Shown: piece by piece, positions 1-8,943 of the stretch | How the letters are laid out: each line of letters begins with the position of its first letter | How positions within the stretch are numbered: position 1 is the first letter of the stretch | IMG/VR virus record: IMGVR_UViG_2563366853_000003 | Coordinates: 1 to 8,943 of that record | Source of the DNA: a virus | Taxonomy: Duplodnaviria; Heunggongvirae; Uroviricota; Caudoviricetes | Length of the DNA: 8,943 nt | Reading direction: 5' to 3' (one strand) | The notes under the pieces: generated by a model | The model's input: the letters and a program-made list of their open reading frames with translations, nothing else | Database searches by the model: none | What the model was told of the DNA's origin: nothing | Translations under genes and position numbers: made by a program

Positions 1-456
1 CGTGCGCTGCTGTTAAGCCGCAAGAATCCGTTTGGCGATATCAAATCGGATGGCACCGTGAAAACGGCTCTCGAAAACCTTGGTTTGGGAGAAGCGGCAA
101 AACGGGATGTGGGTAACGGGCAAAACCAAATTCCTGATATGTCAGCGTGGGAGTGTGGGGGAGATACAACGACGGGATGGAGACGAAGCCCGGATGGTTA
201 TATTGAACAATGGGGGCTAACTGAGGCCACAACAAATGAAGTTTTGATTAATTTTCCTATCCCATTTCCGACAGCCGTCATTTCTATTAATGAACATGAC
301 CAGGCTCCTGTGGCAGGGAAAATGTCAGTATGGCAATTCTATAAATTGACTAACTCAAATGTCATAGCAGAGAACCTGGGATCTCTTGATAAAGGAAATC
401 CATCCTTCAATGTTCCAACTGTCGCTGGTTGCCGCTGGTTTGCTACAGGAAGATAA
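1..456 (+). CDS. phage tail fiber protein, C-terminal part (5' end lies outside the window); variable host-range portion after the crossover site
   Basis: Frame 1 is open from base 1 to TAA at 454-456. Translation ...KNPFGDIKSDGTVKTALENLGLGE... resembles the constant/variable junction of Mu S / P1 S / e14 Stf type tail fibers. The crossover site at 68-93 lies in frame (GLGE). Confidence 0.8.
   Translation, partial: RALLLSRKNPFGDIKSDGTVKTALENLGLGEAAKRDVGNGQNQIPDMSAWECGGDTTTGWRRSPDGYIEQWGLTEATTNEVLINFPIPFPTAVISINEHDQAPVAGKMSVWQFYKLTNSNVIAENLGSLDKGNPSFNVPTVAGCRWFATGR
68..93. other. left crossover site for the DNA invertase (gix/hix/pix-like 26-bp imperfect palindrome)
   Basis: CTCTCGAAAACC-TT-GGTTTGGGAGAA. 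The inner half GGTTTGGGAGAA is the exact reverse complement of TTCTCCCAAACC at 1940-1951. The A-rich ...AAAACC TT GGTTT... core is as in Hin/Gin sites. Confidence 0.6.
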
Positions 457-457
457 A

Positions 458-898
458 ATGAGTAAATATCTTTACGATGCAAAAACTAATATGTTTTACC
501 CATTTACTCTGGAAAGTCAGTATAAGGAGTCTGGGTTATGGCCTCATAATGGAGTTGAAGTTGATGAGGATATATTTATTAAGTACCTGTCCCCACCTCC
601 AGGGAAGGTGAGAGTTGCGGGTGATGATGGCTATCCTGCATGGGATGACGTACCGCCGCTAACTCATGAAGAACAACTGTCAGAAGCGGAACGAAAAAAA
701 CAGGCACTCATAAATCGAGTTAATGAATATATTAACAGTAAGCAGTGGCCAGGAAAGGCTGCTATTGGTCGTCTGAAAGGTGAGGAGCTGGCGCAATATA
801 ATTCATGGCTTGATTATCTGGACGCACTGGAAATGGTTGATATTTCCAGTGCTCCAGATATTGAATGGCCTACGCCTCCGGCAGTTCAGGCCAGATGA
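458..898 (+). CDS. tail fiber assembly protein (Tfa chaperone), active-orientation copy
   Basis: ATG at 458, 1 nt after the tail-fiber stop, with SD GGAAG at 448-452. Product MSKYLYDAKTNMFYPF... ends with the conserved Tfa C-terminus (...APDIEWPTPP...). The longer ORF from 386 overlaps the tail-fiber gene and is not the start. Confidence 0.8.
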   Translation: MSKYLYDAKTNMFYPFTLESQYKESGLWPHNGVEVDEDIFIKYLSPPPGKVRVAGDDGYPAWDDVPPLTHEEQLSEAERKKQALINRVNEYINSKQWPGKAAIGRLKGEELAQYNSWLDYLDALEMVDISSAPDIEWPTPPAVQAR

Positions 899-1472
899 CG
901 TCCGGCGCGGTGCTGGTATCTGTTGCCGTCACCGCGTCAATGTAATCCAGCACAGCGTTAAGTCTGGTTGTTTCTGCCTGCGTCGGTTTACGTCCGGCCT
1001 GCAATTTCAGTTGAATCAGACTGATGGAAGCCATTGCTGCATCAATCAGTGACTGGCGCTGTGCTTCTGCCGCTTCTACTGCGGCACCGTGTTGTGCCTC
1101 AGTATCTGTCACCCATTTTTCACCATCCCATTTATCGTATGGCGTTAACGGGGCGATAGTGGTTGTATTTTCGGGATAGTCGCCTAGTGCTGTGATTTCT
1201 TTGGCATCTCCCGTTTCGGTGTTATAGACGATTTCACCGCGATGGTCTGACACATATTCCCATGATTTTAAATCCACAGAACGGCAAATTGTATAACCAG
1301 CCTTAGATGTACCAGGAGCGTCTAAACAGGAATATGCTGGAATACCGACACCCACTGCAAGATATTCAGTTGATGCAGAAATATATTCCCGCGTCTCACC
1401 ATCATAGTTATAGACGGTAATATTCCCCGCCTTCGTGGTAATAAGCTCGCTATTTAATACGGCGTTATCCAT
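870..1472 (-). CDS. tail fiber assembly protein, alternate copy (Tfa') in the invertible segment
   Basis: 200-aa ORF MDNAVLNSELITTKAGN... with the Tfa-like C-terminus ...APDVIWPELPEA. Its 3' end overlaps the + strand tfa 3' end by 29 bp (870-898). Start overlaps the upstream stop (TAATG) and has a GAGGG SD. Confidence 0.8.
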   Translation of the reverse strand: MDNAVLNSELITTKAGNITVYNYDGETREYISASTEYLAVGVGIPAYSCLDAPGTSKAGYTICRSVDLKSWEYVSDHRGEIVYNTETGDAKEITALGDYPENTTTIAPLTPYDKWDGEKWVTDTEAQHGAAVEAAEAQRQSLIDAAMASISLIQLKLQAGRKPTQAETTRLNAVLDYIDAVTATDTSTAPDVIWPELPEA

Positions 1473-1953
1473 TATGCAGCCCTCACGATATAGTTAAATG
1501 CAATATTTCGTGGACGGGTTTCACTCCCGCCAGTATTACCGATACTCCCTCGTGAATGAAGTGTCGGTGATGGGATCAGACTTCCTCCGGCAGCGGCAGC
1601 ATCAAGCCCCCTGCCTTGCGTATATGCTCTTCTGAAGATTGTCGCCAGTTCCCATTCCTCTTTTGAGTCATACCCATCGTTGGCGACAACAGGATGACGG
1701 TGCTTTTCCAGCATTCCGGCCTGAATACTCAATAAAACACGTCCTGCATCAATACCGCGCCCGTCATCCCAGCCACGAATAAACTCACCGCGTAAATCAG
1801 GTAATTTATTTGTTGGATAAGCCTTTGCCAGTTCCGGGTATTCTTCAGCAGAAAATGCCGCACCGTTGCATTTCAGCCAGCCTGTTGGCGGTGTGGCTGA
1901 AGGCCATGGAACAGGCACACCAACAGGTAATGCAGAGCCTTCTCCCAAACCAA
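1472..1953 (-). CDS. alternative tail-fiber C-terminal variable segment (no start codon of its own; would be fused to the constant part after inversion)
   Basis: Open frame on - runs from the right crossover site (codons GLGE encoded by 1940-1951, in frame) to the stop at 1472-1474. Sequence ...GSALPVGVPVPWPSATPPTGWLKCNGAAFSAEEYPELAKAY... is typical of a tail-fiber receptor-binding tip. The ORF-track start MMPFAC is read-through into the site. Confidence 0.65.
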
Positions 1954-1965
1954 CGTTTATGAAAA
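1940..1965. other. right crossover site for the DNA invertase
   Basis: TTCTCCCAAACC-AA-CGTTTATGAAAA, inverted relative to the site at 68-93 and sharing a perfect 12-bp half. Confidence 0.6.
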
Positions 1966-2019
1966 TGAAGAAATAACAAGCAAATGGCATCATTCCTGCT
2001 TTTACCAGGGGGAATTAAC

Positions 2020-2574
2020 ATGCTTATTGGCTATGTACGTGTATCAACAAATGACCAGAATACCGATCTACAACGTAATGCGCTGAACTGTGCAGGATGT
2101 GAGCTGATTTTTGAAGACAAGATAAGCGGTACAAAGTCCGACAGACCAGGACTGAAAAAGCTGCTCAGGACATTATCGGCAGGTGACACGCTGGTGGTCT
2201 GGAAACTGGACCGACTGGGGCGCAGTATGCGGCATCTTGTCGTGCTGGTGGAGGAGTTGCGCGAACGAGGCATCAACTTTCGTAGTCTGACGGATTCAAT
2301 TGATACCAGTACCCCAATGGGGCGCTTTTTCTTTCATGTGATGGGTGCCCTGGCTGAAATGGAGCGTGAACTGATTGTTGAACGAACAAAAGCTGGACTG
2401 GAAGCTGCTCGCGCACAGGGACGAATTGGTGGACGTCGCCCCAAACTTACACCAGAACAATGGGAGCAGGCCGGACGATTAATTGCAGCAGGAATTCCTC
2501 GCCAGAAGGTAGCGATCATCTATGATGTTGGTGTATCGACACTGTATAAGATGTTTCCGGTCGGAGATAAATGA
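2020..2574 (+). CDS. serine DNA invertase, Pin/Gin/Cin/Hin family
   Basis: ATG at 2020 with SD GGGGGAA at 2008-2014. Product MLIGYVRVSTNDQNTDLQRNAL...GDTLVVWKLDRLGRSM...GINFRSLTDSIDT...MGRFFFHVMGALAEMERELI...GRIGGRRPKL... matches the resolvase/invertase catalytic domain (active-site Ser in YVRVST) and C-terminal HTH. The ORF-track start at 1984 is upstream of the SD-linked ATG. Confidence 0.9.
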   Translation: MLIGYVRVSTNDQNTDLQRNALNCAGCELIFEDKISGTKSDRPGLKKLLRTLSAGDTLVVWKLDRLGRSMRHLVVLVEELRERGINFRSLTDSIDTSTPMGRFFFHVMGALAEMERELIVERTKAGLEAARAQGRIGGRRPKLTPEQWEQAGRLIAAGIPRQKVAIIYDVGVSTLYKMFPVGDK

Positions 2575-2576
2575 AA

Positions 2577-2610
2577 CCGCAGGCTCGTCGTATGCAAGAT
2601 CGTGCTGCGG
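2577..2610. repeat. 34-bp dyad-symmetric repeat, copy A (possible bidirectional terminator between the convergent invertase and GIY-YIG genes)
   Basis: CCGCAGGCTCGTCGTATGCAAGATCGTGCTGCGG. Arms CCGCAG / CTGCGG are flanked by T-rich sequence on both strands. By eye about 28/34 identical to copies at 3598-3631 and 6268-6301. Confidence 0.45.
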
Positions 2611-2632
2611 TTTATGCTTATCACTTAAAGAC

Positions 2633-3502
<870 letters not shown>

Positions 3503-3597
3503 CTAATCCTTTGAATTTACATAGTAAAAAAAGATACTTTTCCTCATAGTGTGAGCTAATTTTATGTTTCGTTTGATGATCGGACCGGTCTCAAAAA

Positions 3598-3675
3598 CCG
3601 CAGGCACGTTGTATGCAAGAACGTGCTGTGGCTGGCTGGTGAACTTCCAATAGTGCGAATATTGAATGATGTCCA
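3598..3675. repeat. repeat copy B (34-bp core plus about 45-bp extension shared with copy C)
   Basis: Core CCGCAGGCACGTTGTATGCAAGAACGTGCTGTGG. The extension GCTGGCTGGTGAACTTCCAATAGTGCGAATATTGAATGATGTCCA aligns without gaps to 6301-6345 with about 7 mismatches. Confidence 0.5.
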
Positions 3676-3794
3676 GCCGTTACCGTTTTTACGTGTTTAT
3701 TAGTGAACAAACCACTCGTCAGCAGACTCCTAGGTATGAACAAAAGTTTTAGCTGAAACTCTATCTGTGGTGCGCGTAACAGAAGTGTAATAAA

Positions 3795-3813
3795 AGGCCC
3801 TAGAAAAGGGCCT
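3795..3813 (-). terminator. putative Rho-independent terminator (- strand)
   Basis: Perfect 7-bp stem AGGCCCT / AGGGCCT with a 5-nt loop, followed on the - strand by TTTATTA. Sits 15 bp downstream of the small ORF stop. Confidence 0.5.
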
Positions 3814-3827
3814 AAGATTAGCAAAGA

Positions 3828-3971
3828 TTATCCTCGATACTTAGAGGCAGGAATTTTGATAGGAAAGGCTGCCAAGCCTTTTTGACGAGCAAAGATCCGT
3901 TTACCTTTGACCGTAATAAAAGGACGGTAAATTGTGATGTATTCCTCAGATACAGCTTTTTCAATGGTCAT
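3828..3971 (-). CDS. small hypothetical protein (47 aa)
   Basis: ATG at 3971 to TAA at 3828-3830: MTIEKAVSEEYITIYRPFITVKGKRIFARQKGLAAFPIKIPASKYRG. Followed by the hairpin terminator. Below the ORF-track size cutoff; SD is weak (AGGT). Confidence 0.35.
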   Translation of the reverse strand: MTIEKAVSEEYITIYRPFITVKGKRIFARQKGLAAFPIKIPASKYRG

Positions 3972-3997
3972 ATCGTGTTACCTGTAAAGTTTCGCTG

Positions 3998-4025
3998 TTG
4001 ACAAAACCTAAGGTAAGCGTATACT
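3998..4025 (+). promoter_or_regulatory. sigma70-type promoter (-35 TTGACA, 16-bp spacer, -10 TATACT)
   Basis: Consensus -35 at 3998-4003 and near-consensus -10 at 4020-4025. No protein-coding ORF with a start follows; a terminator lies about 45 bp downstream. Confidence 0.5.
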
Positions 4026-4031
4026 CACAAC

Positions 4032-4094
4032 CGCCAAGTTTTTCGTATTTGCTTACGATAGGAGAAGCCAGCGACAGCGGTTCGCTGGCTTTTT
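4032..4094 (+). ncRNA. candidate small RNA (about 60-65 nt) between promoter and terminator, convergent with the ImmA-like gene 3' end
   Basis: Delimited by the 3998-4025 promoter and the 4067-4094 intrinsic terminator. No start codon in the interval. Confidence 0.3.
4067..4094 (+). terminator. Rho-independent terminator (+ strand)
   Basis: Stem GCCAGCGA / TCGCTGGC (8 bp) with a 7-nt loop, followed by TTTTT. Ends 2 bp before the ImmA-like stop codon on the opposite strand. Confidence 0.55.
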
Positions 4095-4096
4095 CG

Positions 4097-4630
4097 TTAT
4101 CTTTTTGCATTTTTTCTCATCCAAGTTTCAGCCGCTTGTTGACTGACACCAAATGTTTTGCTTATATCTTCAACAGTCATTGTGGGCAAAACTAGTCTTG
4201 AGTCAATTAAGAAGTGGCTTGCAAAAACATCTGCTTGCCATTCGCTGTCTTCATAGATTTTATGCCCTCCACTAGTCTTATTACGTGCATAGATACTTTG
4301 ATTGCGATGCATGACTAAATGACCAAGTTCATGCGCAACAGTGAATCTCGCATGGTTCTCACCATTGCACACTGCATCGTAAACAGATCGCTGTAAAACA
4401 ATTTTGTTCTTATCTGGATAAGTCACTGCATAGCGTTTGGGCAGTTCATGATCTTCAACAATTTCTAGCTCAATGCTTTCTGAGGCCATAAGACCTTCTA
4501 GTAATACATCCAGTCTCAGATATGTGTGATTTGATATCTGAAGAACGTCTCTCAGACGATGAGCGTATGATTTAATCATGCTGGTGCTGAGAGGTGAAAC
4601 GCGATGGCCAAGTTCTCGTTTCGCAATCAT
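4097..4630 (-). CDS. ImmA/IrrE-family Zn-metallopeptidase (HEXXH; COG2856-like)
   Basis: 177 aa with the HEXXH motif (HELGHLVMH) and downstream ...SEWQADVFASHFL.... Its ATG sits 3 nt after the stop of the upstream XRE gene, so the two are likely cotranscribed. Confidence 0.8.
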   Translation of the reverse strand: MIAKRELGHRVSPLSTSMIKSYAHRLRDVLQISNHTYLRLDVLLEGLMASESIELEIVEDHELPKRYAVTYPDKNKIVLQRSVYDAVCNGENHARFTVAHELGHLVMHRNQSIYARNKTSGGHKIYEDSEWQADVFASHFLIDSRLVLPTMTVEDISKTFGVSQQAAETWMRKNAKR

Positions 4631-4633
4631 TAT

Positions 4634-4984
4634 TCAGTCCTTTAACATTTTATTAAGCTTATCGAGTTGCTCTGGACTCAGGTCCTTAAATTTACGAGCA
4701 AAAACAAGCATTAGTTCTTTGTTCTGCTCATTTGCATCCGACATATCAACCTTAATGGACGGTTGAGAAATCTCTGCCTGTTTCTTGAGATTGATGATGT
4801 CTTGTCCGCTAAGCTCAAAAGTTGTTGCAATCGTATTTACTAATGAGTCCGGTATAGCTCTTTTGCCTAATTCAATGGCGGATAAGTAAGCCGAACTAAC
4901 GCCTAACAGATCAGCCATATTTTTGAGCACCATACCCCGGTCTATTCTCATTTTTCTGAGAGTCTTACCAAAGCTAGTTACCAT
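4634..4984 (-). CDS. XRE-family helix-turn-helix transcriptional regulator
   Basis: Start ATG at 4984 preceded by a perfect SD AGGAGG with a 6-nt spacer. HTH_XRE signature LRKMRIDRGMVLKNMADLLGVSSAYLSAIELGKR. The ORF-track start at 5011 is a GTG upstream of the SD. Confidence 0.8.
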   Translation of the reverse strand: MVTSFGKTLRKMRIDRGMVLKNMADLLGVSSAYLSAIELGKRAIPDSLVNTIATTFELSGQDIINLKKQAEISQPSIKVDMSDANEQNKELMLVFARKFKDLSPEQLDKLNKMLKD

Positions 4985-5010
4985 GTTGCGCCTCCTACAA
5001 TCCATGCTCA

Positions 5011-5039
5011 CTTATACTAAAAACCAAACTCAAGATCAA
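5011..5039 (-). promoter_or_regulatory. putative sigma70 promoter for the XRE/ImmA operon (-35 TTGATC, 17-bp spacer, -10 TATAAG)
   Basis: Hexamers read on the - strand, placed about 20-30 nt upstream of the XRE SD. Confidence 0.4.
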
Positions 5040-5266
5040 CAAAAATTGTAGAATTTTTTAATCTCAGCGTGTGATGACAATCTACATAAAATCATGAAAT
5101 GGTGCAAGGCGTAACTTAAAAAATACCATATGTAGTGTCAATTTTATGTGCTGTATGGATATATGGGGTTGGTAAACTTTTGCTCTTTTGTGCTCCTCAG
5201 CTATATGGTTGTTTGATTTTTGAACATCTTGTGGAACATAAATTGGGTTTATGCTTTTCCCTTTCG

Positions 5267-5294
5267 GTGACAACATGTTTATAGGATGTATAAT
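5267..5294 (+). promoter_or_regulatory. putative sigma70 promoter for the Bro-N gene (-35 GTGACA, 16-bp spacer, -10 TATAAT)
   Basis: Perfect -10 hexamer at 5289-5294, followed by SD AGGAGG at 5305-5310 and GTG start at 5318. Confidence 0.5.
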
Positions 5295-5317
5295 CCATAA
5301 AAAAAGGAGGGGATGGC

Positions 5318-6079
5318 GTGCAAAAGAATTTGTTACAATTATGCTACGAAGGAGAGTGTGGAGAAAATTATATCCGTAGCATGAATGAAAAAGGGCAGAT
5401 TTTTGTTTCACTTTCAGATGTGCTAAGAACGCTTTCTGCTGAGAACAGAAAACTGGATGGAAAGACTTCTCAAAGCTTGCTCACTGTAATAAGAGCGGTA
5501 ATAAAAACTTTAGATCCAGATGAGTTTAGGAATGTTTCTCTTGTCGTGGATGGTGAAACTATCTCTGAGGTATTTCTTACTGAACCAGGTCTATATAGAG
5601 TACTTGCTCAGGATACTACTGCTGCGGGGAAAAAATTCCAACGCTGGCTTTTTCATCAGGTCCTTCCGTCTATTCGTGAATTTGGTGTATATCCTCCGCC
5701 ACCTAAGCAAGAACGTTCAGAACTGAGTGCTTTTGCTAACAGTCTGCAGCAGACGGTTCAAGCATTGGTAATGGAAATAGAAAAACGTGAAGAGTTAGAA
5801 AGTAGAGTAAACCAAGTTGAACTAAAAGTTAACTCGTTAGAAAGTTTAAGAGATTTGTCTCAGTTCAGAAGTGTTCCTCAACGATTGATGGAGTTAGGTT
5901 TGGATACCTATTCGGTTGAGGAGCTTTGGCAATGGTGTGAAAAATTGCGTAGTGAACGTGGAGCAGAAAGAATTAAGTGCCCCTCCGGATTGAATATAAA
6001 TTCTTGCTATCCATTAGCTTTGGTTGATGAAGCTATCGCTATATACCAGAAAGTAGTTGAGGCAAGAACACGTCAGTGA
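5318..6079 (+). CDS. Bro-N domain protein (phage antirepressor-like) with a predicted coiled-coil C-terminal region
   Basis: GTG start 7 nt after SD AGGAGG. The N-terminal half (...IFVSLSDVLRTL...GLYRVLAQDTTAAGKKFQRWLFHQVLPSIREFGVY) matches the Bro-N signature; the C-terminal half is heptad-like (EIEKREELESRVNQVELKVNSLESL). Confidence 0.75.
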   Translation: MQKNLLQLCYEGECGENYIRSMNEKGQIFVSLSDVLRTLSAENRKLDGKTSQSLLTVIRAVIKTLDPDEFRNVSLVVDGETISEVFLTEPGLYRVLAQDTTAAGKKFQRWLFHQVLPSIREFGVYPPPPKQERSELSAFANSLQQTVQALVMEIEKREELESRVNQVELKVNSLESLRDLSQFRSVPQRLMELGLDTYSVEELWQWCEKLRSERGAERIKCPSGLNINSCYPLALVDEAIAIYQKVVEARTRQ

Positions 6080-6088
6080 GCTTGAGGG

Positions 6089-6118
6089 AAAAAAAAGCCC
6101 GCATAAGCGGGCTTTTTT
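6089..6118 (+). terminator. strong Rho-independent terminator (bidirectional shape)
   Basis: AAAAAAAA-GCCCGC-ATAA-GCGGGC-TTTTTT, starting 10 bp after the Bro-N stop. Confidence 0.8.
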
Positions 6119-6243
6119 ATCACTCGGGAGCTGCGGCTCCTTTGCGTATCCTTTTTTGTCTCCTCACCGTCTGGTCGGTGTCCTGCTGAGACTGCTAACA
6201 TCCTGTTTTTGTTGGTGTTGTCCTTACACCGTCCAATCATGAT

Positions 6244-6271
6244 TGGTGGAGCTGGCGGGAGTTGAACCCGC
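6244..6271 (-). other. ssrA (tmRNA) 3'-end fragment, att-site-like scar
   Basis: Reverse complement reads GCGGGTTCAACTCCCGCCAGCTCCACCA (T-arm, acceptor 3' strand, CCA), which I recall as the terminal 28 nt of enterobacterial tmRNA. No upstream tmRNA body is present. Confidence 0.55.
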
Positions 6272-6345
6272 TGACACGTCGTATGCAAGAACTTGCTGCG
6301 GCTGGATGGTGGACTTTCGATAGTGCGAGTATTGAATGATTTCCA
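6268..6345. repeat. repeat copy C (34-bp core plus about 45-bp extension), directly abutting the ssrA fragment
   Basis: Core CCGCTGACACGTCGTATGCAAGAACTTGCTGCGG, then GCTGGATGGTGGACTTTCGATAGTGCGAGTATTGAATGATTTCCA. Overlaps the ssrA fragment by 4 nt. Confidence 0.5.
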
Positions 6346-6764
6346 TCTATTATAGATTTTACCGTATTTCGGCATGAATGAAACTGAATATCCTCCCACC
6401 GACCCTCCATGACTTTACACCACTGTCTCTGGGGCTGCTATGTGCCAAAAGCGGACATAACGACACGTTAGTTAGAAATCTCAAGACCAATTAGGTTGGA
6501 TACTTACATGTATACTATTGCCTAACGATACTACCCTATCAACCTCATGGTTTATAGGCGGGGGTGAGAGCCAATCGAACGCTATCGTACGTTTTTATGC
6601 TGTCTACCCTAGACCCCAAGTAGACATGAATCTTACCTGATTTCCATACGAGGGCGACGTTGATCATCCAGCTTTAGTGCGAGCACTGAACTTAACATTT
6701 ACCAGCAATAGTGATATTTTCTACAAAGAAAAATATATGGAATAACGTCATCGCGGGTACAAAA

Positions 6765-7757
6765 ATGACTATAAAAAAAACATATGTAACACCAACAGAA
6801 ATAGTGAAATATTTTTATGACAAACCGGAAAACGATAACGTAAAAGAGAGAAAAACAATTGAGAGCCTGACCCGTCTCAAACCTGAGTGGGAAAATACTC
6901 TCGATATGATGAAGTTAATACGCAATTGTGAAAAGCTAGCAACTGAAGGTATTTTAATGGAATTGTCTTCAGGACATACTCTTTTTGACCGTTGCTATTT
7001 CGCACCGAATTTCAATGAATCAGATGCGAAATATGGAAAGTATGATTTTATAGCTGATGGATTTGAGTCAATCATAGACCGCCTTAGTCCTTCCGTTTTA
7101 CCTGTTGTTGTTGAAAAAAGTGATGGTTCACATGATCTTGGTACTAGTTTTATTGTTGGGAATAACCACACGATATTTACAGCCAGACATGTTATTGAAG
7201 ACATGAAGAGTATCAGGATACTTAGAGCTGGTGGTGAGGCTTTACCAATACATAAAATCTTTGTATCTAACGATGAACGTATTGATATCGCTTTAGTTTT
7301 CACAACCATTCCGAATGAAGATAATATTCAACCACTTAAGGTCTCAACCAAAGCCTCGGTACTGGATGAAATTTTATCAATAGGATTTCCACCCATTCCA
7401 GGATTTGATGCATTAAAGTTATATGACGTTTCGCATATAAATTCGTTTGTCCGACTGTCAAAGGGGCGAATTGTTGGTTCTGGTCACTCTTACTTAGATT
7501 CACAAGACTTTTTATTATTCAATGCTAGGGTTAAGGGGGGGAATAGCGGTGGCCCTATAATTAACAAATACGGCCTTGTTGTTGGTATGCTTGTACAAAT
7601 ACCAATATCATCTGAGGACAGTTCAAAGATTGATAACCTTGGATATGGTATAGCTGTAACAGGAAAAAGCCTGCTGGATGCCATTACATTTACAGAAAAT
7701 GGCCGCGAATTAACACTCACCGACCGAGGAAATGGAGAATATTCAACTCTAGCATAA
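6765..7757 (+). CDS. trypsin-like (chymotrypsin-fold) serine protease with N-terminal domain of unknown function; no signal peptide
   Basis: Catalytic triad in order: His in FTARHVIED, Asp in DIALV, Ser in GGNSGGPI. The first ~115 aa have no recognisable motif and no hydrophobic leader. Start is uncertain: ATG 6765 chosen, GTG 6711 is the alternative; both have a weak SD. Confidence 0.7.
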   Translation: MTIKKTYVTPTEIVKYFYDKPENDNVKERKTIESLTRLKPEWENTLDMMKLIRNCEKLATEGILMELSSGHTLFDRCYFAPNFNESDAKYGKYDFIADGFESIIDRLSPSVLPVVVEKSDGSHDLGTSFIVGNNHTIFTARHVIEDMKSIRILRAGGEALPIHKIFVSNDERIDIALVFTTIPNEDNIQPLKVSTKASVLDEILSIGFPPIPGFDALKLYDVSHINSFVRLSKGRIVGSGHSYLDSQDFLLFNARVKGGNSGGPIINKYGLVVGMLVQIPISSEDSSKIDNLGYGIAVTGKSLLDAITFTENGRELTLTDRGNGEYSTLA

Positions 7758-8404
7758 ATGATATTATTAATTAAGTTGTACTAACTCAGTTTAAATGAAT
7801 CAAGCATCCCCGTAACTTTGCCTGAAAAGGCTCATCGAGGGATGCACATTGTACGGATGTGTGAAAACTAAATCGGCTTTGTCACTTGGATTCGAGGGGA
7901 AAACTGAACTGAAAGCGATAAAAACGTCTAAAAAATCGTTTCGCAGACAGATGCACCCGATTCAAGCCATTTTGAGGAAGACTTTCTGCCTTTTATATTT
8001 ATATTAATCATAAGGTTATTCCATTGGTGTACGATATCGTGCTTTGCCCCTCATCTCCCAGATAACTAATTAGCCTTAAAATTACTCATGTGTTTCTGCC
8101 GGTTAAAATTATATGGTTTTCATTTACAATAGTCTCAAGTCCGCTCTTCGCTCATAACAGACATTCACTACAGTTATGGTAGAAGATATGCATGCTGGGT
8201 GGGGAAAGTATGAAGGAAAAGAAGGCTGCTGTGTCGTTTGACATCACTGCAATCTTCTTATTGGTTATGCGGGTCGTAGTGGGACAAAACTGAGACACAT
8301 AAGGCCTAGCAATGGCTTGCAAGGCTTTACATGTTTTGATGTGGTGGGACTTGTGAGCGCAGTGTTGATAGGGTAATGCTTTGAATTAGAAGCGGATTCT
8401 TATA

Positions 8405-8450
8405 ATTCGTAATGCGAAGGTCGTAGGTTCGACTCCTATTATCGGCACCA
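8405..8450 (+). other. tRNA-Thr 3' fragment (anticodon loop to CCA), att-site-like direct-repeat remnant
   Basis: ATTCGTAATGCGAAGGTCGTAGGTTCGACTCCTATTATCGGCACCA has a T-arm and acceptor 3' strand plus CCA, with anticodon CGT in the loop. The preceding sequence does not form the 5' half of a tRNA. The match to a tRNA-Thr (thrW-like) is from memory. Confidence 0.65.
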
Positions 8451-8604
8451 TTCTAACGTCTCCCCAAGTCTACTCAAGTATTTAAAAACCTCTTATAATC
8501 AGTATATTAATGCCCCTTTTAGTCTTTTGACGTCTATTTAAGTACCCCAAACTCTACAAGCAATTGAGGGGATTTGCTGTTCAGTTTAGTGGAGATACCC
8601 CCAA

Positions 8605-8943
8605 GTGAAACTCAATGCCCGTCAAATAGACACTGCCAAGCCAAAAGAGAAGGCTTACAAGTTGGCTGATGGTGGTGGTCTGTACCTCCTGGTAAAACCT
8701 GGTGGAGGAGAATATTGGCGTCTCAAGTATCGTGTAGCTGGTAAAGAGAAGCTGTTAGCACTAGGTGTGTATCCTGAGGTCACCTTAGCTGATGCTCCTG
8801 CAAAACTTGAAGAAGCTAAAAGAGGTATCTCTGGGGGAATCGATCTGATGGAAGTGAAGCGAGAGGAAAAGATTGCCCGGGAAACGCAGTTAAACAACAC
8901 CTTCAAAGATATTGCCCTTGAGTGGCACAGTAACAAATTATAA
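8605..8943 (+). CDS. P4-type tyrosine integrase, N-terminal arm-binding domain only (112 aa; likely truncated or pseudogene)
   Basis: MKLNARQIDTAKPKEKAYKLADGGGLYLLVKPGGGEYWRLKYRVAGKEKLLALGVYPEVTLADA... is the characteristic N-terminus of P4-like integrases. In-frame TAA at 8941-8943 cuts the protein before the catalytic domain. The gene lies immediately downstream of the tRNA fragment. Confidence 0.75.
   Translation: MKLNARQIDTAKPKEKAYKLADGGGLYLLVKPGGGEYWRLKYRVAGKEKLLALGVYPEVTLADAPAKLEEAKRGISGGIDLMEVKREEKIARETQLNNTFKDIALEWHSNKL

Follow-up and report, generated by a model that had tools for sequence, protein, structure and literature searches.

A probable orthologue of the e14 P-segment inversion switch at the tail-fibre locus of an SfII/SfV-like prophage

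Invertible fibre segments and the locus studied

Inversion of the P segment of the Escherichia coli K-12 element e14, whose genes lie in the order ymfQ-stfP-tfaP / tfaE-stfE / pinE, has been seen by whole-genome sequencing and PCR (PMC4272514), and by qPCR for both PinE and PinQ, at the repeat TTGGTTTGGGAGAAGG (PMC12529663). Related switches include the G segment of phage Mu, turned by Gin and laid out as Sc, site, Sv-U, U'-Sv', site and invertase, and the C segment of P1 and P7, turned by Cin, in which the invertase gene is on the opposite side of the segment and the cin stop codon overlaps cixL. Plasmid p15B (Min) has several sites and many arrangements. The Hin system behind flagellar phase variation in Salmonella (H segment) employs the same enzyme family and 26-bp sites, one of them roughly 100 bp away from a Fis enhancer.

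The DNA analysed here, referred to as the window, is the whole of an 8,943-nucleotide stretch (positions 1 to 8,943 of IMG/VR record IMGVR_UViG_2563366853_000003). It derives from an SfII/SfV-like prophage with a Mu-type tail. The switch occupies the end of the tail-gene block, with genes for baseplate J/gp47 and YmfQ (Mu gp48-like) directly upstream, in the order ymfQ-stf-tfa/tfa-tip-pin; the fibre gene is 3' of the baseplate genes and each tip is followed by its Caudo_TAP chaperone. The features of the locus are listed below.

1–79, plus strand: 3' end of the stf constant stem, frame 1 open from base 1
68–93, no strand assigned: left site pixL, 26 bp, CTCTCGAAAACC-TT-GGTTTGGGAGAA, crossover dinucleotide 80–81, in frame inside stf
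82–456, plus strand: tip 1, variable C-terminus expressed in the window state, about 124 aa; Gp53-like_C (PF21882), E 4.5e-12
458–898, plus strand: tfa1, tip 1 chaperone, 146 aa; Pfam Caudo_TAP (PF02413), E 2.7e-34
870–1472, minus strand: tfa2, tip 2 chaperone, 200 aa; Pfam Caudo_TAP (PF02413), E 5.5e-32
1472–1951, minus strand: tip 2, silent cassette, about 159 aa; Pfam Collar, E 1.2e-15
1940–1965, no strand assigned: right site pixR, 26 bp, reverse complement TTTTCATAAACG-TT-GGTTTGGGAGAA, crossover dinucleotide 1952–1953
1966–1993, minus strand: short open leader lying beyond the segment (MMPFACYFFIFINV), sharing its frame with the tip that occupies the right side in either orientation
2020–2574, plus strand: pin, serine DNA invertase, 184 aa; Pfam Resolvase and HTH_7
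2038–2109, no strand assigned: putative recombinational (Fis) enhancer homologue in the 5' end of pin, aligned to the P1 cin enhancer
2576–2612, plus strand: terminator-like hairpin followed by TTT, directly after the pin stop codon

The locus is very probably a Fis- and enhancer-type inversion switch of the Hin/Gin/Cin/Pin kind, orthologous to the e14 P segment. Gene order and strands are the same in e14, both 26-bp sites are identical to those of the window, and the constant stem is nearly so (95% DNA identity between window 1–103 and stfP). In tip 2, the proximal part of the collar and the final residues are also common to the two elements; tfa2 is 86.5% identical to TfaE, the C-terminal 78 aa of tfa1 are 67% identical to TfaP, and positions 1720–2575 have 93% DNA identity to K-12 overall. 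By contrast, no DNA similarity links window 104–723 (tip 1 and the N-terminal half of tfa1) to K-12 stfP, or 1523–1719 (the middle of tip 2) to e14, and the 63–66% identity between the tip proteins of K-12 and of the window is owed to their shared stem and collar parts. Judged from these alignments, the tips of the window are allelic tips in an orthologous switch. The segment measures about 1.87 kb here and 1797 bp in K-12. The head and tail genes upstream are all present here, whereas e14 is a remnant; pin is adjoined downstream by the defence gene PD-T4-3 rather than mcrA, and the chromosomal location is near yagU/ecp instead of icd.

Mu has the same layout, its Gin is about 80% identical to Pin, its gix sites lie inside the fibre gene and encode NLGLxE, and an enhancer homologue is likewise found in the 5' end of the invertase gene; but the Mu segment is about 3 kb, with tips that are longer than and unrelated to those of the window, and the gix sites are mutually identical with a central TC, whereas the two sites of the window have a TT centre and unlike outer half-sites. 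Cin of P1 and P7 is about 83% identical to Pin, and cixL (..ATCCTAAACC-TT-GGTTTAAGAGAA) has the same central TT as the window, in a C segment of about 4.2 kb. pixL and pixR have the AAACC-NN-GGTTT core of Mu gix and P1 cix, and, unlike p15B, the window has no more than these two sites. Fis-contact residues are conserved between Hin and Pin and the mechanism would be the same, but Hin flips a promoter and its gene sits inside its own segment, while the switch described here exchanges coding cassettes, with pin lying outside the segment. The Shigella phages SfII, SfI, SfIV and SfV match the head and tail genes at 97–98% DNA identity through the fibre stem and the left site, but their fibre is fixed: they have one tip and one tfa, the site occurs once, and an invertase gene is absent.

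Recombination sites, cassettes and invertase

The earlier note on this DNA proposed inverted 26-bp sites at 68–93 and 1940–1965 that share an identical 12-bp half and both encode GLGE in frame, and each of these points stands. When pixR is reverse-complemented, 21 of the 26 positions match pixL; the right-site registers 1938–1963 and 1939–1964 were dropped, this figure being reached only by 1940–1965. The two copies are in inverted orientation, and the inner half-sites and central TT dinucleotide are identical while the outer half-sites differ. The longest identity is in fact greater than the proposed half-site, amounting to 15 nt (80–94 against 1939–1953) with the central TT included, and a repeat finder returned arms of 20 nt at 75–94 and 1939–1958 that are 95% complementary. 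Reading the frames through both sites gives ...ENLGLGEAAKRD on the left and ...INVGLGEGSALPVG on the right, with pixL encoding LENLGLGE in the stf frame.

Each strand of the window contains one exact copy of the 14-mer TTGGTTTGGGAGAA. No third copy was found in the window at up to 3 mismatches, though at this tolerance shuffled sequences give 1.19 expected matches, so that the comparison is uninformative; the evidence for the sites is instead the pair of exact copies together with the K-12 identity. Our own arithmetic puts the chance expectation of an exact 15-nt inverted pair in 8.9 kb at about 0.04, and a chance origin is in any case no longer an issue because both sites equal those of K-12 e14 base for base.

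The stf gene begins 210 nt upstream of the window (RefSeq CDS 19791–20456 of L001 in MIN10), and for this reason the window alone cannot prove that the whole fibre gene is intact; its constant part runs to about 96 aa up to the crossover. Weak structural relatives of tip 1 are the R2-pyocin fibre (6cl6/6ct8) and 4mtm. Tip 2, which is joined to the stem solely after inversion, has a phage tail collar domain with a divergent part distal to it, and matches the T4 gp37 tip (2xgf) with E 7.5e-18. The tips had been described as unrelated in sequence, and indeed BLASTP between them gave no match at E<=1e-3 and they fall into different Pfam families (Gp53-like_C and Collar). From this divergence, they may bind different receptors. 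The convergent overlap of the tfa genes at their 3' ends, on opposite strands at 870–898, was likewise recovered; it is 29 nt long and is the same in the RefSeq annotation and in K-12 tfaP/tfaE. A search of NCBIfam returned nothing for the fibre or Tfa proteins, and its recombinase matches were all below threshold.

On the right, the leader and tip 2 form an open reading frame at 1472–1993, with a RefSeq CDS start at 1990, and it is because the leader is open in frame with the silent tip that the latter is annotated as a free-standing CDS. As evidence of a separate gene the leader was rejected: it is open for only 22 codons, for which our own arithmetic gives a chance expectation of about 1 in 3; its AGGA (Shine-Dalgarno-like) abuts the ATG, which is poor spacing; and its counterpart in Mu, a GeneMark CDS, extends past the G boundary to an unrelated GTG. 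The free-standing CDS named 'phage tail protein' or 'gp53-like', in either orientation, is an ORF-calling artefact. The inversion itself is absent from the annotation of the locus.

The invertase gene is already named pinE in RefSeq. A mechanical ORF start at 1984 was dropped in favour of the true start, the ATG at 2020 (MLIGYVRVST...). The product matches Pfam Resolvase with E 1.3e-51 as well as HTH_7, is 96.7% identical to K-12 PinE (517 of 555 positions in the DNA), and aligns end to end with the Gin structures 3uj3 (E 8.9e-95) and 4m6f (E about 1e-94). The catalytic serine motif previously pointed out is retained, as Ser9 in VRVSTNDQ. Met114 is the wild-type residue, where the crystallised Gin chains carry Val. 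The residues of Hin that contact Fis and the enhancer, and that are found only in invertases, are Gln151/Arg154/Leu155 and the basic residues 47/48/51 (PMC3798978); with the register taken from the match to 1hcr and the residue roles from that paper, they are present in Pin as Gln150/Arg153/Leu154 and Lys46/Lys47/Arg50. Neither pin nor the sites carry a disabling change when compared with K-12 and the Gin structures.

The putative enhancer was mapped through the P1 record (cin nt +19 to +90) and the 'putative enhancer' of P7 (cin nt +19 to +86). In an alignment of pin, pinE, cin and gin, window 2038–2109 is identical to the P1 enhancer at 56 of 72 positions, and it contains two nearly invariant G-N13-C blocks (2041–2055 and 2090–2104), 49 bp apart, of which the proximal one is 95.5 bp from the centre of pixR. 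This conservation and the annotation of the P1 record suggest putative Fis sites in the 5' end of pin. Immediately beyond the gene, the hairpin at 2576–2612 (fold −20.9 kcal/mol, z −2.8) marks the end of the switch module and the start of unrelated cargo; DNA similarity to K-12 e14 stops at 2575. A simple sigma-70 scan detected no promoter for pin or the fibre operon within 1–2750, sigma-70 and terminator scans gave nothing useful near pin or the sites, and tRNA and Rfam scans of the window gave no matches.

Both orientations in public genomes

The segment does invert. A search for both orientations, suggested in the earlier note, located each of them in public assemblies. Inversion of the window in silico at 80–81/1952–1953 yields a sequence that aligns with E. 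coli strain A32 in one piece, all 8943 nt at 100.000% identity, in agreement with the proposal that inversion would cleanly swap the tip together with its Tfa. The first 2700 nt of the flipped sequence are also present in EC6622, W12-1 and PEC422, end to end, in one piece and at 100.0% when rounded, with bit scores slightly under that of A32; the unflipped orientation is that of strains A22 and MIN10. Altogether the complete genomes number six; they are independent, span four continents and several hosts, and divide 2 versus 4 in orientation with base-perfect junctions, every assembly having a single orientation per genome. The inversion product (...ENLGLGEGSALPVG...) is in frame and open to a stop, and RefSeq annotates the predicted fusion in A32 as a 256-aa fibre followed by a 200-aa Tfa. 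The exact fusion proteins occur in public collections on 13 contigs for tip 1 and on 48 for tip 2.

A22 and A32 constitute a natural near-identical pair distinguished by the flip. Their prophage has a 14-bp deletion in its major capsid gene, and its flanks match the window; because the flanks and the capsid frameshift are common to both strains, the flip between them must be recent. The description of the locus as apparently intact consequently holds for the switch but not necessarily for the prophage, given this deletion in the A22/A32 lineage, in which host-range switching may go on without a phage to act on. The capsid gene of MIN10 is intact.

The working of the switch is proposed to be as follows. 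The fixed N-terminal stem of the fibre would be transcribed from upstream, with its coding sequence running into the left site, beyond which two convergent cassettes, each a variable tip with its own Tfa, lie between the sites. By homology with Hin and Gin, Pin dimers would bind both sites, and these would assemble with the enhancer in the 5' part of pin, itself occupied by Fis. Using Ser9, Pin would then cut both sites at the central TT, rotate one half through 180 degrees and religate. Because the sites have the same inner half and the same central dinucleotide, and GLGE is encoded in both, either tip 1, as in the window, or tip 2 would be fused in frame to the stem, with the matching tfa on the same transcript, leaving the other cassette with no stem and, as far as is visible, no promoter. 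The expected outcome would be mixed phage progeny with two adsorption specificities. That the Pin of the window catalyses the inversion is likely from the analysis of its residues and relatives.

Competing readings and significance

Could the switch be a fossil, the orientations in the databases reflecting rare homologous recombination between the repeats, or assembly error? Each assembly has a single orientation, and the many annotated frameshifts in A22 and A32 suggest sequencing noise. Yet the six genomes are independent and their junctions base-perfect, pin and the sites have no disabling change relative to K-12 and the Gin structures, and the sites share just 15 nt of identity. RecA-dependent recombination needs identity well above this length. 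Moreover, inversion of the identical locus has been measured in cultures of K-12 (PMC4272514; PMC12529663), and we regard a fossil as highly improbable. There is a somewhat better, though still poor, chance that the sites are real but that another invertase of the Pin/Gin family turns the segment in trans. One member of the family can stand in for another: PinQ, from prophage Qin and 38% identical to PinE, is the more efficient of the two at inverting the e14 segment (PMC12529663). Such enzymes are also present in many E. coli prophages, a close homologue of Pin being found in 115 phage records. Against this, the Pin of the window is full length and, at its high identity to PinE, resembles an enzyme that is itself an inverter of the segment; deletion of pinE lowers e14 inversion (PMC12529663), and every catalytic and Fis-contact residue checked is present. 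Inversion in trans is compatible with the explanation preferred here and does not exclude it.

A different question is whether the switch flips but now serves the host, through a free tip, translated from the leader at 1990/1993, that blocks other phages at the cell surface; in a defective prophage, inversion would alter the tip joined to that leader. For e14, Kirigo et al. 2025 (PMC12529663) report that T2 adsorption is blocked by StfE2, a product of inversion made up of the stfE leader and the stfP tip. The same leader, (M)MPFACYFFIFINVGLGE, is present in the window; the capsid gene of A22 and A32 is frameshifted, yet their switch is intact and flipped between them; and PD-T4-3 adjoins pin. 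However, the Gp53-like tip that would be freed (104–456) has no DNA similarity to the stfP tip, and hence the phenotype seen in K-12 cannot be carried over. The overall identity of 1720–2575 to K-12 accounts for the conserved leader, and the unrelated GTG in Mu indicates that the leader is not a feature of the family. Its 22 codons, open by chance about once in three, the AGGA abutting the ATG, the lack of a promoter in the sigma-70 scan and the intact capsid gene of MIN10 also argue against such a role. We therefore consider service to the host unlikely, and it is marginally more doubtful still that, in a lineage whose prophage would no longer make capsids because of the 14-bp deletion, the host retains the switch to its own benefit, with a leader-translated free tip masking a surface receptor as claimed for StfE2. 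If this were true, the host-kept switch and the PD-T4-3 gene would form part of a defence hotspot.

The inversion switch orthologous to the e14 P segment thus remains the preferred reading. As such it is already known and ordinary: the earlier note gave a correct reading of what is a textbook system, and its value as a discovery is small. What the comparison with K-12 e14 adds is that the receptor-binding parts have been exchanged between fixed joints, namely the GLGE site, the collar and the tfa 3' ends, with the switch machinery unchanged.

The invertible segment and its recombination sites

The tail-fibre locus comprises the fixed N-terminal stem of the fibre gene stf, two alternative C-terminal tips each with its own assembly gene (tfa1 for tip 1, tfa2 for tip 2), and a serine DNA invertase, Pin:

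1-456, frame 1, open from base 1: stem and tip 1, the C-terminus matching Pfam Gp53-like_C
458-898, + strand: tfa1, 146-aa ORF, Pfam Caudo_TAP (tail-fibre assembly protein)
870-1472, - strand: tfa2, 200-aa ORF, Pfam Caudo_TAP (tail-fibre assembly protein)
1472-1993, - strand: tip 2, 173-aa ORF, Pfam Phage tail collar domain
2020-2574: pin invertase ORF, real start ATG at 2020 (MLIGYVRVSTNDQ...), stop at 2574, Pfam Resolvase and HTH_7

Reading of the ORFs led to correction of the invertase start to 2020. The ORF coordinates give the two tfa genes a shared 29 nt at 870-898, the overlap that the earlier note had described, and its view that the two tips are unrelated in sequence also holds, since BLASTP finds no match between them. 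In genome records the stem-less, promoterless tip (window 1472-1993, -) is annotated as a separate CDS, as it is at 21472-21990 of the MIN10 sequence (L001), at 21577-21993 of the A32 sequence (L003) and at 2376-3362 of phage Mu (L009). This CDS crosses the recombination site and takes the first start codon beyond the segment, as does Mup52 of Mu, and its product is called either 'phage tail protein' or 'gp53-like' depending on the orientation; the inversion itself is absent from the annotation of the E. coli records.

The left site, at 68-93, reads CTCTCGAAAACC-TT-GGTTTGGGAGAA, and the reverse complement of the right site, at 1940-1965, reads TTTTCATAAACG-TT-GGTTTGGGAGAA. These are the inverted 26-bp sites proposed earlier, and testing of neighbouring registers showed the proposed coordinates to be right, with 21 of the 26 positions in agreement. 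The inner half-site is identical in the two, as had been claimed for a 12-bp half, but the identity is longer, extending over 15 nt to take in the central TT and one more base. Exactly two copies of the 14-mer TTGGTTTGGGAGAA are present in the window, one on each strand, and allowing three mismatches brings up no third. Both sites encode GLGE in frame (...ENLGLGEAAKRD on the left, ...INVGLGEGSALPVG on the right). Because the sites, the frames, the tfa overlap and the tip comparison all checked out, every element of the earlier observation is confirmed, and its interpretation as an inversion switch is supported.

Tip 2 aligns with the T4 gp37 receptor-binding tip (2xgf, E 7.5e-18) and is about 58-60% identical to the side fibres of HK97 and P2-like phages. 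Among solved structures, tip 1 has no more than weak matches, to the R2-pyocin fibre and to 4mtm (E ~1e-3 to 1e-2), and the phage collection contains no close relative. It is a reasonable inference that the two tips bind different receptors.

Both orientations in public genomes

The DNA is E. coli chromosomal sequence; strain A22 aligns with the entire window, interrupted by one gap, and strain MIN10 aligns with bases 1-8452. When the segment was inverted in silico, with exchange at the central dinucleotides 80-81 and 1952-1953, the flipped stem read ...KTALENLGLGEGSALPVGVPVPWPS... through to a stop with the 200-aa tfa directly after it, which is the clean in-frame swap of tip and Tfa that had been predicted. 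The flipped window aligned to strain A32 at 100.000% identity over all 8943 bases in a single alignment, and its first 2700 bases were matched end to end, in one piece each, in EC6622, W12-1 and PEC422, while A22 and MIN10 carry the unflipped form. The two orientations that the earlier note had proposed to look for are thus found, in public assemblies rather than in reads. The source of A22 and of A32 is Australian marsupial faeces, and the two chromosomes are about 400 bp apart in length; the switch is oriented oppositely in them, yet its flanking genes are the same and the capsid gene has the same frameshift in both. The 256-aa fusion predicted from the inversion is annotated by RefSeq in A32. 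Looked up by exact sequence, the fusion protein of stem and tip 1 occurs on 13 contigs and that of stem and tip 2 on 48.

Pin, its putative enhancer and the probable mechanism of inversion

The catalytic Ser that the invertase was said to retain is present as Ser9 in a 181-residue alignment with Mu Gin structures (E ~1e-94); position 114 is Met in Pin and Val in the crystallised Gin chains. The residues of Hin specific to Fis/enhancer-dependent invertases are Gln151, Arg154, Leu155 and basic residues at 47, 48 and 51 (McLean et al., PMC3798978), and their counterparts in Pin are Gln150, Arg153, Leu154, Lys46, Lys47 and Arg50. The Cin enhancer is annotated in the P1 record at cin nucleotides +19 to +90, and the P7 record places a "putative enhancer" at cin +19 to +86. 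Alignment with pin, pinE and gin places the P1 enhancer at window 2038-2109, with 56 of 72 positions agreeing with the P1 sequence. The ends of this homologue (GTATCAACAAATGAC at 2041-2055 and GTGCAGGATGTGAGC at 2090-2104) are almost invariant across all five genes aligned, wobble positions included; both are 15-mers of the form G-N13-C, with 49 bp between their centres, and the distance from the nearer block to the right-site centre is 95.5 bp. The Hin enhancer is a 65-bp element with a Fis site at each end, about 100 bp from a hix site (PMC3798978), and the geometry of the putative enhancer at 2038-2109 fits that description. The Mu and P1 sites likewise have an AAACC-NN-GGTTT core, lie within the fibre gene and encode NLGLxE, and the overall layout in Mu is the same.

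By analogy, the mechanism is most likely that of the Hin/Gin/Cin/Pin family. Pin dimers bound at both sites would be captured by the Fis-bound enhancer at a supercoil branch, Ser9 would cut at the central TT, and one half would turn through 180 degrees before the ends were religated; religation would be possible only once the segment is inverted, because the central dinucleotides match in the inverted alignment. Expression would then be set by position, only the stem-adjacent cassette being read.

Six genomes divided two to four between the orientations, with perfect junctions, are difficult to explain by a fossil switch or by an assembly artefact. It is plausible that another invertase flips the segment in trans, which is compatible with inversion by Pin. 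A host-side role has also been suggested, in which free tip protein would be made from a short leader at 1993/1990. Work on e14, a cryptic prophage of K-12, points that way (PMC12529663), but nothing in this locus supports it: the leader is open for just 22 codons, its ribosome-binding-site spacing is poor, a simple sigma-70 scan of 1-2750 found no promoter, the tip to be freed is unrelated to that of K-12, and the Mu counterpart is an unrelated GTG-initiated extension. Pin-dependent exchange of fibre tips remains the preferred reading.

Prophage context and relation to the e14 P segment

In MIN10 the switch lies at the end of a complete head and tail gene set. The MIN10 head and tail genes share 97-98% DNA identity with those of Shigella phages SfII, SfI, SfIV and SfV, whose tails are Mu-type. 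These phages have one tip, one copy of the site and no invertase, so the invertible module is an addition to this phage type. The single crossover-sequence copy of SfII, which has no invertase, lies inside the fibre gene at L005 1767-1780. In the partial genome of vB_EcoM-689R6 (L006 23623-23636) a truncated fibre gene is followed by mcrA and an invertase on the opposite strand, a rearranged or deleted form of the module. On the right flank, only A22 and A32 match the window all the way to its end. The major capsid gene, outside the window, is intact in MIN10; in A32 it has lost 14 bp between short direct repeats (CCAGACTG; L003 ~7740 versus L001 ~7760 in MIN10), and the A22 annotation shows the same frameshift. 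The description "apparently intact" therefore stands for the switch, but the phage of the window's lineage is probably not intact.

Directly after pin lies a GIY-YIG (LEM-3-like) gene (2633-3409, -) with a full-length match to PD-T4-3, an anti-phage system of a single gene (PADLOC, E 2.4e-140). In K-12 e14 the restriction gene mcrA occupies this position, which looks like an exchangeable defence-gene site. Further cargo genes with Pfam or PADLOC matches lie at 4097-5011 (-), 5318-6079 (+) and 6765-7757 (+). The cargo includes an ImmA/IrrE metallopeptidase and XRE-type HTH pair with CapP/CapH-like matches (PADLOC), followed by a divergent BRO-N protein and an S1 (trypsin-like) peptidase whose protease domain is similar to those of LmuA-, HamA- and RT-protease-type defence proteins; these genes may serve regulation or defence as cargo carried at the end of the prophage. 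The BRO-N gene is immediately followed by a 19-nt inverted repeat at 6084-6125 (GAGGGAAAAAAAAGCCCGC / GCGGGCTTTTTTATCACTC) that resembles a terminator acting in both directions. A second kind of repeat, 37 to ~126 nt long and beginning with a hairpin, is found directly after the pin stop (2574-2610) and where gene blocks of the cargo meet at two other places (3595-3692 and 6265-6362), with a further chromosomal copy between ykgJ and ecpE (L001 36755-36880). It matches no Rfam family or tRNA, and 5409 of 5426 E. coli genomes have similar sequence, with a median of 3 locations per genome, most of them lacking annotation. At the right edge, 8605-8943 (+) encodes the N-terminal portion of a P4-type integrase whose gene is cut off by the end of the window. 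The annotations of A22 and A32 list it as a truncated 'Arm DNA-binding domain' pseudogene, after which come a MarR regulator and the vat autotransporter toxin island. Homology of MIN10 to the window ends earlier, at an ISVsa5 insertion.

The e14 prophage of K-12 MG1655 shares the gene arrangement of this locus, in the order ymfQ, stfP (ycfK), tfaP, then tfaE and stfE on the opposite strand, then pinE. Its tfaP/tfaE overlap is also 29 nt, each of its 26-bp sites is identical to its counterpart in the window, and its stem is nearly identical; PinE is 96.7% identical to Pin in protein sequence and TfaE 86.5% identical to the tfa2 product. Both orientations of the e14 segment have been found in clonal MG1655-derived cultures by sequencing and PCR (Goldberg et al., PMC4272514). 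Kirigo et al. (PMC12529663) mapped the inversion to the repeat TTGGTTTGGGAGAAGG, quantified it by qPCR with PinE and with PinQ, and found inverted copies in 33% of 562 genomes. The similarity of the window to K-12 in DNA sequence is mosaic:

1-103: stem and left site, 95% DNA identity
104-723: tip 1 and first half of tfa1, no DNA similarity to e14
724-1522: rest of tfa1, tfa2 and end of tip 2, 87% DNA identity
1523-1719: middle of tip 2, no DNA similarity to e14
1720-2575: collar part of tip 2, right site and pin, 93% DNA identity

This pattern, together with the identical sites, indicates that the switch is orthologous and that the receptor-binding parts are different alleles. The system is already known, RefSeq naming the invertase pinE: it is the P segment of e14 and its Pin invertase, with different tip alleles.

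Follow-up and report, generated by a model that had tools for sequence, protein, structure and literature searches.

The analysed stretch of 8,943 nt (hereafter, the window) forms the right arm of a prophage of the lambdoid type, a relative of Escherichia phage LLS. The attP site of the latter lies in ssrA, at the place corresponding to the tmRNA fragment of the window (PMC12315714), and the sRNA element described below is not mentioned in the paper on this phage. Among 5426 complete E. coli genomes, 34 carry the locus, in all cases on the chromosome, and no DNA match to it has been found in the plasmid collection. The features discussed here are collected in Table 1. RefSeq annotates two small CDSs at this locus, the 47-aa ORF and the 49-aa ORF; the latter, which spans the candidate RNA gene in full, went unremarked in the first-pass annotation of the window.

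Table 1. Coordinates of genes, signals and predicted RNA features in the window.
Feature	Position	Strand	Comment
Pin/Fin invertase	1984-2574		the window also holds tail-fibre genes
GIY-YIG protein	2633-3457		identical in type to defence system PD-T4-3
Terminator-like hairpin 3' of the 47-aa gene	3795-3813	-	likely end of the XRE-ImmA-47aa transcript
47-aa basic protein gene	3828-3971	-	candidate regulated gene; divergent from the sRNA promoter; conserved at the protein level
49-aa ORF (PGAP WP_001519526)	3961-4110	-	judged not to be a gene
sRNA promoter, -35 hexamer TTGACA	3998-4003	+	identical in all 11 close variants
sRNA promoter, -10 hexamer TATACT	4020-4025	+	16-nt spacer; constant in close variants
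Predicted sRNA, about 60-65 nt	4030-4094	+	start at 4030-4033 inferred from the -10 box; 3' end within T5
5' unpaired motif ACCGCCAAG	4030-4038	+	constant among close variants
Small stem-loop SL1 (UCGUA-UUUGCU-UACGA)	4043-4058	+	predicted fold; weakly supported
Intrinsic terminator	4061-4095	+	14-bp stem, 7-nt loop, T5 at 4090-4094
ImmA/IrrE-type M78 metallopeptidase (CapP-like)	4097-4630	-	convergent with the sRNA; Pfam PF06114 2.8e-11; PADLOC capP 5e-15
XRE-family HTH repressor (CapH-like)	4634-5011	-	first gene of the operon; Pfam HTH_19, HTH_31, HTH_3; PADLOC capH 6e-11
BRO-N gene	5318-6079		divergent from the XRE-ImmA operon
tmRNA 3' end fragment	6255-6271		17 nt

The HTH repressor gene matches the capH profile and the M78 peptidase gene next to it the capP profile, and the layout also resembles that of CapH/CapP (10.1101/2022.04.27.489752) in having the presumed regulated gene in the divergent position, occupied by BRO-N here and by SRAP in relatives. 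By sequence and layout, the flanking genes are of the ImmR/ImmA-CapH/CapP kind, with repressor cleavage being putative in this locus. The third gene of Xre-COG2856 operons is often a toxin, e.g., RelE or PIN (PMC2701414), and, as in these predicted three-component systems, the third gene downstream in the operon occupies the toxin slot; unlike them, it represents a new family here. Both the RNA gene and the mini-protein are unmentioned in the CapH/CapP paper (10.1101/2022.04.27.489752) and in the 2009 toxin-antitoxin survey (PMC2701414).

The first-pass annotation had proposed a small RNA gene convergent with immA, formed by a consensus –35 box, a near-consensus –10 box and, about 45 bp later, a hairpin with a T5 tract. 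Both boxes are indeed present (TTGACA–16–TATACT, 3998–4025, plus strand), match the consensus at 11 of 12 positions, and rank first among 23 promoter-like sites of the window. The hairpin and the T5 tract are present as well, the distance between the –10 box and the hairpin being 36–40 nt, a trivial discrepancy. The terminator has a perfect core, AAGCCAGCGA/TCGCTGGCTT, at 4065–4074 and 4082–4091, and the terminator scan scored the hairpin at 4061–4095 as terminator-like on the plus strand and not on the minus strand. Also in agreement with the proposal, the predicted transcript of approximately 60 nt diverges from the 47-aa ORF, and the T5 tract ends 2 nt short of the ImmA stop codon (4097–4099, minus strand). 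ATG and GTG codons are absent between the predicted start and the terminator, as had been claimed, and the sole start-like triplet before the terminator, TTG at 4049, lacks a Shine-Dalgarno sequence.

A promoter with any 11 of 12 consensus positions is found in 18% of 300 dinucleotide-shuffled windows; its combination with a perfect-stem terminator located 20–160 nt downstream is found in none of 300 dinucleotide shuffles of the window. The predicted 63-nt transcript has a folding energy of –23.8 kcal/mol (z = –3.6), and none of 200 shuffled sequences folds equally well. Scanning of the region 3990–4100 with the covariance models of Rfam 15 yields no match at E ≤ 1, and nothing matches at the sRNA element at the gathering score in 20 related loci. 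We consider the promoter–terminator unit at 3998–4094 to be, very probably, a real sRNA gene, whose product, a predicted non-coding RNA of about 62 nt, would be transcribed from its own strong sigma-70 promoter and terminated at its own intrinsic terminator.

A further argument for an RNA gene comes from the comparison of this block with its neighbors. We gathered twelve distinct versions of the locus, from E. coli and from contigs of IMG/VR and of the Klebsiella type; among the close lineages are prophages of E. coli, phage LLS, and contigs of the Klebsiella type (identities below are means to the window over nine close lineages). In the promoter (3994–4031), only 3 of 38 columns are variable, with identity of 98%, and in the transcript (4032–4094), 9 of 63, with identity of 94%. 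The same values are 59 of 141 columns and 72% for the 47-aa gene, 52 of 104 columns and 71% for the 3' end of immA, and 16 of 22 columns and 49% for the 22-nt spacer between the ATG codon and the –35 box. Hence, promoter and terminator are nearly unchanged in every close lineage against approximately 70% identity of the flanking genes, which supports the earlier reading of the element as a regulatory sRNA. The conserved block begins about 4 nt ahead of the –35 box and runs through the terminator, and in phage LLS the overall identity to the window at 3828–4156 (78%) is distributed very unevenly. This pattern indicates that the promoter and transcript block is under selection at the nucleotide level. 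In distant cassettes the same position is occupied by TTGACG or TTGATA as the –35 box and by TAGACT, TACACT or TATAAT as the –10 box. Thus distant relatives keep the promoter, and most of them also the terminator hairpin, the two elements on whose presence in homologous loci the initial proposal had been made to depend. Moreover, as a cis-antisense pair stays complementary under any mutation, near-invariance of all 63 nt suggests an additional constraint on the sRNA, imposed, e.g., by the structure of the leader itself, by a protein partner or by a target in trans.

Several signals bear on the strand and the structure of the RNA. The substitutions among close variants fall mostly in loops, a few of them disrupting pairs in SL1 or in the terminator, and the SL1 stem is absent from the L033 group. 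The Klebsiella-type group carries one compensatory change, from G-C to A-U, in the terminator stem. G.U pairs of the terminator, at alignment columns 38–70 and 40–68 and in the extended stem (GGAGAA against UUUUUC), are compatible with the plus strand only. Conservation and covariation of the hairpin had been suggested as a check of the initial reading; the conservation is evident, and the covariation is minimal in the window's own subfamily, where one pair covaries and 42 of 500 shuffles equal the observed score. In the Firmicute-like subfamily, RNAalifold predicts two hairpins in the sRNA orientation, containing four compensatory pairs, along with several G.U pairs that do not vary. When the sRNA strand and its reverse complement are compared over 32 loci, folding is more stable for the sRNA strand in 27 of them (mean difference –3.4 kcal/mol, Wilcoxon p = 1e-4), the U tract adding to this difference and the loci not being independent. 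Taken together, terminator direction, G.U pairs, the compensatory change and strand folding allow for assignment of the predicted RNA to the plus strand.

The 47-aa ORF is clearly a real gene, with changes between lineages being mostly synonymous. In homologues, a hairpin likewise follows the gene, its sequence being different. The product has no match among Pfam, PHROG, NCBIfam and PADLOC models. A word-indexed search for the family yielded five clusters, an exhaustive profile search, 75 representatives at E < 1e-3, and a second profile built from these 75 expanded the mini-protein family to 1613 clusters. The members are basic proteins of 37–90 aa, all unnamed or labelled hypothetical, with the core motif [VI]I[YF]RP[YFW]ITVKGKRIYAxQxGLKAF, and come from phage and mobile-element contexts of both the proteobacterial type and the low-GC, Firmicute-like type. 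No paper came up when full texts were searched for ITVKGKRI and variants of this motif. The 47-aa protein itself has pI 10.3 and GRAVY –0.13, and no hydrophobic or transmembrane segment: its maximum Kyte-Doolittle value over 15 residues is 0.70, compared to more than 2.6 for Hok and TisB. The AF2 model, a confident one (pLDDT 85.7), is small, beta-rich and soluble-looking, and a fold search with it retrieved no PDB neighbor; in sequence, the protein resembles only the DNA-binding wing of SlyA, and this weakly.

The cassette of XRE, ImmA, spacer and small gene is found in lambdoid, Mu-like and other backbones, and in many further subfamilies a gene of an M78 peptidase lies immediately upstream of the small gene. 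In the Firmicute-like group, the upstream gene is instead an unrelated one of approximately 260 aa, and a Halomonas locus has the small gene, the promoter and the terminator, with neither XRE nor ImmA nearby. The association with XRE/ImmA seen in the first pass therefore holds as adjacency in the window, whereas the constant partner of the sRNA is the 47-aa gene, and the occurrence of the RNA–protein pair without XRE/ImmA is one of its differences from the XRE plus M78 switches (ImmR/ImmA, DdrO/IrrE, CapH/CapP).

On the strand opposite to the small gene, 19 of the 32 subfamily representatives carry a sigma-70 promoter with at least 9 of 12 consensus positions and the –35 box 10–50 nt away from the start codon. 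Shuffled sets would give about 2 such cases (6 at most among 200 sets), and 7 are seen on the sense strand. Most of these recurrent promoters are followed, 60–130 nt downstream, by a GC-rich hairpin and a T run. The upstream gene, often one for an M78/ImmA-like peptidase, has its stop codon close to this terminator: for 14 of 20 loci, the end of the terminator falls in the interval from 27 nt within that gene to 16 nt short of its stop codon. Some sequence elements recur as well. The window-type motif CCGCCAAG, or CTGCCAAGG, is present near the RNA 5' end in L034, L038, L056, L086 and the Halomonas locus L029, while in other subfamilies GCCAAGAG or CAAGAGGG is located deeper within the RNA, and the GCCAGC/GCTGGC terminator stem is common to the enterobacterial and Firmicute-like types. 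The covariance model of the window-type RNA recognizes the close family only, with other subfamilies scoring at most 12 bits, and therefore the equivalence of the RNAs beyond the enterobacterial group is suggested by their position and architecture. A scan of viral contigs with the 14-mer CAAGAGGGCCAGCC retrieved chance matches only.

The recurrence has its exceptions. In the metagenome contig L069, a 17-nt deletion has removed the –10 box with XRE, ImmA and the small gene left intact, and hence the sRNA is not obviously indispensable. No recognizable antisense promoter was found in the subfamily comprising L067, L126, L129, L134 and L139. In the L098–L103 type, sense promoter-like hexamers are arranged back-to-back with the antisense promoter, so that divergent transcripts would not overlap.

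We suggest that the element is an antisense sRNA, belonging to no Rfam family, that is paired with a small-protein gene. In the prophage of the window, the sRNA and the divergent 47-aa gene would form a two-gene unit at the tail of the XRE-ImmA operon. In the proteobacterial types, the window among them, the interval from ImmA to the small gene has no minus-strand promoter with a score of 8.5 or above, and by eye only weak promoter candidates for the 47-aa gene are seen on the minus strand at 3972–4130. As there is neither a minus-strand terminator nor a promoter in between, the transcripts of the ImmA operon probably read through the sRNA gene, and such read-through transcripts would be complementary to the whole sRNA. 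Most likely, the small-gene mRNA carries a long leader crossing the sRNA gene, as is also suggested by the far-upstream sense promoter of L129 and L139 (see below). The antisense action considered in the first-pass annotation is thereby retained, and the leaky terminator on which it had been made conditional is not needed, since minus-strand transcripts of the ImmA operon probably cross the sRNA gene anyway.

The best single mechanism, to which we would give an even chance of being correct, is control of the 47-aa gene by the sRNA acting as a cis-antisense RNA on this long mRNA leader. The operon transcripts would pass the hairpin, which lacks a U tract on the minus strand, cross the sRNA gene and enter the 47-aa gene, and the sRNA would be fully complementary to the leader between ImmA and the 47-aa gene; the complementarity to the 47-aa mRNA holds provided that this mRNA starts upstream of 4094. 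Pairing of the abundant sRNA with the leader could lead to cleavage or decay of the mRNA, or block productive translation of, or elongation into, the 47-aa gene, with a possible contribution of interference from convergent transcription. Simple occlusion is excluded by the geometry, since there are about 60 nt between the 47-aa start codon and the sRNA start upstream of it, which leaves the ribosome-binding site uncovered. The mini-protein would then be made only once operon transcription exceeds the sRNA pool, e.g., after repressor cleavage. Pairing with the XRE mRNA, another target proposed for examination, is not sustained: a single 16-nt match, between 4043–4058 of the sRNA and 4831–4846, is not conserved in ten homologues and is attributed to chance.

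By analogy, the element seems to work most like type I toxin-antitoxin loci or antisense RNAs of the sar/OOP type. Similar to type I systems (hok/sok, ldr/rdl, and the divergent tisB/istR-1 and zorO/orzO), a gene for a protein shorter than 60 aa is combined with a gene for a cis-encoded RNA of 60–120 nt, equipped with a strong promoter and a Rho-independent terminator of its own; the RNA is complementary, in the window only putatively so, to a long leader and not to the coding region, the loci being carried by prophages and other mobile elements. Unlike type I toxins, which are small, hydrophobic and membrane-active, the 47-aa protein is basic and beta-rich, and has no hydrophobic helix; moreover, the pair is the last part of the XRE-ImmA operon and not a free-standing locus, and a natural variant keeps the small gene without the RNA promoter. 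The sar RNA of P22 (arc-ant) and the OOP RNA of lambda (cII) are about 70 nt in length, are transcribed from a constitutive promoter in the opposite direction in or near a phage regulatory operon, have the terminator near the upstream gene, and limit expression of a neighboring regulator gene. The short opposite-direction RNA of the window, located beside a phage regulatory operon with its terminator close to the upstream gene, seems to be of the same general design. Yet sar covers the ribosome-binding site of ant, and OOP covers the 3' end of cII, while the window RNA covers the intercistronic leader only, that is, neither a coding region nor a ribosome-binding site, and has no sequence or Rfam relationship with these RNAs.

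Other readings of the same region differ in whether an RNA gene exists at all and, if it does, in the partner of the RNA. In one reading, after the RefSeq annotation, the region encodes a minus-strand protein of 49 aa with translational coupling to ImmA on one side and to the 47-aa gene on the other; the annotated ORF overlaps both the ImmA stop and the 47-aa start, and ORFs of 50–53 aa have been called at the same position in several related contigs. The frame, however, is lost via a 1-nt deletion in the LLS group, where premature stops arise, and via indels in the L033 and L073 groups, so that the downstream two-thirds are shifted into three different frames among homologues, which makes the ORF probably spurious; the conservation concerns the nucleotides and lacks a third-position or codon pattern, and no homologous family has been found, all of which renders this reading extremely improbable. 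It is also very unlikely that there is no RNA gene, the hairpin ending or stabilizing the ImmA message and the hexamers being a protein-binding or recombination site conserved by mosaic exchange. Conserved boundary sequences between modules do occur in lambdoid phages, and the cassette is indeed present in many different backbones, but the conserved block coincides with the span from just before the –35 box through the terminator, no U tract follows the hairpin on the strand of ImmA, and the same architecture is seen with unrelated sequences in distant subfamilies, a recurrence for which recombination cannot account. Somewhat less remote, though still improbable, is that the functional RNA is the sense leader of the 47-aa gene, i.e., a structured cis-regulatory 5' UTR, with the antisense promoter being secondary or lineage-specific. 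In L129 and L139, a strong sense promoter (TTGACG–16–TATAAT) that precedes the small gene by 222 nt, on the far side of the antisense-oriented hairpin, would produce a leader of approximately 216 nt in the absence of a recognizable antisense promoter, a hairpin with compensatory changes lies just upstream of the Shine-Dalgarno sequence in this subfamily, and in the window, too, the minus-strand RNA has a lower folding energy than shuffled sequences (z = –2.6). Against this, the hairpins have U tracts in the antisense direction only, the G.U pairs favor the antisense strand, and near-consensus antisense promoters are seen in the majority of representatives, as described above.

Two further possibilities accept the sRNA and assign to it a different partner. 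The sRNA could be a trans-acting regulator of host or phage mRNAs with the 5' motif ACCGCCAAG as the seed, its adjacency to the small gene reflecting shared regulation. The single-stranded 5' motif is the most widely conserved part, the entire RNA is ultra-conserved, and the layout of a 5' seed, a small hairpin and a Rho-independent terminator is typical for enterobacterial trans-acting sRNAs; nevertheless, we regard this as rather unlikely, as a search found the seed complement nowhere else in the window, homologues do not preserve the lone candidate site in the XRE mRNA, and other subfamilies retain the protein gene while their RNAs differ in sequence, which points to a local partner. Such a partner might be the mini-protein itself, bound by the sRNA either for sequestration, as in type III antitoxins or CsrB-type sponges, or in a functional RNA–protein particle. 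In very different hosts the RNA is accompanied by the protein gene, whether ImmA is there or not, which is in line with this, as are the strong basicity of the protein, the near-invariance of the whole RNA beyond the needs of cis-pairing, and the recurrence of GCCAAG(A)G or CAAGAGGG at varying positions of the RNA, which is usual for protein-binding motifs. On the other hand, the absence of a fold match and the weak SlyA match, which is to a DNA-binding wing, lend no support to RNA binding, the motif is partly base-paired in some subfamilies, and the divergent gene order is unlike that of known type III systems, leaving this variant with a small chance too.

Cis-antisense control of the 47-aa gene thus stays our preferred reading for the window. 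From the sequence elements, their conservation and recurrence, and the strand signals we infer transcription of the sRNA, read-through, the outcome of pairing and the role of the protein. A broader and more doubtful generalization, which we put forward tentatively, is that the sRNA and the basic protein of approximately 45 residues constitute an unrecognized, phylogenetically widespread two-gene RNA–protein module that is attached, as a rule, to the 3' end of a gene for an M78 peptidase. If so, the module could be an RNA-gated effector or a feedback element of DNA-damage switches, for example, as an antitoxin RNA counteracting a non-membrane toxin or through modulation of the peptidase.

The locus also has implications for genome annotation, as RefSeq has a 49-aa protein where the evidence favors an RNA gene on the opposite strand. 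If confirmed, the finding would provide a name and a testable function for a family of more than 1600 clusters that annotation pipelines either miss or call hypothetical. Repressor–protease pairs of the XRE/ImmA type control prophage induction, ICE transfer, the radiation response of Deinococcus and many anti-phage operons, and an RNA gene with a mini-protein at the operon end would, if confirmed, represent an unrecognized layer of these switches.

The basic 47-aa protein encoded divergently from the predicted sRNA belongs to a large family, for which a profile search yielded 1613 clusters; its members are basic and 37–90 aa in length, and 75 representatives were obtained at 50% clustering. 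No match to this product was found among the Pfam, PHROG, NCBIfam and PADLOC models, and no structural neighbor was found. Its AF2 model is of high confidence and rich in beta structure. The 49-aa hypothetical protein annotated over the sRNA, WP_001519526, has a reading frame that is not kept among homologues, and hence is probably a mis-call above an RNA gene on the opposite strand. Coordinates of the features are collected in the table.

Features of the window discussed in this section
Feature	Position	Strand	Remarks
Alternative tail-fibre/tail-fibre-assembly gene ends	58-898, 870-1993	+, -	both strands
Pin/Fin-type serine invertase	1984-2574	+	adjoins the alternative tail-fibre and tail-fibre-assembly gene ends
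LEM-3-like GIY-YIG protein	2633-3457	-	phrog_5356; PADLOC PD-T4-3
47-aa product gene	3828-3971	-	family members also in related loci L029-L147
49-aa hypothetical protein WP_001519526	3961-4110	-	RefSeq/PGAP annotation
Promoter GTGACA-16-TATAAT, second 11/12 match	5267-5294	+	24 nt ahead of BRO-N gene
Strong hairpin between A and T runs	6089-6125		next to tmRNA fragment
17-nt match to tmRNA 3' end	6255-6271	-	
S1/trypsin-like peptidase	6711-7757	+	phrog_18002, E = 9e-234
P4-type integrase, N-terminal part	8605-8943	+	

The surroundings of the small gene were compared in divergent subfamilies. In one subfamily (loci L067, L126, L129, L134, and L139) no antisense promoter is recognised upstream of the small gene; a strong sense promoter is seen 222 nt upstream of it in L129 and L139, and directly before the Shine-Dalgarno sequence sits a hairpin whose stem shows clear compensatory changes (GTCCTG/CAGGAC, GCTCTG/CAGAGC, CCCCTG/CAGGGG, and ATCCTG/CAGGAT). 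In the Firmicute-like subfamily (L074, L075, L089, L090, and L093), the place of the M78 peptidase gene upstream of the sRNA is taken by a gene for a conserved ~260-aa protein with the N-terminal motif REKSxxYPAxSIxxC and the C-terminal motif LPVFLxNLK, which has no Pfam match.

Two variants affect the sRNA/47-aa unit. In E. coli LZSFT34 (L003), the 47-aa gene carries an IS3-family insertion at its start codon (equivalent to window ~3966–3972), which parts this gene from the sRNA/ImmA side and constitutes a natural disruption of the unit. In metagenome contig OBYJ01002157.1 (L069), a 17-nt deletion (equivalent to window ~4011–4027) takes out the sRNA –10 box, yet the XRE, ImmA, and 47-aa genes are intact; therefore, the sRNA promoter may be dispensable, or else this variant may be defective or an assembly product.

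The GTGACA-16-TATAAT promoter lies within the XRE/BRO-N divergent region and is the probable target of the XRE repressor.

The tmRNA match marks the prophage end, with the att site in ssrA, a feature common to this prophage and phage LLS. The adjacent hairpin resembles a bidirectional terminator and weakly matches Rfam leader and sRNA models. The S1/trypsin-like peptidase is encoded outside the prophage. Its protease domain is similar to those in the models for retron RT-protease, Lamassu LmuA, and Hachiman HamA, which makes it a candidate for a stand-alone defence gene. The P4-type integrase fragment is annotated in strain A22 as a truncated pseudogene, and the MarR-vat island is situated past it.

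At the opposite side of the window, the LEM-3-like GIY-YIG gene, whose product matches PD-T4-3, a defence system made up of one gene (PADLOC, E = 2.7e-140), occupies the cargo slot 3' of the invertase, the slot that holds mcrA in e14. Together, the invertase and the tail-fibre gene ends make up a host-range segment that can invert, in line with the annotation of phage LLS.

Follow-up and report, generated by a model that had tools for sequence, protein, structure and literature searches.

A prophage-borne XRE–ImmA-type gene pair with a conserved miniprotein and a predicted antisense RNA, divergent from a probably separate Bro-N gene

The DNA analysed here, a stretch of 8,943 nucleotides (the window), corresponds to the accessory end of an E. 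coli prophage and adjoins the defence gene PD-T4-3 identified with PADLOC. As judged from comparison of homologous loci, the constant partners of its XRE repressor and ImmA-type peptidase genes are a miniprotein gene and an apparent antisense RNA, and not the divergent Bro-N gene, and the unit formed by the miniprotein and the antisense RNA is the likelier regulated output. Our best explanation, to which we give as a whole about an even chance of being correct, is that the prophage end carries two accessory cassettes, independent of each other and arranged back to back (Table 1). The one would be an autorepressed, protease-released operon with the miniprotein as output and the antisense RNA as a gate, and the other the Bro-N gene.

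Table 1. Features of the two proposed cassettes (positions are those of the window)
Feature	Position	Strand	Remarks
Cassette 1 (proposed)	3786–5140	−	XRE–ImmA–miniprotein switch, self-contained, four parts
Rho-independent terminator of the XRE–ImmA–miniprotein operon	3786–3813	−	terminator-like site folding at −13.9 kcal/mol (z = −3.6)
Miniprotein ‘orf47’, 47 aa, basic	3828–3971	−	consensus IYRPYITvKGKRIYA..yGlKAF; coding signature and homologues
‘orf49’, annotated hypothetical protein	3961–4110	−	probably non-coding
Predicted antisense sRNA promoter	3998–4025	+	TTGACA-16-TATACT, 11/12 matches
Predicted ~70-nt cis-antisense sRNA	4032–4105	+	complementary to the ImmA 3′ end and the ImmA–miniprotein spacer; terminator hairpin 4061–4095 and U tail
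ImmA/IrrE-type M78 zinc peptidase, 177 aa	4097–4630	−	PF06114; single domain and short C-terminal helical tail
XRE-family HTH repressor, 116 aa	4634–4984	−	Pfam HTH_19/HTH_31/HTH_3
XRE operon promoter, −10	5011–5016	−	TATAAG; GTATAA invariant in four-way alignment
XRE operon promoter, −35	5034–5039	−	TTGATC; 17 nt from −10
Candidate operator O1	5035–5053		19-bp palindrome TTCTACA-N5-TGTTGAT; overlaps −35 of the XRE promoter
Distal conserved block	5122–5140		XRE-strand sequence ACAnCAACATATRG; conserved among E. coli, LLS, Salmonella and Serratia, Bro-N-free loci included
Cassette 2 (proposed)	5250–6121	+	Bro-N gene
Bro-N promoter	5267–5294	+	GTGACA-16-TATAAT, 11/12 matches
Bro-N family protein, 253 aa	5318–6079	+	PF02498, E = 2.4e-7, 31.7 bits versus 25.6-bit cut-off
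Bidirectional terminator after Bro-N	6088–6121		−20.2 kcal/mol, z = −4.1; part of arm adjoining ssrA-type attachment core

The ImmA-like ORF matches Peptidase_M78 with E = 2.8e-11. A diverse set of 20 homologues shows no variation in the HELGH motif (H100, E101 and H104), in E127 or in the YEDSEWQAD block downstream of the motif, and because HExxH and E127 do not vary, the protein is proposed to be an active protease. It is matched by the capP model of PADLOC (5e-15, confined to positions 31–146 of 242) and by RmrA models. Its closest solved sequence is CapP 7t5t (291 aa, E = 2e-4), with the similarity restricted to the catalytic core, residues 84–144. A GAF/sensor domain such as CapP and IrrE have was found neither with PADLOC nor by comparison with solved-structure sequences, and all 20 aligned homologues lack a Cys between H104 and E127. 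The preliminary description of this DNA had presented the XRE and HELGH peptidase genes as tightly coupled, which is borne out by their Pfam domains and by a gap of 3 nt on the same strand between the XRE stop codon (TGA, 4634–4636) and the ImmA ATG (4628–4630). It had also held the pairing open to refutation should the two proteins never co-occur at homologous loci; a full-length XRE homologue is located directly upstream of the peptidase in all 22 loci inspected (10 from a protein look-up and 12 from a genome scan), and the same holds for at least 73 of 80 viral contigs. Moreover, XRE and ImmA match many RmrA models, each in its corresponding part (PADLOC), as well as the NCBIfam ‘spr1629 family repressor/antitoxin’. 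By these comparisons, XRE and the HEXXH peptidase truly form a pair that is inherited together and belongs to the ImmR/ImmA, DdrO/IrrE and CapH/CapP class.

The XRE protein is matched by PADLOC capH (1.2e-10) and also by HTH_VI, and the solved structures related to it by sequence include C.BclI, ClgR, DdrO and CapH. Its gene displays a coding signature, with 44–56% identity at third codon positions versus 78–97% at positions 1 and 2. The ATG at 4984, preceded by AGGAGG at 4991–4996, was taken as the start codon in agreement with RefSeq annotation, and the GTG at 5011 was rejected. The −35 hexamer of the operon promoter is kept as TTGAT/TTGAA in E. coli, phage LLS, Salmonella and Serratia, and the predicted leader of ~20 nt includes the Shine–Dalgarno (SD) sequence. 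In the alignment of the same four sequences, the arms of O1 are conserved and its spacer varies, the Serratia copy being a perfect palindrome (TTCAACA-N5-TGTTGAA). No other site within 1 mismatch of the O1 consensus occurs in the whole window, and TCAAC/TCTAC inverted repeats are found upstream of XRE homologues in ~25 distant loci. O1 is the only clear operator candidate and a putative site of XRE autorepression. The centre of the distal conserved block lies 85 bp from that of O1.

The miniprotein gene likewise shows a coding signature (0.45–0.49 identity at third codon positions versus 0.83–0.89 at positions 1 and 2). In 84 of 105 loci, spanning several phyla, a homologue (a basic β-protein of 38–60 aa) is encoded 3′ of ImmA in the same orientation, and 29 cluster representatives match at E ≤ 1e-3. 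The homologues carry the name ‘hypothetical protein’ everywhere; in the cultured Burkholderia phage vB_SBP36 the miniprotein is annotated as a 43-aa ORF. Genes of the XRE–ImmA–miniprotein unit are separated by tight gaps or overlap, the ImmA–miniprotein distance is constant and the terminator is shared across loci, a hairpin and T-run occupying the same place with a different sequence in LLS, Salmonella and Serratia. The AF2 model (pLDDT 86) consists of four strands and a short helix. Searches of Pfam, NCBIfam, PADLOC and PDB returned no match and no recognizable fold relative, and no likeness to known antirepressors was found in PHROG, Pfam or NCBIfam. Neither the sequence nor the model contains a hydrophobic helix, and the basic, β-rich protein is unlike typical type I toxins. 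We would guess that it is a nucleic-acid-binding, toxin-like effector.

The spacer of 100–200 nt between ImmA and the miniprotein carries a promoter and a terminator on the opposite strand. Neither promoter hexamer varies among E. coli, LLS, Salmonella, Serratia and Edwardsiella, across 66–80% divergent operons. Similar antisense promoters are present in this spacer at distant loci as well. Among 66 unique spacers, a promoter score of at least 10 was reached on the antisense strand in 23 and on the sense strand in 3, and a score of at least 9 in 43 and 5, respectively; a hairpin with a T-run is present in 45, and about one third show a weak antisense promoter signal or none. The sRNA region folds at −26.8 kcal/mol (z = −4.2), and a terminator-like site is predicted there. 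In the consensus structure of seven enterobacterial copies, the 5′ ACCGCCAAGU and the stems are invariant and the loop is variable, with almost no covariation among these closely related copies. Identity of the spacer to phage LLS and Salmonella reaches 84–94%, versus 72–80% for the flanking genes, and to Serratia 73%, versus 66–72%. Comparisons with LLS, Salmonella and Serratia revealed no third-position relaxation or codon periodicity in the spacer, and the predicted sRNA matches no Rfam family. Promoter, terminator, sequence conservation and strand asymmetry agree with a predicted cis-antisense RNA encoded in the spacer. The overlapping orf49, by contrast with true CDSs, is most conserved at third positions in three of three comparisons (0.79/0.83/0.90 by codon position versus LLS), is frameshifted in phage LLS, contains indels in Serratia and has no Pfam, PHROG or PADLOC match; it probably codes for no protein.

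The XRE/ImmA pair is located in the accessory region of the prophage, after the tail-fibre and invertase genes. In Salmonella P2-like prophages the cassette is found 3′ of the tail-fibre genes, apparently at the fun locus, which has been described as a second defence hotspot of P2 (PMC9519451), and in phage LLS it occupies the attP-adjacent region. Repressors of the CI/Cro or C type are encoded separately in phage LLS and in the P2-like prophages. Elsewhere, the module resides between mor and the lysis genes of a Mu-like prophage, in lambdoid prophages either in the stretch from the replication genes to Q/lysis or adjoining the Q antiterminator gene, and next to int in vB_SBP36. Its spread covers Proteobacteria, Clostridia, Synergistota, Spirochaetes and one Rickettsiales MAG.

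The Bro-N protein comprises a Bro-N domain (residues ~1–122), a long coiled coil (135–175) and a small C-terminal α/β domain (183–252). It has full-length homologues of 33–91% identity and matches PHROG ‘anti-repressor Ant’ families. Outside the Bro-N domain there is no Pfam match and thus no ANT (PF03374) or KilA-C C-terminal domain, PF03374 being carried only by very distant matches of the protein (P0059–P0067). The AF2 model (pLDDT 83) gave no significant PDB fold match and leaves the small domain without an assigned fold, and PADLOC returned no match. The protein resembles Bro-N/Ant antirepressors and members of Bro-Xre pairs in its N-terminal domain, PHROG match and XRE neighbour (PMC2701414, PMC11638225), but has the coiled coil and small domain instead of ANT/KilA-C. 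The gene was initially characterized as divergent, with a near-consensus promoter, a perfect SD sequence and a strong terminator, and all these elements were recovered, the SD being AGGAGG at 5305–5310, 7 nt upstream of the GTG start. An ATGACA-N17-GGTATAAT element is conserved upstream of homologues in Klebsiella, Pantoea and Serratia, all without XRE/ImmA, and upstream homology among Bro-N loci starts only at the promoter. Downstream, positions 6091–6271 have a counterpart in most E. coli genomes, where the matching sequence takes in the ssrA 3′ end and the DNA beside it, and phage LLS has the same Bro-N–attP layout. Bro-N is usually solitary and the last gene ahead of the attachment site; in prophages of Klebsiella, Pantoea, Serratia, Yersinia and others, homologues (33–80% identity) occupy the end by themselves, with the promoter kept.

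Among known systems, ImmR/ImmA of the Bacillus subtilis element ICEBs1 and the related cI-like/ImmA-like phage pairs are similar in having an XRE-HTH gene followed by a gene for a ~170-aa single-domain COG2856/M78 protein with HEXXH and a Glu in what appears here, too, to be one autoregulated operon, and ImmA is the best match to the peptidase in size and domain content. However, the pair described here lies outside the control region for integration/excision or lysis–lysogeny, its phages having separate CI/Cro, and the downstream gene encodes a 47-aa protein rather than int, with the predicted antisense RNA unit in between. CapH/CapP belongs to the same superfamily, as reflected in the capH, capP and 7t5t matches, and is likewise divergent from a neighbouring gene; by analogy, damage-triggered derepression may be expected. 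Yet CapP (240–290 aa) combines the peptidase with an HTH and a C-terminal GAF domain, whereas the 177-aa peptidase lacks the HTH–GAF part, as well as the cysteine-switch loop which about a third of CapPs have between HEXXH and the third ligand (10.1101/2022.04.27.489752). Furthermore, the divergent Bro-N is not a conserved partner and has neither an O1-like site nor a PADLOC match, while the conserved cargo is downstream in the same operon. RosmerTA (RmrT toxin and RmrA HTH-M78 antitoxin) similarly places HTH and M78 functions beside a small, family-variable partner in phages and prophages, but the two functions are fused in RmrA and separate here, and our partner is a basic β-protein of 38–60 aa with no PADLOC toxin-model match and an added layer of predicted antisense RNA.

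In P22 immI (arc-sar-ant), P1 c4/ant and the SOS-linked type I modules symE/symR and tisB/istR-1, a stress- or repressor-controlled operon encodes a small effector that is additionally curbed by a short antisense RNA, which a strong promoter in or near the intercistronic region produces. The predicted cassette would share this layering of repressor and antisense RNA, with no sequence relationship. In contrast to these systems, the proposed gate is a protease-cleavable XRE and not Arc/Mnt or LexA, the predicted RNA would pair upstream of the effector RBS and not over it, and the effector is not a hydrophobic peptide.

According to the mechanism that we propose, an XRE dimer bound to O1 over its own −35 would keep the XRE–ImmA–miniprotein operon nearly silent, as inferred from the conservation of the operator. 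Upon a signal, for which DNA damage, single-stranded DNA and an infecting phage are the likeliest candidates, the ImmA-type peptidase would cleave XRE and derepress the operon, by homology to ImmR/ImmA, DdrO/IrrE and CapH/CapP. The output would be the basic β-protein encoded at the operon 3′ end. A constitutive antisense RNA, whose terminator hairpin lies at the ImmA stop codon, would pair with the ImmA–miniprotein spacer, and the miniprotein would therefore be made only upon a strong burst of operon transcription. Its action would be to arrest the cell or the phage invading it, much as in abortive infection or RosmerTA. Bro-N would be expressed in the lysogen from its own unregulated near-consensus promoter, independently of this cassette.

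The same switch might instead serve a miniprotein that acts in trans as an antirepressor or regulator, making the cassette a portable immI-like secondary-immunity unit through which a damage or infection signal would bring about the induction of prophages, either resident or competing. The order of repressor gene(s), antisense RNA and small effector, as in P22 immI and P1 c4/ant, and the presence of the module in many temperate phage types, often near integration or regulatory regions, are in favour of this possibility, and a basic, β-rich fold, as modelled, would be compatible with protein or DNA binding. We nevertheless regard it as unlikely, since the miniprotein showed no likeness to known antirepressors in PHROG, Pfam or NCBIfam, the module is found beside known defence genes and in defence hotspots, and the host phages own separate CI/Cro switches. 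A plainer reading is that XRE and the peptidase are no more than a two-gene Xre-COG2856 toxin–antitoxin (TA) or addiction module, in which the peptidase would be the toxin or XRE the antitoxin; the small ORF and antisense signals would then be incidental, and the three genes unrelated morons that are adjacent by chance. This reading appears very unlikely. Xre-COG2856 pairs were indeed predicted to be TA-like (PMC2701414), Brucella ZnMP/Xre was studied as a TA system (PMC10538038) and the PADLOC candidate system PDC-M69 (HTH + M78) matches weakly (4e-6 and 2e-5), but neither the recurrence of the miniprotein, with its coding signature, constant distance and shared terminator, across phyla nor a nucleotide constraint on the spacer exceeding that of the genes fits this reading.

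The preliminary description had proposed that the pair may control Bro-N, with CCATAT/ATATGG motifs as possible operator half-sites in a divergent region of 230 bp. In this scenario, XRE would repress the divergent promoter and ImmA cleavage upon DNA damage would free Bro-N, an antirepressor or defence effector, in a CapH/CapP- or P22 mnt/ant-like manner. In CapH/CapP the regulator pair is indeed upstream of and on the strand opposite to its cargo (10.1101/2022.04.27.489752), the PHROG matches of Bro-N are to Ant and Xre-Bro pairs have been noted as TA-like or regulatory (PMC2701414, PMC11638225). Moreover, the ~2.3-kb block from XRE–ImmA to Bro-N is intact in three phage types, e14-like, P2-like and lambdoid (E. 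coli, Salmonella, Citrobacter and phage LLS). The comparisons nevertheless speak against such control, which we consider decidedly improbable. Because XRE starts at the ATG at 4984, the divergent region spans 333 bp (4985–5317). The hexamer copies lie at 5126–5131 (+), 5161–5166 (−) and 5203–5208 (−), and although three copies of this hexamer arose in only 7 of 2000 shuffles of the region, some hexamer reached three copies in 93%, so that the half-sites do not rise above chance; only the first copy falls within the distal conserved block, and the other two are not conserved in phage LLS. Within 180 bp of the Bro-N promoter there is no O1-like palindrome, inspection by eye of the aligned promoter spacer revealed no conserved operator, and the DNA between the XRE and Bro-N promoters is variable among E. 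coli, LLS and Salmonella. Of seven Bro-N homologue contexts inspected beyond the E. coli/Salmonella/Citrobacter/LLS block, six have the same promoter but no XRE/ImmA, and homologues of 54–80% identity retain this promoter with the pair absent from their vicinity. Conversely, ~100 XRE–ImmA loci from many phyla lack Bro-N, XRE–ImmA homologues of at most 72% identity never adjoin it, and the two are neighbours only in the one sublineage comprising that block. Bro-N is thus probably a separate, constitutive passenger gene, although its joint movement with XRE–ImmA through three backbones may indicate some functional tie.

XRE/M78-peptidase pairs are among the commonest unexplained gene pairs of phages and defence islands, and few have a known regulated output. 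Our results indicate that one large subfamily, sampled at ~100 loci in cultured phages, prophages and viral contigs, encodes its output in cis, as a miniprotein which annotation pipelines miss or call ‘hypothetical’ and which an antisense-RNA-like spacer separates from the peptidase gene. They also caution that divergent neighbours in prophage moron hotspots need not be regulatory pairs. More tentatively, and with somewhat less than even confidence, we suggest that XRE, ImmA, a cis-antisense sRNA and a basic β-protein of ~45 aa constitute an undescribed temperate-phage cassette in which a protease-cleavable repressor and an antisense RNA jointly gate the miniprotein, a hybrid of RosmerTA/CapHP and type I TA/immI for abortive infection or inter-phage warfare. 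If the proposed organization is correct, the orf49 annotation would be corrected, a compact and testable model would be available of how protease-released repressors and antisense RNAs are layered to silence a phage-borne effector, and a new miniprotein family would join the phage defence and counter-defence repertoire.

The XRE and ImmA genes are co-inherited across homologous loci, so the preliminary description was right to read them as a pair. Relatives of ImmA in Serratia (72% identity; lambdoid prophage, between replication genes and Q/lysis), Edwardsiella (73%), Providencia (57%; adjoining Q) and Rheinheimera (46%; Mu-like prophage, between mor and lysis genes) all have a XRE protein of 116–117 aa encoded directly 5′ of the peptidase, and Bro-N is absent from all four. 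The same arrangement is found in 12 genome loci from Clostridia, Synergistota, Pseudomonas, Victivallales, a Rickettsiales MAG and Spirochaetes (L026–L037, used from among the matches listed in a genome-contig scan, the other matches being mostly remote M78 proteins). Likewise, at least 73 of 80 viral contigs have XRE upstream without Bro-N. The two cassettes are joined only in the sublineage comprising E. coli, Salmonella, Citrobacter and the cultured lambdoid phage LLS. As judged from the homologue alignment, the ImmA active site is intact.

Gene calls, domains, XRE/ImmA coupling and the promoter, SD and terminator of the Bro-N gene are as described earlier. The proposed control of Bro-N by XRE–ImmA is wrong or at least unsupported, since Bro-N homologues occur without the pair, and vice versa. 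The Bro-N protein is one of a tight family whose members are ~250 aa long and share 33–91% identity. A homologue of 79% identity adjoins SRAP and ssrA/smpB in Klebsiella oxytoca, and one of 80% lies in an enterobacterial prophage at icd. Those of Pantoea and Serratia fonticola share 70% identity, and that of Yersinia (54%) is next to RhuM. In Methylovulum (39%), glyQ and glyS flank the homologue and an AAA_21 ATPase, and a metagenomic contig encodes one of 33%. XRE/ImmA is absent from every one of these contexts, in which the Bro-N homologue is mostly the final gene ahead of the attachment site. Moreover, homology upstream of the Bro-N loci starts only at the promoter, cATGACA-N17-GGTATAAT, with none beyond, and thus points to a cassette that is autonomous, driven by a strong promoter of its own and probably independent of XRE–ImmA. 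Foldseek comparison of the Bro-N model with PDB gave no match at E≤0.001, only weak winged-helix-like ones.

Bro-N homologues have further neighbours of note. In Methylovulum (loci L004, 6001–8339, and L005), the insertion between glyQ and glyS consists of three genes, namely the homologue, a small ORF and the AAA_15/AAA_21 ATPase, which hints that the family can be part of ATPase-containing (PARIS/Gabija-like) modules. A RhuM-family gene adjoins the homologue divergently in Yersinia and convergently in Serratia fonticola (L006–L008, 4762–5790; L015, 6826–7836), and this recurrent neighbour might be a real partner. Near the Pantoea Bro-N gene lies a SocA_Panacea-domain gene pair (L010, 3932–4991).

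XRE and Bro-N are divergent as first described. The XRE gene starts at ATG 4984 (116 aa) behind AGGAGG, and therefore the region between them is 333 bp long rather than 230 bp. When the sequences 5′ of XRE in E. coli, LLS, Salmonella and Serratia are aligned, a conserved promoter emerges together with a candidate operator, a palindrome whose spacer varies while its arms are kept, being perfect in Serratia. Nowhere else in the window, the surroundings of the Bro-N promoter included, does a site match the palindrome consensus with at most one mismatch. TCAAC/TCTAC inverted repeats also lie 5′ of the XRE gene in ~25 distant family loci. Taken together, the conserved palindrome at the −35 element and these repeats make XRE autorepression at the predicted operator the likeliest reading. 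The CCATAT/ATATGG motifs, previously suggested as operator half-sites, occur three times in 83 bp, but 93% of shuffles of this AT-rich region contain some hexamer three times, and the motif by itself carries no weight. Its first copy falls in a conserved block (5122–5140) also present in Serratia, which lacks Bro-N, so the block belongs to the XRE cassette; the other two copies are not kept in LLS. Two further candidates were rejected by eye: a distal promoter, which Salmonella, LLS and Serratia do not keep, and a LexA box (CTGTATGGATATATGG), which has TGG in place of the essential CAG and is not conserved. Two more blocks upstream of the XRE promoter are kept in all four aligned lineages; a UP element or the binding site of another factor is possible.

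Features of the XRE–ImmA locus and its surroundings (window coordinates)
Feature	Position	Strand	Description
Tail-fibre inverted repeats	75–94, 1939–1958		20 nt, 95% complementary, around opposed tail-fibre tip and assembly genes
PinE/Fin-type serine invertase gene	1984–2574	+	adjoins tail-fibre inverted-repeat segment
Hairpin-forming sequence	2574–2610, 3595–3692, 6265–6362		AAACCGCAGGCACGTYGTATGCAAGAACGTGCTGYGG...; three direct copies, 82–89% identical
PD-T4-3 gene	2633–3457	−	GIY-YIG (LEM-3-like)
orf47	3828–3971	−	miniprotein, 47 aa
Annotated 'orf49'	3961–4110	−	ImmA–miniprotein spacer
Predicted antisense promoter	3998–4025	opposite ImmA	TTGACA-16-TATACT, 11/12 matches
Predicted antisense hairpin and U-tail	4061–4105	opposite ImmA	z=−4.2
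ImmA gene	4097–4630	−	M78 zinc peptidase
XRE gene	4634–4984	−	HTH repressor
XRE promoter	5039→5034, 5016→5011	XRE strand	TTGATC, 17-nt spacer, TATAAG; conserved in four-way alignment
Candidate operator	5035–5053		19-bp palindrome, TTCWACA-N5-TGTTGAW; right arm overlaps −35
Conserved block	5063–5073	XRE strand	CACACGYTGAG
Conserved block	5103–5109	XRE strand	CATTGCA
Distal promoter (rejected)	5142→5114	XRE strand	TTGACA-17-TAAGTT
LexA box (rejected)	5151–5166
Bro-N gene	5318–6079	+	divergent from XRE–ImmA
att-type junction	6089–6271		Bro-N terminator, ~150-bp arm, last 28 nt of ssrA/tmRNA (6243–6271, minus strand)
S1/trypsin-like serine peptidase gene	6711–7757	+	phrog_18002, 776 bits
P4-type integrase	8605–8943	+	N-terminal Arm-DNA-binding domain

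On the strand of ImmA and 3′ of it, orf47 encodes a small basic protein. Of 105 family loci, 84 encode this miniprotein as judged by tblastn and an iterated HMM, and contig ends cut several of the others. A search of 1.8 billion cluster representatives gave 29 matches at E≤1e-3, every one unnamed; two long ones (P0140 and P0148) are repeat or Ig-domain proteins and hence spurious, leaving 27 small proteins. The reading frame has a coding signature (identity of 0.83–0.89 at codon positions 1 and 2 versus 0.45–0.49 at the third) and its own Rho-independent terminator, kept in four lineages with differing sequences. The AlphaFold model is confident (pLDDT 86) and displays a four-stranded beta unit with a short helix. 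No relatives were found in Pfam, NCBIfam, PADLOC, PHROG, PDB or named BFVD entries, and a miniprotein profile retrieved only noise from PDB sequences. In Rheinheimera (L024, 6866–7854), a SocA_Panacea-domain (PanA antitoxin-like) gene pair directly adjoins the XRE–ImmA–miniprotein cassette.

The spacer between the ImmA stop and the miniprotein is 100–200 nt long in every lineage. The enterobacterial spacer is 84–94% identical to those of LLS and Salmonella, compared with 72–80% for the flanking genes (73% versus 66–72% for Serratia). Codon periodicity is absent from it, the LLS spacer is frameshifted relative to 'orf49', and 'orf49' had no match in PADLOC, Pfam and PHROG searches. Neither the antisense promoter hexamers nor the hairpin stems vary among E. 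coli, LLS, Salmonella, Serratia and Edwardsiella. Furthermore, unrelated spacers (Rheinheimera, Clostridia, the Rickettsiales MAG and others) have near-consensus antisense-strand promoters followed by terminators abutting the ImmA stop. Among 66 unique spacers, the best promoter score reaches at least 9 on the antisense strand in 43 and on the sense strand in 5 (at least 10 in 23 and 3, respectively), and a hairpin with a T-run lies downstream in 45. Conservation of a spacer that lacks codon periodicity, the antisense promoter and terminator, and this strand asymmetry together suggest that 'orf49' is a mis-annotation of a predicted ~70-nt cis-antisense RNA gene. The copies that can be aligned are so closely related that covariation lends the RNA negligible support. 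In a Rfam search of the window (E≤0.1), the region of the predicted RNA was unmatched, the only matches being sub-threshold terminator-driven ones and a 17-nt tmRNA T-arm.

Positions 3900–6300 are 100% identical to several E. coli chromosomes and are present at ≥80% coverage in only 34 of 5426 complete genomes. In E. coli strain A22 the stretch lies at the right end of a prophage whose head genes are of HK97 type and whose tail genes are of Mu type; after its invertible tail-fibre segment and pinE come the PD-T4-3 gene, two tiny annotated ORFs, ImmA, XRE, Bro-N, the S1 peptidase gene, the integrase, which is truncated, a MarR gene and the vat autotransporter island. In phage LLS (PMC12315714) the complete cassette is found between attP and the tail-fibre invertase gene, with a Bro-N gene–attP layout equal to that of the window, and therefore the setting is a moron/defence hotspot at a prophage end; the LLS paper does not discuss genes 27–30 of the phage. 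The 180 bp past Bro-N (6091–6271) match the phage arm and, next to it, the 3′ core of ssrA (28 nt), which is the only tRNA-like end in the window; a tRNA/tmRNA scan of the whole window found none. Like its counterparts in LLS and L003, this is the att-type junction of a phage that integrates at ssrA. Its presence in the thrW/vat region, not at ssrA, implies recombination between prophages.

The surrounding genes carry features of their own. The tail-fibre repeats and invertase constitute a host-range switching segment, and the IR-L annotated in LLS matches the 20-nt repeat. The PD-T4-3 gene gives a full-length PADLOC match (464 bits) to this single-gene anti-phage system, and also matches phrog_5356; it recurs in L003, where it adjoins a type II R-M system at one end of a lambdoid prophage integrated at ssrA. 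The S1 peptidase, possibly a stand-alone defence or effector gene, has a protease domain matching the PADLOC models RT-Protease (type XI), LmuA, HamA and PDC-M35A, and an N-terminal region faintly matching CTD12 of ABC-3C systems. Copies of the hairpin-forming sequence lie exactly at the junctions of pinE, the PD-T4-3 cassette, the XRE–ImmA–Bro-N block and the S1 peptidase gene, and many E. coli genomes contain unannotated copies. The three copies may be terminators shared between cassettes and used as recombination joints for moron-cassette swaps, or attP-arm remnants. The XRE–ImmA–miniprotein and Bro-N cassettes share hotspots with TA/defence modules.

For the mechanism that we propose, the in silico analysis shows which parts make up the unit, that the active site is intact, where the candidate operator lies, that the predicted antisense promoter and terminator are conserved, and that Bro-N is independent. 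By homology with ImmR/ImmA, DdrO/IrrE and CapH/CapP, XRE would repress its own operon until a damage or infection signal causes ImmA to cleave it. By analogy with CapH (F82|R83), candidate cleavage sites lie near F94-A95-R96 of XRE. Judging from the architecture, the output would be the miniprotein, and the antisense RNA, together with the hairpin at the ImmA stop, would impose a threshold on it. We guess that the miniprotein is a toxin-like, nucleic-acid-binding effector. Alternatively, by analogy with P22 immI (arc-sar-ant), whose gene order is similar to that of the XRE–ImmA–antisense RNA–miniprotein cassette, it could be a trans-acting antirepressor.

The pair belongs to the ImmA/IrrE–XRE superfamily. 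In size the peptidase is closest to ImmA of ICEBs1-type pairs, although ImmR/ImmA controls the life cycle of its own element and the pair described here does not. The closest solved structure by sequence is CapP, for the catalytic core only; CapP has a GAF domain and a cysteine switch, both of which this peptidase lacks. The pair differs from CapH/CapP in domain architecture, cysteine switch and conserved divergent operator-bearing cargo. RosmerTA, in which a fused HTH–M78 antitoxin is paired with variable toxins (PMC10440598), is similar in having HTH and M78 beside a small partner, whereas here HTH and M78 reside on separate proteins, and the miniprotein family that takes the place of the partner matches no PADLOC model. 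The object of interest at the locus is the putative four-part cassette of XRE, ImmA, antisense RNA and miniprotein, and we found no published description of it in the open-access literature. Makarova et al. (PMC2701414) predicted that Xre–COG2856 pairs regulate 'a still unknown third component'; candidates for such a component in this XRE–ImmA subfamily are the RNA and the miniprotein.

Follow-up and report, generated by a model that had tools for sequence, protein, structure and literature searches.

The stretch of DNA analysed here (8,943 nucleotides in full; hereafter, the window) raises a specific question: how did the 3′ ends of two integration target genes—ssrA and thrW—come to lie in opposite orientations, without their gene bodies, next to a truncated P4-type integrase gene? 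A first-pass annotation had taken this layout for a tandem or nested island junction. All three features proved real: the 28 nt of ssrA and the 46 nt of thrW are exact matches (with ~8e-11 and 1e-22 matches expected by chance for the 28-mer and the 46-mer, respectively), and the integrase is reduced to its arm domain. A check for intact tRNA or tmRNA genes overlapping the window coordinates returned none, ARAGORN finding zero complete genes of either kind in the whole window. On the strength of sequence comparisons, we consider it very likely that the window is the right end of an SfV-like E. coli prophage residing in thrW, beside an older, decayed vat islet, and that the ssrA scrap is a fossil attP core (Table 1). 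The tandem interpretation holds for the thrW fragment and the integrase stub, which mark the SfV-like prophage and the decayed vat islet standing one after the other at thrW, and fails for the ssrA fragment. The arrangement is ordinary phage mosaicism, and it leaves the current understanding of site-specific integration unchanged.

Table 1. Features along the right-hand part of the window, with the basis of each assignment
Feature	Position	Strand	Basis
P′ arm of ssrA-type attachment site	6089..6243	-	Homologous to DNA immediately downstream of ssrA
Putative fossil core of ssrA-type attP, 28 nt	6244..6271	-	Identity to tmRNA gene 3′ end
Repeat R and adjoining sequence, third copy in the window	6265..6460	.	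Conserved lambdoid b-region boundary sequence
S1/trypsin-like serine peptidase cargo gene, 330 aa	6765..7757	+	Annotation as S1 family peptidase; Pfam Trypsin_2, E 1.5e-17
P-side arm of SfV/P22-type attP, now phage side of attR	8280..8404	+	Similarity to phage attP regions
attR core: 46-nt thrW 3′ end plus 2 nt	8405..8452	+	Perfect 48-nt direct repeat with attL
Original thrW-downstream DNA, left edge of vat islet	8453..8604	+	Contiguous with intact thrW in prophage-free strains
Truncated P4-type tyrosine integrase gene, 112 codons	8605..8943	+	Arm-binding domain only; pseudogene

The thrW fragment, the prophage and the empty site

The 46 nt at 8405-8450 (+) correspond exactly to thrW positions 31-76 and are the published att core of SfI/SfII/SfV/SfX/P22 (PMC3636060). 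The fragment had been described as a target remnant deprived of its gene body; that body is present 41.5 kb upstream, where an intact thrW (L002 7270-7345) at attL contains the partner of the perfect 48-nt repeat and is followed by an integrase with 98% identity to SfV Int. Arm and core together (8280-8452) display 94-96% identity to the attP regions of SfII, SfIV, SfV and SfI, and ~83% to those of P22-like phages. Moreover, an attP rebuilt from the left arm of attR and the right arm of attL was 96.9% identical to the SfV attP over 326 nt and 98% identical to that of phi458. The 48-nt repeat shared with the intact thrW, together with the adjoining SfV-type Int, identifies the thrW fragment as the attR of what, judging by its sequence, is apparently a whole SfV-like prophage. 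This 41.5-kb temperate element—with an HK97-type head and a Mu-like contractile tail—would have used site-specific recombination to enter thrW at its 3′ end. Integration would have rebuilt thrW at attL from the phage-borne copy of its last 46 nt, displacing the chromosomal original of these 46 nt by 41.5 kb downstream to form the attR at 8405-8452.

The prophage possesses both att sites, an intact SfV-type Int, a Xis-like gene and complete gene sets for head, tail and lysis; its capsid gene is intact in FDAARGOS_1284 and annotated as frameshifted in A32 only. The earlier suggestion that the left element is probably immobile finds no support in this inventory. Completeness of this kind suggests a probably active prophage, whose exact right boundary the thrW fragment would fix.

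A prophage-free counterpart of the locus was found in ATCC 11775, the E. coli type strain, where the order runs proA, thrW, the same stub, MarR, vat, IS1 and yagU. The sequence of this strain is 100% identical across the thrW-stub junction and over a further 106 nt past the stop, and it falls in A32 into two pieces overlapping by 52 nt. A synthetic query consisting of thrW and its downstream DNA was recovered in one piece over 675 nt, with 100% identity in ATCC 11775 and MS1679 and 99.9% in A4. The comparison with relatives that the first-pass annotation had recommended therefore yields an intact thrW followed by the stub, with no prophage, in ATCC 11775 and MS1679. These alignments establish the att sites as well as the empty site, which the ATCC 11775 arrangement evidently represents; the DNA now to the right of attR would once have lain directly downstream of thrW.

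The integrase ORF (8605-8943) begins with a GTG start, encodes 112 aa and ends with a TAA at the final base of the window. Arm-DNA-bind_3 (PF13356, E 9.3e-24, residues 3-88) is its only domain; the loss of the C-terminal catalytic domain was correctly noted at the outset, and the central core-binding domain is missing as well, the intact homologue having PF22022 and PF00589 at residues 100-371. An intact integrase of 404 aa adjoins thrW in ISHS7, and the stub matches its residues 1-112 with 92% identity. Homology to the ISHS7 gene at the DNA level stops at 8943, codon 112, and the stop codon of the stub was evidently created at the deletion junction. The same stop is present in the three complete genomes that carry the window sequence and also in prophage-free genomes with the stub, e.g., ATCC 11775 and MS1679. 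Past the window the reading frame does not continue, and no further integrase-coding sequence was detected in any frame over the 9 kb following the stub—which rules out that the gene resumes in a different frame or beyond an inserted element. As a separate observation, CP66-6 has a different thrW-adjacent integrase gene, split by an IS3.

Besides the truncated P4-type integrase, the vat islet contains a MarR-type regulator, vat itself and the remnants of an IS1 and of an integrase; no second thrW repeat closing it was found within 20 kb downstream. It would be the older and degenerate of the two elements, its integrase having already been cut to the arm-binding domain by deletion, and the prophage now separates thrW from this toxin islet. 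The stub and the thrW-proximal flank occur in hundreds of complete genomes (867 cover at least 80% of the thrW-stub query, a count in which truncated and intact alleles are mixed), and the stub is widespread among vat-carrying E. coli.

The ssrA fragment and its arm

The 28 nt at 6244-6271 (-) match the 3′ end of E. coli K-12 ssrA exactly (28/28 nt; ...GCGGGTTCAACTCCCGCCAGCTCCACCA), and the Rfam tmRNA model recognized positions 347-363 alone at this fragment, scoring 16 bits against a gathering score of 47. The core is accompanied by neither a gene body, a cognate integrase nor a P arm. Together with its P′ arm (6078-6271), it has 94.9% identity to the arm that follows the intact ssrA in the prophage of GPEC1035 (the attL arm of that element). 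The portion at 6170-6271 shows 100% identity over 102 nt to the ssrA-adjacent arm of CFT073, ~90% to the native sequence bordering CP4-57 on its right in K-12 and ~75% to phage LLS. The K-12 ssrA-intA flank, also considered as a match for the arm, gave none, that flank being CP4-57 itself; the native K-12 flank lies at the other CP4-57 end, before ypjA. The arm takes in the terminator of the tmRNA gene, a strong, bidirectional hairpin (~6091-6119) that, read on the + strand, terminates BRO-N as well. Direct folding shows it clearly (-20.6 and -21.2 kcal/mol, z about -6), although a consensus terminator scan left it unflagged. Additionally, a permissive Rfam scan returned Leu, Trp and Thr leaders, STnc350, isrB and PrrB/RsmZ at 6012-6230; we rejected all of these candidates, which score below the gathering score and stem from the single terminator hairpin.

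Alignment established that a sister of the A32 prophage occupies the real ssrA in GPEC1035, and it also established the exact homology breakpoints. The two prophages are 97-98% identical, with ~28 kb of aligned blocks spanning most of the prophage, and the homology breaks off exactly with the last nucleotide of the 28-nt piece, at 6271; in GPEC1035, a core of 27 nt is common to both att sites (attL and attR) of the prophage. The ssrA 3′ end has an identical 29-bp counterpart in phage LLS (PMC12315714). It lies within an annotated 39-nt tmRNA pseudogene beside the annotated attP, in the order BRO-N homologue, ssrA-identical 29 bp, gp31, int and xis. Homology to the ssrA-type sister ending at 6271, combined with an integrase that is solely of the SfV type and located at the far end, indicates that the ssrA piece is a fossil attP core with its arm and not a functional attP.

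No ssrA integration of the kind first proposed took place at this locus: the 28 nt and the ~150 nt to their left have their counterparts in the attP core and P′ arm of the ssrA-integrating sister phages, LLS and the GPEC1035 prophage. The piece is phage-borne and lies inside the prophage, never having been part of the ssrA of the host chromosome, and core and ~150-nt arm would have been inherited from near-identical phages integrating into ssrA. In the lineage of the window, the ssrA P arm, integrase and excisionase would have been replaced by a block that carries R (the b-region sequence of lambda), the S1 peptidase as cargo and an SfV-type attP, int and xis—leaving the old half-site behind. 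The direction and the mechanism of this module exchange are what we infer; core and R may have recombined through their AA(A/C)CCGC overlap, by homology or microhomology, or the event may have been mediated by Int at a secondary site. The locus is bordered by proA on its left and yagU on its right, both of them native neighbours of thrW, and therefore no ssrA-region DNA was imported by rearrangement. A large inversion between prophages in ssrA and thrW is ruled out by the same native flanks. The ssrA fragment is carried by the phage itself, with a lesson for annotation: a tDNA 3′ fragment need not be a chromosomal scar.

The core-R joint, its cargo and alternative readings

Three copies of R are found in the window, starting at 2574, 3595 and 6265, the third overlapping the last 7 nt of the ssrA core, with 6/7 bases in common (AACCCGC vs AAACCGC). 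This third copy (6265..6460) is 95% identical to phi458, where it comes straight after the invertase gene without any ssrA piece, and 6268-6461 is ~80% identical to lambda 24162-24354, between ea47 and ea31. In prophages located at dusA, at prfC and beside fumD, the P′-core-R joint recurs with 81-89% identity and a decayed core, which implies that the joint is old. At least 80% of 6170-6470 was covered in 165 of 5426 complete genomes, and no record in the phage collection was a free phage with the whole joint (at least 80% covered). The perfect 28/28 core of the window could stem not from the original exchange but from an ssrA-type phage that supplied the left arm anew at a later time. For exchanges of integration modules between closely related E. 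coli phages, the fossil joint offers a marker that is clean and can be dated.

The joint is located in a slot rich in defence-type cargo. The peptidase gene is the sole convincing gene between the ssrA and thrW fragments; its protease domain resembles those of the defence proteins RT-Protease_XI and LmuA, and its position next to attP is the one occupied by the gtr genes in SfV. The interval between tail fibre and attP also holds a Pin invertase, a PD-T4-3 homologue, a CapH/CapP-like pair and the BRO-N gene, besides the fossil ssrA half-site.

Could the ssrA core and its P′ arm still be a usable half-site, recombined with ssrA-type att sites by an ssrA-type Int/Xis acting in trans from a co-resident sister prophage or an infecting phage such as LLS? 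The core is perfect where other lineages have decayed ones, and the P′ arm has 95-100% identity to arms that are actively used beside ssrA. The breakpoint lies at most 1 nt from the core/P-arm boundary of the sister phage—as expected of an Int-made joint—and core and R agree in 6/7 bases of their overlap. However, the prophage has neither an ssrA-type integrase nor a P arm, core decay in prophages at dusA, prfC and thrW (CP66-6) speaks against selection, and a recent homologous exchange of the left arm explains the perfect core equally well. We consider this scenario improbable; if it held, prophage-into-prophage integration, hybrid phages and a switched integration site would be expected. A similarly small chance attaches to the broader proposal that the fossil half-site is maintained as a landing or recombination site in an E. 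coli prophage family at thrW, dusA, prfC and other loci, through which a sister phage, its ssrA-type integrase acting in trans, could integrate into a resident prophage or swap modules with it. If true, the half-site would be an inbuilt means of changing integration specificity and of trading the neighbouring defence cargo.

Two further readings are highly improbable. Under the first, successive integrations at an ssrA-type site and at thrW were followed by decay, such that both fragments are chromosomal scars and the segment from tail fibre to protease is an immobile remnant. The two oppositely oriented tDNA 3′ fragments without gene bodies in the window, the adjoining truncated integrase and the capsid gene frameshifted in one strain would be in keeping with such a history. 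It conflicts, however, with the intact body of thrW at attL and its perfect 48-nt repeat, with the proA and yagU flanks and the lack of any ssrA-region DNA brought in, and with the intact capsid gene of FDAARGOS_1284. Moreover, the ssrA piece and the left arm are collinear with the sister prophage and LLS up to the core, and 6272-8404 lacks an integrase, a repeat or any other hallmark that would delimit it as an element of its own. The second reading makes 6272-8404, with its S1 peptidase, a small independent integrative element or satellite inserted in a phage-borne ssrA-like site, and although the segment does move as a unit (96-98% identity with a different left neighbour in CP66-6, Ec1119 and others), it encodes no integrase or replication function, lacks flanking direct repeats, ends on the right in the SfV-type attP arm itself, behaves as a cargo slot in phi458 (where another cargo gene stands between R and the attP arm and the ssrA piece is absent), and was seen neither as a circular form nor as a copy at unrelated loci with target duplications.

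Comparison with known systems

The reading that we favour, an SfV-like prophage in thrW carrying a fossil ssrA half-site, has close parallels among the Shigella flexneri serotype-converting phages SfV, SfI, SfII, SfIV and SfX and in P22, which use thrW with a 46-nt att core identical to that of the window. The attP arms of the Sf phages are 95-97% identical to those of the window prophage, and SfV shares with it, besides the 98% identical Int, the order tail fibre, cargo, attP, int, xis, yfdR, yfdQ and yfdP. Both the SfV-group phages and the window prophage are inserted between proA-thrW and the downstream DNA. The cargo beside attP differs, being an S1 peptidase in the window and the gtrABC O-antigen modification genes in SfV. 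In addition, SfV lacks the Pin invertase, the PD-T4-3 homologue, the CapH/CapP-like pair, BRO-N and the ssrA half-site, all of which the window has. Escherichia phage LLS (PQ299149) and the GPEC1035 prophage are of the same phage type as the window prophage, with the order invertase, cargo, BRO-N (in LLS), P′ arm and ssrA-identical core. Past the core, they keep the P arm, a gp31-like gene and an ssrA-specific int and xis, and they sit in ssrA, whereas the window prophage has lost these components and uses thrW.

The VAT pathogenicity island is reported to adjoin thrW (Parreira and Gyles 2003, as cited in PMC7545054). This island and the thrW islands of ExPEC resemble the locus of the window in having vat and its MarR-type neighbour downstream of thrW, a P4-type integrase at the head, and IS1 and yagU thereafter. 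Compared with the VAT island, however, the islet is short (~7.8 kb from thrW to yagU in the prophage-free strain), its integrase has been reduced to 112 codons, and a prophage stands between islet and thrW. In the tandem islands of the Islander database (PMC4383910), the newest element has a regenerated target and a displaced 3′ fragment at its ends, with older elements pushed distally—as in the window. GPEC1035 has the same tandem arrangement at ssrA, with a prophage followed by a P4-like satellite. The window departs from the Islander cases in that the fragment of its second target, ssrA, lies inside the newest element and not at a boundary. Finally, the b region of lambda and the R territory of the window are both non-essential, given over to cargo, and situated between the tail fibre genes and attP; in contrast to lambda, the window has the R sequence three times, as boundaries of cargo cassettes, with one copy abutting the ssrA core.

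Prophage integration at thrW

The E. coli chromosomes A22, A32 and FDAARGOS_1284 are 100% identical to window positions 5800-8943, and A32 matches the entire window save for an inverted tail-fibre segment, which lies in the opposite orientation in the window. Because the window matches these chromosomes, we took the genomic context from A32 (loci L001 and L002) and FDAARGOS_1284 (locus L016). The ssrA fragment, the thrW fragment and the truncated integrase were all present as the first-pass annotation had described them, with a chance expectation of about 1e-10 or less for each of the two fragment matches. No complete tRNA or tmRNA gene was detected in the window by ARAGORN, and the match to the Rfam tmRNA model was limited to the last 17 model positions.

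Features of the window, with strand where assigned
Feature	Position (strand)	Description
Pin-invertible tail-fibre segment	75-1958	20-nt inverted repeats at 75-94 and 1939-1958
pin invertase gene	1984-2574	adjoins the invertible segment
R repeat, three copies	2574-2610, 3595-3692, 6265-6362	37-98 nt, 82-89% identical; cargo-cassette boundaries
LEM-3-like GIY-YIG gene	2633-3457 (-)	
ImmA/IrrE and HTH pair with BRO-N gene	4097-5011 (-) and 5318-6079 (+)	divergent transcription
P' arm	6089-6243	DNA left of the ssrA core
ssrA fragment (core)	6244-6271 (-)	28 nt, exact copy of ssrA 3' end
S1/trypsin-like peptidase gene	6765-7757	N-terminal ~110 aa uncharacterised
thrW fragment	8405-8450 (+)	46 nt, exact copy of thrW positions 31-76
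Integrase stub	8605-8943 (+)	112-aa ORF, stop at the window's last base

In A32, proB and proA are followed by an intact thrW and an opposite-strand tyrosine integrase, from which a prophage runs on to the S1 peptidase gene and the thrW fragment. The integrase is followed by an excisionase-like HTH gene, early genes of the yfdR/Q/P type, and genes for a LexA-like repressor, a Cro-type HTH protein and antitermination. Beyond these come the lysis genes, then terminase, portal and the HK97-type protease and capsid, then sheath, tube and baseplate genes and the tail fibres together with the Pin invertase—and, last, the GIY-YIG gene, the ImmA/HTH pair, the BRO-N gene and the S1 peptidase gene. The integrase shares 98% identity with SfV Int, and the phage-side attR and attL arms, once joined, give an attP with 96.9% identity to SfV attP over 326 nt. 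Moreover, the att core published for SfI, SfII, SfV, SfX and P22 equals the 46 nt of the thrW fragment, letter for letter (PMC3636060). A perfect 48-nt direct repeat, common to the intact thrW and the fragment at a spacing of 41.5 kb, sets aside the earlier reading of the fragment as a scar without a gene body. Judged from these alignments, the thrW fragment represents the attR of a whole prophage, a predicted live site rather than a decayed scar. Nor did we find a sign that the left element is immobile, as had been proposed, except for a frameshift annotated in the A32 major capsid gene (L001 1457-2648); either a sequencing error or an inactivation peculiar to that strain could account for it, and the gene is intact in FDAARGOS_1284 (L016 1488-2693).

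The pre-existing vat islet and its truncated integrase

We assembled a synthetic empty-site query by joining the 5' portion of thrW to window positions 8405-8943 and the 106 nt that follow in A32. This unoccupied site was found unbroken at 100% identity in ATCC 11775 (the E. coli type strain) and MS1679, and at 99.9% in A4, thereby providing the comparison with related strains that the first-pass annotation had suggested. ATCC 11775 has proA and then thrW, followed by the same integrase stub, a MarR-type regulator gene and vat, then remnants of IS1 and of an integrase, and finally yagU. Its sequence falls into two blocks in A32, with a 52-nt overlap around the core; the unbroken site and this two-block split therefore indicate precise prophage insertion into thrW. 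The vat islet was already in place at that time. Extraintestinal pathogenic E. coli are already known to carry a vat island beside thrW (PMC7545054). We found no second thrW repeat bounding the islet within 20 kb downstream; the islet is a decayed, immobile island.

The loss of the integrase catalytic domain was borne out: Arm-DNA-bind_3 is the sole domain of the stub. In ISHS7, an intact 404-aa homologue with arm, central and catalytic domains adjoins thrW and heads a P4-like satellite; the stub product shares 92% identity with residues 1-112 of this protein, and DNA homology stops at window position 8943. Beyond AAATTA, the intact gene reads AAAAAATGG, whereas the window and A32 read TAATCACAAT—a divergence indicating that the stop codon was made at a deletion junction. 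A check for continuation in another frame, as the first-pass annotation had suggested, showed no further integrase-like sequence in any frame over the next 9 kb. Since strains without the prophage carry the same truncated allele, the truncation is older than the prophage insertion.

A fossil ssrA half-site in phage DNA

Four lines of evidence—phage LLS, the GPEC1035 prophage, the left arm and the chromosomal flanks—agree in pointing to the ssrA fragment as phage DNA. LLS (PQ299149) carries, in order, a BRO-N homologue, an annotated tmRNA pseudogene with attP, a hypothetical gene, int and xis; its authors describe a 29-bp stretch that matches the ssrA 3' end exactly and infer ssrA integration (PMC12315714). 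The window shares ~75% identity with LLS from the BRO-N gene to position 6271, and none beyond. The GPEC1035 prophage, which occupies the real ssrA beside smpB, encodes many proteins identical to those of the A32 prophage, with 97-98% DNA identity in ~28 kb of aligned blocks spanning most of the prophage; this homology stops exactly at the final base of the 28-nt ssrA piece. Its other end has a 27-nt core and an integrase of the ssrA type, with a P4-like satellite beyond them. The left arm, which contains a strong bidirectional terminator, shows 94.9% identity (window 6078-6271) to the arm after ssrA in GPEC1035, 100% over 102 nt (6170-6271) to the ssrA-adjacent arm in CFT073, and ~90% to the native ssrA flank kept at the far end of K-12 CP4-57. 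Finally, the locus is bordered on both sides by native neighbours of thrW, which rules out the import of ssrA-region DNA by rearrangement. With fragment and left arm phage-borne, the claimed integration at ssrA in this locus falls away; of the suggested tandem or nested arrangement, the tandem junction at thrW stands.

To the right of the core lies R, a repeat that begins AA(A/C)CCGC; the ssrA match runs 7 nt into it. In phi458, a thrW-type phage, R directly follows the invertase gene without an ssrA piece, and the lambda b region (24162-24354, between ea47 and ea31) has ~80% identity to R. The repeat seems to mark a boundary at which recombination recurs in the cargo regions of lambdoid phages. 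The P' arm-core-R joint is not confined to one strain: among 5426 complete E. coli genomes, 165 span 80% or more of window 6170-6470. Examples reside in prophages at dusA (30EVA1), prfC (AH02), beside fumD (LR-17-1) and at thrW (CP66-6); all four cores bear substitutions, and all except LR-17-1 small deletions too. This spread with decayed cores in other prophages implies an old, generally unselected fossil, and the window's perfect core most likely reflects a recent left-arm exchange with an ssrA-type phage. One block would have been swapped for another in the window lineage, with the ssrA P arm, a gp31-like gene, int and xis lost, and the S1 peptidase cargo and SfV-type attP, int and xis gained; a second breakpoint lies near a 363-nt early gene beside yfdR. 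The original joint may have arisen through microhomology recombination, through Int-mediated recombination at a secondary site, or with R as the former P arm of an ssrA-type attP.

Cargo, satellites and known systems

The LEM-3-like GIY-YIG protein, of which an identical copy occurs in the ssrA-integrated GPEC1035 prophage, gives a near full-length match to the PADLOC PD-T4-3 model (E 2.7e-140). The ImmA/IrrE metallopeptidase and HTH protein show similarity (E 5e-15 and 6e-11) to the CapP/CapH pair that regulates defence systems, and may together switch the BRO-N gene in response to damage; all three genes recur in LLS. The protease domain of the S1 peptidase resembles those of the RT-Protease_XI and LmuA defence proteins, and its gene accompanies the SfV-type attP arm across many E. 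coli genomes, in some strains with ~1.8 kb of extra genes inserted after it. P4-like satellites (psu, ogr/delta, Icd-like, primase) lie directly distal to the prophage attR at ssrA in GPEC1035 (L012 34600-45100) and at thrW in CP66-6 (L005 16200-22300); in CP66-6, IS3 interrupts the satellite integrase gene, and a reverse transcriptase gene comes next.

SfV has the same overall layout as this prophage, but carries gtrABV in the slot between tail-fibre genes and attP, where other cargo resides here. The tandem array at ssrA in GPEC1035 mirrors that of the window at thrW. The arrangement as a whole is what tDNA-targeting phages and islands are well known to produce; only the wide spread of a fossil ssrA half-site in prophages that use other sites is mildly new.

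Follow-up and report, generated by a model that had tools for sequence, protein, structure and literature searches.

The window, by which we mean the whole 8,943-nucleotide stretch of DNA that was analyzed, holds the end of an e14/SfV-like prophage, in which a protease gene lies two modules from PD-T4-3; the latter comes after pin (PADLOC, 2.4e-140). The protease gene occupies 6765..7757 on the plus strand and encodes 330 amino acids followed by a stop codon. A preliminary description had begun the gene at 6711, which is wrong: the RefSeq coding sequence and the alignment of homologues, which start at the equivalent Met, both place the true start at the ATG at 6765. The GTG at 6711 is in frame and is the mechanical start of the longest open reading frame (ORF), lacks a Shine-Dalgarno sequence, and falls inside a promoter-like site. 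RefSeq lists the product (WP_000152898.1) as an 'S1 family peptidase', and phrog_18002 spans the whole protein (residues 1-330). The dN/dS ratio against homologues of 82-87% identity was 0.12-0.15, indicating purifying selection, and the ORF is therefore not a chance one. Both domains of the protein are under such selection, with the N-terminal domain evolving faster than the protease domain (0.16-0.21 vs 0.09-0.12). The GC content of the gene is 37%, whereas that of the prophage tail-fibre/pin region (1-2574) is 48%. RefSeq has no gene between the BRO-N anti-repressor-like gene, which ends at 6079, and position 6765, and the earlier observation that the protease gene stands alone in AT-rich DNA between 3' fragments of ssrA and of a tRNA-Thr gene was borne out.

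The left scar is a 28-nt ssrA 3' end (GCGGGTTCAACTCCCGCCAGCTCCACCA) at 6244..6271 on the minus strand, corresponding to positions 347-363 of the Rfam tmRNA model. Its reverse complement equals the last 28 nt of ssrA, and many genomes have ssrA annotated at the matching position. With the fragment came the native intergenic DNA between ssrA and ypjA of the chromosome (6126..6243, minus strand); this stretch is found at 93-98% identity beside ssrA in genomes whose site is empty and at the right junction of CP4-57, where the match adjoins ypjA in a K-12-type strain. Judged from these matches, 6126-6271 is an attR-type junction that belonged to an ssrA island and has come to lie, in inverted orientation, in the thrW locus. 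In thrW-type contexts, the left border of the protease module is formed by a conserved 'prophage right-end' repeat, of which 6265..6400 (minus strand) is copy 3; the borders in other genomes lie at 6233 or 6265-6268. The right border is a 48-nt 3' fragment of thrW (tRNA-Thr) at 8405..8452 on the plus strand, 100% identical to the annotated tRNA-Thr 3' end of E. coli genomes. This fragment serves both as attR for the prophage and as attL for the Vat island next to it, and modules in other genomes stop at 8452-8473. ARAGORN found no complete tRNA or tmRNA in the window. Rfam matches at 6012-6230 (Leu, Trp, and Thr leaders, STnc350, PrrB/RsmZ) were all under the gathering score and were rejected; they are explained by a terminator hairpin at 6084-6125.

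Two comparisons define how much DNA travels with the gene. By blastn of the window against a Klebsiella plasmid, the smallest unit shared between E. coli and the plasmid is 6657..7807 (plus strand, 84% nucleotide identity), which contains the gene with approximately 108 bp upstream and 50 bp downstream. A predicted promoter-like site, TTAACA-17-TG-TATTTT (6692..6720, plus strand), found as a consensus match in a consensus scan, falls in this conserved upstream stretch, since the plasmid homology begins at 6657. The larger module, as carried in the fun(Z) slot of a P2-like prophage of strain 120899, corresponds to 6437..8162 (plus strand; blastn and annotation of that locus) and is 99.4% identical there. 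A survey of homologue neighborhoods for partner genes, which the preliminary description had proposed, revealed no conserved neighbor: among 39 loci from other phyla, no family occurred in more than 3-4 of the 39 within three genes on either side (all-against-all blastp, phmmer). No ORF of more than 56 amino acids is present between the protease gene and the thrW fragment, and the small flanking ORFs were rejected as partners because they lie outside the unit shared with Klebsiella. The protease gene stands as a unit of its own: it brings its upstream region with it and lacks a partner gene.

Domain organization of the protease

The catalytic domain comprises residues 113-299 (7101..7661, plus strand) and is an HtrA/DegS-like domain of the chymotrypsin fold, as indicated by a Pfam Trypsin_2 match (1.7e-17), Foldseek, and alignment. 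The catalytic triad is as readable as had been stated: FTARHVIED contains H142 (codon 7188-7190), RIDIALV contains D174 (7284-7286), and KGGNSGGPI contains S261 (7545-7547), all on the plus strand, and the three residues are invariant in an alignment of 56 homologues. Foldseek against the PDB gave DegQ, DegP, and DegS (E 8e-15, approximately 220 aligned columns, 20-22% identity). Nevertheless, membership of the HtrA/DegP group was ruled out, in agreement with the preliminary description. No PDZ domain was matched by Pfam at E<=1, with only about 30 residues following the protease domain, and the best NCBIfam score was 46 bits vs a cut-off of 416 (TIGR02037), the other HtrA-type models also scoring far below their cut-offs. 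Signal peptides on homologues, also raised there, were looked for as a hydrophobic run of at least 12 residues within the first 40, and such an N-terminus was found in 0 of the 56 homologues. Because it has no signal peptide or membrane anchor, the trypsin-fold protease is predicted to be cytoplasmic.

The N-terminal domain (residues 1-112; 6765..7100, plus strand) is 112 residues long; about 115 had been given. In the full-length model (pTM 0.87, high pLDDT), it consists of a winged helix (residues ~10-80) and a helical linker (residues 85-111), in which Y90, G91, Y93, G99, and F100 are near-invariant. It had been called unassigned, and this held for sequence families, since no Pfam family was assigned in any of 40 members; it did not hold for the fold, which is predicted to be a winged helix. 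None of the 40 members matched a Pfam helix-turn-helix (HTH) family, a single weak DEP match being obtained, and a PDB profile search with the domain gave nothing better than E 0.055. The DEP, AsnC, and YjjI-like matches in Pfam and PDB profiles, all below threshold, were rejected as assignments, as was a weak match to Pfam CTD12 (ABC-3C), which reached into the false N-terminal extension and was lost once the true start was used. We also checked for a known protease pro-domain, and the N-terminal domain is not one.

The idea that this domain is a sensor module shuffled among proteins was not borne out. A profile search found 163 representatives among 1.84 billion proteins, and every full-length one also contained the protease domain; two odd long matches without it look spurious. 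The domain thus occurs only with this protease. Many defence sensors are modular, and the N-terminal domain, unlike them, is not common to other effectors, a point that we counted against a defence role. The mean net charge of the domain in homologues is -2.1, and no conserved basic surface on the winged helix was found by charge; as far as so crude a proxy can indicate, the charge does not suggest DNA binding. The C-terminal tail (residues 300-330; 7662..7754, plus strand), delimited by alignment and by the secondary structure of the full model, contains two short helices and a β-hairpin and ends in a conserved G-[FY]-x-T motif. In the predicted structure, it sits where HtrA proteases have their PDZ domains. 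The protein is an intact catalytic domain in one chain with a family-specific winged helix and a short C-terminal tail.

Distribution and genomic company

The gene was found in 60 of 5,426 complete E. coli genomes (approximately 1%), always in cargo slots of mobile elements. In strain DX6, it is directly beside PD-T4-3. In the P2-like prophage of strain 120899, a tail-fibre assembly gene precedes it and the sheath gene FI follows it, the full order being tail-fibre assembly, S1 peptidase, sheath, tube, E, T, U, D, and ogr. The P2 reference has fun(Z) ('blocks growth of T5') directly upstream of FI, and the protease gene therefore occupies the fun(Z) hotspot position, that is, the variable slot upstream of FI. 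The locus holding fun has been described as a second locus enriched in defence genes (Vassallo et al., 2022, PMC9519451). One P2-like phage contains both the protease gene and GAPS4, and the Klebsiella copies are on IncF plasmids beside a GNAT/DUF1778 toxin-antitoxin pair. The gene moves between cargo slots of unrelated mobile elements. As a place to search for new defence genes, the tail-fibre-adjacent slot of e14/lambdoid prophages resembles the fun slot of P2, and short conserved end elements would let cargo pass between unrelated prophages.

Outside E. coli and Klebsiella, an identical protein is encoded on two Pseudomonas contigs. On one (L052), it is flanked by HEPN_AbiU2 and DUF4238 genes, with primase-type genes (DUF927, Toprim) on the same contig; DUF4238 is a validated defence system (PMC9122126). 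On the other (L051), a type III secretion cluster and the gene for an HrpL-like sigma factor are approximately 2.6 kb away, with a Fic gene nearby, and this is the one secretion-system context that a check of the homologues revealed. The neighbors in other phyla include AbiEii, pAgo with TIR-APAZ, HipA, Mrr, nSTAND3, and three classes of defence-type reverse transcriptase, and many others are housekeeping genes (L19, TrmD, RRF, MutS, LptFG). Many homologues from Bacteroidota and cyanobacteria have no recognizable phage genes nearby. Among the sequenced phages of INPHARED there was one distant partial match, and the IMG/VR prophage predictions gave nine E. coli-type contigs and three distant ones, with uninformative neighbors on the latter.

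In our summary counts, many neighbors are of defence type (PD-T4-3, AbiU2, DUF4238, AbiEii, pAgo, defence-type reverse transcriptases, GAPS4), and housekeeping ones are present as well. The association with defence genes is not exclusive, and prophage cargo slots in general also hold non-defence genes. The preliminary description had considered the protein a candidate anti-phage effector; its genomic company is what would be expected of an anti-phage gene, and the case for the function is one of association.

Relationship to known systems

The best structural and the best NCBIfam matches of the protease are both in the HtrA family (DegS, DegP, and DegQ; MEROPS S1C), with which it shares the chymotrypsin-type fold and the GNSGG serine loop. 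While HtrA proteases have PDZ domains and reside in the envelope, the protein described here is predicted to be cytoplasmic and instead has a winged helix at its N-terminus and a C-terminal tail of 30 residues. DegS may nevertheless serve, by analogy, as a working model, in that an attached regulatory domain holds the protease off until a ligand binds.

Several defence systems are already known to contain Trypsin_2 domains (RT-protease, LmuA, and HamA in PADLOC; the trypsin-MBL module). In the trypsin-MBL module, which is associated with Hachiman, short Ago, AVAST, and ABC-3C, a sensor protein carries a trypsin domain at its N-terminus, and cleavage activates an adjacent MBL nuclease (bioRxiv 10.1101/2025.09.03.673762). 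That trypsin is likewise a cytoplasmic Trypsin_2-type protease and is used there against phages. However, the protease here is C-terminal, and its sole partner domain is the private winged helix. A fusion to HamA, short Ago, Avs, or ABC-3C was not found, as the N-domain profile finds only this architecture, and the locus has no adjacent MBL nuclease gene, with no large ORF before the thrW fragment and no neighbor common to the 39 loci. The PADLOC models for HamA1 and LmuA match the protease domain only. The match to the single-gene model RT-Protease_XI is confined to the protease part of the profile (positions 340-486 of 506); RT-protease has an N-terminal reverse transcriptase, in place of which this protein has the 112-residue winged-helix domain. 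No PADLOC model covers the whole protein, and searches of the literature and of defence catalogues brought up no mention of this family. On these searches, the family belongs to no catalogued defence system.

Lit of e14 is a zinc metalloprotease that causes abortive infection by cleaving EF-Tu on sensing the T4 Gol peptide. Like Lit, the protein is a single protease on an e14-type prophage, for which the same logic can be proposed; however, the folds are unrelated, no kinship in sequence or structure was seen or would be expected, and the resemblance is limited to this proposed mode of action. The protease shares the genomic position of a cargo slot with fun(Z) of P2, PD-T4-3, and McrA of e14, the last of which comes after pin there. 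This is association and not homology; the proteins and chemistries of these slot occupants (GIY-YIG and HNH nucleases, Fun) are unrelated to the protease. LexA/CI repressors likewise carry an N-terminal domain of the winged-helix type and then a serine peptidase in one chain. The S24 peptidases have a Ser-Lys dyad and a different fold and cleave themselves, and for the winged helix here neither a conserved basic surface nor a Pfam HTH family was found. Similarly, the domain shares with regulators of the MarR/PadR/ArsR type a winged-helix fold, as predicted by the model, but neither an HTH sequence family nor a basic surface.

Possible function and alternative explanations

Taking these results together, we propose, with a confidence a little short of even, that the gene is prophage cargo encoding a one-protein defence or abortive-infection protease of the cytoplasm, which the winged helix would keep off until a phage cue appears. 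In support of this we counted the invariant triad, the cytoplasmic location, the fixed two-domain unit, the stand-alone gene, the residence in hotspots, the defence-type neighbors in other phyla, the precedent of Trypsin_2 domains in defence systems, and the rarity together with the low GC content, which point to horizontal transfer. A lysogen would make the protease and keep it inactive, the winged helix and linker filling the role that PDZ domains play in DegS. A ligand made by an infecting phage would bind the winged helix and release the protease; a protein or peptide is likelier than DNA as this ligand, since the N-terminal domain is acidic. Once freed, the protease would halt the infection by cutting an essential protein of the host or of the phage, in parallel with the cutting of EF-Tu by Lit, an unrelated protease. 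If this were true, the defence repertoire would gain a mechanistically distinct system of just one gene and 1 kb, and the protein would be a tractable model for the gating of a cytoplasmic HtrA-type protease by a non-PDZ domain. We also considered, more doubtfully, a specific form of this proposal, in which sensor and executioner are combined in one chain: the private winged helix would sense a phage protein and allosterically activate the HtrA-like protease, and a Lit-like strategy of abortive infection would have been reinvented and exchanged between prophages via the conserved end sequences. It would then be the first example of a defence system with an S1C protease as its sole component, acting like Lit on an unrelated fold. 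If phage challenge gave no phenotype, the protein would simply be one more uncharacterized accessory peptidase.

Cargo of mobile elements may also act in competition between elements or in counter-defence and not in protection of the cell. The substrate of the protease would then be a regulator that belongs to the host or to a competing element, for instance a repressor, an anti-repressor, or one of the defence proteins of the host. The gene is always carried by mobile elements, an ImmA/HTH pair and the BRO-N gene are close by in the window, and the union of a winged helix with a serine peptidase is reminiscent of LexA/CI, which combines a winged HTH with a serine peptidase. We regard this as rather unlikely, since DX6, P2 prophages, and plasmids have the protease module but lack the ImmA/HTH/BRO module, many of the Bacteroidota and cyanobacterial homologues have no recognizable phage genes around them, and the winged helix is acidic on average. 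A selfish role, in which a latent toxic protease stabilizes its carrier and is held in check by its own N-terminal domain or by a small RNA or peptide, appears improbable. It would suit the position beside the toxin-antitoxin pair on the IncF plasmids of Klebsiella and the HipA and AbiE-type toxin genes that adjoin the gene elsewhere, and a toxin that is a protease is already known from ietAS (PMC13069673). However, there is no conserved partner ORF, the small flanking ORFs being outside the unit shared with Klebsiella, and a single-gene addiction module would have no obvious way to work.

The sequence and fold are closest to HtrA-type quality-control proteases, and some homologues reside among housekeeping genes, as would be seen if the protein were an ordinary accessory protease for cytoplasmic quality control or stress, mobile by chance and aiding the fitness of its host. 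The very rare and patchy distribution (approximately 1% of E. coli; 163 representatives in 1.84 billion proteins), the lack of the PDZ domains and envelope location of the HtrA family, the foreign GC content, and the hotspot position make this explanation quite unlikely as well. Finally, the L051 copy near the type III secretion cluster might point to an exported effector, and the constant proximity of the E. coli copies to tail-fibre genes to a protease for virion or tail-fibre maturation; we consider both very improbable. Most homologues have neither a phage nor a secretion context. Almost all P2-like and e14-like prophages lack the gene, which is therefore not needed for tail assembly, and its presence in just about 1% of genomes led us to reject a role in tail-fibre maturation. 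As for export, the winged helix begins at about residue 10 in the model, which would leave no room for a disordered secretion leader, and the identical Pseudomonas protein on the other contig is encoded between the AbiU2 and DUF4238 defence genes.

Gene start and domain architecture of the protease

The open reading frame first described at 6711-7757 (+) is present, but its start had been placed at GTG 6711, which lacks a ribosome-binding site and falls within a promoter-like element (6692-6720). RefSeq starts the gene at ATG 6765, in agreement with the Met at which homologues start; the true gene therefore spans 6765-7757 and encodes a protein of 330 amino acids. The His/Asp/Ser triad was located at H142, D174, and S261, in the motifs quoted by the preliminary description, and all three residues are invariant in 56 homologues with identities down to 26%. 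In an AlphaFold2 model built on a 56-sequence alignment (pLDDT 88, pTM 0.87), residues 113-299 matched DegQ, DegP, and DegS (Foldseek E 8e-15, ~220 columns, 20-22% identity). Two absences claimed earlier also held, as Pfam detected Trypsin_2 (1.7e-17) and no PDZ domain, and a signal-like N-terminus was found in none of the 56 homologues. NCBIfam HtrA-type models gave weak matches (46 bits vs a cut-off of 416). Membership of the HtrA family was rejected, since PDZ domain, envelope location, and family score all fail. The dN/dS of the gene against homologues of 82-87% identity was 0.12-0.15, which marks it as functional.

The N-terminal region had been reported to match nothing recognisable and to be a possible sensor. 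We found instead that residues 1-112 form a winged helix followed by a helical linker. None of 40 members had a Pfam family assigned to this domain, the matches to the DEP domain, itself a winged helix, being sub-threshold. Its most conserved residues (Y90, G91, Y93, G99, and F100) sit in the helices at 85-111, and its average net charge is acidic (-2.1). Compared with the protease domain, the N-domain showed a lower mean identity to the query (33% vs 46%) and a higher dN/dS (0.16-0.21 vs 0.09-0.12), and hence evolves faster. When its profile was searched against 1.84 billion representative proteins, 163 proteins matched, and 123 of the 137 new representatives carried the protease domain, the others being fragments of at most 167 amino acids (12) or probably spurious (2). 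The N-domain is therefore private to this protease family and not a shuffled module. The C-terminal tail (300-330, 30 residues) finishes with a hairpin that bears a conserved G-[FY]-x-T motif.

A stand-alone gene between two scars

The gene had been called isolated and set in AT-rich DNA, and both statements were borne out. Its GC content is 37% vs 48% in the prophage tail-fibre/pin region (1-2574), and in 39 loci from Bacteroidota, Cyanobacteria, Alphaproteobacteria, Opitutia, and Nitrospinaceae no neighbour family recurred in more than 3-4 loci (blastp; phmmer, three genes either side). An 87% copy is carried by Klebsiella IncF plasmids, and the DNA common to the E. coli and plasmid copies is limited to 6657-7807, outside which the small ORFs flanking the gene fall. 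About 19 E. coli genomes have a 1.8-kb insertion 3' of the protease gene (9932-11732 in the comparison locus L002; approximately 8139-8167 in the window) coding for a 288-aa hypothetical protein with a weak DUF3644 match and a 57-aa ORF; not being conserved elsewhere, the insertion probably represents independent cargo.

Both flanking fragments named in the preliminary description were recovered, and no complete tRNA or tmRNA was found in the window. The left scar (6126-6271, minus strand) consists of the last 28 nt of ssrA, as the reverse complement of 6244-6271, and, adjoining them, 118 nt from the native ssrA-ypjA intergenic region (6126-6243), which lies 3' of ssrA in an empty-site strain and at the CP4-57 right junction next to ypjA in a K-12-type strain. 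This combination identifies the scar as an attR-type junction belonging to an ssrA island; it is an ssrA attR/attB-region piece, inverted and now embedded in the thrW locus, where it may have arrived through aberrant excision of such an island. The right scar (8405-8452) is the 3' 48 nt of tRNA-Thr. Where the left context differs in other E. coli genomes, the module they share runs from scar to scar, from ~6233/6268 to 8452-8473. The protease gene occurs in 60 of 5,426 complete E. coli genomes, with the full module in 41 of them. The BRO-N gene is followed by a hairpin (AAAAAAGCCCGC...GCGGGCTTTTTT; 6084-6125) that forms a strong bidirectional terminator, and sub-threshold Rfam matches (Leu, Trp, and Thr leaders, STnc350, PrrB/RsmZ) were dismissed as artefacts of it.

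Genomic company and proposed function

The window contains, in order, pin (1984-2574), PD-T4-3, an ImmA/HTH pair, a BRO-N gene, and the protease gene. PD-T4-3 (2633-3457, minus strand), directly after pinE, is complete (PADLOC 2.4e-140, full length) and is a single-gene GIY-YIG (LEM-3-like) anti-T4 system (Vassallo et al. 2022). In E. coli strain DX6 the protease gene directly follows PD-T4-3, and in another strain set it comes after DUF2971 and DUF4236 genes at the end of a prophage whose tail genes are lambda-type. In strain 120899 and similar strains it lies in a P2-like prophage, with the tail-fibre assembly gene on one side and the sheath gene on the other; in P2, the T5-blocking fun(Z) is directly upstream of the sheath gene FI, and Vassallo et al. 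(PMC9519451) regard the fun locus as a second defence-enriched locus of P2-like phages. An 82% homologue adjoins tail-fibre genes and an invertase in a P2-like phage in which GAPS4 is also present. A 54% Pseudomonas homologue is flanked by HEPN_AbiU2 and DUF4238 genes, the latter a validated system (PMC9122126), with primase-type genes on the same contig. Within two genes either side, homologues in distant phyla are accompanied by AbiEii, pAgo with TIR-APAZ, several defence-type reverse transcriptases, HipA, Mrr, and nSTAND3, and also by plain housekeeping genes.

These features fit a mobile single-gene unit living where anti-phage genes live, and the predicted product fits a cytoplasmic protease that is competent and has a regulatory domain of its own. 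For these reasons we tentatively favour a one-protein defence or abortive-infection protease, a reading suggested by sequence and context to which we would give slightly less than an even chance. The winged helix, linker, and tail would hold the protease off, like the PDZ domains in DegS, until a phage product binds and frees it; cleavage of an essential protein would then stop infection, as Lit of e14 does. It seems unlikely that the protein serves counter-defence or competition among mobile elements, and an addiction-type toxin is more doubtful still, as is an accessory quality-control protease. An exported effector would be in keeping with a second occurrence of the same Pseudomonas protein (locus L051, 8001-8993), whose gene is separated by ~2.6 kb from a type III secretion cluster and the gene for an HrpL-like sigma factor; this reading, or that of a virion or tail-fibre maturation protease, is nevertheless very improbable. 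A Fic-domain gene is also nearby at L051, the sole secretion-system context seen.

As a defence protein it would join the candidates for protease-based immunity. Identity with the trypsin-MBL module was rejected, because the protease here has the wrong domain order, no sensor fusion, and no MBL neighbour; nor is it an RT-protease, since a reverse transcriptase domain is absent. No PADLOC model spanned the whole protease, its PHROGs entry (phrog_18002) is annotated 'unknown function', and a literature search on the family found nothing.

Cargo modules and the origin of the window

The cargo modules are divided by three copies of a ~100-130-nt repeat (2574-2610, 3595-3728, and 6265-6400; 82-89% identity). 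Further copies (L002 19018-19143, L061 2501-2606, L062 2501-2652, and L063 2501-2597, all in other loci compared) are found between ykgJ and ecpE and, in Qin, Rac-side, and lambda-site prophage remnants, immediately inside the right end. The minus strand of the repeat forms two hairpins, the second terminator-like and followed by a U run, with compensatory changes between copies; Rfam returned no family at E<=1. The segment missing from DX6 is exactly that between copies 2 and 3, and the repeat is thus probably a homology anchor for cargo exchange, although a 3'UTR or small RNA is another possible identity. The ImmA/IrrE metallopeptidase and HTH repressor genes (4097-5011, minus strand; CapP/CapH-like in PADLOC, 5e-15 and 6e-11) diverge from the BRO-N 'anti-repressor' gene (5318-6079, plus strand) and could form a damage-responsive switch over it. 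By comparison with DX6, the entire module represents an insertion or a deletion.

Over its final 2.9 kb (6000-8943), the window is 100% identical to E. coli A22, A32, and FDAARGOS_1284. In A32, it corresponds to the right end of a prophage that we take to be e14/SfV-like and that carries Mu-type tail genes, tail-fibre genes, and a Pin invertase; beyond it follow a truncated P4-type integrase, a MarR gene, the vat toxin gene, and then yagU, ykgJ, and ecp. The site is the variable region adjoining thrW. The N-terminal (Arm DNA-binding) part of the P4-type integrase (8605-8943, plus strand; a truncated pseudogene in RefSeq) belongs to the adjoining island with the MarR and vat autotransporter toxin genes. 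At the other end, a 20-nt inverted repeat (75-94/1939-1958, 95% complementary) flanks a ~1.86-kb segment, adjoining pinE (1984-2574, plus strand), in which tail-fibre tip and assembly genes form two opposed sets; the segment and pinE are a Pin-type invertible host-range switch.
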